Virus record (IMG/VR): IMGVR_UViG_2740892036_000008
DNA length: 9,196 nucleotides
Direction: 5' to 3' (one strand)
From: a virus
Lineage: Duplodnaviria; Heunggongvirae; Uroviricota; Caudoviricetes
In this document: positions 1-9,196 of the stretch, piece after piece
How the letters are laid out: every line of letters starts with the position of its first letter
How positions within the stretch are numbered: position 1 is the stretch's first letter
Notes under the pieces: model-generated
The model's database searches: none
Told to the model about the DNA's origin: nothing
What the model saw: only the letters and a program-made list of their open reading frames with translations
Translations under genes and position numbers: made by a program

Positions 1-378
1 CTAACATGCGCCGCTTTTTTTAACCCTTCGCAGATCCCGCCTTGCTTGCATTGAAACGGCTCTCGCTAATCTCAGCTCAAGCCGTGCGATTCTGTCGGCA
101 TGTAGCCCCATGAGTCCGTTAATCAATGTCATCTCGCGCCATTCTTCTGTTCCCGGCGTCGGATTATTCGCCAGTAATAGCCCGTATCTCTCAGCCAGCA
201 TGAGGTTTCTTGCACGATTTCGCACCAGCGGAGAAAGCGCCTCTCCCCCCTCAAATGGGAAGAATGCCCGCCGACTGCGTTCGCCATGTTTGACGGCATT
301 AGTATTGCCCAATGGTGCGCCTGCGCCTTTCCGCTTGCCACCCCATCCCGATCTTGATTGTTGGCTATTTTTTTTCAT
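1..378 (-). CDS. hypothetical basic protein (125 aa); possible DNA-binding or packaging-associated function
   Basis: Complete ORF with ATG at 378-376 and TAG at 3-1, weak SD-like GTGAG about 8 nt upstream. Very basic N-terminus (SRSGWGGKRKGAGAPLGNTNAVKHG) and arginine-rich C-terminus. Same orientation as the rest of the module. Function not recognised with confidence. Confidence 0.55.
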   Translation of the reverse strand: MKKNSQQSRSGWGGKRKGAGAPLGNTNAVKHGERSRRAFFPFEGGEALSPLVRNRARNLMLAERYGLLLANNPTPGTEEWREMTLINGLMGLHADRIARLELRLARAVSMQARRDLRRVKKSGAC

Positions 379-379
379 T

Positions 380-782
380 TAACGGCTCACTGTGCGCATT
401 TTTGTGCGCAAAAACCTTAACAAACCCTAACAATACCTTAATAAAACTGTATATCTAACTTCCGCCATCTACTGCGAACTGATAGCGCCCAAGCCAGAAA
501 TATCAAGCCTCTCCACCATTTTGCGAATGCGCAATTCGCGCTTACAAATTACTGCGAATTCGCAATTTCTGTACGCAATGCCACCGTTAGCATTTGTCAG
601 GTAGTACGCACGTTGAATACGCAGTTTTGCTGCGCACTGCGTACCAGTGGAACGAACCAGATATTTAGGACGTCCTGAATCACGATTTGGCTTCCAGCCC
701 GCTACTGGCGCGGGTCTGGCGCTGCTAGGGTTTTAAATCCGTACTAAACAGTACTAAATTTTCCGCCGTTTGGGTGCGAAAC
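380..782. promoter_or_regulatory. ORF-free intergenic region with repeated TACTGCGAA and TGCGCA-core motifs (candidate operator/promoter for the 125-aa gene and termination zone for the ssb operon)
   Basis: No ORF of 60 aa or more on either strand. TGTGCGCA twice (391-398, 404-411); TACTGCGAA three times (470-478, 550-558, 784-792); perfect 12-bp palindrome TGCGAATTCGCA (553-564); 7-bp inverted repeat GTACGCA/TGCGTAC (604-610 / 638-644); tandem GTACTAAA (741-748, 751-758). Confidence 0.35.
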
Positions 783-1094
783 TTACTGCGAACCATCGCC
801 CCCGCTGGTGGTATGCCGTTGCCTCTTGCCGCCATTTAACCGGAAGGCGTTACCGTTCGGTTGCGCTATCCCCATGCGGTGCTGAGTTTCGGTGACAGCT
901 TTATGCAGGTCGCCAAAGTCCTCAACCTTCACGGGCGGGCGCTTCACGTTCTCCAGACACGTTTCACGGCGGCGCTTTATCCATTCCCGATCATCGTCCT
1001 CGGTGCATAACAGCATGACTTCCATCCATCGCGCGGCGGCGCGTCGGTACAGCCCTTTTGCTTCCAGATCCTCAGCTTTGCTGTCGTTTACCAT
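783..1094 (-). CDS. PerC/Pch-like small transcriptional regulator (tentative)
   Basis: ATG at 1094-1092 preceded by GAGGGGGG 5 nt upstream; the ORF-track GTG at 1100 is less likely. N-terminal AEDLEAKGLYRRAAARW resembles the conserved N-terminal motif of PerC-family regulators as I recall it (not searched). Starts 11 nt after the ssb stop, so probably co-transcribed. Confidence 0.45.
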   Translation of the reverse strand: MVNDSKAEDLEAKGLYRRAAARWMEVMLLCTEDDDREWIKRRRETCLENVKRPPVKVEDFGDLHKAVTETQHRMGIAQPNGNAFRLNGGKRQRHTTSGGDGSQ

Positions 1095-1105
1095 GTTCAC
1101 CCCCC

Positions 1106-1567
1106 TCAGAATGGCGTTTCATCGTCGAATGGTGGGCGCTGGTCAAAATCATCAGGGGTGTTATATAGCTCCCATCCCGGCGCGGATTGCGTTTCGTGGC
1201 CCCTGCTGGCTCCACTTGCTTTGACTGACTCGGCCCGCTTCCCGCCGGGGCGTACCGTTCTGGCGCTGATCACGCTGTCGGCTACTACCTGATACCCCTG
1301 CTGTGTACCGCCATCCTTGCCCGCCCACTGATTGACCTGCATCGCTCCGGCAACACTGACTAAATCGCCTTTAACGTGTCCTGCCAGTGCGTCGGCCTGT
1401 TTGCCGAATGCCACCACGCCCAGCCAGAAAGTAACCTCTCCGCCCTCTGCTGCATGGCAAGGCAGTGCCACCGCTAAACGCCCCATTGTCATGCTGCCGC
1501 CGCTGTTTGTCGTTCTGGTCTGGGGATCTGCCACCAGCCGCCCGTAGGCTGATATCTGTGCTGTCAT
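1106..1567 (-). CDS. ssb: single-stranded DNA-binding protein (SSB)
   Basis: 153 aa; ATG at 1567-1565, TGA at 1108-1106. OB-fold-like N-terminal region (GRLVADPQ...FWLGVVAFGK...), low-complexity Gly/Gln-rich linker, and the diagnostic acidic C-terminal tail DFDQRPPFDDETPF (compare E. coli SSB ...DFDDDIPF). Confidence 0.85.
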   Translation of the reverse strand: MTAQISAYGRLVADPQTRTTNSGGSMTMGRLAVALPCHAAEGGEVTFWLGVVAFGKQADALAGHVKGDLVSVAGAMQVNQWAGKDGGTQQGYQVVADSVISARTVRPGGKRAESVKASGASRGHETQSAPGWELYNTPDDFDQRPPFDDETPF

Positions 1568-1667
1568 TTTGCGAATACCTCGAATTATTAGTTTTGCTAA
1601 TGAAGATTGCCCGGCACCGTCTTATTGTGGGACACCTTCGCCAGATTTTTTTGTATATAAACAAAAA

Positions 1668-1933
1668 TAGTGTTGTCTCTGTTGTCTTTGTTGTCTCACG
1701 GCTCTACAGGCCGCGCCACGTCTGGGTTTTGCTGAGACAACATTTGCAATTTCGTGTTGTCTCACCCGGCATAAATGTTGTCTCACTGCCTGCCGGACTA
1801 AAAACACACGTTCGCCCTGTTGTCTCAAAATGGCTAAATGTTGTCTCAATGTTGTCTCAAAAATTAAAATAAAATCCTTATAAATCAATGTAACTTACAA
1901 AATGAGACAACAAAGACAACAGAGACAACACTA
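1668..1933. repeat. iteron cluster: 12 copies of 9-mer TGTTGTCTC bounded by a 31-bp perfect inverted repeat, with AT-rich stretch; candidate replication origin / crr-like site
   Basis: Direct copies at 1671-1679, 1680-1688 (TGTTGTCTT), 1689-1697, 1755-1763, 1776-1784, 1818-1826, 1839-1847, 1850-1858; inverted copies at 1734-1742, 1904-1912, 1913-1921, 1922-1930. 1668-1698 is the exact reverse complement of 1903-1933. Internal direct copies are spaced 21, 42, 21 and 11 bp. 1859-1903 is about 87% A+T. Lies immediately 3' of the primase-helicase gene. Confidence 0.7.
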
Positions 1934-1955
1934 AAACTACGTATGTGAAAAAAGA

Positions 1956-4715
1956 TTATTCTTCTGGCTGGCTGCTTTCCTCATCCATGAAGTTGAGCAC
2001 ATAAACGCGAATTTGCCGCCCTCCTTCCCTTACCCGCCCCTGATAACCTCGCCCGCTCGTTGGTGGTGTTAGCATTCCTGCATTCTTGAGAACTTCGGCA
2101 AACTGCCTGACATTAAAACCCCGTGCGATCTCCTGCTCAAATGTTGCCGGGAAGGTGTAGAAAATTATCGGGTCGCCGTCGTGGTTCCCCTTCTTCCTGT
2201 ACCCGGCTAAATCACGGATGGGTAAATCGCGCGGGTCATAACCCAGCGGCGCGAATCTACTCAGCCCATAGGCATTTAAAAACGCCTCCGTCTGCTCGAT
2301 GATCTGCTGGTGCTCTTTGTTCCCCGTGCCGAACTCTTTCAGCCATGCGTTATAGGTGTGCTGTATCGCATCCCGGCACGTTTGAGCATCCCAGCCAGTA
2401 ACCACGCCACCCAGCAGTAAAGCGGCCTCCAGAATGGCGAACCTCGCCCCTACACGGTGAACCTGTTCCCCATAGTCAGCAGGGATTAGACTTCGCCATC
2501 GGGCTTCACACTCACGAACGGCATCAATCGCCTGCTGCTGGTGGTCTGAAAGCCATCTAATCCACTCCCGCCCGGCAGCGCCATGATGGTGCTGGTAAGC
2601 GTCTTTCAGCGCGTCGGCGTGATCTTTCCCTGTCTGGTGCTCATGAAAGCGCACCGCCTTACTCAGCGGGATATTCAGCAGTCGCACCAGTTGCCCCGCT
2701 TTTGTCTTGCGTCCTGCGGTGGCGATGAACGTTTCTAAATCCATTTCCCCGGTGCTGATTGCCACGGTGCGCCAGCGTTTCAGATCCCGGTTGCCTCCTT
2801 CCTTTGCTCCCTGCAATTTCCCCACGCCGTTAAACAGGGCATAGGCAGACTGAGAAACGCTTATCGGGTCTGCGCCCTGTCCGACTTCATCCAGCGGCAT
2901 CAGCCCGTCATTGTGGGCGGCGGCCTCGTTTATCAGCCCCAGCGCCGTCCCATACCACGTCAGGCGCAAGGCATCAGGGTTGCCGTAAAGACTGCTCGCC
3001 ACGTTCTGCGTGGTTGTTTTCCCGGCGCTCGATTGCTCATAAAAATGAATCCCGAATCCGTCACGATCTGCCACCCCGATTAATGGCGCTGCCAGTGCTG
3101 CGGCGATGCCTGTCATCATCGCGTAGTTGCCGTATGCCAGCCGCGCAACACTGTTAAGCCAGCTTTCAGGCGTTCCTGCTACGGTATACCCGGCAGCGGC
3201 TGAACTGCGCCCGCTGAACAAAACAGGCCGCTGAGGTGTGCCGATGATTTCCCCGTCCGGCATGATGTATGCCCCACACTGCCAGCCTGTAGCATGAGCA
3301 ACGCGCCACAATTCACGCGAGCCGCTTCGCTGTAACCAGTCGGCAAGAATCGCCCGTAGGCTGTTTTTCGTTGTGACGTTGACGCCACCAGCTTTCAGGG
3401 TGCGCCAGCCTTCACGCTCGCCAATATCAGCCAGCGGGATAGCCGCTGTTGTCCGTATGCCTGCACCGAATGCCAGCCATGAGATAATAAGATACTGATC
3501 TTTGTCGTCGCGTCCCGTGCCGATAACCTCCAACGGTGAACATAACCAGCTTTCAGCGTTGATGATCTCCCCGCTTTCCTTGTCCACCTTCGGCGTTACC
3601 CAGAAAACGCCATCTTTTCGGCTCTCAATGTGGGGTTTTAGTGGGTCTTTCTCTGGATGGTCAGTTTTACCGCCCTCAATGGCCTGCAATCGTGGTTTAA
3701 CGGCTTCCCCTTGAATCTGGTACATCGAGTCGTTAAACGCAGCCGTAGCGACTTCCAGCCCGTTTTGCTGGTGGTGGTCGTTCCAGTCGGCTTTGTAGTC
3801 TGTCGGCGGCAGTGCCACCCATCCAGCCACGGACAAGGCGGCTTTCTCTGCGGCCTCCCTGCCTGTATTGGCTTCTCCGTTTTGGTGGTGGTCGTTGTCT
3901 GCGGCGATGATTATTTGTGCCTGTGGATACTTCCGGCGCATCACTTCGGCAACGGGTAGCAGGTTGCCCGCGTCAATTGCTGCCACTGCCAGCGCGTCCG
4001 GGCGCATCAGGTGAACTGAAAGGGCCGTCGCCAGCCCCTCGGCAATTAAAACGCTCTGCGGCGATTCTGGCGCGTTTACGGCGTGATATGCCCCGCGCTT
4101 TGCCGAACCCGTCAGAAGTCGCTTTTCTCCATGCGGTGTAATGGTCTGCGCTGCTGCCACTGCGCCGGATTCATCCACCAGCTCCAGCAATAACGAACCA
4201 TCTGGCATTAGCGGGTAATTAAACCCGGTCAGCCCTTTTGATTGCAGGTACTCAGCTTCGCCCTGTATGGCTCTCTGGCGCATTCCGGCATACAGACGGG
4301 AAAACGTAGCCCGGCGCTGCTCTGCGTCCTCTGCGGCCTTTTTCTGTCGCTCCTGCTCATGCCGCTGGCGGTCTGCGGCTAACTGCGTCTGTCTCTGGCT
4401 GGCAGCGTCTGGTGCTGGTTCTGCGGCCCGGTAATCAATACCCAGCACATCAGCGGCAAGGTGCGCCGCCTCCGTGGTGTCGCAGTTGTTAACCCGTTTG
4501 ATTAAATCCAGCCCATCGCCCGCGCCGCACTGATTGCAGATAAAGCTACCTCGCCCGTTGTCGTCGAATCTGAAACGGTCTTTCCCACCACATGCAGGGC
4601 AGGGGGCATGACGGCGCGATGAATCAGGAACGTCGATAGACAGGCCAGCCAGCACATAAGGCCATTTACCAGCGGCGGCGCTGGTCACTTCGCGGATAAT
4701 GTCGATATTACGCAT
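1956..4715 (-). CDS. primase-helicase, P4 alpha-like (zinc-ribbon primase + Toprim + P-loop helicase)
   Basis: 919 aa; ATG at 4715-4713 preceded by AGGGAGG 8 nt upstream; TAA at 1958-1956. N-terminal zinc ribbon CPACGGKDRFRFDDNGRGSFICNQCGAGDG; Toprim-like acidic motif IIIAADNDHHQNGEANTGREAAEKAA; Walker A EQSSAGKTT in the C-terminal half. Confidence 0.9.
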   Translation of the reverse strand: MRNIDIIREVTSAAAGKWPYVLAGLSIDVPDSSRRHAPCPACGGKDRFRFDDNGRGSFICNQCGAGDGLDLIKRVNNCDTTEAAHLAADVLGIDYRAAEPAPDAASQRQTQLAADRQRHEQERQKKAAEDAEQRRATFSRLYAGMRQRAIQGEAEYLQSKGLTGFNYPLMPDGSLLLELVDESGAVAAAQTITPHGEKRLLTGSAKRGAYHAVNAPESPQSVLIAEGLATALSVHLMRPDALAVAAIDAGNLLPVAEVMRRKYPQAQIIIAADNDHHQNGEANTGREAAEKAALSVAGWVALPPTDYKADWNDHHQQNGLEVATAAFNDSMYQIQGEAVKPRLQAIEGGKTDHPEKDPLKPHIESRKDGVFWVTPKVDKESGEIINAESWLCSPLEVIGTGRDDKDQYLIISWLAFGAGIRTTAAIPLADIGEREGWRTLKAGGVNVTTKNSLRAILADWLQRSGSRELWRVAHATGWQCGAYIMPDGEIIGTPQRPVLFSGRSSAAAGYTVAGTPESWLNSVARLAYGNYAMMTGIAAALAAPLIGVADRDGFGIHFYEQSSAGKTTTQNVASSLYGNPDALRLTWYGTALGLINEAAAHNDGLMPLDEVGQGADPISVSQSAYALFNGVGKLQGAKEGGNRDLKRWRTVAISTGEMDLETFIATAGRKTKAGQLVRLLNIPLSKAVRFHEHQTGKDHADALKDAYQHHHGAAGREWIRWLSDHQQQAIDAVRECEARWRSLIPADYGEQVHRVGARFAILEAALLLGGVVTGWDAQTCRDAIQHTYNAWLKEFGTGNKEHQQIIEQTEAFLNAYGLSRFAPLGYDPRDLPIRDLAGYRKKGNHDGDPIIFYTFPATFEQEIARGFNVRQFAEVLKNAGMLTPPTSGRGYQGRVREGGRQIRVYVLNFMDEESSQPEE

Positions 4716-4729
4716 TCGTATTACCTCCC

Positions 4730-5356
4730 TCAGTGCGCCGCTGGCATTTCAGGCAAGCCGTTTTCATTCAGATCAGCAATGAATCCATCATGCAGCTCTG
4801 CCAGCGTTTCACGTCCGAACGGGGTCAGCTCGCCGCGCTCCGTGTCGATCATGGCCTGATAAAAAACAATGGCGTTCGCCGTTCCCTGCTCAATGCCGTA
4901 GCGCTCAATCATTGCGCCCTCGATGTTATTCGCCATCGCCAGACGTTCCGCGAACGGGTAAACCACAATCCCCGCCGTGCCATTGGAGTAAATCGCTACT
5001 TTTGACGTTGTGCCGTCAGCCTCCGTGACGGTGGTTGTGCCGTTTTCGCGCTTCATCTCAGAAATGAACGTGGTAGCAATCAGCCAGCGCCACATAGTGA
5101 CGTTATGCTGCGCGGTAAAGTCGAACCAGCCACGCGCCCCGCCATCAGCAACGGCAAAATGTATGGCGTATCCGATATTTGGCGTATCGTCGTACTCTCC
5201 GGCATCAAGGCGGTTTACCGCGCTCTCGTAGCTGATAAGAGCAACCTGCTCATATCCCCCGGCATCATTGCGGGTCATGATATTGACGCCGTGCGGTGTG
5301 GCTTCGGCGTGTAATAAGTCGGCATTTCCCGATTTAATGGTCGGTGCGTTGCTCAT
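4730..5356 (-). CDS. hypothetical protein (208 aa)
   Basis: ATG at 5356-5354 with GGAGGG 6 nt upstream; start overlaps the stop of the upstream 87-aa ORF (ATGA); TGA at 4732-4730 sits inside the primase SD region. No family recognised. Confidence 0.6.
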   Translation of the reverse strand: MSNAPTIKSGNADLLHAEATPHGVNIMTRNDAGGYEQVALISYESAVNRLDAGEYDDTPNIGYAIHFAVADGGARGWFDFTAQHNVTMWRWLIATTFISEMKRENGTTTVTEADGTTSKVAIYSNGTAGIVVYPFAERLAMANNIEGAMIERYGIEQGTANAIVFYQAMIDTERGELTPFGRETLAELHDGFIADLNENGLPEMPAAH

Positions 5357-5616
5357 GCGCTGCCCTCCGCATCAATTCTGGCTATATCGACAATCGTCAG
5401 GACTTTACTCAGCCAGCAATACGCGATGGCTGCTTGCTCAACTTCGAGGAGTGGTAATAAATCGGTCATAACGTGAGCCAGCCCATTGCGGGCGCGGGTC
5501 ATGCGTTCTGCTGTTCGGTCTGCCAGCGTAAAATCATCCGGGTATGATTCTTTGCGAGATAGCATCGCTTCGGCTTCCAGCTCTGCCGGGTGGCGGTAGA
5601 TGGTATTTATGTTCAT
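5353..5616 (-). CDS. hypothetical protein (87 aa)
   Basis: ATG at 5616-5614 with GAGGTGG upstream; ATGA start/stop overlaps with both neighbours. No family recognised. Confidence 0.55.
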   Translation of the reverse strand: MNINTIYRHPAELEAEAMLSRKESYPDDFTLADRTAERMTRARNGLAHVMTDLLPLLEVEQAAIAYCWLSKVLTIVDIARIDAEGSA

Positions 5617-5792
5617 GCTGCCACCTCACGAATGCGGGTAATCTGGATGTGGGAAAGGCGTTCATTTCTGGCCTGATTTAGCGCCTCAGCTTTGGCGCTG
5701 ATCGCGCTGCGGGCGTCAACGATATAAACGAACTCGACTAATTCGCCGCTCCGGGCGGTGGCGCATCCTGCAACACGGAAGTAATTAAGCAT
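5613..5792 (-). CDS. hypothetical small protein (59 aa from ATG; 69 aa if the TTG at 5822 is used)
   Basis: ATG at 5792-5790 preceded by AGGGGG 5 nt upstream; overlaps the Icd-like stop by 8 nt. The ORF-track start at 5822 is TTG and lies inside the Icd-like CDS, so the ATG is preferred. Confidence 0.45.
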   Translation of the reverse strand: MLNYFRVAGCATARSGELVEFVYIVDARSAISAKAEALNQARNERLSHIQITRIREVAA

Positions 5793-5976
5793 GTGCGCCC
5801 CCTGTGCGAATACGTCCGGCAAAAAAGCAAACGTGATCCCGCGCCAGAATGCGGCGGGCTTCCTGCTCAGTTTCTGCGGCGATATGGTGAATTTTGGCGG
5901 TAATTGTCGGCATGTCGCGGCGAACGGCTGCGATTAACCAGATAAATTGTGGATTTTGGGTAGGGGTAGTAGCCAT
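5785..5976 (-). CDS. Icd-like host cell-division inhibitor family small protein (63 aa)
   Basis: ATG at 5976-5974 with GAGG 8 nt upstream; TAA at 5787-5785. Sequence MATTPTQNPQFIWLIAAVRRD...FAGRIRTGGAHA resembles the short Icd-like proteins found ahead of primase genes in P4-like elements (from memory). Only the C-terminal 63 codons of the 257-aa ORF in the track are taken as coding. Confidence 0.6.
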   Translation of the reverse strand: MATTPTQNPQFIWLIAAVRRDMPTITAKIHHIAAETEQEARRILARDHVCFFAGRIRTGGAHA

Positions 5977-6496
5977 GATGGCAGCCTCTATACAGTGAAT
6001 TTTGAATTCACCACCAAGAGACGCCAATCTCAGACTGGTGGTGAGCTGAACAAGGTTGGCGTAACCGGCCTGTATAGACACCGGCCTTCCTTTCGGAAGC
6101 CTCATCCAGCCCACCATAATTTGGGTGCGCAGGAATTTTGCCGACAAAAAAACACGCTTAGTGCGTGTCGGCACTATACAGGTTATCGGGACGCCAATCC
6201 CGGCACCTGATTTTGCAGGTGCGCTATAACCATAAACCGGGTTGGCGATAGTCGGCAAGCCCTTTTTTATGGACTCGCAAAACTCACCTTCGCGCGTGCG
6301 CGTACTGGTCGCAAAACTCGAAAAAAACTTAGGATTTATTAGGATTCGCAGCCCAATTCTCAGCCCAGAAAACGCCTCTAAAATGTCGTCATTTGTCGCA
6401 ACGGCGCGGCGATGAATGTCAGGTTTTGACAGGTTGTAAGGGTTAACATTTGTTAACAGGCTAGCCAGATTAAAGGCTTCTTTCTGGGCGGCAGGT
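5977..6496 (-). ncRNA. candidate structured leader / immunity-type antisense RNA region (C4/CI-like, boundaries unknown)
   Basis: 520 bp with no convincing ORF start on the transcribed strand. 9-bp perfect inverted repeat TCACCACCA/TGGTGGTGA (6008-6016 / 6036-6044, 19-nt loop); minus-strand hairpin CUUCC-GAAA-GGAAG (6086-6099); terminator-like hairpin at 6140-6172; tandem TTAGGATT (6329-6336, 6339-6346); paired GTTAAC palindromes (6442-6447, 6452-6457). Position ahead of an icd-like gene matches P1 immI (c4-icd-ant) and the P4 CI RNA leader. Confidence 0.3.
6140..6172 (-). terminator. intrinsic-terminator-like hairpin with U-tract inside the leader
   Basis: On the minus strand: stem ACACGC/GCGUGU (6163-6168 pairs with 6152-6157), 5-nt loop, followed by six U (forward A-run 6146-6151); flanked by a further inverted repeat GCCGAC/GTCGGC (6140-6145 / 6167-6172). 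About 170 nt upstream of the Icd-like start. Confidence 0.4.
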
Positions 6497-6679
6497 TCAT
6501 TCAGTATCACGGCGCACCTCCACGAACTCCTTAACGAATCTCTCCAAAGGCTGAACACATGGCGACTGATAGCCCTCGCGGTAAAAGGTCACTCGGTTAT
6601 GCTCGACGCGCTGTACGGTCACTACAGCCCCGTGCGAATCCTTGTAACGGCTTCCCGGCATCGGATTATGGTTACGCAT
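6497..6679 (-). CDS. small protein (60 aa), DUF4222-like (tentative)
   Basis: ATG at 6679-6677 with GGAGG 6 nt upstream; overlaps the antirepressor stop by 8 nt; TGA at 6499-6497. Pattern YKDSHGAVVTVQRVEHNRVTFYREGY resembles small prophage DUF4222 proteins as I recall them (not searched). Confidence 0.5.
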   Translation of the reverse strand: MRNHNPMPGSRYKDSHGAVVTVQRVEHNRVTFYREGYQSPCVQPLERFVKEFVEVRRDTE

Positions 6680-7505
6680 GGTTTACCTCCAGACGTTTAG
6701 CGAGCCAGCGTTGCGACAGGCGGGTGAGTTCTCCTTTGCGCTGCTCATATTCCATGCCCATATCAATTAACGTGATATTGGTGCTTTCGAGATATGAGAG
6801 GTGCTCAAGCTGTTCTGCGTTCATATGGTCGCGAGGTTCGCCAGAATAGCCATTTATCCGCGCCCACTGCTTAGCAGTTAGCCCACCAAGAACGATACGA
6901 GAAATCATATTGCTCTCGTTTGTGTAGTGGTGTTGCTGCGTCGTTTTACCCATCTCGGCACGGGCCATATTCAGCGCATCGCACATCGGCTTAAAGTTGT
7001 TTGCGGCACTGATACGGGCTTTTAGCTGGCGACGATAGCGGGCGGCGATTTCAGGCACGCTACGCTGTAATTCTTCCTCGCACTGGATGAAATAACGGCG
7101 GATAGCGCGGCCCTGTTCGGTGCGTTCGATCATTGCCAGTTCTTTCGCCATTCCGACACTTAACAGATAGTCTTTGCCGGGTCTGCCAGAGTGCTTAATC
7201 TTGCTGTAAGCCGCGCCATTCGGGCTTTTCCCCAAATTTGGGGAAATAGTTTTATGGACTGAGTAATCGTGCCCAATGGTGAAGTCATATTCAGAGATGC
7301 GATCAGTGATCCATGTAGAGAAGTCTTTTCCCACGCCCAACGCTTTGTGTAACGCTTTTGCGCTAACAATATTGGTTTCACGCCCACCGATATGACCAGG
7401 AATAACCGGGACAATTGCGGCAAATTCATTACCGTTAATTGTGCCCTGATAGGCGTTCAGATGAGGGGCGGCCTCAGAAATTAATCTGCTTTTTTCGATG
7501 TTCAT
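6672..7505 (-). CDS. phage antirepressor-like protein (Bro-N / KilAC-type domains, tentative)
   Basis: 277 aa; ATG at 7505-7503 with GGAG upstream; TAA at 6674-6672. Central motif DYLLSVGMAKELAMIERTEQGRAIRRYFIQCEEEL is characteristic of phage antirepressor (Ant/KilAC-type) proteins; N-terminal segment IVSAKALHKALGVGKDFSTWITDRI is compatible with a Bro-N/KilA-N-like fold. Confidence 0.65.
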   Translation of the reverse strand: MNIEKSRLISEAAPHLNAYQGTINGNEFAAIVPVIPGHIGGRETNIVSAKALHKALGVGKDFSTWITDRISEYDFTIGHDYSVHKTISPNLGKSPNGAAYSKIKHSGRPGKDYLLSVGMAKELAMIERTEQGRAIRRYFIQCEEELQRSVPEIAARYRRQLKARISAANNFKPMCDALNMARAEMGKTTQQHHYTNESNMISRIVLGGLTAKQWARINGYSGEPRDHMNAEQLEHLSYLESTNITLIDMGMEYEQRKGELTRLSQRWLAKRLEVNHA

Positions 7506-7517
7506 TTTCAGTCTCCG

Positions 7518-7952
7518 TTAGGCGGCGGTGAGATTGTCCGGGTATAGATTGAGAATGTCGGCAATTTCAGGCTGAGAAAGTCCCTGATAGCCCCCAGCGT
7601 CGGCGTTATGGTTCACAAGCCGAATAACTTTTAGAACGTCACCGCGCCCGGTAAAGCGATAGCGTAAATGTGACCCGATCCCGTCGGGATTCTTTTCGTC
7701 GATACGCTCTAACTGAATATCAAGCCTGCGTTCTAACTCGCTGGCGTAGTTCCTTCCAGACGAAAGGCGGCAGTAGCGCAGAATGTCGTTTTCTGTCCAT
7801 CCCTCTACCCCAGTGCGTAGCATATAGACGCGGGCGCGGTGCTTCTTCGGTGTGCGGCGTGGCGCTTGTGTGGTGGGCGCTGGTGGCGTAACATCAGATC
7901 CGCGAATATCTATGTTAGCCGCCTGCTGTCCGGGGCGGTTTTCTTTTTTCAT
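7518..7952 (-). CDS. hypothetical protein (144 aa), basic Pro/Thr-rich N-terminus
   Basis: ATG at 7952-7950 overlaps the AlpA stop (ATGA); AAGGTGG upstream; TAA at 7520-7518, 12 nt before the antirepressor start. No family recognised. Confidence 0.6.
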   Translation of the reverse strand: MKKENRPGQQAANIDIRGSDVTPPAPTTQAPRRTPKKHRARVYMLRTGVEGWTENDILRYCRLSSGRNYASELERRLDIQLERIDEKNPDGIGSHLRYRFTGRGDVLKVIRLVNHNADAGGYQGLSQPEIADILNLYPDNLTAA

Positions 7953-8170
7953 CAGGCCACCTTCCCGCGACGCTCTGCCAGCCAGTTGTTAATCTCTACC
8001 GCATCAAAGGCGGTAATCTTCTCGCCCAGCTTTACCGGGCGCGGCAGAACCCCATTGCGAACTTTGCGATCAATGGTGGAAACGCTAACGCCCAGCAATT
8101 CAGCAAGGCGGAAGCGTCGGATATAGCCAGATTGGGGGATTGTGTGGGTTGTTGCGTTATGTGTTGCCAT
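7952..8170 (-). CDS. alpA: AlpA-family phage transcriptional regulator (HTH, Vis/AlpA-like)
   Basis: 72 aa; ATG at 8170-8168. Sequence RRFRLAELLGVSVSTIDRKVRNGVLPRPVKLGEKITAFDAVEINNWLAERR matches the AlpA/Vis helix-turn-helix pattern. First gene of a tightly packed co-directional gene string. Confidence 0.8.
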   Translation of the reverse strand: MATHNATTHTIPQSGYIRRFRLAELLGVSVSTIDRKVRNGVLPRPVKLGEKITAFDAVEINNWLAERRGKVA

Positions 8171-8262
8171 ATGTCCCGTAACCTCTTTTGATGGTTGTTG
8201 CTTCGTTACGGGTATGATGGGAGCAATAGATTGTAATGTATCGGAATTATTAGAAAACTCCC

Positions 8263-8281
8263 CGGAATTTTCATAATTCCG
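8263..8281 (-). terminator. possible weak terminator hairpin immediately after the cargo gene stop
   Basis: On the minus strand: CGGAAUU-AUGAA-AAUUCCG (7-bp stem, 5-nt loop) directly 3' of the stop codon at 8284-8282, with UUUU a few nt further on. AU-rich stem, so weak. Confidence 0.25.
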
Positions 8282-9196
8282 TTATCGGTTGACTCCCCCT
8301 TTTCGCAGCCAATCTATAAGCGTCTTATCATCATCCGGGAGTGGTAGCTCCTCACCTTTATTGTTAGCTTTATTTCTCAGTTGTGTAATGCTGCCTTTTA
8401 AATCACTATCGGTTAAGCCTATACGTTTAAGTAATGCGACAATTAGTCTCATCTGTTTTTCTGTTGTTTTTACTGGTTTTCCTACATTCATTTCCGTCGG
8501 CGGTAAGGGAATAACACCTCCGTTAATCATGCTTTTAATCGGCTCGCCTGTGTCTATTGCGTCTTTGAGTTTTAAAATGGTATCTCTGGCAATAAATAGA
8601 TCGGAAGTTGTCAAAGTCTCATTAAGCGCAGGTTTTCGGCTCTCACTTAACTGAAACCCTATGCTTTCGGCTAGTTGTCTGTTTAGCGTAGGTAGCCAGC
8701 TCTGATTAAAATATCTATCGCTAATTATCTGACACGAAAGGCCAGTCTTCTCGCGGAAAGTGTCCCATCCGAACGGCCTGAAAATTGTCGTGTCTATCAC
8801 CCTTGCCCTCTTAGAATAAAGAAGACTTTCTATTTCACTGTGTCCCAGACACCATAGCCCGTTCGCCAATCCTCTAAATAAAATAAGCCCACTATCTGTT
8901 TTGTATGCGTCATGTTCGGTGAGCGTGGAATTAAAATGAGATATATAGTTGCCCTCACGAAAAAGAAATGATGAGTTTCCTTTGTGTTCGTGATAAAACT
9001 CAATTGGGTCTTTTATATCTTTACCGCCTATAAAAGCCAAAGTAGAAGAAAATCCTCTCATCATTATACACAACGGTATAGCCCCAATAACTCCATAGTG
9101 AAGTAAATCATCTGTATCGCATTGCAGGTGATGCTGCCAACTTACTGATTTAGTGTATGATGGTGTTTTTGAGGTGCTCCAGTGGCTTCTGTTTCT
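8282..9196 (-). CDS. hypothetical cargo protein, AT-rich, 5' end probably outside the window
   Basis: TAA at 8284-8282. ORF-track start is TTG at 9073 (ATG at 9064 and 9061), but the same frame stays open with no stop up to the window edge at 9196, so the true start may lie beyond the window. Region 8220-9196 is visibly lower in G+C (about 40%) than the rest (about 55%), with different codon usage. No family recognised. Confidence 0.5.
   Translation of the reverse strand, partial: RNRSHWSTSKTPSYTKSVSWQHHLQCDTDDLLHYGVIGAIPLCIMMRGFSSTLAFIGGKDIKDPIEFYHEHKGNSSFLFREGNYISHFNSTLTEHDAYKTDSGLILFRGLANGLWCLGHSEIESLLYSKRARVIDTTIFRPFGWDTFREKTGLSCQIISDRYFNQSWLPTLNRQLAESIGFQLSESRKPALNETLTTSDLFIARDTILKLKDAIDTGEPIKSMINGGVIPLPPTEMNVGKPVKTTEKQMRLIVALLKRIGLTDSDLKGSITQLRNKANNKGEELPLPDDDKTLIDWLRKGGVNR

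Follow-up and report, generated by a model that had tools for sequence, protein, structure and literature searches.

The non-coding gap at positions 380–782 (minus strand) of the 9,196-nucleotide stretch of viral DNA analysed here, referred to hereafter as the window, is probably a cis-acting packaging signal of the pac type carried by a satellite. An array of hexamers in the gap would be recognized by the N-terminal helix–turn–helix (HTH) domain of the small terminase (TerS) of a helper phage, and these hexamers are likely to be the same words that helper-phage TerS proteins recognize in a putative pac region inside their own terS genes. We favour this reading because the hexamers are enriched in the gap, because hexamers of the same kind occur at the same spacing inside phage terS genes, where their type appears to track a single K/R residue of TerS, because non-coding arrays of Serratia satellites are homologous to a phage terS gene, and because the array lies next to a gene for a TerS-core homologue that has no DNA-binding domain.

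The satellite island and its hexamer array

Sequence comparison showed that the window is 100% identical to Escherichia coli strain D5, in which it belongs to an island of ∼12 kb located between yicC and dinD, with every island gene on the minus strand. Other strains with the identical island include PCN061 and GN4143. The gene order begins with an integrase, an AlpA-like HTH regulator, an AntA/B antirepressor, DUF4222 and an Icd-like gene with C4 antisense RNA. It continues with a TOPRIM-DUF927 primase, an iteron origin, SSB and PerC, and ends with the gap studied here, a gene for a 125-aa protein, a second gap, a 61-aa gene and a PRiA4_ORF3 gene. The annotation of L001 shows neither structural nor lysis genes in the island. 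In gene content (integrase, AlpA-type regulator and primase in one orientation) it matches a ‘type C’ PICI-like satellite, and the gene order is shared with the mobilized island EcCIMP1.

The gap separates a PerC-family gene (783–1100, minus strand) from the 125-aa gene (1–378, minus strand), a putative homologue of the C-terminal core of PHROG-370-type small terminases. Read in the direction of the genes, it consists of a distal leader followed by a proximal hexamer array. A first-pass annotation of the same DNA, made from its letters, had set the PerC stop at 783 and the start of the 125-aa gene at 378, and had described the gap as free of ORFs. Both descriptions hold, the longest ORF wholly inside the gap being at most 36 aa.

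The unifying element of the gap is the hexamer class TGCG(A/C/T)A, with its complement T(A/G/T)CGCA. There are 14 sites of this class between 380 and 795, as compared with a mean of 1.2 (sd 1.05) in 5000 dinucleotide-preserving shuffles, none of which reached 14. The density of sites is 34/kb in this interval as compared with 1.4/kb in the remainder of the window. The three-fold presence of a 9-mer was reproduced in 5 of 2000 shuffles. The array in the window is ∼250 nt long and comprises four TGCGCA, six TGCGAA/TTCGCA and four TACGCA/TGCGTA sites.

The sites are grouped. Two TGCGCA sites with A/T-run flanks (391–410) lie directly upstream of the ribosome-binding site of the 125-aa gene; the first-pass annotation was right about the two TGTGCGCA copies here (391 and 403) and their T5/A5 runs, but the copies are 12 bp apart from start to start rather than 13 bp. 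They are followed at 411–445 by three phased repeats, CCTTAACAA, CCCTAACAA and CCTTAATAA, with a phase of 10–11 bp. The combination of TGCGCA sites with CTAACAA repeats also occurs, in reversed orientation, in a Rosenbergiella island. A TGCGAA/TTCGCA block at 470–564 has sites at 473, 522, 553 and 559, with a TGCGCA at 528 and the palindrome TGCGAATTCGCA at 553–564. The next block, at 571–644, is of the TACGCA/TGCGTA/TGCGCA type, with sites at 572, 605, 618, 631 and 638 that are mostly 13 bp apart. Finally, a pair of TGCGAA sites 12 bp apart (775–792) lies at the distal edge of the unit and spans the stop codon of PerC. The other repeats reported in the first pass were all recovered: TACTGCGAA three times (470, 550 and 784), the perfect palindrome, the inverted repeat formed by GTACGCA (571 and 604) and TGCGTAC (638), and the tandem GTACTAAA, with copies at 741 and 751.

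Hexamers within phage small-terminase genes

A gapped hexamer scan of viral contigs returned mainly noise from coding tandem repeats. The same scan revealed several prophages with a common 64-bp cluster of six TGCGCA sites, which lies within the terS gene and is followed by the terL and portal genes. Many enterobacterial temperate phages have a TerS with an N-terminal HTH domain of the form M(A/S)(K/R)PDWG...NYxxA(K/R)RYIK, followed by a linker that is coded by the hexamers. By their matches to Pfam PF03592 or PHROG 370 (E down to 5e-125), the proteins with this PDWG domain belong to the small terminases. Their linkers contain 4–7 hexamers at nt ∼100–270 of the gene, directly after the PDWG...RYIK domain and with the 12–13 bp spacing seen in the satellites.

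The hexamer types of the window recur in these linkers. TGCGCA, the type of the 391–410 pair, is found in terS of the Klebsiella phage ST11-VIM1phi8.2 (with L073) and of the E. coli phage vB_EcoS-613R10. The TGCGAA/TTCGCA type occurs in terS of Yersinia phage vB_YenM_30.14 and Klebsiella phage RothC, and terS linkers of the RothC type include two copies of the exact palindrome TGCGAATTCGCA. TACGCA, as in the 571–644 block, is the type of Klebsiella phage ST11-OXA48phi15.1. The Stx phage VT2-Sakai has four copies of GATCAT, with 12-bp spacing, in the same place of its terS gene. Among the matches listed first in a search for TGCGAATTCGCA...TGCGHA, the pattern lay in an ORF starting MxxPDW in 80 of 120 viral contigs.

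The association between hexamer and protein was assessed in 78 MxxPDW ORFs. The residue before RYIK was K in all ORFs with TGCGAA (66/66) and R in all those with TGCGCA (11/11), so that the K/R rule holds in 77/77 cases, in a set of related loci that had been picked out by hexamer pattern. This is suggestive of a hexamer type that tracks one K/R residue of the predicted recognition helix. The six hexamers of L073 are spread across all three reading frames, and those of L172 across two, a pattern that points to the DNA word, not the encoded peptide, as the target of selection. Candidate helpers are common: among 5426 complete E. coli genomes, 906 (∼17%) have a terS 5′ region of the vB_EcoS-613R10 type.

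Arrays, leaders and the 125-aa gene in related islands

Clusters of the hexamer class recur in Serratia, Rosenbergiella and Pectobacterium islands as well as in phage terS. In the islands of these three genera, the same hexamer class is clustered between the replication module and a homologue of the 125-aa gene. The Serratia clusters consist of TACGCA (four to five copies) with TGCGTA, and the Rosenbergiella clusters of three TTCGCA and three TACGCA. In Pectobacterium and Brenneria the cluster directly follows the iteron origin and lies 2–3 kb upstream of the 125-aa homologue, with unrelated cargo between. The commonest spacing of adjacent sites in satellites is 12–13 bp (37 of 96 pairs), a spacing that is frequent in phages too.

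Three of the Serratia non-coding arrays align base by base with nt 110–300 of the ST11-OXA48phi15.1 terS gene. The alignment includes an identical 13-8-13 spacing of TACGCA and a vestigial stretch coding for DTKPIRG. In one Serratia island (L016) the hexamer cluster is followed by a truncated Terminase_2 HTH ORF (Pfam E 5e-16), and in L022 a stand-alone 52-aa PDWG ORF precedes the cluster. In the long E. coli arrays of L047 and L288, remnants of the aligned terS segment, GATACGAAACC...TGCGTACC, occur repeatedly. The PDWG domain was not found by tblastn anywhere in the E. coli islands, and BLAST of window positions 1–1600, 600–800 and 380–660 against 50,697 phage records gave no meaningful match. 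The link that we propose between the window array and phages rests on motif identity, on spacing and on these homologous islands.

In a second E. coli island, L002, the non-coding region and the 125-aa gene are kept together as a unit, with different genes upstream. The array is not tied to either of its neighbours, because it occurs in islands without PerC (L002, L043 and L045) and in islands without the 125-aa gene (L043, L047 and L288); the PerC-family gene is dispensable for the presence of the leader–array unit. Array length ranges from ∼90 nt in L042 to 630–780 nt in L047 and L288. Relatives vary by whole repeat units: there is a 12-nt insertion, GTACGCAGCCAG, in the 571–644 block of L002 and L018, a 21-nt deletion, and a deletion of ∼230 nt. 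The short natural variant L042 is without window positions ∼410–625, and so without the 470–564 block, its palindrome and two copies of TACTGCGAA.

The distal part of the unit is a leader module of ∼190 bp (610–800, minus strand) that is conserved across relatives. It contains a direct-repeat pair, TTTAAAACCC, a near-invariant dyad CGCGCCAG-N5-GGGCTGGAAGCC, AGGACGTCCT and AAATAT-CTGGTTCG..CCACTGG. The direct-repeat pair is the tandem GTACTAAA at 741–758, which has TAGTAC twice in the window and CTGGAC twice, or CTAGAC/CTTGAC, in relatives, both copies changing together between islands. Outside the window, on the far side of the 125-aa gene and at a distance of 785 bp, the leader recurs (L001 13820–14014) and there too precedes hexamers, so that the 125-aa cassette stands between two directly repeated leaders. 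Where an island has one leader only (L043, L047 and L288), the 125-aa gene is missing, and leader and array precede a gene for a 203-aa zinc-ribbon protein. Since the 203-aa gene takes the place that the 125-aa gene has in other islands, leader, hexamer array and gene form, by comparison of these sequences, a cassette, and the leader belongs to the same portable unit as the array. An HMM of the leader searched against ∼290 loci, phage terS regions included, matched only E. coli-type satellites, so the leader is not visibly phage-derived. An exact-pattern scan of IMG/VR for the leader dyad yielded one further satellite only. Inspected by eye as SP6-type, sigma-54 or LexA sites, the leader showed an unconvincing resemblance. 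It could serve as a cleavage region, as an activator-dependent late promoter, or as a recombination site for cassette exchange.

The main alternative to a packaging signal is that the whole unit is a transcriptional control region, its hexamers and leader serving as operators or as binding sites of an activator and turning on the cassette genes downstream at a late stage of helper infection. The protein concerned might be AlpA, PerC, the 125-aa protein, the 203-aa zinc-ribbon protein or a late activator of the helper. We consider this unlikely for the gap as a whole, but such an operator or late-promoter function may hold in part for the leader. In its favour, a gene in the same orientation, be it the 125-aa or the 203-aa gene, invariably follows directly downstream of the unit, the leader dyad CCAG-N7-CTGG lies ∼33 bp upstream of AAATAT and resembles an activator-dependent promoter without a −35 element, and the direct-repeat pair covaries between islands. 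However, no sigma-70-like promoter was detected in window positions 1–1300 or in the L047 unit, although an activator-dependent promoter may be present. The persistence of the array without PerC or the 125-aa gene, and its separation from the 125-aa homologue by unrelated cargo in Pectobacterium, also argue against a control region. In phages the hexamers lie inside terS coding sequence, which is a poor place for an operator, and they appear to track a residue of the TerS HTH. The first-pass annotation had suggested a multi-site operator for a single DNA-binding protein. Its notion of a half-site family, set out in several arrangements as a multi-site protein-binding region, agrees with the reading that we propose, whereas no sigma-70-like promoter was found and a tie to PerC or the 125-aa protein does not fit, and the array is probably not an operator for either protein. 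That one protein reads all sites is probably wrong as well, because the sites form three hexamer types that are apparently read by different phage TerS proteins.

The 125-aa gene bears on the origin of the unit. Its family is limited to Enterobacterales, and every member is annotated as hypothetical. In BLASTP the family matched residues ∼108–210 of PHROG-370-type TerS with an E of 0.003. In hhalign the match with TerS was 93.4% when three phage sequences were used and 94.9% (E 4.5e-8, over residues 23–115) when 45 were used, with E values against the TerS core ranging from 2e-7 to 5e-8. The protein and the TerS core have in common a GNxNAxKHG motif and a helical region after it. In the AF2 model of the 125-aa protein, residues 1–32 are a disordered, basic N-terminus and residues 50–124 a confidently predicted helical hairpin. 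The protein had no match among Pfam and PDB sequences, either singly or as a profile, and a weak TerS motif match only in PHROGs; Foldseek comparison of the model with PDB and BFVD returned no TerS structure, only generic helical hairpins. The alignment begins at TerS residue ∼108, and the protein is without the N-terminal HTH and the hexamer-coded linker. By this remote homology, the 125-aa protein is a predicted TerS-derived core and not a complete TerS. Array and 125-aa gene together look like a dismantled terS, of which the 5′ pac-bearing part would have become non-coding and expanded, and the 3′ part a short gene.

A dismantled terS might also be non-functional wreckage, the array being the leftover 5′ half of a captured phage gene with repeats that were inherited and are not under selection. 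The homology of the Serratia non-coding arrays with phage terS, down to the vestigial DTKPIRG-coding stretch, the truncated terS pieces in L016 and L022, and the GATACGAAACC...TGCGTACC remnants repeated in L047 and L288 are all in keeping with such a history. As an account of the array today we regard it as distinctly improbable. The satellite arrays exceed the phage clusters in size (at least 14 sites and up to 25, as compared with 4–7), mix three hexamer types, occur twice per island, have retained the 12–13 bp spacing, and have lasted across genera while their flanks diverged beyond recognition. Capture of a terS gene accounts for where the array came from; why it has expanded, is duplicated and has persisted is left unexplained by it.

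A role in replication or partition, as a second set of iterons, a cis-replication region or a centromere-like site, is very improbable. The array does directly follow the iteron origin in Pectobacterium, and origins typically have short repeats arrayed downstream of a primase gene. The origin of this island is nevertheless elsewhere, at 1660–1940, where there are at least 13 TGTTGTCTC iterons of a sequence unrelated to the hexamers; on these differences in sequence and place, we rejected identity of the array with the origin. Moreover, hexamer type does not follow primase type, and the hexamers are common to phage terS genes. Least probable of all is the small RNA locus proposed in the first pass, or a structured mRNA leader, regulating the 125-aa gene or acting in trans: the region is probably inside a long minus-strand transcript and both strands fold better than shuffled sequence (z −3.4 and −3.0), but like z-scores on both strands are the outcome expected of DNA palindromes, no Rfam match (E up to 1), promoter or minus-strand terminator was found in 380–782, relatives differ by whole-unit indels, including the ∼230-nt deletion, unlike the variation of a structured RNA, and the motifs are conserved in phage coding DNA also. 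One weak terminator-like site was seen, on the wrong strand.

Proposed packaging by helper phages and comparison with known systems

If the array is a packaging signal, its use can be envisaged as follows. During lytic growth of a helper, the helper TerS would bind the array on replicated satellite DNA through its PDWG domain, and TerL would then cut near the array, so that headful packaging of satellite concatemers begins. Because the array is larger than that of the phage and is carried on an amplified replicon, it would draw TerS off from the phage. The mixture of three hexamer types would allow helpers of differing TerS specificity to package the island. The 125-aa protein, without a DNA-binding domain of its own, may enter helper TerS rings or contact TerL, and bias packaging in this way.

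We tentatively put forward a more specific version, which is possible although we would not call it likely: a two-part, undescribed form of piracy that joins a non-coding, expanded ‘universal adaptor’ array with a TerS core that lacks a DNA-binding domain. The array would string together pac words from at least three TerS specificity classes and so be open to packaging by many unrelated headful phages, and the TerS core would co-assemble with helper TerS and shift its choice in favour of the island. As a by-product it would imply a pac code in which one HTH residue corresponds to one hexamer base, an idea that we hold just as tentatively. Such a code would hold for Stx phages as well as for the TerS family found in ∼17% of complete E. 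coli genomes.

If correct, the packaging reading would account for the entry into phage heads of a common and poorly understood class of E. coli satellites. It would make many enterobacterial satellites interpretable, with helpers predictable by matching hexamer types to the type of TerS helix. It would also identify the pac sites of very common temperate phages, Stx-converting phages among them, with a bearing on the transduction of virulence and resistance genes, and would provide a short portable sequence for steering DNA into phage particles.

The one relative with experimental data is EcCIMP1, a type C PICI mobilized by the helper phage Kapi1, whose packaging mechanism is stated to be unknown (PMC11773190). 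It has the same order of integrase, AlpA-like HTH, AntA/B, DUF4222, Icd-like, TOPRIM-DUF927 primase, PerC, 61-aa and PRiA4_ORF3 genes. It lacks the array, the leader and the 125-aa gene, however, and has P22-like ejection-protein genes instead, so that not every island of this family carries the array.

In EcCICFT073, the protein Rpp mimics a TerS DNA-binding domain and works with cos phages (PMC6739421). Both islands have a small TerS-related protein near a non-coding recognition site, and the two site copies of EcCICFT073 (cos1 and cos2) recall the two leader-plus-array units described here. They differ in that the 125-aa protein has no detectable similarity to solved structures, and in that the site here resembles the helper's own signal instead of differing from it. 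The non-coding DNA of the island also contains no lambda cosN (up to 2 mismatches) or P2 cosN (up to 3 mismatches), which speaks against a cos site of the kind used by lambda- or P2-dependent satellites.

Among phage signals, a passage in PMC11260489 places the P22 pac inside terS and states that pac-like sequences elsewhere suffice to direct packaging. The P22 pac is a single asymmetric site of ∼22 bp, whereas the site proposed here is a repeat array. A closer parallel is the P1 pac, described in work cited in a passage of the same paper (PMC11260489) as seven TGATCA/G hexanucleotide repeats in two clusters inside pacA. As in the PDWG phages, several copies of one hexamer lie in the 5′ part of the small-terminase gene, and the Stx-phage member of the PDWG TerS family has GATCAT four times, containing Dam sites. 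The other hexamers are different from those of P1, as is the TerS family, which is here PDWG-HTH (PHROG 370/Terminase_2). The satellite array differs further from the P1 pac in being non-coding, larger, of mixed type and detached from any DNA-binding TerS domain.

Packaging-signal piracy by satellites is a known strategy, of which an array combined with a truncated TerS appears to be a new form. In the piracy practised by SaPIs, a terS homologue and an adjacent cis site likewise lie downstream of the replication module and serve packaging by the helper TerL. Whereas a SaPI encodes a full TerS that has a separate pac specificity and binds DNA through a domain of its own, the terS homologue of this island has no such domain, and the cis site beside it carries the hexamers of helper phages, so that recognition would have to come from the helper TerS.

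Sequences in and around the hexamer array

The TGCGCA pair of the array is adjoined, at window 411-445, by three repeats that resemble CCTTAACAA and recur in phase every 10-11 bp. The same combination is present in a Rosenbergiella island (L008, ~3552-3660), in which three TGCGCA sites are followed by three copies of CTAACAA; its orientation relative to the 125-aa homologue is opposite to that in the window. This arrangement could be a bend or a host-factor site that is part of the proposed packaging signal.

The ~190-bp leader occurs again outside the window, ~0-190 bp past position 1 (13820-14014 in the wider locus, L001), there with a hexamer cluster of its own (CTGCGAA, CTGCGCA, CTGCGAT, CTGCGCA). 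This second copy comes after the 125-aa gene and before an internally deleted remnant of the 203-aa zinc-ribbon gene. The 125-aa gene is missing from islands that have a single leader, a pattern suggesting that the cassette is gained or lost when leaders recombine. At the left end, the island is flanked by two dinD genes (L001 10239-12240); a copy of dinD is therefore part of the island, or was duplicated by it, at the attachment site.

Other functions of the island, and EcCIMP1

The replication origin was placed at window 1660-1940, between the SSB and primase genes. It contains at least 13 copies of the iterons TGTTGTCTC/GAGACAACA, in both orientations; these have no sequence kinship with the hexamers of the array.

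The satellite carries an immunity cassette of the P1/P7 c4-icd-ant type. A C4 antisense RNA (RF01695, 72 bits), together with its a1/b1 target/isrK region (RF03163, RF01394), was located on the minus strand at window 6034-6235, adjoining an AntA/B antirepressor gene. All three matches fall within the annotated 257-aa 'Icd-like' ORF (5785-6558), which is probably over-called.

EcCIMP1 of E. coli MP1 (L293) shares its backbone with this island and has P22-like ejection-protein genes between primase and PerC. The hexamer array, leader and 125-aa gene are all absent from EcCIMP1, and this element may consequently use another packaging route. Such a route would fit with the very low transfer rate reported when EcCIMP1 was mobilized experimentally (PMC11773190).

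terS modules in phages and satellites

In phage loci (L073, L168-L172) and in ~78 ORFs from IMG/VR, the hexamer cluster goes with the PDWG N-terminal domain as a single module, which is joined to differing TerS cores of either the Terminase_2 or the PHROG 370 type. The fifth base of the hexamer tracks one helix residue of the PDWG domain, A occurring with K and C with R. Two Serratia satellites retain pieces of the 5' end of a helper terS as short ORFs, one encoding a 52-aa PDWG HTH alone (L022, 2604-2762) and the other a cut-down Terminase_2 HTH (L016, 3703-4074). These fragments could either work as DNA-binding domains in their own right or be pseudogenes.

In the terS gene of the Stx-converting phage VT2-Sakai (L171), four GATCAT hexamers spaced exactly 12 bp apart (nt 141-182) occupy the position that TGCGNA clusters have in related TerS genes. 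This cluster is a candidate pac site of Stx phages; its hexamers contain Dam sites, as do the pac hexamers of P1.

Follow-up and report, generated by a model that had tools for sequence, protein, structure and literature searches.

A putative replication origin of opposed 9-bp iterons next to the Toprim-DUF927 primase-helicase gene of a Gram-negative phage-inducible chromosomal island

Replicons of phage-inducible islands and their relatives

Fillol-Salom et al. (2018, PMC6092414) placed the origin of Gram-negative phage-inducible chromosomal islands (PICIs) directly 3′ of the gene for the replication initiator; in their experiments, a temperature-sensitive plasmid was maintained by a pri-rep-ori segment of the island EcCICFT073 but not by segments from which rep or ori had been deleted. 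Similarly, the C-terminal winged-helix domains of the Rep proteins of SaPIs bind 6–12 short iterons just downstream of rep, these iterons have opposed orientations around a central AT-rich region, and the SaPI Reps need no ATP to bind and melt DNA and are self-loading (PMC9371898). In P4, likewise, the alpha protein is a multifunctional primase-helicase-origin-binding protein; P4 replication requires both an ori and a separate crr (4291–4590, NC_001609), which follows the alpha gene directly and contains short iterons of both orientations. Iterons of plasmids of the RepE/RepA/pi class are direct repeats of ~17–22 bp, and the initiators of these plasmids are themselves not helicases and require DnaA/DnaB/DnaC. 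We know of no iteron origin adjoining the SCCmec helicase gene cch (5DGK). Here, we describe an array of 9-bp repeats in a 9,196-bp stretch of DNA, which we refer to as the window and which was analysed over its whole length, and compare this array with the replicons above.

The repeat array and the island that carries it

The 9-mer TGTTGTCTC (allowing at most one mismatch) is present in 12 copies in the window and every one of them lies within 1671–1930. Among 200 dinucleotide-preserving shuffles of the sequence, the mean count was 1.7 and the largest 6, and 0/200 reached 12. Eight copies are on the plus strand (at 1671, 1680, 1689, 1755, 1776, 1818, 1839, and 1850) and four on the minus strand (at 1734, 1904, 1913, and 1922). 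The distances between the five internal direct copies are 21, 42, 21, and 11 bp; the 31 nt at 1668–1698 are the exact reverse complement of 1903–1933, and the inverted repeat grows to 54 nt if 80% complementarity is allowed. An earlier note on this DNA had claimed twelve such 9-mers, perfect 31-bp inverted-repeat ends, the same internal spacing, and a 45-bp stretch with 87% A+T, and all four agree with our counts and measurements (86.7% A+T at 1859–1903 for the last). The flipped internal copy at 1734–1742, the twelfth, was included in the count of that note but is absent from its description. The array fills the gap between the stop of the 919-aa ORF encoding the fused primase-helicase, which we refer to as Pri-Rep, and the start of the SSB ORF, both on the minus strand, and begins 25 bp past the pri-rep stop codon; the RefSeq annotation has no gene in 1568–1955. 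The features of this region are, from the pri-rep gene outward:

1903–1933, minus strand: gene-proximal tandem triplet of 9-bp iterons (1904–1912, 1913–1921, and 1922–1930), one arm of the 31-bp inverted repeat; the middle copy has one mismatch
1859–1903, no strand: A+T-rich spacer, proposed DNA unwinding element
1876–1888: conserved spacer motif CCTTATAAATCAA, which reads TTGATTTATAAGG on the gene strand
1818–1858, plus strand: three iterons opposed to the proximal triplet (copies at 1818, 1839, and 1850), with spacings of 21 and 11 bp
1734–1784, no strand: inner part of the extension, with direct iterons at 1755 and 1776 (plus strand) and the flipped copy at 1734–1742 (minus strand)
1668–1698, plus strand: outer part of the extension, which is the far tandem triplet (copies at 1671, 1680, and 1689) and the second arm of the 31-bp inverted repeat
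1654–1670, minus strand: conserved motif CTATTTTTGTTTATATA (gene strand), directly past the far triplet
1106–1567, minus strand: ssb gene (Pfam SSB), with which the replication module goes on downstream of the proposed origin

With regard to helical phasing, tandem 9-bp sites turn by ~309 degrees per site, and sites 11, 21, or 42 bp apart share one face of the helix. From this phasing, we speculate that the two sides of the spacer may use different binding geometries. By-eye inspection of the A+T-rich spacer gave no match to the IHF and DnaA-box consensus sequences.

Thirty-four complete E. coli genomes contain a chromosomal segment identical to the window. In strain STN0717-20, this segment lies within an island of ~13 kb between yicC and dinD, the genes of which are all on one strand in the order int, a hypothetical gene, an AlpA-type HTH gene, a second hypothetical gene, AntA, DUF4222, Ash/Icd-like, three small ORFs, Toprim-DUF927, the array, ssb, and perC. 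Judged by this gene order and by its attachment locus, the island is a Gram-negative PICI: yicC-dinD is a listed PICI attachment locus (Fillol-Salom et al. 2018, supplementary table, PMC6092414) and perC is a typical PICI accessory gene (PMC6092414). Islands of this type measure about 8–15 kb and carry integrase, alpA, and pri(-rep) genes that share one direction of transcription. Moreover, C4/isrK-type antisense RNA motifs, which were reported for several such PICIs (PMC10111431), are present within the window inside the Ash/Icd ORF. Capsid and terS genes are absent from the annotated island genes, and P22-like ejection genes are present in sister islands. The published att core of EcCIRM13514, GAGCAGATTCAA, was not found around the island and, therefore, the island ends are approximate. 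The full array occupies a single place per genome in 33/33 E. coli genomes, always beside the primase gene, and is therefore not a dispersed mobile repeat. In blastn searches, the array had no match among phage records and, against sister islands, only positions 251–364 of the intergenic query (window 1818–1931) aligned.

The island and its array closely resemble the Gram-negative PICIs, which are of the same island type (int, alpA, pri-rep, ori, ssb, perC), have their ori directly 3′ of pri-rep, and, like the window, have two opposed iteron sets around an AT-rich region and inverted outer tandem repeats. In the window, the minus-strand triplet and the three plus-strand copies are the two sets on either side of the 45-bp A+T-rich stretch. 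The order pri-rep, ori, ssb, perC is shared with EcCICFT073, EcCI042, and EcCIRM13514. The reference oris of EcCICFT073 (L067:3996–4285; iteron GTCTACC) and of EcCIRM13514 (L068:9054–9320; iteron TGTTCACC), the latter from an island with the same yicC-dinD integration site as the window island, both begin past the stop with tandem copies, continue with an AT-rich stretch and inverted copies, and end in an opposed outer tandem pair. Because both reference oris have mirror ends, such ends are a family trait and not a peculiarity of the window. The initiators of EcCICFT073 and EcCIRM13514, in contrast, are of the D5_N/DUF5906/Pox_D5 types and unrelated in sequence to the window protein; likewise, the five reference E. 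coli PICIs that we checked have D5_N/DUF5906/Pox_D5 or RepA-like AAA_25 initiators together with other iterons, and the combination of Toprim and DUF927 was found in 0/5.

The differences from the SaPI replicon (SaPIbov1 Rep, 8TCH; SaPI5 PriRep5) are larger: whereas SaPI iterons are penta- or hexanucleotides, those considered here have 9–10 bp; the primase domain belongs to the Zn-ribbon/Toprim (P4-alpha-like) type; the host is a Gram-negative bacterium; and the identity of the C-terminal domain to that of SaPI Rep is only ~15%. P4 shares with the window island an N-terminal primase domain that is 35% identical, short iterons in both orientations directly downstream of the primase gene, and a C4/isrK-type immunity RNA. 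However, the window island has a single iteron cluster with the iteron TGTTGTCTC, whereas the P4 iteron is TGTTCAC(C/A), with type-1 repeats TGTTCACC; the match to P4 alpha ends at aa 331 of the window protein and the helicase parts do not align; in Pfam, the window protein matches DUF927 but neither D5_N nor Pox_D5; and the island is without the P4 genes sid, psu, and delta. Because the helicase is DUF927/SaPIbov1-Rep-like and the island has one iteron cluster instead of a separate ori and crr, P4, to which the array had previously been compared, is not the apt family; the PICI/SaPI pri-rep-ori replicon fits better and only the N-terminal primase domain is P4-alpha-like. Finally, the window differs from iteron plasmids in that its 9-bp sites form opposed sets and its initiator is itself a primase-helicase.

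Related loci, iteron classes, and the C-terminal domain of Pri-Rep

Scanning one genome per bacterial species, we obtained 63 loci encoding relatives of the 919-aa protein (52–96% identity) in Escherichia, Enterobacter, Klebsiella, Kosakonia, Pantoea, Erwinia, Serratia, Pectobacterium, Yersinia, and other genera. In 60 of these 63 loci (Enterobacterales), an array with a common plan lies directly past the helicase stop; among the three loci without an array, two have truncated genes and the third encodes the most distant relative (52% identity). Of the 60 array loci, 58 have a proximal tandem doublet or triplet between +21 and +56 from the stop codon and two, L019 and L048, have a single proximal copy that can be recognised, and the array starts ~22–29 bp after the stop in all but two array loci. 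This is followed by a spacer, which is 44 bp long in most loci (range 43–67), has a mean A+T content of 78% over the 60 loci, and has at its centre the motif TTG(A/T)TTTATAAGG, conserved across iteron classes A–D (see below), and then by three opposed copies 11 and 21 bp apart. The core of triplet, spacer, and three opposed copies, which corresponds to window 1818–1933, is thus common to the 60 loci, and it is kept whether ssb, P22-like ejection genes, or other cargo lie downstream.

Copies beyond the core are present in half of the array loci (30/60, including the window) and the other 30 have the core only. The twelve-copy plan of the window recurs in ~20 loci of classes A to D: past the core, there are copies at +42 and +21, a flipped copy ~22 bp on, and a mirror triplet ~44 bp further, with the inner extension positions (+171, +192, and +213 after the stop) occupied in these loci. 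Loci of classes E and F have the mirror triplet at the end and a different inner part, and a few class B loci also differ inside; L061 and a few others have ten copies because of a longer proximal run and are without a mirror triplet. Because ssb is downstream in 12/30 loci with the extension and in 10/30 without it, the presence of the extension is independent of ssb. The symmetric triplet ends, which had been considered unusual, are shown by up to 30 of the 60 related loci, and the reference PICI oris have inverted terminal doublets.

The spacing of the copies is constant, whereas the iteron 9-mer itself varies by clade, with at least seven classes:

Class A: iteron GTTGTCTCA; the window and 5 other loci
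Class B: iteron GTTGGTTCA; 40 loci
Class C: iteron GTCGGTTCA; 5 loci
Class D: iteron GTCGGGTA; 1 locus
Class E and class E2: iterons ACGGGTTA and GTGGGTTA; 3 loci and 1 locus
Class F: iteron CTTATCCCA; 3 loci
Class G: iteron GGTCGGTT; 1 locus

The copies within one locus, whether 6 or 12, share one variant, and such concerted change is the pattern expected of sites that are read by a single co-evolving protein. The candidate for this protein is Pri-Rep, the coding features of which are:

1956–4715, minus strand: pri-rep gene, 919 aa, with Pfam matches to a Zn-ribbon (aa 34–69), a Toprim primase (aa 222–319), and a DUF927 helicase (aa 367–645)
1959–2270, minus strand: C-terminal winged-helix coding region (aa 816–919), proposed iteron reader
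2025–2039, minus strand: codons for aa 893–897 (G-R-V-R-E), proposed iteron-specificity determinant from the alignment of class A with class B

Pri-Rep matches the PHROG 'DNA primase'. Its residues 7–331 are 35.5% identical to P4 alpha (E 2e-36), residues 471–816 match SaPIbov1 Rep by sequence (8tch_A; E 2.9e-7), and the helicase core has a sequence match to the SCCmec helicase Cch (5dgk_A; E 0.0046). DUF927 is followed by a helical linker and then by a predicted C-terminal winged-helix domain (~aa 816–911). In profile searches against PDB sequences and Pfam, the last 120 residues had no meaningful match. A first structure model of aa 700–919, generated with 23 near-identical sequences, had a mean pLDDT of 52.6, with values <50 across the C-terminal domain, and was not used for the fold search. 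A second model, generated with an alignment of 44 diverse fragments from a profile search, had a mean pLDDT of 81.8; here, the C-terminal domain is modeled as a winged helix and its best structural match is the SaPIbov1 Rep initiator-helicase, with modest Foldseek E-values (best 9e-3). The model contains a C-terminal beta-hairpin ('wing'), the strands of which are model residues 93–98 and 101–110, and residues 893–897 of Pri-Rep fall on the first of these strands.

We aligned 6 class-A and 31 class-B full-length proteins and identified the columns in which the residue sets of the two classes do not overlap. There are seven such columns among ~920, and five of the seven are contiguous at aa 893–897, where class-A proteins read GRV-RE and class-B proteins RKSPR[I/V]. 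Each iteron class is paired with a wing motif of its own, with 0 discordant cases among 57 loci; in addition, one class-B-like protein has RKTPR for RKSPR and is paired with GTCGGTTCA for GTTGGTTCA. Compared with the window protein, the protein of L015 has 75% identity in its first 800 aa, which is below the N-terminal identity of many class-B proteins, and 86% identity in its last 60 aa, and its locus has the class-A iteron; therefore, C-terminus and putative origin move as one module. Similarly, the proteins of L054 and L059 have no Toprim or zinc-ribbon match and have kept DUF927 and the C-terminal domain, and their loci have arrays of 11–12 copies; the array therefore tracks the helicase and C-terminal part and not the primase part.

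Based on the co-variation of hairpin and iteron, we propose the C-terminal domain as a candidate for the specific iteron binder. Because the co-varying codons are only 100–300 bp from the iterons, linkage or module exchange could give the same correlation without protein-DNA contact. The earlier note had also asked for the conservation of the 9-mer and of its phasing in related elements; the phasing is kept and the 9-mer itself is absent from most homologues. Because other 9-mers occupy the same positions and are matched by a change in the C-terminal hairpin, the missing TGTTGTCTC refutes nothing; judged from these sequences, the replacement of the 9-mer together with the matching hairpin change rather strengthens the reading of the array as an origin.

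Putative origin function, rival explanations, and implications

We conclude that the array is the putative vegetative replication origin (ori) of a Gram-negative PICI, to which we assign a probability of roughly 0.85. What is established here and carries this conclusion is the anatomy of the array, its conservation, the iteron changes that accompany changes in Pri-Rep, the fold predicted for its C-terminal domain, and the homology of the helicase. Thus, comparative, structural, and literature evidence supports the previous suggestion of an iteron origin with an unwinding element that is read by the C-terminal part of the primase-helicase, and the assignment is a putative one.

Binding, melting, loading, and priming are modeled on the SaPI Reps and the tested EcCICFT073 replicon. 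Upon induction, the fused primase-helicase Pri-Rep would be produced and its winged-helix C-terminal domains would bind the 9-bp iterons, one Pri-Rep oligomer on the gene-proximal triplet and a second on the three opposed copies beyond the 44–45-bp spacer, which sit one and two helical turns apart. Both assemblies would then open the spacer and, with no dedicated loader, place themselves on the single strands as helicase rings, after which the Toprim domain would prime, host polymerase would extend, and the SSB of the island would coat the single strands. The six further iterons (1668–1784) form an optional extension, which probably serves either cooperative loading or the control of copy number or of downstream transcription; this extension may act as a P4 crr-like site or may control a promoter suggested by the conserved CTATTTtTGcTTATATA motif past the far triplet. 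The core model does not account for the role of the six-copy extension.

Several other functions were weighed against an origin. Plasmid initiators often autoregulate via inverted repeats, and the array might be mainly a transcriptional operator by which Pri-Rep or another regulator controls ssb, perC, and cargo. The conserved CTATTTtTGcTTATATA-like motif past the far triplet could be a promoter element in such an arrangement; CTATTTTTGTTTATATA at 1654–1670 may be a candidate promoter element for the downstream genes, and loci of classes A, B, C, D, E2, and F have CTATTTTTGTTTATATA-like motifs past this triplet. However, a scan of 1400–2200 for consensus promoters and terminators yielded no more than shuffled sequences do, with no match on the gene strand, the core is kept regardless of the downstream genes, the extension occurs independently of ssb, and the layout agrees with tested PICI and SaPI origins. 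We therefore regard an operator as improbable as the main function, and consider a secondary regulatory role for the extension, beside origin function, as possible. That the array is a cis enhancer like P4 crr, with initiation at a separate origin elsewhere in the island, is less probable still: a second iteron cluster was found neither in the window nor in the 33-kb locus L001, where scattered single near-matches are at chance level, a conserved AT-rich element lies within the array itself, flanked by inverted iteron sets, and the helicase and C-terminal domain are SaPI-Rep-like and not P4-like. This is so even though P4 crr lies directly downstream of alpha and has type-1 iterons in both orientations with ori kilobases away, and even though the N-terminal primase domain resembles that of P4 alpha.

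The earlier note had also raised a partition-like role of the ends, and clustered short repeats in both orientations are known in parS/parC sites. Nevertheless, a partition (centromere-like) or packaging (pac/cos) site is very unlikely given that the window's ten main ORFs and the annotated island genes include no ParA/ParB-like or terminase gene, that the repeats co-vary with the helicase C-terminal domain and with no other protein, and that the position and the AT-rich centre suit an origin. Least plausible is that the 266-bp unit represents a miniature transposable element or, alternatively, a structure-forming palindrome that has nothing to do with the primase, as might be suggested by its perfect 31-bp terminal inverted repeats and by its single strand, which folds far better than shuffles (z = −9). 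This fold score is a trivial consequence of the inverted repeat; moreover, the arms of the inverted repeat consist of the iteron and the strong fold is not kept in core-only loci. A miniature element is also at odds with a unit that is at the same position in all 33 E. coli genomes holding the full array, and with the half of the related loci that are without the far arm and yet have kept the core. Because the array is single-copy per genome, we rejected the miniature transposable element.

The reading as a replication origin places the array in a kind of origin that is already known, the PICI ori, and the version with the Toprim-DUF927 allele and the TGTTGTCTC iteron is newly described; in a search of the literature as text, which covers publications such as PMC6092414 apart from its origin figure, we found no description of this combination. 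Tentatively, and at somewhat under even odds, we suggest for the observations taken together that PICI replicons of the Toprim-DUF927 type fall into seven or more specificity (incompatibility) classes, that the wing patch at aa 893–897 would be sufficient to retarget the initiator between 9-bp iterons, and that the six-iteron extension would be a separable cis module outside the minimal origin, functioning as a crr-like enhancer, a copy-control/handcuffing site, or a Rep-controlled promoter.

The array places the predicted origin of a widespread and uncharacterised PICI replicon allele, the Toprim-DUF927 Pri-Rep, which is present in Escherichia, Klebsiella, Enterobacter, Salmonella, Citrobacter, Serratia, Pantoea, Pectobacterium, and other genera, and provides a minimal core for cloning (window 1818–1933). 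The picture of how such satellites replicate is unchanged, and the most useful by-products are the dissection of core versus extension and the five-residue specificity candidate. The related loci represent a natural experiment on initiator-origin specificity, in which the architecture and spacing are constant, the 9-mers vary, and each change goes together with a very small candidate determinant in the protein. Iteron specificity could serve to build orthogonal replicons, and the specificity classes could explain how several PICIs are present per cell without cross-firing.

Motifs in and beside the iteron array

Two short motifs accompany the iterons of the array:

window 1876-1888: CCTTATAAATCAA (gene-strand reading, TTGATTTATAAGG), at the centre of the AT-rich spacer
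window 1654-1670, gene strand: CTATTTTTGTTTATATA, directly after the far triplet

The spacer motif is kept across iteron classes A-D, the clade-specific 9-mers, and on inspection by eye matches neither the IHF nor the DnaA-box consensus; a host factor may bind there, or it may serve for priming. In several iteron classes, full arrays likewise have motifs resembling CTATTTTTGTTTATATA after the far triplet, and the window copy may be a promoter element for the downstream genes. Within each tandem triplet the off-consensus copy is the middle one (window 1680-1688 and 1913-1921, TGTTGTCTT); numerous class-B loci have GTTAGTTCA at this position of the triplet. Conservation of a deliberately weaker central site seems likely.

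Variation among related loci

Two sister islands at the same site, yicC-dinD (L002:4983-8552 and L003:2336-8531), each have an 80-87% identical primase-helicase (Pri-Rep) and a class-B core origin, downstream of which genes for P22-like DNA ejection proteins and a lytic transglycosylase replace ssb-perC, a cargo that is unusual for a satellite. The relatives encoded at L059:3491-5704 and L054:3572-5683 (737 and 703 aa, respectively) have DUF927 and the C-terminal domain; Toprim and the zinc ribbon are not detectable in either protein, and despite this both loci have kept arrays of 11-12 copies. Judged from these sequences, the N-terminal domain of Pri-Rep relatives appears to be exchangeable.

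Individual loci depart from the usual layout. At L061, the proximal iteron cluster, which lies between +28 and +90 counted from the primase stop, has grown to seven perfect tandem 9-bp copies versus the usual three. At L034:4001-7887, the primase-helicase match covers 3.9 kb versus 2.76 kb and, therefore, an insertion of about 1.1 kb seems to be present in the gene. Two members of the locus set are probably contamination, i.e. an Enterobacter-like island within an assembly labelled Chryseobacterium (L008) and a 394-bp contig from a Paenibacillus assembly with 96% protein-level identity to the query (L066).

RNA immunity module and far end of the island

Three segments match Rfam families above the gathering score, all within an Ash/Icd-like ORF (5785-6558):

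window 6034-6121, minus strand: C4 antisense RNA
window 6147-6222, minus strand: isrK
window 6183-6235, minus strand: c4 a1/b1 target

Together (6034-6235, minus strand), they constitute a predicted P4/P1-type RNA immunity module inside a PICI. The far end of the island holds two adjacent dinD genes (L001:8250-10240), of which one may be island-borne, or the target may be duplicated; the published att core for the yicC-dinD site was not found around this island.

An iteron common to EcCIRM13514 and P4

EcCIRM13514 of E. coli RM13514, a reference PICI integrated at the same yicC-dinD site, encodes a D5_N/DUF5906/Pox_D5 primase and has the iteron TGTTCACC in its origin (L068:9054-9320). This iteron is identical to the octamer annotated in phage P4 as 'ori type 1 repeat' (crr, L069:4291-4590). 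On the strength of this identity, we suggest that a PICI and P4 may have origin specificity in common.

Follow-up and report, generated by a model that had tools for sequence, protein, structure and literature searches.

The closest described relatives of the locus considered here are the left operon of P4, the immI operon of P1/P7 and the isrK locus of Gifsy-1 in Salmonella. The P4 left operon consists of seqA, the CI RNA, seqC, kil/eta, epsilon, ORF151, cnr and alpha, in this order, and is followed by crr; its "cI ORF" is not itself the immunity factor, a role that corresponds to the RNA. The seqA and CI RNAs, with which isrK and C4 have been equated, shut down replication gene expression through premature termination (PMC4825925; PMC3632133), and the cnr family, encoded between epsilon and alpha in 90% of the P4-like elements, governs plasmid copy number (PMC8628076). 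The immI operon (c4, icd, ant1/ant2), whose layout has been described (PMC8198154), combines a C4 RNA bearing the loops a' and b' with duplicated a/b targets and has icd as its first gene, the ribosome-binding site of which is the C4 target. In the case of the Gifsy-1 isrK-orf45-anrP locus, experiments have demonstrated translational coupling from the leader ORF that lies downstream of isrK (PMC4825925). Matches to C4 and isrK have also been reported in Gram-negative PICIs (PMC10111431).

The window analysed here, a stretch of 9,196 nucleotides from a Caudoviricetes record (IMG/VR IMGVR_UViG_2740892036_000008), contains a chain of four small genes leading into a primase-helicase gene (Table 1). 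These four genes are probably the translated 5' portion of a replication operon of the P4 type, which is under immunity control and resides in a PICI-type chromosomal island of E. coli.

Table 1. Features of the window, listed along the operon from the promoter to the iterons
Feature	Position	Strand	Remarks
Candidate σ70 promoter	6229-6258	minus	TTGCCG, 18-nt spacer, TATGGT; read by eye
isrK/c4-a1b1 element (seqA in P4 terms)	6147-6235	minus	Rfam
Intrinsic terminator of the short isrK RNA	6145-6169	minus	7-bp stem, then U run; terminator scan and structure line of the isrK alignment
C4 antisense RNA (CI RNA in P4 terms)	6034-6121	minus	Rfam RF01695
Downstream C4 targets and Icd-like ribosome-binding site	5985-6027	minus	exact complementarity to C4
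Icd-like gene	5785-5976	minus	63 aa; ATG start; first translated gene of the chain
orf59	5613-5792	minus	59 aa
orf87	5353-5616	minus	87 aa
orf208	4730-5356	minus	208 aa
Primase-helicase	1956-4715	minus	919 aa; closes the operon
Iteron array	1671-1930	both orientations	12 copies of TGTTGTCTC

Organization of the Gene Chain

The genes of the chain are joined by overlaps of 8 nt (Icd-like/orf59), 4 nt (orf59/orf87) and 4 nt (orf87/orf208), both of the latter in the form ATGA, and a gap of 14 nt separates the stop of orf208 from the ATG of the primase, which reproduces exactly the arrangement that the original prediction had read from the DNA. It had also credited each gene with a good Shine-Dalgarno sequence, and one is indeed located 5-8 nt before every start (AGAGG, AGGGGG, GAGGTGG, GGAGGG and GGGAGGT, from the Icd-like gene to the primase). 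The dN/dS values against homologues (0.12-0.23 for icd, 0.29-0.57 for orf59, 0.15-0.34 for orf87 and 0.15-0.24 for orf208) indicate that the four small genes are under purifying selection and, therefore, that they are more than chance ORFs. Among the 12 related loci analysed, 11 (all but L003, a degraded copy) have Icd-to-primase joins that are either overlaps of -4 or -8 nt or gaps of 7-16 nt. These overlapped junctions are kept across the related loci although the gene content differs, in a way that relatives freely exchange the small genes lying between Icd and orf208 while the overlaps stay.

A Probable RNA Switch Upstream of the Chain

What the original prediction overlooked is an RNA switch directly upstream of the chain, formed by an isrK/a1b1 element and a C4 RNA, all of them matched by Rfam above the gathering thresholds (isrK with 75.8 bits, gathering 50; c4-a1b1, RF03163, with 48.4 bits, gathering 46.7; and C4, RF01695, with 72.4 bits, gathering 45). 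The C4 RNA is encoded on the same strand as the controlled genes and upstream of them. In its fold, the loop a' is UCUAUACAG (nt 44-52) and the single-stranded b' is ACGCCAA (nt 60-66), which are exact 9-nt and 7-nt complements of two targets abutting the Icd-like Shine-Dalgarno sequence, i.e., a2, CUGUAUAGA, at 5995-5987, overlapped by AGAGG (about 5989-5985), and b2, UUGGCGU, at 6027-6021, in a hairpin loop. Second, upstream copies of both targets are found within the isrK element (b1, UUGGCGU, at 6197-6191, and a1, CCUGUAUAG, at 6182-6174), and the locus has the sequence features of a C4-type immunity module: the C4 RNA, the two target pairs (a1b1 and a2b2) and an Icd-like first ORF. In such modules C4 is processed from the primary transcript, and repression proceeds by a translation block and then premature, Rho-dependent termination, of which the rut-like stretch described below would be an indirect sign here. 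Furthermore, loops and targets co-vary. Over the 16 loci in which the Icd-like start was mapped (the window and 15 related loci, P4 among them), a' shows 10 variants and b' shows 5, each with a perfect complement, and the targets are located at positions -18 to -24 and -49 to -53 relative to that start. Weak Rfam matches to MIR2655 and petD were discarded as chance, the one to MIR2655 being actually the iteron array.

The candidate promoter, which scores 8/12 and is thus under the 9/12 threshold of the promoter scan, would have transcription begin near 6222, where the isrK match starts. The isrK terminator, in turn, lies between this promoter and C4, and its position implies further regulation. 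This locus shares with Gifsy-1 an isrK RNA that has a terminator of its own and read-through and is followed by a short leader ORF, and the isrK match is strong here. The short IsrK RNA of Gifsy-1 is an activator of translation in trans, and the cargo there is an antirepressor, that of the present island consisting of replication genes.

The Icd-Like Gene and Its Start

The first gene of the chain had been described as Icd-like, with a start giving 63 aa, and both statements hold. The protein matches NCBIfam NF033153 (E = 1.4e-20) and shares 41% identity with the C-terminal 65 aa of the old "cI ORF" of P4, and its gene sits where P4 has kil. RefSeq, for its part, models the first gene as a 241-aa Icd-like protein spanning the leader, in which case the RNA matches would fall inside a coding region. 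Long ORFs of this kind have been modelled by PGAP and in several PHROG families, and among the 14 C4-bearing loci there are 8 in which the Icd frame stays free of stops for 600 nt upstream, a distance over which the other two frames have 5-16 stops each. Nonetheless, the upstream extension shows a pN/pS of 0.66-1.10 (mostly 0.85-1.1), with changes spread evenly over the three codon positions, versus a dN/dS of 0.12-0.23 in the 63-aa part; in L002, L012 and L014 the frame that is open is not the one of Icd; two structured RNAs, well over the Rfam thresholds, occupy the region; and next to the C4 targets are a canonical Shine-Dalgarno sequence and the ATG at 5976. Since the extension shows neutral evolution of its codons and covers two RNA genes, the 63-aa start is taken as right and the RefSeq model as wrong, the chances of the longer protein being real appearing minimal.

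Why, then, would such a frame stay open? Stop-free and otherwise unconstrained over about 200 codons, it begins where the upstream gene (DUF4222) ends, crosses isrK and C4 and enters Icd or, in three loci, the next gene instead. One speculative answer, to which we give little credit, is that it represents a selected ribosome runway: whenever transcripts arrive from the AlpA/AntA operon upstream, the coupled ribosomes would keep translating through the RNA switch, melting isrK and C4, and would carry translation into the chain, so that immunity would be bypassed.

The beginning of the Icd-like gene has a further peculiarity at the RNA level. The stretch 5893-5982 (minus strand) is rut-like in composition (C 36%, G 14%) and constitutes the strongest C-rich/G-poor stretch of the 4.3-kb operon RNA, 3.5 SD above the operon mean in a composition scan. 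It covers the first 80 nt of the gene, and such a composition is as expected for a putative Rho loading site.

A Model for the Control of the Operon

In the mechanism proposed here, transcription from the promoter near 6230-6258 would yield first isrK/seqA and next the CI-like antisense RNA C4, whose a' and b' would pair with a2 and b2 over the Icd-like ribosome-binding site, leaving the Icd-like gene untranslated. Because the downstream starts lie inside or just past the preceding stop, those genes would lose translation too, and the untranslated, C-rich Icd-like start would expose a Rho loading site, with the result that transcription would end before the primase. The island would remain quiescent as long as C4 is bound. 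When the block is lifted, ribosomes would traverse Icd, orf59, orf87, orf208 and the primase, and replication could set out from the iterons located immediately downstream of the latter. The C4 complementarity, its co-variation and the C-rich Icd start make it likely that the C4 block, coupling and polarity together silence the operon through the primase, and the presence of an antisense-RNA switch upstream would explain the coupling of the chain genes. The similarity to P1/P7 immI is apparent in the a'/b' loops of C4, in the duplicated a/b targets and in Icd as the first gene, with a ribosome-binding site that is the C4 target. In P1, ant is reportedly translationally coupled to icd, as Riedel et al. 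are said to have found in 1993. The two systems differ in what follows icd, which is an antirepressor in P1 and, in this locus, two small genes, the Cnr-like gene and the primase-helicase.

How strict this coupling would be is a different matter. A search for occluded starts inside the chain found none, accessibility there being equal to that of the background; with internal starts no more structured than the background, an obligatory coupling is unsupported. This accessibility fits with another explanation, according to which the overlaps reflect plain genome compaction, C4 controls Icd alone (and perhaps transcription) and the downstream genes initiate independently, each from its own strong Shine-Dalgarno sequence. 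Moreover, ATGA overlaps are frequent in bacterial and phage operons. We regard compaction as an unlikely explanation, nevertheless, given that the junctions hold at -4, -8 or less than 17 nt even where the genes have been replaced, and that the rut-like stretch falls exactly in the first ORF. In the homologous isrK locus of Gifsy-1, in addition, the downstream gene depends on the translation of the leader ORF (PMC4825925).

orf208 Encodes an Enlarged Relative of Cnr

The 208-aa protein matches phrog_1515 (E = 1.5e-48), a family that comprises 559 clusters when grouped at 90% identity and has 125 representatives in the 50%-identity library. Its AlphaFold2 model (pLDDT 92.7) shows a predicted layout of an N-terminal domain (about 80 residues) and a Cnr-like four-helix core (residues 84-198) with an inserted β-hairpin (106-131). 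The comparison with Cnr/DUF5375 (PF17345) by hhalign gave 87%, 93.4% (E = 2.5e-7) and, in the reciprocal direction, 96.3%, residues 10-104 of Cnr being aligned with 84-198 of orf208, and the real score (45.3) contrasts with that of 200 column shuffles (11.4 ± 2.3, maximum 19.2). The Cnr profile was widened with five diverse PLSDB copies, as IMG/VR gave near-identical copies only, and against the other small families it reached at most 3% by hhalign. A direct search of orf208 against the Pfam DUF5375 model gave no match at E up to 10, and only two of the 49 members of the orf208 family touched the model (E = 0.16). The protein is also twice as long as Cnr (208 vs. about 106 aa), which goes beyond a single-domain protein. 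The suggestion that it may be novel does not hold entirely: judging from the profile alignments, residues 84-198 of orf208 are remotely homologous to P4 Cnr, and the N-terminal domain is an addition to them.

The genomic context points in the same direction. In 22 of the 27 loci found with an 8-sequence alignment of orf208, a primase match comes after the orf208 homologue, down to 38% identity, and both orf208 and P4 Cnr end in His and a stop, 14 nt before the primase ATG, with similar junction DNA. The C-terminal His of orf208 is conserved. By analogy with Cnr, a negative regulator of copy number that acts on the alpha initiator and whose function is known for P4 only (PMC8628076), orf208 most likely binds the primase-initiator and tunes replication, with the caveat that the helicase half of the primase (DUF927) is unlike P4 alpha, so that a contact of the Cnr-alpha type is not simply transferable. 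Against this reading, the relatives of orf208 in Stx phages, phiP27 and Klebsiella phages do not have adjacent replication genes, and its more distant homologues in genomes are not accompanied by C4 and isrK. The N-terminal domain might, separately from the runway and just as speculatively, act as a signal sensor, in which case the Cnr-type copy-number brake would link replication to a helper or host signal. Another candidate for a Cnr homologue, an optional 113-aa gene before the primase, was rejected (hhalign 0.4%, and only 13.7% vs. orf208).

orf59 and orf87: Accessory Cassettes or Takeover Factors?

The picture is different for the two genes in between. Homologues of orf59 were found in L002, L012 and L025 only, and both orf59 and orf87 are missing from many otherwise similar islands, which means that they are not core to the life cycle. 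They are dispensable, exchangeable accessory cassettes, and it is orf208 that stays before the primase across related islands. Neither of the two has a family match in Pfam, NCBIfam, PHROGs or PADLOC. The model of orf87 has three predicted helices, including a long antiparallel helical hairpin, in a generic fold, and profile searches of the PDB with orf87 and orf208 returned only noise. A kinship of orf59 to a 66-aa cassette family, seen by eye, was discarded (hhalign 4%), and the pairwise hhalign comparison of the small-ORF families revealed no related pair.

The original prediction had considered helper-interference or host-takeover functions plausible for these proteins, in view of the place that epsilon and kil hold in P4. 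In its present form, this reading sees orf59, orf87 and perhaps orf208 as helper-interference or host-takeover factors, the overlaps merely serving to co-express them with the primase. They fill the slot of epsilon and ORF151 in P4, all of them are under purifying selection, the fast cassette turnover between Icd and orf208 is typical of genes facing a changing partner, and the relatives of orf208 reside in early-left accessory regions of temperate phages. On the other hand, where the proposal could be tested it found no support: there is no significant match to Pfam or PADLOC for orf59, orf87 or orf208 (even though Pfam holds an epsilon family, PF25738), and the comparison of the chain genes with P4 epsilon (Derepression family) and ORF151 gave no reported BLAST match and at most 0.5% by hhalign. 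Besides, orf208 is homologous to a replication regulator, orf59 and orf87 are absent from so many similar islands, and the helical hairpin of orf87 is generic. A takeover function as the explanation of the chain is doubtful, and a helper- or host-directed role for orf59 and orf87 in particular is possible but unsupported.

Comparison with P4 and Island Class

The primase-helicase that closes the operon contains a zinc ribbon, a Toprim and a DUF927 domain (Pfam) and matches phrog_1139, and its N-terminal 330 aa are 35% identical to P4 alpha. Next to it, the iteron array accumulates 12 matches to TGTTGTCTC, versus 1.7 expected (0 of 200 shuffles reached 12), and probably serves the primase-initiator as an origin or a crr-like binding region; in P4, crr occupies the same place, after alpha.

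The analogy to P4 drawn in the original prediction turns out to be stronger than first stated, as the operon is homologous to the left operon of P4. Both loci share the isrK (seqA) and C4 (CI) RNAs in identical order, an Icd-like first ORF, overlapping small genes (with 8-nt overlaps in both), a Cnr-type gene with its His and stop codons at the 14-nt junction, a homologous primase domain and iterons right after the primase. The differences are equally clear: in contrast to P4, the chain here has no epsilon or ORF151 homologue, its Cnr relative has double the length, with the extra N-terminal domain and the inserted β-hairpin, the helicase half is of the DUF927 and not of the alpha type, and the island lacks psu, sid and delta and has AntA, DUF4222, SSB and PerC.

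The full island, in E. coli D5, measures about 13 kb, is inserted between yicC and dinD and encodes an integrase, an AlpA-type HTH protein and the primase. P4-like satellites are defined by at least five of seven core components, namely int, psu, delta, sid, alpA, epsilon as well as alpha (PMC8628076), of which the island has int, the AlpA-type HTH and a primase related to alpha only N-terminally, and it falls short of that number; psu, sid, delta and epsilon were found neither in the annotation of the D5 island nor with Pfam or PHROGs. Conversely, an island of roughly 7-18 kb with an integrase, AlpA and a primase/replication module and no virion structural genes is what characterizes a PICI, a class of elements that a helper phage induces and packages, and the integrase, AlpA-type HTH, primase, AntA/AntB, Icd and PerC proteins are all listed for Gram-negative PICIs (PMC13612085). 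The island is, by its gene content, of the PICI type, a system of known kind. In the Gram-negative PICI literature examined, there is no description of the chain between Icd and primase or of the Cnr-like gene. An episomal form is suggested by a circular Klebsiella record of 19 kb in which this module is found together with an integrase.

Concluding Remarks

At the level of annotation, these results affect hundreds of database entries for these genes that are wrong: the Icd-like gene has been over-extended across two RNA genes, orf87 appears as "nicotinic acetylcholine receptor subunit beta" and orf59 as "HAD family hydrolase". The general picture of satellite biology is unchanged, and what is gained is that the locus becomes interpretable. 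The orf208 family is widespread and uncharacterised, and a Cnr-like control of the primase-initiator is a directly testable hypothesis. As for the islands themselves, PICI-type elements, which are common in enterobacteria, would gate their own replication by the RNA-immunity logic of P4 and P1, and the many co-varying C4 specificities point to distinct immunity types among co-resident elements.

Gene structure of the chain and its P4 counterpart

The four small genes leading into the primase (Icd-like, orf59, orf87 and orf208) overlap successively by 8, 4 and 4 nt, and the last of them stops 14 nt before the primase-helicase ATG, with every start preceded at 5-8 nt by a good Shine-Dalgarno sequence. 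Translation confirmed each detail of this structure as first described, and the identity proposed for the first member is upheld by its match to NCBIfam NF033153 (E 1.4e-20). Judged against homologues from other Enterobacterales, purifying selection acts on each of the four small genes, with dN/dS values of 0.12-0.23 for the Icd-like gene, 0.29-0.57 for orf59, 0.15-0.34 for orf87 and 0.15-0.24 for orf208. Given these values, the matching coordinates and the Icd-like family match, the original prediction is therefore correct in every detail of gene structure. The upstream genes (AlpA-type HTH, orf144, AntA/AntB and DUF4222; window 6497-8170, minus strand) likewise overlap or abut, their junctions consisting of 1-nt and 8-nt overlaps and one 12-nt gap, so that nearly the whole island is one same-strand run of close-set genes.

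Features of the replication operon and its leader
Feature	Position	Strand	Remarks
Icd-phase stop-free frame	5977-6590	minus	also in related loci L004-L011, L015, L021
c4-a1b1	6183-6235	minus	Rfam 48.4 bits, above gathering score
isrK	6147-6222	minus	Rfam 75.8 bits, above gathering score
C4 antisense RNA	6034-6121	minus	Rfam 72.4 bits, above gathering score
Icd-like gene	5785-5976	minus	63 aa; translation
orf59	5613-5792	minus	translation
orf87	5353-5616	minus	translation
orf208	4730-5356	minus	translation
Primase-helicase	1956-4715	minus	919 aa; zinc-ribbon, Toprim and DUF927 domains

Directly 5' of the Icd-like gene, and on the same strand, lie three RNA elements absent from the original prediction: isrK, whose end is an intrinsic terminator, c4-a1b1 and the C4 antisense RNA. 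Loop a' of C4 (UCUAUACAG) has a perfect complement (CUGUAUAGA) at 5995-5987, abutting the Icd-like Shine-Dalgarno sequence, and the complement of the single-stranded b' (ACGCCAA) forms a hairpin loop at 6027-6021; both target sites are duplicated inside isrK. The same isrK and C4 pair is found in P4, where the two are named seqA and CI RNA (PMC3632133; PMC4825925) and where CI RNA silences the replication genes via premature termination (PMC4825925). The annotated order in P4 is the old "cI ORF", epsilon, ORF151, ORF106 (cnr), alpha and then crr, and its left genes show, like those of the window, 8-nt overlaps and a 14-nt gap ahead of alpha. At the protein level, the Icd-like product shares 41% identity with the last 65 aa of the old "cI ORF" (both begin MATT), and over its N-terminal 330 aa the primase shares 35% identity with P4 alpha.

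Covariation of C4 with its targets

The pairing was compared across the 16 loci in which the Icd-like start is mapped: P4, the window, a Klebsiella plasmid record and relatives belonging to 11 genera. Among them a' occurs in 10 sequence versions and b' in five, and exact complements are present in 16/16, at positions -18 to -24 and -49 to -53 relative to the mapped Icd start. A 17th locus (L017), whose Icd-like start is not mapped, has additional loop variants, again with complements close by. Covariation of this kind is what a functional antisense-target pair of many specificities should show, and this comparative evidence is the decisive one. In the lambdoid Stx2a phage LC567842.1 (7680-9410), isrK and C4 lie within an over-called ORF; next come a small overlapping ORF and then replication protein O and a helicase. 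Satellites are therefore not the only elements with C4-gated replication genes.

The Icd-like gene model and proposed translational coupling

RefSeq/PGAP annotates a 241-aa "Icd-like protein" running across isrK and C4 (window 5977-6558, minus strand; L001, the E. coli D5 locus, 16186-16911). At the codon level the extension is unconstrained (pN/pS 0.66-1.10, mostly 0.85-1.1, with changes equal at the three codon positions), and this model was rejected for lack of coding-type selection, the 63-aa gene therefore being the real one. The Klebsiella record is over-extended in the same way (a 319-aa "HAD family hydrolase"), as are P4, in its "cI ORF", and a Stx phage. Nevertheless, 11 of the 14 C4-bearing loci have a stop-free frame of ~175-320 codons ahead of the Icd start and in phase with it. 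Eight of the 11 have zero stops in the 600 nt upstream, versus 5-16 in each of the other frames; in L002 (the Klebsiella record), L012 and L014 the open frame shares the phase of the next gene rather than that of Icd. Evolving neutrally at the codon level, this frame may let ribosomes from the upstream operon read through the switch.

Nowhere in the 4.3-kb operon RNA is a stretch richer in C and poorer in G than the first ~80 nt of the Icd-like gene (3.5 SD above the mean), and if the gene went untranslated, a Rho loading site would be exposed there. Since a start-site structure check along the operon found no unusual structure at the internal starts, coupling would proceed through termination-reinitiation and polarity rather than unmasking. 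At the Gifsy-1 isrK locus, the downstream gene has been shown experimentally to need translation of a short leader ORF, by translational coupling (PMC4825925).

Conserved plan and exchangeable genes

The operon plan (Icd, 1-5 small genes, orf208, an optional ~113-aa gene and the primase) is shared by 11 of the 12 related loci analysed, the L003 copy being degraded, and nearly every junction is a -4 or -8 overlap or a 7-16 nt gap; coupling is the architectural constant, while gene content varies. The small genes fall into at least eight mutually unrelated families. An orf87-type gene is present in 12 of 14 chains, and orf59 is found only in the window, L002, L012 and L025. The extra ~113-aa gene, which has no family match, lies between orf208 and the primase in eight loci (L005-L008, L010-L012 and L014; e.g., L007 6634-6975), begins MITKNFRLNALANQY, ends GGNHA and overlaps the primase start by 8 nt; it is truncated in L003 and absent from the window.

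Neither orf59 nor orf87 has a match in family libraries or the PDB, and the helper-interference or host-takeover role suggested for them finds no support; neither resembles P4 epsilon or ORF151. The predicted three-helix fold of orf87 is too generic to interpret. Both are accessory, exchangeable operon cargo. Evidently spurious names for them have spread through public records, where orf87 appears as "nicotinic acetylcholine receptor subunit beta" and orf59 as "HAD family hydrolase".

orf208 as a relative of Cnr

The 208-aa protein had been thought possibly novel; profile-profile comparison with Cnr, the P4 copy-number regulator, shows that it is not wholly so. Against the single P4 Cnr sequence the probability is 87%, against a five-member Cnr alignment 93.4% (E 2.5e-7) and in the reciprocal direction 96.3%, Cnr 10-104 aligning with orf208 84-198 and passing over an inserted beta-hairpin. 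The real alignment scores 45.3, versus 11.4 +/- 2.3 (maximum 19.2) for 200 column shuffles, and the Cnr profile matches none of the other small families. Both genes end in His plus stop 14 nt before the primase ATG, with similar junction DNA (GCACTGA-GGAG), and at 22 of 27 loci, with identity down to 38%, a primase match comes after the orf208 homologue. In 90% of P4-like elements a member of the cnr family, which controls plasmid copy number, sits between epsilon and alpha (PMC8628076). From these comparisons, orf208 is best explained as an enlarged Cnr homologue. Two points qualify this: the Pfam DUF5375 model does not itself detect orf208, and in temperate phages the family is found in early-left regions, apart from replication genes.

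Two of the orf208 loci carry a full P4-alpha-type primase after the orf208 homologue (L004 6637-9069 and L015 6641-9082; 38-39% identity over ~800 aa) in place of the Toprim-DUF927 type; the initiator helicase half has therefore been swapped, with orf208 and the primase domain retained. Immediately 3' of the primase stop codon in the window, the 9-mer TGTTGTCTC occurs in 12 copies at 1671-1930, in both orientations (1.7 expected), probably forming an origin or crr-like iteron array. A weak Rfam "MIR2655" match proved to be this array itself.

The source island

The window is 100% identical to a ~13-kb E. coli chromosomal island (e.g., strains D5 and PCN061), located between yicC and dinD and matched in 114 of 5426 complete genomes. 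Its order is integrase, a hypothetical gene, AlpA-type HTH gene, orf144, AntA/AntB, DUF4222, Icd-like, three hypothetical genes, primase, SSB, PerC and further genes. Annotation, Pfam and PHROGs revealed no psu, sid, delta or epsilon in it, and the island is therefore not a canonical P4-like satellite; elements given as Gram-negative PICIs carry the same gene set (PMC13612085). In D5 (L001 6640-8641 and 19722-20981), two dinD copies lie on one side and the integrase beside yicC on the other, a duplication that may mark the attachment site. The Rfam int-alpA motif (RF02996) precedes the AlpA-type HTH gene in many related islands (L002, L004, L007, L010, L011, L013-L016, L021, L023-L025 and L027); it is not seen in the window, whose end falls inside a 307-aa gene, short of the integrase.

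Klebsiella pneumoniae pKpvST101_3 (CP031370.2, 19,229 bp), a circular record deposited as a non-mobilizable plasmid, contains an integrase and the same AlpA, AntA, isrK/C4, Icd, orf208 and primase module as the island, with a primase frame that appears split into three pieces. A circular record with the same module and an integrase suggests an episomal form, and it is possibly the excised, replicating state of such an island.

Altogether, the best explanation of the chain is that it forms the translated body of a replication operon of the P4/P1 type, gated by C4 antisense RNA and carried by a PICI-type island. Systems of this kind are known, C4 and isrK matches in Gram-negative PICIs having been noted before (PMC10111431); what is new is that a large uncharacterised family is linked to Cnr, that covariation of the specificities is documented and that the annotation is corrected. 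The co-varying C4 versions (L002-L021 and P4, L031) imply many distinct RNA-immunity specificities among the related islands and P4.

Follow-up and report, generated by a model that had tools for sequence, protein, structure and literature searches.

A leader of 520 bases (5977-6496) lies on the minus strand of the window (the whole 9,196-nucleotide stretch of DNA analysed here) between a DUF4222 gene and an icd-like gene that precedes a primase, and it raises the question of whether such a stretch acts as RNA, as part of a protein, or through its translation. The leader contains a C4/CI-type antisense immunity RNA together with its target sites, carried in an E. coli phage-satellite island, and we consider it very probable that the minus-strand segment 5785-6521 as a whole is a P4-type immunity switch gating the replication operon in a phage-inducible chromosomal island (PICI) of the EcCIMP1 type. 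An immunity RNA like P1 c4 or P4 CI in the leader of the icd-like/primase operon had been proposed in a preliminary description, and a match to the C4 family above its gathering score supports that proposal. The module is a further copy of a known system and not a new kind; C4 and isrK matches in Gram-negative PICIs were reported in 2023 (PMC10111431).

The Infernal search against Rfam suggested in that description returned three families above their curated thresholds, isrK/SeqA, C4 and c4-a1b1, all on the minus strand (Table 1); weak matches to several miRNA and snoRNA families fell well short of the respective gathering scores and were put down to chance. C4 was present in all 18 related loci scanned and isrK in 17 of them (L018 gave no isrK match), each at a fixed distance from icd, and the 281-nt module has a folding z-score of -4.88.

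Table 1 Features of the immunity module, in order of transcription (coordinates are those of the window)
Feature	Position	Strand	Basis or description
Shine-Dalgarno GGAGG of eta-like ORF	6517..6521	-	read from sequence, 6 nt before GTG 6510
eta-like ORF, 241 codons from GTG 6510	5785..6510	-	PGAP CDS; open frame
Candidate internal promoter (P4 PLE counterpart)	6229..6258	-	inspection, P4 alignment, conservation
c4-a1b1 targets	6183-6235	-	Rfam, 48.4 bits vs gathering 46.7, E=5.3e-10
SeqA/IsrK-type short RNA	6147..6222	-	Rfam isrK RF01394, 75.8 bits vs gathering 50, E=2.9e-15
b1 target GAUUGGCGUC	6190..6199	-	same 10-mer as b2
a1 target CCUGUAUAG	6174..6182	-	complementary to a' loop, 9 nt, 100%
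Intrinsic terminator	6146..6169	-	stem GACACGC/GCGUGUU, loop ACUAA, U-run
C4/CI-type antisense immunity RNA, 88 nt	6034..6121	-	Rfam C4 RF01695 (clan CL00128), 72.4 bits vs gathering 45, E=5e-13
a' recognition loop UCUAUACAG	6070..6078	-	complementarity and covariation
b' recognition segment ACGCCAA	6056..6062	-	bulge between a' hairpin and closing stem
b2 target GAUUGGCGUC, seqC side	6020..6029	-	7 bp with b'; direct repeat of b1
UUGGUGGUGA segment between b2 and a2	6008..6016	-	9-bp inverted repeat with 6036-6044
a2 target CUGUAUAGAGG	5985..5995	-	9/9 complementary to a'
Icd-like/Kil-like gene, 63 aa, ATG 5976	5785..5976	-	nested at 3' end of eta-like ORF

The C4 model is matched over its full length (positions 1-87), and the RNA is composed of a 17-bp closing stem (6116-6100 with 6055-6039), the GAAA hairpin (6099-6086), the a' hairpin (6085-6064), the single-stranded b' segment and a 3' CCA (6038-6036), with a minimum free energy of -42.5 kcal/mol and a z-score of -5.06. 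Covariation was assessed in 17 related loci against shuffles. Helices 3-5 of the C4 RNA are 96.5-100% paired in these loci, values reached by none of 500 shuffles, and changes on both sides occur in 10 of 17, five of five and one of five pairs of helices 3, 4 and 5, respectively; helix 4 is the GAAA hairpin, CUUCC-GAAA-GGAAG, whose compensatory changes in relatives therefore extend to every pair. The closing stem is tRNA-like, and the CCA follows it directly, an indirect sign of processing by RNase P.

A second RNA, of the SeqA/IsrK type, lies upstream. The isrK match covers model positions 1-77, the 3' intrinsic terminator included, and the RNA consists of hairpin 1 (6222-6203), hairpin 2 (6202-6187, with b1 in its loop), a1 and the terminator; its folding z-score is -3.69, and helices 1 and 2 co-vary across the 17 loci. 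The terminator stem spans 6169-6151, followed by a U-run down to about 6146, and on its outside the hairpin can be extended by 8 bp (6139-6146 with 6166-6173); a hairpin with U-tract occurs at this site in each of the 15 relatives folded. Minus-strand scans of the sequence outside 6001-6399 leave it the sole terminator-like site, and none was found on that strand between icd and the primase gene. An arrangement in which a1 is part of an anti-terminator hairpin that C4 binding breaks was considered and rejected as a general mechanism; the window sequence folds so, but 12 of the 15 relatives form the terminator regardless.

The three structural elements singled out in the preliminary description all exist at the coordinates given there. 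The terminator-like hairpin with its U-tract is real and lies where it had been put, although it is not internal to the immunity RNA as had been thought: it stands upstream of C4 and is the 3' end of the separate isrK/SeqA-like RNA. The GAAA-tetraloop hairpin at 6086-6099 comes first of the two hairpins that the C4 closing stem encloses, and the 9-bp perfect inverted repeat is confirmed as 6008-6016 with 6036-6044.

Both recognition elements of the C4 RNA have a target on either side of it, and these pairings are where the relatives vary in concert. Upstream, the b1 core UUGGCGU (6197-6191) pairs with b' and is paired in 96.6% of cases across the 17 loci, with five of seven pairs changing on both sides, and a1-a' is 92.8% paired with such changes at eight of nine pairs; together the upstream targets are 94.5% paired. 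Downstream, b'-b2 (helix 7) is 98.3% paired, with changes on both sides at five of seven pairs, and a'-a2 (helix 6) is 90% paired, with seven of nine. The a2 target overlaps the Shine-Dalgarno sequence GAGG (5988-5985) of the Icd-like/Kil-like gene, 8 nt before its ATG, and all relatives as well as P4 share such an overlap with the first gene's ribosome-binding site. Between b2 and a2, the segment UUGGUGGUGA can pair with the C4 RNA at the 3' arm of its closing stem and the CCA tail; this repeat is 92.7% paired in the 17 loci, with four both-side pair changes compared with 0.7 in shuffles, and in a fold of 5965-6033 the same segment supplies the 5' strand of a small hairpin (6012-5994) immediately before a2. 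The whole structure is 97% paired, as against 77% in shuffles, and 36 of its pairs change on both sides.

These pairings differ in specificity among the loci. In a specificity matrix, cognate combinations match at 15-16 of 16 positions and non-cognate ones at 9.8 on average, and the 17 loci represent at least 12 a' and at least five b' specificity types. Two IMG/VR scans, one with the a2/b2 pair and one with the C4 core of the same specificity as query, yielded no separate helper-phage target; both led to the same two contigs, each of which has the RNA and its own target.

Transcription of the module may start within the leader. The candidate internal promoter, which we take to be constitutive and the counterpart of P4 PLE, has a -35 hexamer TTGCCG (6258-6253), an 18-nt spacer and a -10 hexamer TATGGT (6234-6229), with a predicted start near 6222. 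It aligns with P4 TTGCCT-18-TATAGT, likewise just ahead of the a1b1 hairpin, and in relatives the hexamers are conserved and the spacer is variable. Since it agrees with the consensus at 8 of 12 positions, under the cut-off of the scanner, and a sigma-70 scan of 5700-6800 returned no minus-strand promoter, the assignment rests on P4 alignment and conservation. Upstream of the promoter, leaders carry zero to three copies of a repeated 12-mer, ACCAGTACGCGC, always on the transcribed strand; we rejected the idea that these are replication iterons; the obvious iteron array lies elsewhere, at 1645-1956.

P1 c4 and P4 CI belong to one RNA family, and of the analogies proposed for this leader the one with P4, an immunity RNA in the leader of a primase operon, fits best. 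The Rfam C4 model scores 74.9 bits on the P4 cI region, and the isrK model 60.8 bits on P4 seqA with its terminator. The P4 immunity region is ordered PLE, seqA, cI/CI RNA, seqC and the nested eta/kil, followed by the epsilon-orf151-alpha primase operon; here the order of parts is identical, the internal promoter has the same place relative to the first hairpin, and the module likewise stands ahead of a primase operon. In P4, too, a2/seqC lies over AGGAGG-N8-ATG, with the protein beginning MATT, the 214-aa eta ORF (8812-8168) ends as the 65-aa kil (ATG 8365), and the long ORF starts beside an upstream stop, the P4 eta start site being MMMPALQKLPFSGL. Translation of eta prevents immunity-specific termination in P4, and Kil is toxic. 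The differences concern specificity and surroundings: a' and b' are UCUAUACAG and ACGCCAA here but CCUGUGAA and UUCUCAC in P4, about 210 extra nucleotides of variable, repeat-containing sequence separate the eta start from the promoter, and the seqA-to-C4 spacer is 25 nt compared with 107. Furthermore, the long ORF adjoins and is presumably coupled to DUF4222, whereas P4 eta is coupled to the AlpA homologue (orf88); AntA, DUF4222 and a 144-aa ORF are inserted upstream; and the primase is of the TOPRIM-DUF927 type and not P4 alpha.

Phages P1 and P7 share with this locus the RNA family RF01695, which was defined on them, the pairing of a'/b' with both a1/b1 and a2/b2, the overlap of the downstream target with the icd ribosome-binding site, and a first gene with an Icd-like domain. 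The P1 c4-icd-ant operon is treated in PMC8198154. As known from the literature and Rfam, the output of P1 is the antirepressor Ant downstream of icd, whereas here it would be a primase operon, and the P1-type immI layout, with ant right after icd, does not occur at this locus. The preliminary description had cited an antirepressor gene in favour of the P1 analogy; an AntA-domain gene does exist (6672-7505), but it lies upstream of the leader and hence is not the regulated gene in the way that ant is in P1.

The third relative, the IsrK/orf45 (STnc1160)/anrP region of Gifsy-1, offers the alternative that survives best. There, IsrK is described as structurally homologous to P4 SeqA, and downstream of IsrK a processed RNA some 80 nt long was detected (PMC4825925). 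Both loci have a two-hairpin RNA with terminator, then a processed RNA of that size, here predicted, and a gene; the two RNAs share complementary segments, and an ORF is translated, here putatively, across the C4-like region. In Gifsy-1, in contrast, the downstream gene encodes an antirepressor, the short orf45 stops where anrP starts, and activation was shown for the short RNA, which binds Hfq there. By analogy, the RNA at 6222-6147 could act in trans to open an inactive structure or titrate C4, and thus switch the downstream ORF on. The isrK family is the best Rfam match, terminator included, in the minimum free energy fold of the 281-nt leader a1/b1 and a'/b' are paired in cis, as in IsrK 'structure A' (PMC4825925), and there is an in-frame AUG at 6117, +106 relative to the predicted start, compared with +107 for Gifsy-1 orf45. 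That AUG has no Shine-Dalgarno sequence, however, and by protein and gene order the nearest homologue is the P4 system, which is repressive. Activation is in any case compatible with a repressive C4 RNA, as the same parts can repress and be titrated; as a replacement for it we regard activation as unlikely.

A second alternative is raised by the long reading frame. The preliminary description saw no credible ORF start in the leader, yet the GGAGG and GTG 6510 provide one that is conserved in relatives, in a frame that is open for 257 codons (6558-5785). The eta-like ORF crosses promoter, SeqA, C4 and seqC and shares its frame with the Icd-like/Kil-like ORF. The GTG at 6510 precedes the DUF4222 stop (6499-6497) by 8 nt, a spacing suggestive of translational coupling to DUF4222; relatives have GGAGG or GGGGG and an ATG that adjoins, overlaps or lies within a few nucleotides of the stop of the upstream gene, and share an N-terminal peptide M..A.Q.KAFPLAGL. 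No stop interrupts the frame anywhere in the leader in any of the 21 loci, and in 18 it is in register with the Icd-like gene, the same frame being stop-free over the 300 nt upstream of icd; the other three have a different stop-free frame, while other frames in the leaders contain 2-9 stops per 100 codons. The distances from the seqA motif to the ATG (234, 240, 264, 267, 276 and 321) are all multiples of three. In EcCIMP1 and three relatives the long frame is out of register with icd, so that an Eta-Icd fusion is not essential.

The region might accordingly encode the first 178 residues of an 'Icd-like/Ash family' protein of 241 aa, with the RNA motifs incidental. The PGAP CDS, the conserved start and Shine-Dalgarno sequence, the frame open in every locus and a match of Pfam PF10554 to residues 110-202 would all be expected of a protein, but the substitutions would not. 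Counts by codon position are 190/236/168 in the upstream zone and 739/791/779 in the RNA zone, with no excess at third positions, and synonymous to non-synonymous counts of 72:276 and 242:564 are near neutral and indicate no amino-acid constraint. The Icd-like part, by comparison, shows mismatches of 637/480/2183 by codon position and 1658 synonymous versus 395 non-synonymous changes, the mark of strong purifying selection. The variable positions are exactly the stems and loop-target pairs, with compensatory changes, and three RNA models exceed their curated thresholds. PF10554 matches the same stretch of the P4 long ORF, with which the eta-like ORF shares 37% identity over 128 aa (BLASTP against P4 cI-ORF, E=2e-12), and this stretch spans the P4 promoter-SeqA-CI-seqC sequence, where the immunity factor is an RNA. 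We therefore consider a protein with incidental RNA motifs very improbable. Translation of the region as an N-terminal extension of the Icd-like protein had been held to speak against an immunity RNA; this is a false alternative, because P4 eta spans the CI RNA and ends as kil, and that nested layout is conserved here.

That the leader is a cis-acting attenuator or riboswitch-like element, without any trans-acting RNA, has a negligible chance of being correct: the leader terminator, a competing hairpin (6176-6159) in the window sequence and a weak Trp-leader match (E=9.4) would fit it, but the competing hairpin is not conserved, the terminator forms in 12 of 15 relatives whether or not a1 is blocked, the Trp-leader match reaches 18 bits against a gathering score of 41, and duplicated targets co-varying with the C4 loops are the hallmark of antisense regulation.

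Returning to the P4-type switch, we infer promoter activity, RNA processing, RNA stability, Rho termination and eta translation at this locus from P4, P1 and Gifsy-1 IsrK, and propose the following course of events. In the quiescent island, the internal promoter would be constitutively active and most transcripts would end at the terminator. Read-through transcripts would be processed, by RNase P as in P1 and P4, to a stable C4 RNA of about 80 nt (77-80), which would repress the downstream genes by a block of translation and premature termination: C4 would pair with a2/b2 on nascent transcripts and keep the Icd-like gene from being translated, and the untranslated RNA, C-rich and G-poor (28 C and 13 G in the first 80 nt of the Icd-like gene), would undergo Rho termination, so that no primase is made. 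Pairing with a1/b1 may add early termination, autoregulation or titration, and the SeqA/IsrK-type RNA might bind Hfq and act on read-through transcripts in trans; whether a1/b1 pairing represses or activates is uncertain here, because the Gifsy-1 short RNA activates rather than represses. A helper phage would then activate an upstream promoter, probably before alpA; our search found no convincing upstream late promoter, and one weak 9/12 match (8274-8246). Ribosomes on the resulting transcripts would enter the eta-like ORF at GTG 6510 and cross SeqA, C4 and seqC, stopping both C4 action and Rho termination, and the replication genes would be transcribed despite immunity. Such a switch suggests how islands of this kind stay silent until a helper phage drives upstream transcription. 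The P4 mechanism is taken here from the summaries in PMC4825925 and in PMC10111431, which describes the CI RNA as the immunity factor, located inside the eta ORF, and eta translation as overriding immunity.

By this account the eta-like frame would be kept open for the act of translation and not for its product. We combine this with a second proposal, that a' and b' form a combinatorial address, and offer the two jointly and tentatively, at a little short of even chances. If the first holds, selection would keep some 240 codons stop-free and in register through three functional RNAs, with their amino acids unconstrained, for the sole purpose of allowing ribosomes on upstream transcripts to override RNA immunity. 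The comparative data give clean in silico support for the idea that P4 eta acts by being translated rather than by the protein it encodes. Up to six C4 modules occur in one E. coli genome, in satellites and lambdoid prophages, and if the second holds, as many as six per genome could keep independent immunities or selectively cross-talk.

The 63-aa Icd-like protein (NCBIfam phage_ICD_like, 73.1 bits) aligns with P4 Kil, having EAAIMATT and AAVRR in common, and is judged from this alignment to be its homologue. It is followed by ORFs of 69, 87 and 208 aa and then by the TOPRIM-DUF927 primase, with Zn-ribbon, Toprim_3 and DUF927 domains. By gene content and order, the host element is an EcCIMP1-type PICI, inserted between yicC and dinD. 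EcCIMP1 itself, the PICI of E. coli MP1 whose mobilisation by phage Kapi1 was shown by experiment (PMC11773190), has the same order of int, alpA-like HTH, hypothetical, AntA, DUF4222, ash/Icd-like module, small ORFs, TOPRIM-DUF927 primase, PerC and pRiA4b ORF-3, with blastn identities of 69-93% (NZ_CP139039) in AntA/DUF4222, the RNA module, the phrog_1515 ORF, the primase and PerC. It differs in sitting by tRNA-Thr near proA in MP1, in its C4 specificity (b' CUGCGAA), in a single nucleotide that puts the ash ORF out of frame with icd, and in DNA-ejection protein and lytic transglycosylase genes downstream of the primase, both absent from the island in the window. A P4-like satellite in the strict sense is not indicated, as psu, sid, delta, epsilon and P4 alpha were absent from Pfam and PHROG searches of 10 window proteins and from the PGAP annotation of the whole island.

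The biology is hence confirmatory, a P4-type RNA immunity switch ahead of EcCIMP1-type PICI replication genes, and the practical value lies in the annotation of RNA modules now called protein. RefSeq labels the whole RNA module a 241-aa 'Icd-like' protein, and an 'ash family protein' in relatives, which is a mislabel; PF10554 'Ash' amounts to the promoter-SeqA-CI-seqC region in translated form. PF10554 gave no match to P4 epsilon. The same family is in use as an epsilon marker for finding P4-like satellites.

The preliminary description proposed an immunity RNA in the leader ahead of the icd-like gene (5977-6496, minus strand), and an Rfam scan of the whole window returned three matches above curated thresholds, all on the minus strand and all inside this region, among them the C4 antisense RNA that such a reading calls for. 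Folding z-scores against shuffled sequence are -5.06 for the C4 match, -3.69 for the isrK match and -4.88 for the 281-nt module. The C4 RNA comprises a 17-bp closing stem, a GAAA hairpin, a second hairpin and the single-stranded recognition segment b'; the downstream target a2 includes a GAGG Shine-Dalgarno 8 nt before ATG 5976. The structural elements first described are indeed present: a terminator-like hairpin (stem 6169-6151 plus U-run, terminator scan), a GAAA-tetraloop hairpin (6099-6086), and a perfect 9-bp inverted repeat pairing 6008-6016 with 6036-6044 (repeat analysis). This repeat joins the C4 3' arm and CCA to the segment between b2 and a2, is kept in relatives with some compensatory change, and is an alternative pairing possible only in unprocessed transcripts.

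Genes, RNA matches and C4 recognition (a', b') and target (a1/b1, a2/b2) segments in the window
Feature	Position	Strand	Remarks
AlpA-like HTH	7952-8170	minus	
144-aa ORF	between AlpA-like HTH and AntA-domain gene in listed order	minus	
AntA-domain protein	6672-7505	minus	
DUF4222 protein	6497-6679	minus	
isrK	6147-6222	minus	Rfam, 75.8 bits
a1/b1 targets of C4	6183-6235	minus	Rfam, 48.4 bits
b1, UUGGCGU	isrK-type RNA, upstream of C4	minus	in hairpin loop
a1, CCUGUAUAG	isrK-type RNA	minus	directly before terminator
C4 antisense RNA	6034-6121	minus	Rfam, 72.4 bits
a', UCUAUACAG	6078-6070	minus	loop of second C4 hairpin
b', ACGCCAA	6062-6056	minus	single-stranded in C4
b2, GAUUGGCGUC	6029-6020	minus	recurs downstream of C4
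a2, CUGUAUAGAGG	5995-5985	minus	recurs downstream of C4
63-aa ORF, 'Icd-like' domain	ATG 5976 to stop 5785	minus	NCBIfam
Three small ORFs	between Icd-like ORF and primase	minus	
919-aa Zn-ribbon/Toprim/DUF927 primase	1956-4715	minus	

We compared the module with 20 related loci from other Enterobacterales, retrieved via the Icd-like protein. C4 was found in 18/18 scanned loci and isrK in 17/18 (no match in locus L018), and both keep a constant spacing to the icd start. In an alignment of 17 non-redundant modules, P4 included, the RNA helices together with a'-a2 and b'-b2 are 97% paired vs 77% in shuffles, with 36 pairs changed on both sides, and sliding the partners drops pairing to 36-45%. 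The upstream pairings, a1-a' and b1-b', are 94.5% paired, with 13 of 16 pairs changed on both sides. RNA-target scores are 15-16 of 16 for cognate combinations and average 9.8 for non-cognate ones, across at least 12 a' and at least 5 b' variants. This pattern of pairing, covariation and specificity is what one would expect of an antisense immunity system that exists in many specificities. Of 5426 complete E. coli genomes, 2651 contain sequences related to the module, and a single genome can carry as many as 6; distinct a'/b' specificities would be needed for co-resident copies to stay independent.

P1 c4 and P4 CI had been offered as two analogies; they are one family, because the C4 model, isrK and the long ORF all match P4 (NC_001609). 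There, in the same arrangement of parts, C4 matches the cI region (74.9 bits), isrK matches the seqA region and terminator (60.8 bits), BLASTP aligns the cI/eta ORF with the long ORF of the window (E=2e-12), and the surroundings of the kil start are nearly identical to the window's (AGGAGGCUGCCAUCAUGGCUAC). P4 is a closer model than P1, because the module stands ahead of the primase operon. Strictly, the island does not count as a P4-like satellite: psu, sid, delta and epsilon are absent and its primase is different. EcCIMP1, a phage-inducible chromosomal island (PICI) mobilised by phage Kapi1 (PMC11773190), has its gene order in common with the island at 69-93% nucleotide identity and carries the same RNA module with different specificity. 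C4 and isrK profiles matching Gram-negative PICIs, with CI inside eta, were published in 2023 (PMC10111431), and the window module is therefore a new member of a known system.

The earlier view that the leader has no credible ORF start was mistaken, as the Icd-like gene's frame is open from 6558 and PGAP calls a 241-aa CDS from GTG 6510, with GGAGG ahead, starting 8 nt before the DUF4222 stop. Within 300 nt upstream of icd, this eta-like frame is stop-free in 18/21 loci, other frames having 2-9 stops; the remaining three keep a different frame stop-free. Relatives, P4 among them, keep a Shine-Dalgarno with a start adjoining the stop of the preceding gene, as well as a short N-terminal peptide, and the seqA hairpin lies at six distinct distances from the icd ATG, every one a multiple of three. 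Substitutions by codon position are unbiased upstream of the promoter (190/236/168) and in the RNA zone (739/791/779), with synonymous and non-synonymous changes in near-neutral proportion before the Icd-like part, which itself gives 637/480/2183, with 1658 synonymous vs 395 non-synonymous. The frame is therefore kept open while its peptide is not conserved. This matches P4 eta, which starts upstream of a constitutive internal promoter, contains CI, ends as Kil, is translated only from the upstream late promoter and, when translated, prevents termination (PMC10111431).

Upstream of the promoter (6236-6496, minus), the eta-like frame spans 25-218 codons among relatives with no amino-acid constraint. 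Recurring nucleotide modules build up this stretch: ACCAGTACGCGC occurs 0-3 times upstream of the promoter, always on the transcribed strand, GAGUUUUGCGA twice (6319-6309 and 6285-6275, minus) and ATTC[G/T]CAGCCCA in tandem at 6344-6367, alongside two palindromes, GTTAACAAATGTTAAC (6457-6442) and TGTCAAAACCTGACA (6431-6417). In the relative from Pantoea sp. 1.19 (locus L019, 3131-4183), the eta-like start is kept and a 351-codon frame ends in an Icd-like domain; this locus gave no C4 or isrK match and has different sequence in place of the RNA module.

From the observed parts, their complementarity and co-variation, and the nested ORFs, we infer a scheme in which an internal promoter, TTGCCG-18-TATGGT (6258-6229), a candidate by alignment to the P4 promoter, would fire constitutively, with many transcripts ending at 6146. 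Read-through transcripts would be processed to C4, which would pair with a2/b2 and block icd-like translation; the C-rich, G-poor RNA may then be terminated by Rho ahead of the primase. Scans found no terminator-like site from icd to primase. Helper-induced upstream transcription would be translated through the eta-like frame, escaping C4 control. In Gifsy-1, IsrK, a homologue of the short RNA, can also be an activator (PMC4825925). Within the closing stem of C4, the 5' arm contains an in-frame AUG (6115-6117, minus) that has no Shine-Dalgarno. Counted from the predicted start of transcription it is at +106, the same place as in the Gifsy-1 IsrK locus, where orf45 has its first AUG at +107.

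The minus strand is the coding strand for every gene in the window. Many E. coli strains carry chromosomal islands 100% identical to the window; in strain D5, the island is flanked by yicC and a duplicated dinD, and it additionally has integrase, SSB and PerC. The intergenic region separating the SSB gene from the primase stop (1645-1956) is AT-rich. Inside it the 9-10-mer TGTTGTCTC(A) occurs at least 13 times, in direct and inverted orientation, with a 54-nt imperfect inverted repeat enclosing these copies; the region accounts for spurious miRNA-family matches located there and probably serves as the origin of replication of the island. The Rfam int-alpA RNA motif (RF02996), above threshold in 11/18 related loci (L002-L019) between integrase and alpA, about 2.5-3.7 kb upstream of icd, gave no match in the window with E-values allowed up to 10 (corresponding stretch 8171-8281).

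By-products of the analysis concern annotation. Both in the window (5953-6231, minus, 45 bits) and in P4 eta (8330-8704 of the P4 locus, L022, minus, 82 bits), what PF10554 ('Phage_ASH') recognises is the conceptually translated promoter-SeqA-C4-seqC stretch. P4 epsilon is not among its matches and instead hits PF25738 (Pfam); PF10554 served as the epsilon/Ash marker in one P4-like satellite survey (PMC8628076). PGAP names PF10554-matching ORFs 'ash family protein', the RNA module is labelled as protein in RefSeq, and the E. coli module copies underlie CDSs annotated as ash family, Rha, Bro-N, Ant or Icd-like.

Follow-up and report, generated by a model that had tools for sequence, protein, structure and literature searches.

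An AntA-family gene in an exchangeable slot of a putative EcCIMP1-type phage-inducible chromosomal island

Background

Gram-negative phage-inducible chromosomal islands (PICIs), as reportedly defined by Fillol-Salom 2018, possess int, a co-oriented alpA and primase/replication genes, measure about 10-20 kb and contain no structural or lysis genes. P4-like satellites are said to share the core set of Moura de Sousa & Rocha 2022, consisting of sid, psu, delta and epsilon together with int, alpA and alpha. The epsilon protein of P4 acts on the P2 C repressor, and Ant of phage P22 acts on C2. The Bro network, reportedly described by Iyer et al. 2002, also includes genuine repressor-binding antirepressors, e.g. 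those of the P1 and N15 systems.

Directly comparable with the island studied here is EcCIMP1, a PICI of Escherichia coli MP1 (Pick, Stadel & Raivio, ISME J 2025; PMC11773190). Its excision and transduction take place only with the helper phage Kapi1, and its master regulator is alpA, which is turned on only after helper induction (PMC11773190). One gene, strongly conserved among EcCIMP1-like elements, is drawn as 'antirepressor' in the same paper (PMC11773190). A 'Bro zone' located between the integration (int, alpA) and replication genes of Gram-negative PICIs and HE-PICIs was described by Mageeney et al. (NAR Genom Bioinform 2023; PMC10111431). It contains mostly domain-swapping Bro-network proteins (AntA, Bro-N, Phage_ASH and others) together with C4/isrK immunity RNAs (PMC10111431). 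The eta gene of P4 contains PLE, seqA and cI; it is coupled to an upstream alpA homologue and its translation suppresses termination (PMC10111431).

We analysed a window of 9,196 nucleotides (IMG/VR virus record IMGVR_UViG_2740892036_000008), in which an AntA-family gene, here called ant, is followed by a gene for a small DUF4222 protein. The gene pair is already annotated in RefSeq, publications describe the island family and the Bro zone, and an Ant with 96% identity resides in a characterised PICI. What remains of interest is a conserved, swappable satellite gene, its apparent control by alpA and not by C4, and an unexpected DdrC-like structure prediction. The reading we favour, with a probability of roughly one half, is that Ant and DUF4222 are the middle cistrons of a helper-inducible alpA operon, Ant acting as a DNA-binding regulator and DUF4222 as a coupling cistron.

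Results

In complete genomes, the island spans ~13 kb and is bounded by yicC and a duplicated dinD. Its genes are arranged in the order int, a 307-aa cargo ORF, alpA, orf144, ant, DUF4222, an Ash/Eta-like ORF with leader promoter, isrK and C4, then icd, three small ORFs, a TOPRIM/DUF927 primase, SSB and PerC (Table 1). Location of int at the end, co-orientation of alpA, presence of a primase module and total length all correspond to the gene content of Gram-negative PICIs. The ant-DUF4222 pair, at a coverage of at least 80%, was found in 615 of 5,426 complete E. coli genomes, i.e. in about 11%.

Table 1. Positions of the features discussed, in coordinates of the window
Feature	Position	Strand	Basis
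Candidate helper-responsive alpA promoter, sigma-70-like match	8246..8274	-	consensus match
alpA-type HTH regulator/excisionase, first gene of the putative operon	7952..8170	-	Phage_AlpA 33 bits
orf144, 144-aa conserved hypothetical protein	7518..7952	-	ORF list, synteny, dN/dS
ant, AntA-family (Bro-network) protein, 277 aa	6672..7505	-	ORF list, Pfam, PHROGs, dN/dS
DUF4222 protein, 60 aa	6497..6679	-	ORF list, Pfam, junction sequences, dN/dS
Ash/Eta-like ORF, 241 aa; GTG at 6510, Shine-Dalgarno GGAGG 6520-6516	5785..6510	-	ORF list, Pfam
Leader promoter: TTGCCG (6258-6253), 18-nt spacer, TATGGT (6234-6229)	6229..6258	-	conservation
c4-a1b1 targets	6235..6183	-	Rfam RF03163, 48.4 bits
isrK-type RNA	6222..6147	-	Rfam RF01394, 75.8 bits
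isrK terminator	6169..6151 + T-run	-	terminator scan
C4 antisense RNA	6121..6034	-	Rfam RF01695, 72.4 bits
Short Icd-like cistron, 63 aa	5785..5976	-	NF033153, 73 bits

EcCIMP1 displays the same gene order, namely int, alpA, a 143-aa ORF, AntA, DUF4222, an Ash-like ORF with isrK and C4, an Icd-like gene, TOPRIM/DUF927 primase, PerC and a gene of the pRiA4b ORF-3 family. The two islands differ in their integration site, which is tRNA-Thr in EcCIMP1 and the yicC/dinD region here. The island of the window has neither the P22-like ejection-protein block nor a second alpA, both present in EcCIMP1; it in turn carries, unlike EcCIMP1, the 307-aa ORF, which has no family match and occupies the variable cargo slot between int and alpA. 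Ant is 96% identical to its EcCIMP1 counterpart, whereas DUF4222 and orf144 reach only 67% and 76% identity. Such a mosaic pattern of identity shows that Ant moves independently of its neighbours.

No match to sid, psu, delta or epsilon was detected by Pfam, PHROGs or NCBIfam among the scanned ORFs of the window, and three small island genes at the dinD end, lying outside the window, were judged by their RefSeq names alone. With sid, psu and delta, which P4 possesses, not found, a P4-like satellite was rejected; an ordinary prophage remnant was rejected because the genes follow PICI order and the island matches EcCIMP1. Gene order and this match also support the preliminary description, in which the DNA had been taken for a phage satellite, and point to an EcCIMP1-type PICI with a P4/P1-like RNA immunity leader.

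The AntA domain (Pfam PF08346) was identified at residues 47-129 of the 277-aa protein with 76 bits against a cut-off of 27 (E 3.5e-21) and covers profile positions 1-68 of 68, i.e. the whole domain above the curated gathering threshold of the AntA/AntB family. PHROGs places the protein in the anti-repressor Ant families phrog_5817 and phrog_377, and its RefSeq name is 'antA/AntB antirepressor family protein'. The 60-aa product of the next gene, named 'DUF4222 domain-containing protein' in RefSeq, passes the membership threshold of Pfam DUF4222 (PF13973; 79.8 bits against a cut-off of 27, E 1.1e-22, profile positions 2-52 of 53). Both genes had been recognised in the preliminary description as an antirepressor-type and a DUF4222-like ORF overlapping by 8 nt, with which coordinates and Pfam agree; the domain family, left open there, is AntA. 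Comparison with orthologues gave dN/dS values of 0.10-0.46 for ant and 0.18-0.34 for DUF4222, indicating that both are real genes under purifying selection. Full-length relatives were found in Escherichia, Dickeya, Yersinia, Edwardsiella and Orbaceae. No NCBIfam model matches Ant, DUF4222 or orf144, and PDB sequence searches with Ant, with profiles of Ant and orf144 and with DUF4222 returned no meaningful match. AntA domains of phages are joined to many different C-terminal domains; that of Ant matches no Pfam family.

Satellites commonly carry defence genes. Residues 165-266 of Ant match PDC-S22, a phage-defence candidate of PADLOC (E 4e-11), and EcCIMP1 confers on Kapi1 lysogens immunity to superinfection by Kapi1, no known defence system having been detected in it (PMC11773190). 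Ant, alone or with DUF4222 or orf144, might be the anti-phage or superinfection-exclusion effector behind this immunity. We regard this as very improbable, as PDC-S22 is a candidate family only, for which no function is reported in the literature, and Ant is a conserved backbone gene retained from E. coli to Orbaceae, variable cargo being located elsewhere, between int and alpA. The difference from a DNA-binding regulator also fades if 'defence' is understood as repression of phage genes.

Next, we examined how the cistrons are joined. The start codon of orf144 sits on the alpA stop codon (1-nt overlap) and a gap of 12 nt separates orf144 from ant. The overlap between ant and DUF4222 covers 6672-6679, with a Shine-Dalgarno sequence GGAGG 6 nt ahead of the DUF4222 ATG, and DUF4222 overlaps the downstream Ash/Eta-like ORF by 14 nt. 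From alpA down to the primase, each cistron either overlaps the next or is separated from it by no more than 14 nt. In scans for consensus matches, no terminator was predicted on the minus strand from alpA to the leader (8170 to 6230), and the isrK terminator was the sole terminator-like site of this strand between 8400 and 5700. Upstream of alpA, a single sigma-70-like match was found on the minus strand, flanked by a 17-nt inverted repeat (8239-8255 / 8268-8284).

These observations suggest that ant and DUF4222 are part of the alpA operon and precede the leader promoter; owing to this position ant would escape control by C4. The location downstream of alpA and upstream of the leader is the one originally proposed. 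DUF4222 is, judging from its two junctions, translationally coupled on both sides, to ant as well as to the Ash/Eta-like ORF; operon structure and coupling are read from the sequence only. Coupling to ant, as first described, is thus backed by overlap and Shine-Dalgarno sequence, but DUF4222 is not an Ant-specific partner, since some sister islands lack it or have it elsewhere, and in others it comes after a Bro-N gene.

The leader promoter is kept in five of the six sister islands aligned, and has diverged in Shimwellia L003 and in phage N15. The probable transcription start, around 6222, coincides with position 1 of the isrK model. Two loops of C4 (nt 44-53 and 60-66) are complementary to 6182-6174 and 6197-6191 and, a second time, to 5995-5987 and 6027-6021, and this second target set (a2) overlaps the Shine-Dalgarno sequence of icd. 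The candidate antisense-RNA leader that had been noticed earlier is therefore borne out by the Rfam matches to C4, isrK and c4-a1b1 and by complementarity between C4 and its targets. By these marks it is a bona fide C4-type switch, which would govern icd and the replication (primase) operon.

The 241-aa ORF remains open through both the isrK and C4 RNA genes and terminates as the Icd-like peptide; in RefSeq it is named 'Icd-like protein'. The probability of 241 codons staying open by chance is ~1e-5. Pfam Phage_ASH matches residues 110-202 of a 257-aa form, precisely the stretch encoding isrK and C4. All sister islands examined, EcCIMP1 and the Orbaceae elements among them, possess a long leader-spanning ORF (250-428 codons); it begins at the end of the preceding gene, sometimes in another frame than icd. 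In dN/dS comparison with Shimwellia, the N-terminal part of the Ash-like ORF shows too little divergence for an estimate and is followed by a non-homologous tail. The arrangement resembles the Bro zone and P4 in that immunity RNAs are placed inside an Ash-type ORF coupled to upstream genes. P4, however, lacks an AntA gene in the vis-eta interval, and epsilon, by which P4 derepresses its helper, is unrelated and encoded downstream of cI.

DNA of the leader is common to many lambdoid phages, a P1-like phage and N15. A tblastn search of phages with the Icd-like peptide gave no match; phages of P1 type were found through a search with leader DNA, and the comparison with P1 refers to the P1-like phage vB_EcoM-673R5, not to P1 itself. 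Resemblance to P1 immI and N15 immA comprises the C4 RNA, duplicated a/b targets with a2 over the icd Shine-Dalgarno sequence, an isrK-like first hairpin with terminator, an Icd-like peptide and a Bro-network gene nearby. As in anti-immunity operons, C4 is accompanied by a/b targets, one set of which covers the icd ribosome-binding site. The position of ant is different. In P1 and N15 the antirepressor gene lies downstream of icd under control of C4, whereas in the window ant lies upstream of the leader promoter and icd is followed by small ORFs and the primase. The gene order is C4, icd and a 257-aa ORF6N protein in vB_EcoM-673R5, and isrK, C4, an Ash fragment, gene 31 and a Bro-N 'anti-repressor' (gene 30) in N15. 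BLASTP of Ant against the antirepressor of the P1-like phage and against N15 gene 30 yielded E values of 5.7 and 0.04 over 10-40 residues, that is, no similarity, and homology of Ant to these Bro-N and ORF6N proteins was rejected.

Of the echo of the P1 c4-icd-ant layout suggested in the preliminary description, C4, its targets and icd are therefore retained, while ant itself falls outside the scheme, being upstream of the leader promoter in the presumed alpA operon and non-homologous to the P1-like and N15 antirepressors. The analogy with P1 needs correction in this respect: in EcCIMP1-type islands the Bro-type gene appears to be under control of alpA and the helper, not of antisense RNA. Action of Ant on the island's own immunity, also considered originally, lacks an obvious protein target, because this immunity is RNA-based and the family searches, which covered a set of ORFs inside the window or adjoining it, revealed no recognisable repressor gene.

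Could Ant nevertheless be a classical antirepressor, inactivating the CI-type repressor of a resident helper prophage and triggering or reinforcing its induction so that the island gets packaged? The family name and PHROG annotation point this way, and so do the Bro-network proteins located beside the same C4/icd leader at antirepressor positions (Bro-N gene 30 in N15, ORF6N in the P1-like phage). Satellites gain from helper induction, with P4 epsilon as a precedent; Ant of the Stx phage Phi24B promotes efficient induction (PMC3064807) and the related phage TL-2011c has AntA-domain genes in its corresponding region. We nonetheless find it unlikely. If ant belongs to the alpA operon and alpA is switched on as in EcCIMP1, its product would come too late for a trigger. 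Deletion of EcCIMP1, with its almost identical Ant, changed neither the Kapi1 titre after mitomycin C nor expression of Kapi1 CI-lux (PMC11773190), which makes a repressor-binding helper inducer less likely than a helper-induced, swappable DNA-binding regulator. To this must be added the lack of homology to the N15 and P1-like antirepressors and a predicted fold pointing to DNA-binding proteins (see below).

AriS of Listeria phage phi10403S, a protein composed of AntA and KilAC, contains the sole experimentally dissected AntA domain; this lowers phage transcription, replication and virion yield and causes no derepression (PMC9043618). Like Ant, AriS carries Pfam AntA at its N terminus and a distinct effector domain at its C terminus, and it is annotated as 'antirepressor'. 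It differs in that the domain at its C terminus (ANT/KilAC), which inhibits SOS, has no Pfam-recognisable counterpart in Ant. Taken together, antirepressor activity of Ant seems doubtful.

Synteny of the ant region could be traced from E. coli to Orbaceae. In Klebsiella islands, the same slot is filled by a Bro-N gene instead of AntA, and these sister islands retain orf144, the first ~20 codons (the N-terminal tail), DUF4222 and the Ash ORF. With AntA here, Bro-N in its place in the Klebsiella islands and Phage_ASH adjoining, the composition is that of the Bro zone, and Ant occupies its exchangeable slot.

Ant was modelled with AlphaFold2 on the basis of 52 homologues; pLDDT averaged 76.8 and exceeded 90 in the C-terminal part. 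The model predicts a disordered tail at residues 1-25, followed by the AntA domain at ~27-128, in which a beta-hairpin precedes a winged helix of the type helix-helix-strand-strand-helix (together 27-126), with a disordered basic insertion at residues 87-108. Two long helices and a helical bundle (130-271) come next, the C-terminal domain (~130-271) being predicted as all-helical. With the model as query, the only significant full-length structural match among PDB structures was DdrC of Deinococcus radiodurans (7qvb, 7udi, 8u0g), at low TM-scores (0.31-0.42) and 13-16% identity. TM-scores are low because the domain orientations differ; no signal was seen at the sequence level, profile matches included. 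To our knowledge, DdrC has been supposed to be Deinococcus-specific, and at the time its structure was determined there was no structural homologue to compare it with.

The likeness, known on the side of Ant from the predicted model, would lie in an N-terminal beta-hairpin plus winged helix combined with a C-terminal helical bundle. The winged helix of DdrC is acidic and that of Ant basic (pI 9.3), and DdrC is a chromosomal stress protein, ant a gene of a mobile element. In DdrC, the winged helix has been suggested to make no contact with DNA (PMC9303277); the protein binds two duplexes, circularises and compacts DNA, and senses breaks (PMC9303277; PMC11347143). By analogy, Ant might serve as a DNA-end-, nick- or duplex-bridging protein that circularises or protects the linear satellite genome once it has been injected, or that compacts or organises replicating satellite DNA for packaging, and not as a regulator of transcription. 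The location of ant directly upstream of the replication module would suit such a role. We consider it very improbable, on a par with the defence role, as the resemblance comes from a predicted model with low identity and no profile match, phage AntA domains combine with varied C-terminal domains, and an unrelated Bro-N protein fills the slot in sister islands, which fits better with a specificity or regulatory function.

Discussion

The reading we prefer, that of a helper-induced DNA-binding regulator with a coupling cistron behind it, can be formulated as a sequence of events. The helper phage would turn on alpA, and Ant would be made only thereafter, outside control by the C4 antisense RNA. 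Ant would probably be a dimeric DNA-binding protein, with its basic beta-hairpin and Dachshund-type winged helix followed by the helical C-terminal bundle, as in the predicted DdrC-like architecture. The swappable N-terminal domain may provide specificity for DNA of the helper or of superinfecting phages, or for promoters of the island itself. Ant would then resemble PLE CapR or the AntA domain of AriS, rather than titrate the helper CI repressor.

DUF4222 could hand ribosomes over from ant to the Ash/Eta-like leader-spanning ORF. By analogy with P4 vis-eta, translation across the leader may allow transcripts from the alpA promoter to escape C4/isrK-dependent termination and to reach icd and the primase. 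It is quite possible that DUF4222 also has an independent role.

The slot can accordingly be viewed as a swappable cassette (AntA or Bro-N) within a translationally coupled chain of cistrons that runs into the immunity leader. In an island family of such prevalence in E. coli, the cassette makes a promising candidate for what determines helper specificity.

Predicted DdrC-like architecture suggests DNA binding, not repressor titration, as a working hypothesis for a very large and hardly studied 'antirepressor' family; PF08346 is matched by 7,544 representative clusters at E<=1e-3. It is a bolder and rather unlikely extension that 'antirepressors' combining AntA with a helical domain could in general be dimeric DNA-binding or -bridging proteins of DdrC type, not repressor binders, and that DdrC could conversely be related to this mobile-element family and have been domesticated. 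Following induction of alpA, Ant would then work directly on DNA of the helper or of the satellite itself.

Two minor observations concern the neighbours of ant. Hafnia phage yong2 contains a DUF4222-like segment directly before Ash/isrK/C4; the 275-aa gene upstream of it was checked and is not AntA. The gene between alpA and ant, orf144, had been overlooked in the preliminary description. Although without any family or fold match, it accompanies the ant/Bro slot in most related islands, and among those examined it is found with ant more often than DUF4222 is.

An immunity switch beneath a protein-domain match

Judged by its sequence, window 5960-6260 (- strand) is a complete P1-type immunity switch. 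Two stretches of the leader RNA C4 each pair with two complementary targets. For nucleotides 44-53 these are 6182-6174 and 5995-5987, of which the second overlies the SD of the Icd-like cistron icd; for nucleotides 60-66 they are 6197-6191 and 6027-6021. The model of another leader RNA, isrK, spans the first C4 target set together with a terminator. This switch precedes a primase operon rather than an antirepressor gene.

The isrK and C4 genes coincide with the Phage_ASH match in the 257-aa Ash-type ORF. Since the match overlies both, a single stretch of DNA makes up the 'protein domain' as well as the RNA genes. RefSeq labels the entire ORF 'Icd-like protein' in this island, and its counterpart in EcCIMP1, the PICI of E. 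coli MP1, is recorded as an 'ash family' pseudogene.

Features of the island and of sister islands discussed in the text
Feature	Location	Strand	Remarks
125-aa ORF	window 1-378	-	N-terminus GGKRKGAGAPLGNTNAVKHG
257-aa Ash-type ORF	window 5785-6558	-	Pfam Phage_ASH at residues 110-202, nt 6231-5953
53-bp stretch	window 7194-7246		inside ant, residues 87-104; codes for disordered basic insertion in AntA 'wing'
orf144	window 7518-7952	-	144 aa, basic, pI 9.6, N-terminus disordered
307-aa ORF	window 8282-9196; full ORF, L001 (locus with the complete ORF) 23282-24205	-	between int and alpA
int-alpA RNA motif RF02996	sister-island loci L002 8198-8265; L007 7870-7935; L008 8401-8466		Rfam

The ant gene and its product

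We compared the AF2 model of the AntA-family ant product (window 6672-7505) with PDB structures, and its sole significant neighbour was DdrC of Deinococcus (7qvb, 7udi, 8u0g), a protein whose structure had to be solved de novo because homologue structures did not exist (PMC9303277). The resemblance of the predicted model is a hint of possible kinship between DdrC and the AntA-type proteins of mobile elements.

Within ant, the 53-bp stretch contains a perfect 20-bp palindrome, TTTCCCCAAATTTGGGGAAA (7227-7246). Sequence 94% identical to the whole stretch is shared by 42 Stx/lambdoid phages, and the copy in TL-2011c is followed, about 250 bp downstream, by an AntA ORF that is truncated and by an AntA 'antirepressor' of 209 aa. 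The palindrome-bearing stretch may be what remains of a gene, or else a site that acts in cis.

Neighbouring ORFs

Islands of Enterobacterales widely carry orf144, and in every locus examined it is adjoined by the Bro-type slot, the exchangeable ant position. A search for family matches to orf144 returned none, nor did its predicted model (moderate confidence) yield a fold match.

The 307-aa ORF has a low GC content (about 41%) and no match in Pfam, PHROG, NCBIfam or PADLOC. Sister islands hold their own ORFs of 222-330 aa at this position, none of which was matched by tblastn with the 307-aa query, and EcCIMP1 has no ORF there. The position looks like a variable cargo slot, its cargo possibly serving defence. 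Three sister islands bear the Rfam 'int-alpA RNA' between int and alpA; for the window the motif was not reported, even in a permissive Rfam scan at E<=1.

At the window start, the N-terminus of the 125-aa ORF gives a weak, sub-threshold match to the terminase small-subunit model NF040601 (E 1e-3). The ORF is 99% conserved in one Shimwellia island and, given this conservation, may be a packaging-redirection gene.

Follow-up and report, generated by a model that had tools for sequence, protein, structure and literature searches.

The window, by which we mean the whole stretch of 9,196 nucleotides that was analysed, holds at its right-hand end alpA, an intergenic region with two symmetrical elements, the 3' part of a long gene on the same strand, and a fragment of an insertion sequence. 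The long gene is called the slot gene here, after the variable position that it occupies between the integrase gene (int) and alpA in related islands. The features are as follows.

7952-8170, minus strand: alpA, 72 aa, matching Pfam Phage_AlpA (5.6e-08) and HTH_17; directly downstream of the slot gene
8175-8212, minus strand: alpA leader hairpin, CCCGUAAC-N22-GUUACGGG; the 3' arm directly adjoins the Shine-Dalgarno sequence and stops 4 nt short of the alpA start codon
8242-8281, minus strand: four alternating half-sites, found as repeats, right after the slot-gene stop; a candidate operator or two tandem terminator hairpins
8282-9126, minus strand: slot gene minus its 5' end, which IS1 has cut off; 2 nt of codon 27, all of codons 28-307 and the stop remain; from the ORF, its translation and allele comparison
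8285-8461, minus strand: C-terminal type-A cassette (residues 249-307), four compact helices; motif KQxxxIVxLLK...GSIxxLRxK...DDKTLxDWLRKGG
8462-8539, minus strand: low-confidence linker (residues 223-248, pLDDT 30-46), at which cassettes are swapped
8540-9025, minus strand: middle alpha/beta domain (residues 61-222), hypervariable; the exceptions are a GLW motif (G116, W118) and a DLxITRxQxEKI helix
9026-9126, minus strand: remnant of the N-terminal winged helix-turn-helix (wHTH; residues 27-60), its opening strand and the greater part of helix 1 (residues 17-26) displaced by IS1
9127-9196, no strand assigned: terminal 70 nt of IS1, inserted in slot-gene codon 27; the remainder of the IS lies outside the window

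The slot gene, its IS1 junction and its intact copies

A reading of the letters alone (the sequence-only reading) had singled out the last kilobase of the window for its drop in G+C and for a long minus-strand ORF upstream of alpA, and both observations hold. The G+C content of positions 8282-9126 is 0.406 and their GC3 0.363 (54% for comparison), while the other genes of the window all lie between 0.50 and 0.60, and G+C is at least 0.465 in every 845-nt stretch of positions 1-8170. The stop codon of the ORF is at 8282-8284, 111 bp upstream of alpA. That the frame stays open to the window edge is formally correct; the true frame, however, is broken in codon 27. The last 70 nt are identical to the end of IS1: they match IS1A/IS1B ends in 4,963 of the 5,426 E. 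coli genomes, where IS1 transposases are annotated at the matching places. The apparent open frame at the edge is therefore an artefact. Positions 8282-9126 are 100% identical, up to position 9126, to uninterrupted alleles in 33 complete E. coli genomes, and these empty-site alleles part from the window sequence exactly at 9126/9127. E. coli D5 (NZ_CP010145) and STN0717-20 (NZ_AP022482) are carriers of an intact allele.

The intact alleles also supplied the rightward extension that had been proposed as a check, and they revise two of the original statements. Where "263 aa or more" had been given, the intact gene has 79 more bases and encodes 307 aa (WP_016244009.1, annotated as "hypothetical protein"; 12183-13106 in locus L001). 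Where the gene had been placed at the edge of the element, intact copies have a 419-aa tyrosine integrase and then yicC beyond it, so that the order in L001 is yicC, integrase, slot gene, alpA. Neither complete E. coli genomes nor metagenome contigs contain the exact IS1 junction, and the broken copy sits in an island that is otherwise 100% identical to the intact islands. From these comparisons we conclude with high confidence that the window holds an IS1-truncated remnant of the 307-aa gene of a PICI-type satellite integrated beside yicC. It is a non-functional pseudogene, since the 79 nt nearest the promoter are lost to IS1, together with part of the predicted DNA-binding domain. Given this inactivation, cloning from this strain "with native flank", as had been suggested, would amount to testing a pseudogene. 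The message of the window itself is thus a modest one, of a pseudogene in which IS1 passes for an open frame. Insertion sequences have entered related islands too, IS903B in antA (L002) and IS1 in int (L005).

The surrounding element has the gene content of a PICI-type satellite: alpA and a TOPRIM/DUF927 primase gene are co-oriented in the window, int adjoins yicC in L001, and the remaining genes of the L001 island serve regulation or replication, neither a large terminase nor portal or tail genes being among them. An RNA immunity module, C4/isrK, is also present. AlpA is the satellite activator in E. coli PICIs; in EcCICFT073 alpA is helper-inducible and uncontrolled AlpA is harmful, while for Gram-negative PICIs no repressor is known and the route by which helper phages switch on alpA is unknown (PMC6092414).

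Modules of the slot protein and its superfamily

The ORF had been described as belonging to no recognisable family, and the full 307-aa protein bears this out: no family was found in Pfam (E<=1), NCBIfam, PADLOC (0 families at E<=1) or PDB sequences, PHROGs gave only a marginal match to phrog_7144, whose function is not known, and a Foldseek search of BFVD returned nothing at E<=0.001. The protein is a member of a superfamily of 411 representative clusters (50% identity; E<=1e-3), mostly 260-340 aa long, whose members match at both ends and diverge in the middle. Three modules can be distinguished, namely an N-terminal wHTH of the AlpA/MerR/Xis type, a hypervariable middle and, past a flexible linker, a helical C-terminal cassette that can be exchanged. 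These assort combinatorially across the superfamily, and in alignment A1 similarity breaks at the linker between cassette types A, B and C.

The predicted fold of the N-terminal domain is the beta-alpha-alpha-beta-beta arrangement of a winged helix, with putative DNA binding; in the full-protein search this domain matched none of Pfam Phage_AlpA, HTH_17 and MerR even at E<=1. It differs from the AlpA/Vis/Xis/MerR winged helices in being fused to ~240 further residues, and the long dimerisation helix of MerR is missing from the predicted structure. The protein has no conserved catalytic-looking residues and no enzymatic or effector domain, and its C-terminal cassette has no recognisable DNA-binding fold. 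Pfam searches with 37 cassettes gave scattered single matches only, including one below threshold to AbiJ_NTD5 (1 of the 37). A cassette profile searched against PDB sequences drew designer PPR proteins, a lead that was discarded as an artefact of summing over repeats, no stretch being individually significant.

The family is large, unnamed and common in E. coli, Salmonella and Klebsiella. Its wHTH is conserved across six genera, its end modules are conserved and its domains are predicted to fold confidently; apart from the allele shared identically by 33 genomes, abundant E. coli and Salmonella members occur on at least 1,000 contigs each. The slot occupants of L002, L003 and L005 escaped detection by one profile built from 31 diverse members. 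Pairwise phmmer comparison joined those of L002, L003, L026 and L027 by shared modules, but not those of L005, L028 and L029, and a profile search of genome contigs with a closer alignment found two loci only.

The slot, alpA and the sequence between them

Comparison of homologous islands confirms that the slot is variable, as had been supposed. Among islands at the yicC site the flanks are 81-99% identical (int 93-97%, alpA 87-96%, the next gene 81-99%), and the slot proteins between them are essentially unrelated, with identities of 2-34% in the N-terminus, 4-24% in the middle and 5-65% in the C-terminus. These identity matrices and a census of slots show a hotspot of variation whose neighbours on either side are conserved genes of the mobile element. 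A superfamily member lies directly upstream of an alpA-type gene, always on the same strand, in 14 of the 14 contexts examined (superfamily contexts: L001, L002, L003/L004, L007, L012, L015, L017, L019, L021, L023, L024, L025, L026, L027 and L032), and the adjacency is kept in L024 and L025, which have no adjacent integrase. Other occupants fall into three small unrelated families (239 aa, 216 aa and DUF6387), likewise AT-rich (GC3 0.37-0.44); DUF6387 matches the L029 occupant only, and the query protein shows no homology to it. The slot is empty in EcCICFT073 and in the thrW islands L006 and L030. No known defence system was found in the ~20 slots sampled, one architecture being dominant. A tblastn search with three divergent members against 50,697 phage genomes gave no match, and of the plasmid matches (n=3) the one examined is a circular satellite, which points to a family restricted to satellites.

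As judged from sequence comparison, the family is specific to one position, immediately upstream of alpA, and is new to description, corresponding to no described family. The sequence-only reading had proposed foreign anti-phage or accessory cargo. The variable slot and the absence of a described family stand, but the gene belongs to one mosaic superfamily tied to alpA and has no PADLOC match. It therefore appears not to be arbitrary foreign cargo, and the siting of a large, shuffled family just upstream of alpA makes it more likely to be a satellite regulator than random cargo. Coupling to a single alpA clade was considered and rejected: the GYIRRFRL clade is enriched (10 of 11), and others occur as well. 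YfjH, whose gene lies between intA and alpA in CP4-57 of K-12, was considered as a relative and found to be unrelated and on the opposite strand.

The four half-sites that follow the slot-gene stop read, in the alpA sense, CGGAATTAT-G-AAAATTCCG-GG-GAGTTTTCT-A-ATAATTCCG. They take in the inverted repeat at 8263-8281, which had been regarded as the gene's own hairpin. The repeat is real, but it is the first half of this array. A role as the gene's own terminator is not supported as such: the RNA hairpin would be weak (z = -1.8), and terminator prediction does not pick it out. The array overlaps a sigma-70-like site, the only one upstream of alpA, with its -35 at 8274-8269 and its -10 at 8251-8246. 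Its core palindrome, A(A/T)AAYTCC-N1-3-GGARTTTT, follows 10 of 10 type-A cassettes, in six genera and between flanks that are not conserved, and occurs a single time in 25 kb, with 0.14 expected; the conservation of the wHTH and of this downstream motif across six genera points to purifying selection. After other cassette types the array is absent, and ordinary co-varying hairpins are found instead. Closer to alpA, the leader hairpin has a dG of -11.8 kcal/mol (z = -3.3), a stability that none of 200 shuffles reached. Of 15 leaders, 10 have an equivalent hairpin built from other arm sequences (z between -3.1 and -6.5), and the AUG itself is sometimes paired. At the other end of the slot gene, the start codon lies 4-8 nt past the int stop in L021 and L032, and in L001 the stretch from int to the slot gene showed no promoter-like site; an operon with int is therefore likely.

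Possible roles of the slot protein

The reading that we tentatively prefer, as possible rather than probable, is that the slot protein is coupled to alpA as a sensor or regulator that is modular and binds DNA. The satellite would make it while integrated, probably from a transcript shared with int, and the protein would bind DNA between its own stop codon and alpA, which for type A would mean the half-site array over the promoter-like site. Binding there may gate expression of alpA, the master activator of the satellite, and the hypervariable middle domain could serve as the sensor of a phage or cell signal that changes from island to island. In that case the slot protein would correspond, in modular and optional form, to the Stl repressors known from staphylococcal islands.

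Stl/Rpr proteins, such as Stl of SaPIbov1, resemble the slot protein in adjoining int in a satellite and in size (in part PMC6092414). Both have an N-terminal HTH-type domain followed by variable, modular domains, sensory and C-terminal in Stl, so that the Stl-class combination of an HTH with variable, putatively sensory domains beside int is found in the slot protein as well; both also show extreme diversity between similar islands and adjoin genes that start the satellite cycle. There is, however, no sequence or fold kinship beyond a generic HTH, and whereas stl is divergent from the operon that it regulates, the slot gene is co-directional with alpA in every context. Unlike a regulator of the Stl class, it is also missing from some functional islands, such as EcCICFT073, and the IS1 copy persists. 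This rules out a universal master repressor: the slot of EcCICFT073 is empty and its alpA is nonetheless helper-inducible, and the slots of L006 and L030 are empty too.

Several further observations weigh against a regulator. As the IS1 copy shows, an island can do without the gene for at least a short time, although in EcCICFT073 AlpA does harm when uncontrolled; three unrelated small families can fill the slot; the gene runs in the direction of alpA, unlike the divergent stl; and C4/isrK RNA immunity is already in the island. The cassette lacks a recognisable DNA-binding fold, its link to the motif could be plain physical linkage, and the motif could be tandem terminator hairpins.

It is somewhat less likely that the slot protein is an anti-phage or interference protein of the satellite, with a middle domain that would recognise a phage protein and a DNA-binding domain or cassette that would block replication, transcription or assembly, the island itself being left unregulated. 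Much of the slot census suits such a role: the slot is a diversity hotspot between near-identical flanks, its occupants are AT-rich (GC3 0.36 for the query), presence varies from empty slots to unrelated occupants, and an IS1 knockout is tolerated. The same census shows, against this, that one architecture dominates, that known defence systems are absent from ~20 slots, and that adjacency to alpA holds even without an adjacent int. Module shuffling is typical of arms-race genes, and self-control of the island is already covered by its C4/isrK RNA immunity; the protein, however, has neither a PADLOC match nor an enzymatic or effector domain or conserved catalytic residues.

Two known proteins, BstA and Tai, are what a slot protein of this kind would resemble. 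BstA is a single-protein abortive-infection system of prophages, ~300 aa long, with an N-terminal DNA-binding domain (KilA-N) and a variable C-terminal part. The slot protein is likewise ~300 aa long, has an N-terminal, putatively DNA-binding domain and belongs to a temperate element, but it lacks KilA-N and a PADLOC match. Immune or interference genes of PICIs reportedly occupy accessory regions, at the 5' end in the work of Fillol-Salom and colleagues (Cell, 2022). PICIs can carry immune systems at their 5' or 3' ends, and Tai, a PICI defence gene that adjoins pri, is mostly phage-borne and had no homology to catalogued defence systems before it was tested (PMC11364771). The slot gene, also a single gene without such homology, lies in the int-proximal variable region of a Gram-negative PICI; it differs from Tai in being tied to alpA and in the absence of its family, with three divergent queries, from 50,697 phage genomes, which argues against an anti-phage role. 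Published satellite-encoded, putatively DNA-binding proteins of the same islands show extensive module shuffling like that of the slot family, which differs from them in lying in the integration zone upstream of alpA and in having no Bro-N, KilA-N or AntA domain. The paper on those proteins places nothing but int and alpA in the integration zone. The slot family is a candidate for helper sensing or satellite immunity; were the anti-phage reading true, it would be a satellite-restricted anti-phage protein.

A wider version of the regulatory reading, which we consider unlikely, would make the superfamily the missing helper-phage sensor of many Gram-negative PICIs. It would act as an Stl-like switch, with the wHTH and/or the cassette on the array, middle variants binding different phage proteins and so releasing alpA, and cassette and operator swapped together in an immunity-like manner. 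If true, this would explain the diversification of helper specificity among islands with near-identical int, alpA and replication genes. Natural experiments are at hand in the intact alleles, the IS1 knockout, the empty slots and the cassette swaps in isogenic backbones.

A recombination accessory factor, in which the Xis/AlpA-like domain would bind att-arm DNA or the integrase as a directionality or site-selection factor co-expressed with int, is improbable. The gene does lie directly downstream of int, with a gap of 4-8 nt in some loci, and an unidentified DNA-binding protein has been invoked for the attP motifs of related PICIs (PMC10111431), but integrases that are 93-97% identical pair with unrelated slot proteins, while at other sites members of one family accompany integrases of 30-63% identity, and two contexts have no adjacent integrase. 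An Xis-like function, moreover, is already provided by alpA in this class of elements, and a protein of 300 aa with a hypervariable middle is unlike known RDFs.

Least credible of all is that the gene has no function for the element, being a neutral or selfish AT-rich ORF in a recombination-prone gap, with a decaying pseudogene in the window: the window copy is certainly dead through IS1 in codon 27, IS903B and IS1 have struck antA (L002) and int (L005) of related islands, and empty slots exist, yet the 411 clusters have intact ORFs of 260-340 aa with conserved end modules and confidently folding domains, the identical intact allele recurs in 33 genomes, abundant members stand on at least 1,000 contigs each, and conservation of the wHTH and of the motif behind the gene extends over six genera.

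The slot gene and its interruption

The last kilobase of the window was described, in the sequence-only reading, as a low-G+C segment carrying a long minus-strand ORF just upstream of alpA, the satellite's activator gene, that could be assigned to no family; all three points are borne out. The interval 8282–9126 has a G+C content of 40.6% (GC3 36.3%) versus 50–60% in each of the remaining window genes, and no other 845-nt stretch in 1–8170 falls below 46.5%. The frame was also said to be open at the window edge, which is formally correct but misleading, as the final bases are the end of an insertion sequence.

Features at the right end of the window
7952–8170, minus strand: alpA (Pfam Phage_AlpA, 5.6e-08)
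8175–8212, minus strand: alpA leader hairpin, abutting the alpA Shine–Dalgarno sequence and ending 4 nt before the AUG
8282–9126, minus strand: slot gene ORF, stop codon TAA at 8282–8284, 111 bp upstream of alpA
9127–9196: IS1 end (last 70 bases), matching IS1A/IS1B

The terminal segment matches IS1A/IS1B in 4,963 of 5,426 complete E. coli genomes, and the remainder of the region is found at 100% identity in 33 genomes, ending at 9126. Across the junction at 9126/9127, those 33 genomes read …gcattgca followed by aaatact…, and the window reads …gcattgca followed by ggtgatgctgcc…. Uninterrupted, the gene spans 924 nt, and its 307-aa product is WP_016244009.1, annotated "hypothetical protein". 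The insertion point is codon 27. IS1 cuts the gene off from its initial 79 nt and from any promoter further upstream, and deprives the N-terminal domain of its first strand and most of helix 1; the copy in the window is therefore a pseudogene. In related islands, IS903B splits antA (L002, 2589–3714) and IS1 splits the integrase (L005, 6211–8202); decay through IS insertion seems to be frequent in these satellites.

The gene does not lie at the element's edge, as had been proposed: in intact copies it is followed by a 419-aa tyrosine integrase (Arm-DNA-bind_3, Phage_int_M, and Phage_integrase domains) and then by yicC. Element genes are on the minus strand throughout, in the order int (beyond the window), slot gene, alpA, 144-aa gene, antA, DUF4222, icd-like region, small ORFs, TOPRIM/DUF927 primase, ssb, and perC. 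PMC6092414 and PMC10111431 give the same layout for Gram-negative PICIs, and the second of these papers defines an "integration zone" as int plus alpA. Inside the gene region annotated as an Icd-like protein are three RNA features (together 6034–6235), all above the Rfam gathering score, which constitute a P4/P1-type RNA immunity module:

6034–6121, minus strand: C4 antisense RNA
6147–6222, minus strand: isrK
6183–6235, minus strand: a1/b1 targets of C4

A modular family in a variable slot

The full-length slot protein has no match in Pfam, NCBIfam, PADLOC, or PDB sequences, and matches one PHROG, of unknown function, marginally. At 90% identity its close relatives fall into 51 clusters, all labelled "hypothetical" and restricted to Enterobacterales (Klebsiella, Raoultella, Citrobacter, Enterobacter, Dickeya, Lonsdalea, and E. 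coli). The N-terminal ~232 residues are conserved in their alignment, and the C-terminal ~75 residues fall into three or more unrelated types; one protein from Lonsdalea, only ~30% identical over the N-terminal part, nevertheless has a C-terminus of the query's type, and at high identity. An exhaustive profile search recovered 411 representative clusters (50%-identity level, E ≤ 1e-3), mostly of 260–340 aa, most of which match in residues ~10–60 and ~200–305, with a divergent middle. Over 209 full-length sequences, the "LEYC" N-terminal type occurs with the query's exchangeable C-terminal module (the type-A tail) in 75 and with another tail in 109; the remaining 25 join the type-A tail to another N-terminus. 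The family is shown to be modular, with a winged-helix N-terminus. Only R22, C29, D33, and G116 are invariant across 31 diverse members, whose conserved residues include no catalytic signature. Named members, including E. coli and Salmonella clusters present on at least 1,000 contigs, are all "hypothetical," and the satellite literature covered describes no gene family at the int–alpA position. These proteins form an abundant and clearly structured part of enterobacterial satellites that has gone undescribed, and they merit experiments.

Identity between islands at the yicC site
int: 93–97%
alpA: 87–96%
144-aa gene: 81–99%
Slot protein, N-terminus: 2–34%
Slot protein, middle: 4–24%
Slot protein, C-terminus: 5–65%

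Because the flanking genes are near-identical while the protein between them differs, the int–alpA slot is a true diversity hotspot, and the variability predicted for it holds on homologous islands. Its occupants, however, are mostly of one architecture; no known defence system occurs among about 20 slots sampled. The original observation is, overall, partly confirmed, and its interpretation partly supported. The 272-aa occupant of L002 has a tail common to many superfamily members (P0065, 1.6e-34) and a middle in common with P0150; that of L003 and L027 (293 aa) joins a tail as in P0145, P0103, and P0095 to the N-terminus and middle of P0079, itself bearing the type-A tail; that of L026 joins a LEYC N-terminus to the L002-type tail. 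Three occupants, AT-rich (GC 0.38–0.44) and of unknown function, have no superfamily link:

L005, 5348–6067: 239 aa, SITxQxAxxLAGxxP-like N-terminal motif
L028, 4209–4859: 216 aa, SITxQxAxxLAGxxP-like N-terminal motif
L029, 3827–4708: DUF6387 protein

The slot is empty in two thrW islands (L006 and L030) and in the experimentally characterised EcCICFT073 (int, 365-bp gap, alpA).

Linkage to alpA and the intervening DNA

Adjacency of the family to alpA is strict: all superfamily members with readable context are co-directional with an alpA-type gene and lie immediately upstream of it. This is kept across chromosomal sites (yicC, der/bamB, and others) and genera, and in L032 (NZ_CP033626.1), the 22,859-bp "plasmid unnamed1" of Klebsiella pneumoniae. 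That record is typed as a non-mobilizable plasmid; with its gene order of int, slot gene, alpA, 143-aa gene, antA, DUF4222, and icd, plus a gene for a tape measure protein, it has the look of a satellite that has circularised and captured late genes, not of a plasmid. In L024, which is another type of element, from Salmonella, and also carries a D5-type primase, an XRE/ImmA (Peptidase_M78) pair is followed by superfamily member P0156 and then an AlpA-like ORF. This ORF (4365–4577, "...HVAHYLGVHISTVWRYAKRPDFPKP...") was uncalled, alpA having been overlooked by gene callers; missed alpA calls in other satellites are also reported in PMC10111431. The integrase is not adjacent to the superfamily gene in L024 and L025, and the link to alpA is therefore tighter than that to int. 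Enrichment is seen with one alpA clade (10/11), but family members accompany other clades too.

The hairpin attributed to the slot gene (8263–8281) is present, but it is weak as RNA (z = −1.8), is not called by terminator prediction, and supplies the first pair of half-sites in an alternating array of four (8242–8281; in alpA sense, CGGAATTAT-G-AAAATTCCG-GG-GAGTTTTCT-A-ATAATTCCG). The core palindrome, A(A/T)AAYTCC-N1-3-GGARTTTT, together with a further ATAACTCC, is kept after 10/10 type-A cassettes from six genera; the DNA around it is not conserved, and adjacent coding sequence is down to 35–65% identity. It is single-copy in the 25-kb locus (0.14 matches expected) and overlaps the sole sigma-70-like site upstream of alpA. 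Since the sequence, and not only the pairing, is conserved, and the spacer is too short for an RNA loop, we favour a candidate protein-binding site. Tandem terminator hairpins are a possible alternative, and the array's association with the cassette may be simple linkage; other cassette types have ordinary hairpins downstream, with co-varying stems (GGTACTG/CAGTACC versus GGCACAG/CTGTGCC).

Stable equivalents of the alpA leader hairpin occur in 10/15 alpA leaders (z −3.1 to −6.5), with the start codon paired in some; they include those of L002, L003, L007, L015, L017, L019, L021, L023, and L024, and the hairpin is absent in NC101, CP4-57, and L025. The arms differ in sequence (CCCGUAAC/GUUACGGG, CCUGUCAU/AUGACAGG, GCGAUUACC/GGUAAUCGC, CCCCUGUU/AACAGGGG), and these structures suggest translational control of alpA.

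Possible roles, and other features of the satellite

The slot protein may bind DNA in front of alpA and thereby gate this activator, with its variable middle acting as a sensor; it would then be an optional, modular counterpart of Stl, the master repressor of staphylococcal islands. We offer this tentatively, at somewhat less than even chances: the slot of EcCICFT073 is empty, the IS1 knockout is tolerated, the slot gene is co-directional with alpA, unrelated proteins occupy the slot in other islands, and the island already has an RNA immunity module. An anti-phage or interference protein specific to satellites, the main rival, is somewhat less likely; the hotspot behaviour, the AT-richness of the gene, and immune genes reported at the PICI 5′ end (PMC11364771) speak for it, but the protein has neither an effector nor defence homology, and tblastn of three divergent members against 50,697 phage genomes found no phage-borne relatives. 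A recombination accessory factor is very improbable, because slot type is independent of integrase type.

The AT-rich gap between primase and ssb (1568–1955; 39–41% GC) contains direct repeats of TGTTGTCTC, as iterons at 1671–1697 and 1818–1860, and inverted AGACAACAA copies at 1905–1930. This gap probably serves as the satellite's origin of replication, reported in the literature to lie downstream of pri. At the far island end of the intact-allele locus (L001), two different full-length dinD genes lie side by side (151–975 and 1317–2141; WP_001297374.1 and WP_021548889.1), one of which may be island-borne or the product of the integration event.
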